Assembly: GCA_030614005.1 (NCBI GenBank)
Contig: JAUWKS010000113.1
Coordinates: 1 to 5,166 of the forward strand
DNA length: 5,166 nt
DNA from: Candidatus Heimdallarchaeota archaeon
Lineage (GTDB): Archaea > Asgardarchaeota > Heimdallarchaeia > JABLTI01
Direction of reading: 5' to 3'
Shown here piece after piece: positions 1-5,166 of this stretch (its first letter is position 1; each line of letters begins with the position of its first letter). The notes beneath the pieces were generated by a model that saw nothing but the letters and a program-made list of their open reading frames with translations, was not told the origin of the DNA and did not search any database. The position numbers and the translations under genes are program-made.

Positions 1-2
1 GA

Positions 3-1400
3 ATAATACAGTGCTTTCCCTGACTCCGGATGGTCATCACCCCAGGTTACATGTAAGTTTTCTTTGCTGTCATGAGATATATATGGTACAATTGCTCGCG
101 TATGATTCACTGAAATAGGCATTGTTTCAGACCATTCTTGGTTATTCTCATAAAACATCTTATAGTATACGCCCGATAGAAGAGGGCCATTTTCATAATA
201 GTGCCAATTATACACTAGAGCAATATCACTATCATTAATTACCGTAGCGGAGAGTTGGATTCTATTTTCAATACCAACATCAGTAGTAACTAGTTCAACA
301 TCATTCCAGAGAACACCTGCGCTAGTAAAATCAATAATCATTGGATTTATATCACTTAGATAGACAGCAAAACAATGGAGCATAGCCCCAACTTCTACGA
401 GTTTAACATTTGGTGTCACTCGGAAGCCAGTTGGTATTTGATAATTTACCAATTCATCATTGGTTAACCAAGCATTATCTGTTGGTCCTTTTCGAACGAT
501 ACTGATATGATGTCTAAGATGATATTCTCCAGCTCTAATAGAGCTTCCAACATAAAAATAATCATCCTTTGTAATTAAAAAGGAGTAAGTTTCAGGTGTG
601 CTGTACCCAGACCACAAAACATTACTCCAAACTCCAGGAGCAATGCGTTTCTGATAGTAAATGGGATGAGCTTCAAGAGCAACTATTACAAAAGAAACTT
701 CTCCGGACCAAACAACATGTGGAGTGCCATCAGAAGTTACACGTATTAAAGGATAGCTAGCAGGCATTGGATCGCCGTATTCATTTTCACCAAAATCAAC
801 TCTCTCAGAAGAACTCCAAACGTTATCCTCCCAGAAAGTATAATAGAGTTTTTGAGAACCAACAGTTAAACCCCAAGAATAGGCTAAATGTATTTTCCCG
901 AAAGTATCGGCTACAATATCAACTGTAATTGATACACCACTTGATTTATCGACGAGAACTGTTTTGTCACTCCAATTGCCATTCGCATAGCGAATTTGAT
1001 GATAGAGCTTGCGACCAGCATACCAATTAGTCCAAACTATGTGCAAATTATCATCACTATCTACAGCATTTCTTGGTGTAACAGATAGGTATGGTGAATC
1101 AAGCATAGTTGCATTATCCCAGACAACACCACCTGGAAGGGCGTTTCCTGATAACAAACTACTGCCACCATCAAATGATGTTAAGGCTAAAGAAGAATCA
1201 CCTGGTCGGGAGTCAAATTTGAAAGAACTAACAGGTTCATTTGTAATGGTTTCCGCTGAAATTACACTAGTAAAAAATCCAGATGATGAATTGATGATAG
1301 AAGGATTTACTATACACAAAAAGATAACAACAAAACAAACTAGTCGTAAATAACCTCTGCCCTTAATTCTTAATACAAAAATGCTTGCAGACAATAACAA
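3..1400 (-). CDS. Large predicted secreted or membrane-anchored beta-propeller (BNR/sialidase-like) repeat protein, partial (3' end lies beyond the left edge)
   Basis: Hand translation gives an uninterrupted minus-strand frame from just after TAA (1409-1407) to position 3, about 466 codons. The N-terminus is signal-peptide-like (RIKGRGYLR LVCFVVIFLCIV NPSIINS). It is followed by about 7 degenerate 45-55 aa repeats, e.g. TPRNAVDSDDNLHIVW..KLYHQIRYANGNWS, DIVADTFGKIHLAY..KLYYTFWEDNVWS, YPLIRVTSDGTPHVVW..IYYQKRIAPGVWS, VPYISHDSKENLHVTW..ALYY. There is no ATG near the start, so the start is probably TTG at 1400 or 1394 (uncertain). The product family is inferred from the repeat pattern only. Confidence 0.85.
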   Translation of the reverse strand, partial: MLLSASIFVLRIKGRGYLRLVCFVVIFLCIVNPSIINSSSGFFTSVISAETITNEPVSSFKFDSRPGDSSLALTSFDGGSSLLSGNALPGGVVWDNATMLDSPYLSVTPRNAVDSDDNLHIVWTNWYAGRKLYHQIRYANGNWSDKTVLVDKSSGVSITVDIVADTFGKIHLAYSWGLTVGSQKLYYTFWEDNVWSSSERVDFGENEYGDPMPASYPLIRVTSDGTPHVVWSGEVSFVIVALEAHPIYYQKRIAPGVWSNVLWSGYSTPETYSFLITKDDYFYVGSSIRAGEYHLRHHISIVRKGPTDNAWLTNDELVNYQIPTGFRVTPNVKLVEVGAMLHCFAVYLSDINPMIIDFTSAGVLWNDVELVTTDVGIENRIQLSATVINDSDIALVYNWHYYENGPLLSGVYYKMFYENNQEWSETMPISVNHTRAIVPYISHDSKENLHVTWGDDHPESGKALYY

Positions 1401-1616
1401 TCCCGCTTATCAACAGCTAGTAAATATAACATTTGTTCCTAATATATCTAATAGTATTTTAAAAATATATACATATTGTTCTCTAACAAAAATGATAGTG
1501 CGTTTTCTACTTCCCATAACCGCACATCCTTCTAACACCAATTATTATCCTTATTTATTTTGTTTGAGTAATTTTAAATTGTCTTCTTAAACTCTGCTTG
1601 GAAAAGCTGTACGATA

Positions 1617-1640
1617 AGCTATTTTATAAAATGTTTAGCT
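1617..1640. promoter_or_regulatory. Palindromic AT-rich TATA-like element in the divergent intergenic region
   Basis: ATTTTATAAAAT (1621-1632) is a perfect palindrome containing TTTATAAA on both strands and is bracketed by AGCT (1617-1620, 1637-1640). A second TATA-like TATATAT lies at 1684-1690, about 20-30 nt before the tnpB ATGs at 1711/1720. Confidence 0.35.
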
Positions 1641-1710
1641 AAGTAAACTATTATTAGTTTCGGTAATCTCCTTAAATAATAACTATATATCAAGCTAACA
1701 ATAAGATAAT

Positions 1711-2980
1711 ATGTGCAAAATGTCTGCAACCGAAACCCTCGTAAGAACTCACAAATACAGACTCTATCCGAGTAAGAAGCAAGAAGCAATATTTACAGAG
1801 TGGTTAGAAACATGCAGACGATTATACAATTATTTTGTCCGACAACGATTTGATCATTGGGAGATCGAAAAACAGTTACCAAAGGGATACCGAACTTACA
1901 TATCATATTTTGACCAATGCAAACAATTACCAGAACTAAAAAAAGACAATCACTATCTAAAACGAGCATATGCAGCAGTTTTAGTTAATGTTGCAAAAAG
2001 AGTTGATAAGACTTTTTTGAATTTTATTCGAGAAATAAGTAAAGGAAATTCAAAATACGGAAAACCAAAGTTCAAGTTTAGATTATGTTATAATTCCTTC
2101 ACTTATCCACAACCAGGCATTAAACATCAAAAATTCAGAATAGAGGATAACAGAATATATCTTGGAAAAATAGGTCATGTTAAGATTATCGTAGATAAAG
2201 ACTTTCCAAATAGAGCAATTCTCAAAACTTGCACAATAAAACGTGAAGTGAATCAATGGTATGCTCATATAAGTTTCACTCAAATTGTAAGTATTCCTGA
2301 ACTTCAAATCAATGAGAATAAAGCAATAGGTATTGACTTAGGAATTAAGACTTATGGAGTTCTTAGTAATGGAAAGGAGATTAAGAATCCAAAATGGTTA
2401 CAAGCAATGGAAAAGAAGTTGGTAAGAGAACAAAAAAATCTATCGCGAAAAAAGAAAGGGTCTAAAAATTGGAAAAAACAATTGATTAAACTTTCGAAAA
2501 TTTACCGAAAAATTAGACTTCAAAGAAATGATTTTCTCCATAAAGAAACTACAAAATTAGCTAATGATTATGATTTAATTGTCCTCGAAGATTTACGAAT
2601 TAGTAACTTGATAAGAAACAGCAGATTAGCTAAAAACATTAGTAATGTATCTTGGGGGATCTTTCAAAATCTTCTTTCATATAAAGTCAATGAAAAAGGA
2701 AAAAAGCTCCTTAAAGTAAATCCTCGAAACACCAGCCAAATTTGTAGTAATTGTGGAGAGATGGTTAGAAAAAGTTTGAAGATTAGAATACATGAATGCC
2801 CTAACTGCAATATTGTTCTTGATAGGGATTTGAACGCAGCAAAGAACATTCTACAAAAGGGATTGAATGAATTACGGTCATCAATTGACAACACCGTTGG
2901 GTTAACGGGAAGTGCTTGTGGAGAAGTTTCAGTGGAAACTCAAGGAAGCAAGAAATTTGTTAAAACAACAAATAAACCAA
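1711..2980 (+). mobile_element. Solo tnpB (IS1341-like) element or domesticated derivative; no transposase gene; left end not identified
   Basis: tnpB plus a right-end-like scaffold ending in ...AAACCAA (2974-2980). There is no tnpA (Y1 or serine recombinase) ORF in 1410-1710 or downstream. Confidence 0.5.
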
Positions 2981-2991
2981 AGCATGGATAG
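1711..2991 (+). CDS. tnpB: IS200/IS605-family RNA-guided endonuclease TnpB, 426 aa, catalytic residues apparently intact
   Basis: N-terminal HTH_OrfB-type motif KYRLYPSKKQ...LETCRRLYN; RuvC-I AIGIDLG (D209); RuvC-II IVLEDL (E293); zinc finger TSQICSNCG..HECPNC (C345/C348/C363/C366); RuvC-III DRDLNAAKNI (D373). The start may be Met4 at 1720. Confidence 0.96.
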   Translation: MCKMSATETLVRTHKYRLYPSKKQEAIFTEWLETCRRLYNYFVRQRFDHWEIEKQLPKGYRTYISYFDQCKQLPELKKDNHYLKRAYAAVLVNVAKRVDKTFLNFIREISKGNSKYGKPKFKFRLCYNSFTYPQPGIKHQKFRIEDNRIYLGKIGHVKIIVDKDFPNRAILKTCTIKREVNQWYAHISFTQIVSIPELQINENKAIGIDLGIKTYGVLSNGKEIKNPKWLQAMEKKLVREQKNLSRKKKGSKNWKKQLIKLSKIYRKIRLQRNDFLHKETTKLANDYDLIVLEDLRISNLIRNSRLAKNISNVSWGIFQNLLSYKVNEKGKKLLKVNPRNTSQICSNCGEMVRKSLKIRIHECPNCNIVLDRDLNAAKNILQKGLNELRSSIDNTVGLTGSACGEVSVETQGSKKFVKTTNKPKHG

Positions 2992-3000
2992 TGCGTCTAA
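2890..3000 (+). ncRNA. Predicted TnpB omegaRNA (reRNA): scaffold about 2890-2980 plus guide about 2981-3000
   Basis: Overlaps the tnpB 3' end, as is established for TnpB omegaRNAs, and has the familiar ACCGTNGGG..ACGGGAA..GCTTGTGGAG..GAAGCAAGAA layout. Visible hairpins: CCGTT/AACGG (2894-2908), AGTTTC/GAAACT (2925-2940), ATTTGTT/AACAAAT (2955-2973). CTTG (2915-2918) can pair with CAAG (2949-2952). Boundaries are inferred. Confidence 0.7.
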
Positions 3001-3026
3001 TTTGCATTATCCCTATTTTATTTTTT
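2986..3026 (+). terminator. 9-bp hairpin followed by T-rich tract; probable end of the tnpB/omegaRNA transcript
   Basis: GGATAGTGC (2986-2994) pairs with GCATTATCC (3004-3012) with one G-U pair and a 9-nt loop. It is followed by TTTTATTTTTT (3016-3026); oligo-T tracts are established archaeal termination signals. Confidence 0.5.
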
Positions 3027-3042
3027 CAACTAAAACCTATAG

Positions 3043-3050
3043 TTTATAAA
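3043..3050 (+). promoter_or_regulatory. Archaeal TATA box for tRNA-Arg
   Basis: TTTATAAA ends 32 nt upstream of the mature tRNA 5' end (3082) and is preceded by A-rich AAAACC (possible BRE). The spacing fits a start near 3072-3076 with a short 5' leader. Confidence 0.6.
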
Positions 3051-3081
3051 TTCTTAACTTTGACTTAGTAACCAGATACTC

Positions 3082-3190
3082 GGGTGTGTAGTACAGCACG
3101 GATAGTGCGTCTGCTTGCGGAGTAATAATGAGTTGTTGCTCTTTATTCCGTATTAGAAGATCGGCGGTTCAAATCCGCTCACACCCGCCA
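3082..3190 (+). tRNA. tRNA-Arg(GCG), intron-containing, CCA encoded
   Basis: Acceptor stem GGGTGTG/CACACCC (7/7 pairs); D stem GTAC/GTGC with GG and A20 in the loop; anticodon stem TCTGC/GTAGA after splicing; anticodon GCG at 3117-3119; variable loop AGATC; T arm GGCGG-TTCAAAT-CCGCT; G73 and CCA (3187-3190); TTTTTT just downstream (3192-3197). Confidence 0.95.
3123..3153 (+). other. 31-nt archaeal tRNA intron at position 39/40 with a bulge-helix-bulge-type motif
   Basis: Central 4-bp helix GCGG (3117-3120)/CCGT (3148-3151); 3-nt bulges AG^T (3121-3123) and AT^T (3152-3154); inner stem AATAA/TTATT plus GAG/CTC with a TTGTTG loop. Cutting after the second nt of each bulge restores a correct 5-bp anticodon stem and 7-nt loop. 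Confidence 0.85.
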
Positions 3191-3201
3191 ATTTTTTACC
3201 T

Positions 3202-3471
3202 TTATATTATATTTGAGAGTAACTTTGGTAGTGGAACATCTTTTGCAGGTTTTTTCCAGAACTTCCACATATTTTCGACCCTTGCTTCGTATCTTTCAGC
3301 TAAATCTTTCTTTCCTGTTCCTCTGTATAATTCAGCTAAGCTTAACCAATTATTTACTTCAGATGGGTCAATTTTTCTAGCTAATTCATAGCATTTAATG
3401 GCTTCTTCTTTCCAGATAATAGTAAAATTATCAAATACAGATGTAAAAGTAGCATATAACATTGAAGTCAT
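3202..3471 (-). CDS. Small tetratricopeptide-repeat (TPR) protein, 89 aa, possibly truncated
   Basis: EEAIKCYELARKIDPSEVNNWLSLAELYRGTGKKDLAERYE matches the TPR consensus (A..Y..A..DP....W..LA..Y...G....A). The N-terminal ~20 aa do not look TPR-like. Confidence 0.6.
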   Translation of the reverse strand: MTSMLYATFTSVFDNFTIIWKEEAIKCYELARKIDPSEVNNWLSLAELYRGTGKKDLAERYEARVENMWKFWKKPAKDVPLPKLLSNII

Positions 3472-3588
3472 GACTTTTCACTATTAATAGTTGATATAAC
3501 ACTTTTCTCTACACAACAATCTTATAATTTAATATTCTGTGTATTTAGTACAATTACCTTTGGTAGTGTTACTAGTGGAGGATTCTAT

Positions 3589-4125
3589 TTGACCTTTGAA
3601 GATCTTGACAGTTATGAAACAATAGTAAAGATGAGAGAAGAACCTGATTTTAACCGTATTAGAAGTGAAATTCTAACTTTGCTTGCAGACAATAAAGATA
3701 TGGTTCTTGCTACTTCCCTTGATAATAGAGTTTCTGCTAGAATTGTTTCCTTTGTCAATGATGATTTCACAATCTATTTCTTTTCTTGGGAACACAACAA
3801 GAAAATCATTCAATTGAGAGGGAACAAGAATGTAGCTTTTAATTTACGCAAACTTCAAATTGAAGGTGAAGCTGAGGTGCTTGGTCGAGCAAATAGCGAA
3901 AAATTCAAAGCTATTGGTGATTTATTTCGAGCTAAATTTTCGTCAAAATGGTATGATTCTTTTTCGAGTGTTAAAGAGATGGTTTTGGTTAAAGTAATCC
4001 CATTAAGGATTGTTAAATTTGAGTCCGCTCACAGACGTTTCCATATACAGAATATCGATTTGACAAATAGTAAAGTCTACCAGATGAGAATCGAGGATAA
4101 AGATAATCCTCATTTCCCTTACTAA
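3589..4125 (+). CDS. Pyridoxamine 5'-phosphate oxidase-like (FMN-binding split barrel) family protein
   Basis: MVLATSLDNRVSARIVSFVNDDFTIYFFS..HNKKIIQLRGNKNVAF..LQIEGEAEVL is the typical PNPOx-like pattern. TTG start with a GGAGG ribosome-binding site at 3577-3581. Confidence 0.85.
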   Translation: MTFEDLDSYETIVKMREEPDFNRIRSEILTLLADNKDMVLATSLDNRVSARIVSFVNDDFTIYFFSWEHNKKIIQLRGNKNVAFNLRKLQIEGEAEVLGRANSEKFKAIGDLFRAKFSSKWYDSFSSVKEMVLVKVIPLRIVKFESAHRRFHIQNIDLTNSKVYQMRIEDKDNPHFPY

Positions 4126-4171
4126 ATAAGGACAAACAAAGCTGAAATAATTTGAATGTCAAATAGTCAGC

Positions 4172-5032
4172 TTATTTCTTTAATTTGCCTAGAGTAAAAC
4201 CATCGCCCGGTCCTTTGTATCTTGGATATTGCTCTCTGTCTAGAGTTGGCTTTTTGTATAATACCGCATCTTCGGGGCATAAGTGATAGCATCTTAAACA
4301 GAATATGCAGCTTTCTCCCCAGGAGAAAATTTCATCTTCAAAAGTAATATTTTCTGTTGGACAGTTGTCAACACATTGCATACATTGTGTGCATGTTTCT
4401 TCATCCACGTAATAATTTCGAGCATATTTATACAACTTTCCAAATCTCATTTCCACTCTTTGCATTAACCCTCCTGCAACATTTACCGGATCCCACCCTT
4501 GTATCCAGCGTTTATTACTTACAATTCGATCTACTAATTTAGCGATTTTTGGTAATGCTTTTTTCTTCTTTACCCAATCATTTTCTTCTCCATTTTTTAT
4601 TGGAAATCGTTTGAAAATCGGGTATGGTAATTTCACATTATTTGGCATTCGTATATTAGTTGCTTGTTTTACTTTGAATCCTTTCTTTTTTAGTTGTCTT
4701 CTCGCGACTAATGCACCGTCTCCACTAAAAATCATCATTGTGGTATACACAAAAGCGTTCTTGTTTTTTACTGGTGCAAGGCTCTTTATGAAATTCATAA
4801 AAACTAATGGAATATCTGACCCATAGATTGGATAGCCAAAACCAACTATATCTGAATGGTTGATCAGTTCATTTACTTTTTTTCCATCTTGAGCAATTTT
4901 CGATTCTACTGAGAAATATTCTACCTCAAAATTTTTTTCTTTGAGCATTTGATGTAATTTTTCTGTTGCCCACCAAGTATTACCAGTGCCACTAAAATAG
5001 AAGATTGTAATTTTTATTGGAAACAACTCCAA
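4172..5032 (-). CDS. EFR1-family ferrodoxin (N-terminal flavodoxin domain plus C-terminal 2x[4Fe-4S] domain)
   Basis: Flavodoxin loop FYFSGTGNTWW and VGFGYPIYGSDIP; two ferredoxin motifs CTQCMQCVDNCP and CIFCLRCYHLCP. The exact TTG start is uncertain. Confidence 0.88.
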   Translation of the reverse strand: MELFPIKITIFYFSGTGNTWWATEKLHQMLKEKNFEVEYFSVESKIAQDGKKVNELINHSDIVGFGYPIYGSDIPLVFMNFIKSLAPVKNKNAFVYTTMMIFSGDGALVARRQLKKKGFKVKQATNIRMPNNVKLPYPIFKRFPIKNGEENDWVKKKKALPKIAKLVDRIVSNKRWIQGWDPVNVAGGLMQRVEMRFGKLYKYARNYYVDEETCTQCMQCVDNCPTENITFEDEIFSWGESCIFCLRCYHLCPEDAVLYKKPTLDREQYPRYKGPGDGFTLGKLKK

Positions 5033-5060
5033 TTAATACTTGCTATTTTAGTTAATAATT

Positions 5061-5165
5061 TTAACTGGTTGTTCTTTCACAGATATATTCTTTCAATTCA
5101 TCAAAATTGGTTATTTTTAGATCAGGAACTTCTAATCCTTCGAGTTGATTGTATGCTTCCCATCT
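5061..5165 (-). CDS. 3' end of a gene entering from the right edge, possibly a HAD-superfamily hydrolase
   Basis: Open frame RWEAYNQLEGLEVPDLKITNFDELKEYICERTTS* (TAA 5063-5061). PDLKITNFDELKEYI resembles the common HAD C-terminal PDxxIxxLxEL motif. Only 34 codons are visible. Confidence 0.45.
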   Translation of the reverse strand, partial: RWEAYNQLEGLEVPDLKITNFDELKEYICERTTS

Positions 5166-5166
5166 A

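What the first reader, a model, noticed from the sequence alone, without database searches (positions are those of the whole stretch)
2981..3112. TnpB guide position holds a copy of the neighbouring tRNA-Arg gene: candidate tRNA-gene-targeting RNA-guided system
Seen: directly after the last scaffold hairpin and ...CCAA (2977-2980), the sequence AGCATGGATAGTGCGTCT (2981-2998) matches 3095-3112 of tRNA-Arg(GCG) at 17/18 nt. The similarity starts exactly at the inferred scaffold/guide junction and lasts about one guide length. Established: TnpB uses the ~16-20 nt beyond the element right end as its guide, which normally matches the empty donor site behind a 5' TAM. Inference: this guide has the same sense as the tRNA, so it would form an R-loop on the tRNA gene, with candidate TAM (T)AGTAC (3089/3090-3094). 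Possible roles are cutting a tRNA gene or allele, repressing tRNA-Arg transcription, attacking tRNA genes carried by viruses or mobile elements, or homing to tRNA loci (by analogy to the tRNA-homing short spacers of type V-K CASTs). The simpler alternative is an old insertion into a tRNA-Arg copy, of which only 18 nt survive. I do not know of a described solo TnpB with this arrangement, but I cannot search the literature.
Basis: partly seen in the sequence, partly recalled or inferred. Interest (0 to 1): 0.88.

Follow-up and report, generated by a model that had tools for sequence, protein, structure and literature searches.

The report
tRNA-derived guide in a conserved TnpB locus
An intact RNA-guided TnpB nuclease gene in a Heimdall (Asgard) archaeon carries a copy of part of the neighbouring tRNA-Arg gene where its guide should be, and because the arrangement is conserved, under selection and repeated at a second tRNA-Arg gene, it may be a selfish or defensive cassette aimed at tRNA-Arg genes, though cutting is untested.

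Summary
2981-2998 matches tRNA-Arg(GCG) 3095-3112 at 17/18, and no shuffle gives a second match. The match starts within about 3 nt of where related omegaRNAs end.

- **Conserved.** Eleven orthologous Heimdallarchaeal loci (72-98% aa) have tnpB, scaffold, the same 18-mer and tRNA-Arg(GCG). dN/dS is 0.09-0.20 and the RuvC motifs are kept.
- **Under selection.** The 18-mer is as conserved as the scaffold (12/18 invariant). It is also the 5' arm of a covarying hairpin followed by a T tract.
- **Repeated.** A decayed paralogue before tRNA-Arg(TCG) has the same design. Its guide slot matches a foreign allele 18/19 and the resident 16/19.
- **Travels with tnpB.** Four loci without tnpB in the same genus lack the 18-mer.

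The proposed TAM slot varies, and mobile relatives use T-rich TAMs.

Best reading (about 0.4): a working guide aimed at non-linked tRNA-Arg copies, for homing or exclusion like phage T4 SegB. Main rival (about 0.3): a fossil flank kept as a terminator. I class it as a new variant of a known kind.

The parts
1584..1710 (+). Upstream promoter / 5' region of tnpB ('type A' left side)
   Evidence: Shared at about 70-86% identity with at least 8 other tnpB-like loci of the same genome. It is therefore a repeated module, and the GTAC at 1609-1612 is internal to it, not a tRNA remnant. Homology with the same-genus orthologue starts at 1584.
1720..2991 (+). tnpB coding sequence (423 aa; an alternative ATG at 1711 gives 426 aa); stop codon 2989-2991
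   Evidence: Pfam HTH_OrfB_IS605, OrfB_IS605 and Cas12f1-like_TNB. ISDra2 TnpB structures 8EXA/8H1J match at about E 1e-51. Motifs GIDLG, LEDL, DRDLNAA and two CxxC are present. dN/dS is 0.09-0.20 among 10 orthologues.
2877..2980 (+). omegaRNA scaffold. Hairpins at 2877-2889, 2894-2908, 2925-2940 and 2955-2973, then the tail AAACCAA at 2974-2980
   Evidence: Alignment A1 of 11 loci. 96-100% of cells are paired, with compensatory changes in helices 2 and 4. The nucleotides stay conserved where the reading frame ends earlier or runs on (L071, L074, L073), so the constraint is not on the protein.
2981..2998 (+). Guide slot: an 18-nt copy of tRNA-Arg(GCG) nt 14-29/31
   Evidence: 17/18 to 3095-3112. 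12/18 columns are invariant in 8 lineages, equal to the scaffold. Absent from four tRNA-Arg(GCG) loci without tnpB in the same genus.
2986..3012 (+). Hairpin: GGATAGTGC (2986-2994) pairs with GCATTATCC (3004-3012), with a 9-nt loop
   Evidence: 97% of cells paired. Two pairs show changes on both sides (GC/AU/UA/GU and CG/UA). Present in the MFE fold. The terminator scan flags it. An analogous hairpin exists in the paralogue.
3016..3026 (+). T tract (TTTTATTTTTT) directly after the hairpin; a likely end of the tnpB/omegaRNA transcript
   Evidence: Terminator-like call. Present, with variation, in all orthologues and in a locus without tnpB (G008). That archaeal transcription terminates at oligo-T is established knowledge; termination here is inferred.
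3043..3052 (+). TATA-like box (TTTATAAATT) of the tRNA promoter, about 30 nt upstream of the tRNA
   Evidence: The surrounding columns 166-181 score 0.92 (10/16 invariant) across lineages. This region is shared with a locus without tnpB (G008). Promoter function is inferred.
3082..3190 (+). tRNA-Arg(GCG) gene with encoded CCA; anticodon 3117-3119; intron about 3125-3155
   Evidence: Rfam RF00005, 40.4 bits. The intron is placed by comparison with intron-less orthologues.
3088..3112 (+). Candidate target: TAM slot 3088-3094 (GTAGTAC) plus protospacer-like 3095-3112
   Evidence: The only near-match to the guide in the genome. The slot varies among orthologues. No cleavage or binding data exist.
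1494..1503 (+). Third copy of the 10-mer GATAGTGCGT upstream of the element; meaning unknown
   Evidence: Seen (inside family D1). Also present in the 98% orthologue L081. Absent from the G010 orthologue, whose homology with the window starts only at 1584.

Best explanation
The window holds a solo tnpB with its omegaRNA, locked in front of the single tRNA-Arg(GCG) gene. The 18 nt after the scaffold work as its guide. They derive from tRNA-Arg(GCG) nt 14-31.

The TnpB-omegaRNA complex recognises tRNA-Arg(GCG) gene copies other than the linked one. These could be alleles without the element on sister chromosomes or on incoming DNA, or copies brought by integrating mobile elements. It cuts them.

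Repair from the chromosome that carries the cassette then favours inheritance of the cassette (tnpB, guide, promoter and linked tRNA allele). Alternatively, the foreign copy is simply excluded. The logic is that of a free-standing homing endonuclease such as phage T4 SegB, but RNA-guided.

The linked tRNA would be spared by seed mismatches or an unsuitable TAM slot. The hairpin that sequesters guide nt 6-14 would raise the barrier against imperfect targets and also end the transcript before the tRNA promoter.

**Shown:** anatomy, conservation, selection, the second locus, and absence of the 18-mer from loci without tnpB.
**Inferred:** that the 18-mer is loaded as a guide, the identity of the target, cleavage, immunity, and homing.
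For: 1. **Selection on the nuclease.** tnpB is under purifying selection at one fixed site over synonymous divergence above 1. The RuvC and zinc-finger motifs are kept.
2. **Selection on the 18-mer.** It is as conserved as the scaffold. Its unpaired bases are invariant, and conservation drops where the tRNA similarity ends.
3. **A second, independent case.** The paralogue before tRNA-Arg(TCG) has a tRNA-derived guide slot taken from a different part of that tRNA (nt 20-38). None of 20,000 shuffles matched as well. It is again hairpinned.
4. **Guide length.** In both loci the tRNA similarity lasts 18-19 nt and then stops.
5. **Better match to foreign alleles.**
   - The paralogue's guide matches the tnpB-free G004 allele 18/19 and the resident 16/19.
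   - The L070 guide matches the G007 allele 17/18 and the resident 13/18.
   - The variable guide positions 11 and 16 take bases also seen in natural tRNA alleles.
6. **Mismatches in the linked tRNA.** All 11 linked tRNAs have at least one mismatch within guide nt 1-12.
7. **Patchy presence at one site.**
   - Only 2 of 11 genomes of the genus carry it.
   - G003, G007 and G008 have an intact tRNA without tnpB; G002, G004 and G005 have a broken one.
   - Decayed copies exist (L084, L021, L022, G006).
   - No Y1 TnpA was found in this genome.
8. **The 18-mer travels with tnpB.** Four loci without tnpB lack it. A normal element of another clade shows the ordinary pattern, where the guide is native flank.
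9. **Recombination breakpoints.** They cluster at or just upstream of the tRNA.
Against: - **No biochemical or RNA data.** The mature omegaRNA 3' end is unknown.
- **TAM slot.** In the tRNA alleles it is not T-rich and it varies. The nearest mobile relatives use TTTAT or TTTAA.
- **Slot differs in the paralogue.** There it reads CCGGAT or GCCCGG, unlike the W-type slot.
- **Risk of self-targeting.** The linked tRNA in this window has one mismatch, and that one is a possible rU:dG wobble.
- **No perfect target seen.** No natural allele with a perfect match to any guide was found.
- **Occluded guide.** The hairpin covers half of it.
- **tRNA 5' half not inherited with tnpB.** L073 and L074 share their tRNA but have tnpB with dS about 1.6. 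Simple homing from a break inside the tRNA does not predict this.
- **No arms-race signal.** tRNA-Arg(GCG) is not clearly more variable than other tRNAs in this genus.
- **Few independent lineages.** They are related, so counts overstate independence.
Confidence: 0.4

Rival explanations
1. Fossil flank kept as a terminator. An ancestral tnpB element became joined to a partial copy of the tRNA-Arg gene, by insertion or by illegitimate recombination. Such fragments are common att-site debris in these genomes. The tRNA-like flank has no target today. It is conserved because it forms the hairpin and T tract that stop tnpB transcription before the essential tRNA promoter. tnpB persists for reasons unrelated to this sequence.
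For: - Hairpin with compensatory changes plus a T tract.
- tRNA-Arg(GCG) is an integration hot spot with fragment arrays (G003) and broken copies (G002, G004, G005).
- Half-tRNA fragments of other tRNAs are frequent in the genus.
- No co-variation with the linked tRNA.
- The TAM slot is not T-rich.
- Truncated tnpB copies keep the omegaRNA, hairpin and tRNA region, as expected if that DNA serves the tRNA locus.
Against: - It does not explain why unpaired bases of the 18-mer (AGC, G.CT) are invariant while the rest of the loop varies.
- It does not explain why the similarity stops at guide length in two independent loci.
- It does not explain why both loci use the guide itself as the 5' arm.
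- It does not explain why an intact nuclease is kept at dN/dS about 0.15 at a single fixed site with a patchy distribution.
- No tRNA 5' part lies left of the element.
- An insertion directed by a T-rich TAM cannot have produced either junction.
- The paralogue's hairpin has no T tract after it.
Confidence: 0.3
2. Regulator in cis. The complex binds the linked tRNA-Arg gene, forming an R-loop on the template strand over the D-arm, without productive cutting. It tunes transcription of the tRNA, as TldR proteins and short-guide TnpB do.
For: - 17/18 match in this window, with 13 contiguous matches.
- The target is 114 nt downstream on the same strand.
- The arrangement is conserved.
- Guide-length-dependent switching of TnpB between regulation and cutting has been engineered (PMC13507860, abstract listed).
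Against: - The RuvC triad is intact, unlike TldR.
- The linked tRNA has 4-6 mismatches in most orthologues, including seed positions. Contiguous matches are as short as 3-5 nt there.
- The TAM slot is not conserved.
- The distribution within the genus is patchy, which is unlike a host regulator.
Confidence: 0.1
3. Wrong register. The element's right end lies after the hairpin, near 3012-3020. The tRNA-like 18-mer and the hairpin are then part of the omegaRNA or right-end structure, and the true guide is the T-rich sequence that follows.
For: - Compared with a locus without tnpB (G008), the occupied loci carry tnpB plus about 27 extra nt, and shared sequence resumes at TATCC.
- The 9 nt after the hairpin (CTATTTTAT) loosely resemble the right-end tails of relatives (GTAGTTCAT/C).
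Against: - By position after the conserved GGAAGC motif, the hairpin at 2955-2973 is the homologue of the last hairpin of the relatives.
- The paralogue's slot has an unrelated sequence but the same position, so the slot is locus-specific as a guide is.
- Half of the hairpin's 3' arm is native DNA also present at the locus without tnpB (G008).
Confidence: 0.08

Closest known systems
IS200/IS605-family TnpB with omegaRNA (OMEGA systems; ISDra2 TnpB, PDB 8EXA/8H1J)
   Same: Domain set, RuvC and zinc-finger motifs, an omegaRNA scaffold overlapping the 3' end of the gene, and a guide slot directly after the scaffold.
   Different: - One copy per genome at one fixed site.
- No Y1 TnpA found in the genome, and no canonical left end.
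- The guide slot is not native flank: four loci without tnpB lack it.
- It copies a nearby essential gene and is folded into a hairpin.
- The TAM is unknown.
TldR, TnpB-like nuclease-dead repressors (PMC10705468)
   Same: A tnpB derivative fixed at a host locus, with a guide that matches a neighbouring host gene.
   Different: - The catalytic motifs are intact here.
- The match lies inside the tRNA body, not in a promoter.
- The match is not maintained with the linked gene.
- The distribution is patchy.
Free-standing homing endonucleases of T-even phages, notably SegB, which cuts tRNA genes of related phages (PMC2330249, as cited in PMC13565253)
   Same: - The nuclease gene sits beside its target gene, not inside it.
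- The target is a tRNA gene.
- The better match is to alleles that lack the nuclease.
- The linked allele differs at the target site.
- Occurrence is patchy.
   Different: Recognition would be by RNA guide. Cleavage, immunity and co-conversion are all untested here. The host is a cellular archaeon, not a phage.
Type V-K CAST homing spacers that target tRNA genes (bioRxiv 10.1101/2021.02.06.429022)
   Same: A Cas12/TnpB-lineage effector with a dedicated guide matching a tRNA gene next to the element.
   Different: None of the window's five long ORFs is a Tn7-like transposition protein. There is no CRISPR array. The nuclease looks active, not inactive.
Engineered hairpin-gated guide RNAs
   Same: The guide is paired with a downstream complementary arm. 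In engineered systems this raises mismatch discrimination.
   Different: This would be a natural case. The effect on TnpB is unknown, and the hairpin may simply be a terminator.

Membership tests
TnpB / OMEGA RNA-guided nuclease (IS200/IS605 accessory protein) | OrfB_IS605 (RuvC) and zinc-ribbon TNB domains with a D-E-D catalytic triad | tested here: met
   Pfam hits; match to ISDra2 TnpB structures. GIDLG, LEDL and DRDLNAA in this window and seven orthologues; L065 and L085 each missed one regex and were not checked; CxxC x2 in all ten.
TnpB / OMEGA RNA-guided nuclease (IS200/IS605 accessory protein) | Structured omegaRNA scaffold overlapping the 3' end of tnpB, followed by a guide | tested here: met
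   Four conserved helices with compensatory changes. The slot position agrees with the right ends of relatives to within about 3 nt. No Rfam model matches it.
TnpB / OMEGA RNA-guided nuclease (IS200/IS605 accessory protein) | Mobile element: several copies with defined left and right ends, a TAM at the left end, a TnpA in cis or trans, and a guide equal to native flank | tested here: not met
   Single copy plus one decayed paralogue. No Y1_Tnp in the genome, which is 90% complete. The left side is either a shared promoter module or an AbrB module. Four loci without tnpB lack the guide. Serine-recombinase TnpA was not searched.
TnpB / OMEGA RNA-guided nuclease (IS200/IS605 accessory protein) | TAM-dependent cleavage of DNA complementary to the guide | not testable with these tools
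   Needs a TAM library and cleavage assays.
TldR (nuclease-dead TnpB repressors) | Loss of RuvC catalytic residues | tested here: not met
   The triad motifs are conserved.
TldR (nuclease-dead TnpB repressors) | Guide complementary to the promoter of a conserved neighbouring gene, maintained across orthologues | tested here: not met
   The match is inside the tRNA body and drops to 12/18 with the linked gene.
Free-standing homing endonuclease ('intronless homing', SegB-like) | Nuclease gene adjacent to, not inside, the gene it targets | tested here: met
   The guide slot lies 114 nt upstream of its only genomic near-match. The layout is the same in 11 loci and in the paralogue.
Free-standing homing endonuclease ('intronless homing', SegB-like) | Alleles lacking the nuclease are sensitive; the linked allele is resistant through polymorphism at the site | tested here: inconclusive
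   Foreign alleles match 17/18 and 18/19 against 13/18 and 16/19 for the residents. Every resident has a mismatch in guide nt 1-12. This window's resident has only one mismatch, no perfect target was found, and the TAM is unknown.
Free-standing homing endonuclease ('intronless homing', SegB-like) | Patchy distribution with occupied, empty and decayed sites | tested here: met
   2 of 11 genus genomes are occupied. Sites without tnpB and broken sites. Truncated or stop-ridden copies.
Free-standing homing endonuclease ('intronless homing', SegB-like) | Co-conversion of flanking markers together with the nuclease gene | tested here: inconclusive
   Breakpoints lie at or just upstream of the tRNA. 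However, the tRNA 5' half does not track the tnpB lineage (L073 and L074).
Type V-K CAST tRNA homing | Tn7-like tnsB/tnsC/tniQ genes and a CRISPR array with a homing spacer | tested here: not met
   Window ORFs are tnpB, a TPR protein, a PNPOx-like protein, a flavodoxin/ferredoxin protein and a secreted repeat protein. No repeat array was found.
Hairpin plus T-tract transcription terminator | Stable stem followed at once by a T run, with pairing conserved | tested here: met
   Actual termination cannot be tested here. The paralogue's hairpin lacks a T tract.

The most novel reading that the evidence does not exclude
An RNA-guided 'poison-antidote' or homing cassette on an essential tRNA gene in Asgard archaea. 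The TnpB-omegaRNA complex, with a hairpin-gated guide copied from tRNA-Arg, cuts tRNA-Arg alleles that are not linked to it. A resistant tRNA allele travels with it. The cassette would spread or persist by recombination without any transposase. The same design arose twice, at tRNA-Arg(GCG) and at tRNA-Arg(TCG).
Probability: 0.28. Interest if true: 0.9.

Novelty: new variant of a known kind. Interest (0 to 1): 0.72.

Why it matters
TnpB is known in two roles. As a transposon helper its guide is whatever DNA flanks the element. In nuclease-dead form it is a domesticated repressor.

This would be a third state. The nuclease motifs are intact, the gene is locked at one site, and its fixed guide is copied from an essential neighbouring gene and gated by a hairpin.

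If it works as proposed, it would be an RNA-guided counterpart of free-standing homing endonucleases. It would show a route by which tnpB persists without a transposase, and it would be a natural example of guide gating.

The locus also gives a testable set of natural guide and target variants: 8 guide variants and about 14 tRNA alleles. If it turns out to be a fossil, it still shows that omegaRNA 3' regions can be co-opted as insulators in front of tRNA genes.

Tried and rejected
1. **Left-flank relic idea.**
   - The left flank 1485-1612 aligns collinearly with 2981-3100 (p about 0.004 against genome background). I read this as a decayed promoter plus tRNA 5' part.
   - I rejected it. 1584-1710, including GCTGTAC, is a repeated upstream module of at least 8 other tnpB-like genes.
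2. **'Neutral drift' of the guide.**
   - I inferred this from the single G010 comparison.
   - I rejected it after 11 loci showed conservation at scaffold level.
3. **Arms-race test.**
   - I asked whether tRNA-Arg(GCG) is hypervariable against other tRNAs of the genus. It is about 85% identical, against Glu 92-99%, Arg(CCG) 82-95% and Leu(CAG) 83-88%.
   - The result is inconclusive.
4. **TAM slot comparison.**
   - The slot is altered in 5 of 9 occupied lineages and in 0 of 6 alleles without tnpB.
   - This is confounded by phylogeny, so I do not use it as evidence.
5. **RNA evidence.** No RNA holder was listed for 2600-3250, and no reads were laid.
6. **Rfam.** No family matches the omegaRNA or the GC-rich element.
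7. **Search for a perfectly matching natural tRNA allele.** The scan of genome contigs returned only G003 and G007.
8. **Scaffold pattern scans.**
   - They added two new orthologous loci (L084, L085) in metagenome contigs. The genome-contig scan re-found only the two G010 loci.
   - No further paralogue-type copy turned up.
9. **Literature.** Two full-text searches found no description of a TnpB with a tRNA-derived guide.
10. **Origin of the junction.** Insertion into a tRNA, tandem duplication followed by excision, an att-fragment origin and a fold-back origin were all considered. None could be established.
11. **AAACCAA at the locus without tnpB (G008).** It belongs to the 3' end of the upstream ferredoxin gene, which is also present in G003. 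It is probably coincidence or microhomology.
Full report
**1. The observation**

The window is a whole 5,166-nt contig of a 3.6-Mb genome with 33.5% GC. Its same-genus relative G010 is deposited as a Candidatus Heimdallarchaeota MAG.

- The ORF 1711/1720-2991 is a TnpB. Pfam finds HTH_OrfB_IS605, OrfB_IS605 and Cas12f1-like_TNB. ISDra2 TnpB structures match at about E 1e-51.
- A tRNA lies at 3082-3190 (Rfam, 40.4 bits), with anticodon GCG at 3117-3119. Comparison with intron-less orthologues places a 31-nt non-canonical intron at about 3125-3155.
- 2981-2998 repeats 3095-3112 at 17/18. No shuffle of the window gives a second match even at 3 mismatches. It is the only near-match in the genome.

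**2. Is it the guide slot?**

Two related mobile clades were used for comparison. One is 42-47% identical in protein and the other about 38%. Both have many copies, and the copies diverge 8-10 nt after the last scaffold hairpin.

In the window that hairpin is 2955-2973 and the tail AAACCAA ends at 2980.

The scaffold helices are supported by compensatory changes.

**3. The arrangement is old, conserved and under selection**

Protein searches, contig look-ups and a scaffold pattern scan gave 11 orthologous loci at 72-98% amino-acid identity. All of them have the scaffold, the same 18-mer (consensus AGCNYGGATANTGYGYCY), a promoter region and tRNA-Arg(GCG) about 85 nt downstream.

- Ten have an intact tnpB. 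Pairwise dN/dS is 0.09-0.20 with dS up to above 1, and the D/E/D and CxxC motifs are kept.
- The eleventh (L084) keeps only the last 63 codons but retains the omegaRNA, the 18-mer and the hairpin.
- The nucleotide conservation of the tail and the 18-mer is not due to coding. The reading frame ends earlier in L071 and L074 and runs on in L073.

**4. The 18-mer itself is under selection, and it sits in a hairpin**

| Region (8 lineages) | Major-allele frequency | Invariant columns |
|---|---|---|
| 18-mer | 0.90 | 12/18 |
| Scaffold | 0.92 | 53/69 |
| Rest of the hairpin loop | 0.78 | 1/5 |
| T tract | 0.76 | 5/24 |
| Proximal promoter (-35 to -1) | 0.77 | 10/40 |

- Unpaired bases of the 18-mer (AGC, G.CT) are invariant. 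Conservation falls where the tRNA similarity ends.
- Nt 6-14 pair with 3004-3012. 97% of cells are paired, and two pairs change on both sides.
- A T tract follows, and the terminator scan flags exactly this site.

**5. A second, independent case**

A paralogue on contig C7 is 69% identical in nucleotides and has 13 in-frame stops. It lies in front of tRNA-Arg(TCG).

- After the same scaffold tail comes a 19-mer that matches nt 20-38 of that tRNA at 16/19. None of 20,000 shuffles did as well, and it is the only near-match in the genome.
- This 19-mer also pairs with downstream sequence.
- It matches the tRNA-Arg(TCG) allele of the tnpB-free relative G004 at 18/19.
- G010 keeps a 5'-truncated copy with an identical guide slot. 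G006 keeps only a remnant.

**6. The 18-mer is not native upstream DNA**

- In the same genus, G008 has an intact tRNA-Arg(GCG) without tnpB. It shares the promoter up to TATCC but lacks the roughly 27 nt that hold the 18-mer and the loop. G003 also lacks them, but its spacer upstream of the tRNA is unrelated. G007 likewise has an intact tRNA with no tnpB in front of it.
- G002, G004 and G005 have a tRNA broken after nt 20-23. G004 and G005 also have a 5.4-kb insert carrying a second, divergent tRNA-Arg(GCG).
- As a control, an ordinary element of the 38% clade upstream of tRNA-Arg(GCG) in G012 has a matching empty site in G050. That pair shows the normal pattern: TAM TTTAA, and a guide equal to native flank.

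**7. What argues against targeting the linked tRNA**

- Identity of each guide to its own tRNA is 17, 16, 14, 14, 12, 12, 13, 13, 13, 14 and 13 of 18. Most guides match other alleles better. For example, the L070 guide matches the G007 allele 17/18.
- The proposed TAM slot varies: GTAC, GTTC, GTAT, GTAA, GCAA, GCTC. The mobile relatives use TTTAT or TTTAA.
- tRNA alleles and tnpB lineages are shuffled. L073 and L074 share the tRNA but have tnpB with dS about 1.6. L071 shares its tRNA and proximal promoter with the tnpB-free G008 allele.

**8. Reading**

A nuclease kept at dN/dS about 0.15 would load whatever follows its scaffold. That sequence is conserved at scaffold level, and its only known complements are tRNA-Arg(GCG) genes. 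The cassette is patchy in the genus (2 of 11). It has no Y1 TnpA partner in this genome. It always sits at the same site, and it decays in some lineages.

I therefore favour (0.4) a functional guide aimed at tRNA-Arg copies not linked to the cassette. This is homing or exclusion in the manner of free-standing homing endonucleases such as T4 SegB, which cuts tRNA genes of related phages. The hairpin would serve as terminator and possibly as a specificity gate.

The main rival (0.3) is a fossil tRNA fragment retained as a terminator. Such fragments are common here. A cis-regulator (0.1) and a shifted right end (0.08) are less likely.

The unknown TAM, the missing RNA ends and the absence of any cleavage data are the main gaps.

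**9. Comparison and novelty**

The protein is a member of the TnpB family. The element fails the tests for a canonical mobile IS200/IS605 unit, and it fails the TldR and CAST tests.

Two full-text searches found no description of a TnpB whose guide slot copies a neighbouring tRNA gene. I class it as a new variant of a known kind.

Two other first-stage notes on this same stretch were seen. One concerns the single mismatch and the other the hairpin. The hairpin note is confirmed here. The mismatch note is extended by the cross-allele comparison.

Noticed in passing
window 3082-3190 (intron about 3125-3155): The tRNA-Arg(GCG) intron lies at a non-canonical position in the 3' strand of the anticodon stem. 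It is present in some orthologues (L081, L071, L075, L084, G008) and absent in others (G010, L065, L070, L073, L074). ARAGORN misses the gene by default, and with introns allowed it calls it tRNA-Gly(TCC).
   Followed up: partly
G000 contig C7 about 20760-20861 (L021); L065, L070, L071, L074, L075 upstream of tnpB; G000 C9:99211-99297, 65324-65410, 157825-157897: A GC-rich structured element of about 100 nt is about 93% identical between paralogous loci whose tnpB genes are only 69% identical. It always lies next to a small AbrB/MazE-like gene. Four copies exist in this genome. Three of them carry a different cargo: a protein of about 315 aa and one of about 96 aa. No Rfam family matches it.
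   Followed up: partly
window 1584-1710; G000 C86, C15, C9, C48, C78, C97, C89, C7:12-134: The region upstream of tnpB is a repeated module shared by at least 8 other tnpB-like genes. In G010 and L073 it is paired with a divergent gene starting ...LNW..DP.... In L073 that gene encodes a 552-aa protein with a weak LAGLIDADG_3 hit.
   Followed up: partly
L109 (G005:C73:29300-35700), L111 (G004), L094 (G002), L110 (G003:C30): tRNA-Arg(GCG) is a hot spot for mobile elements in this genus. G004 and G005 have the promoter plus tRNA nt 1-20, then a 5.4-kb insert with a HEPN-like gene and its own divergent intron-bearing tRNA-Arg(GCG), then only the tRNA 3' end. G003 has an intact tRNA followed by two direct 3'-fragment repeats.
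   Followed up: partly
L132 (G012:C32) against L133 (G050:C149): A clean occupied/empty pair for a different, multi-copy tnpB element that inserted about 85 nt upstream of tRNA-Arg(GCG). The TAM is TTTAA and the guide is the native flank GTGTTCTAGGAATC....
   Followed up: yes
L046-L063 (Asgard families f26, f28, f29): The clade of mobile tnpB elements 42-47% identical to this one has TAM TTTAT, a left-end hairpin CCCCCCAACTTGTTGGGGGG, and a right end ...GGTAGTTCAC.
   Followed up: yes
window 1494-1503: A third copy of GATAGTGCGT lies upstream of the element, inside a GTGCG...CGCAC hairpin. It is also present in the 98% orthologue L081. Its meaning is unknown.
   Followed up: partly
window 3082-3112 against L081: This window and the 98%-identical locus L081 match at every base from the end of the scaffold to the tRNA start. 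Within the tRNA D-arm they differ at three positions (nt 9, 12 and 23; the last two form a compensatory stem pair). Their flanks differ completely right after the CCA end.
   Followed up: partly
window 3202-5032 against G010 (L012) and G008 (L092): Gene order around the cassette is rearranged between relatives. The PNPOx-like gene is downstream here but upstream and inverted in G010. The flavodoxin/ferredoxin gene (4172-5032, minus strand) is the direct upstream neighbour of the tRNA in G008 and G003.
   Followed up: partly
G000 C71:90626-90718 and C58:11178-12328: ARAGORN calls a tRNA-Pyl(CTA) and a tRNA-His with a 1,057-nt intron. Neither was checked, and either may be spurious.
   Followed up: no
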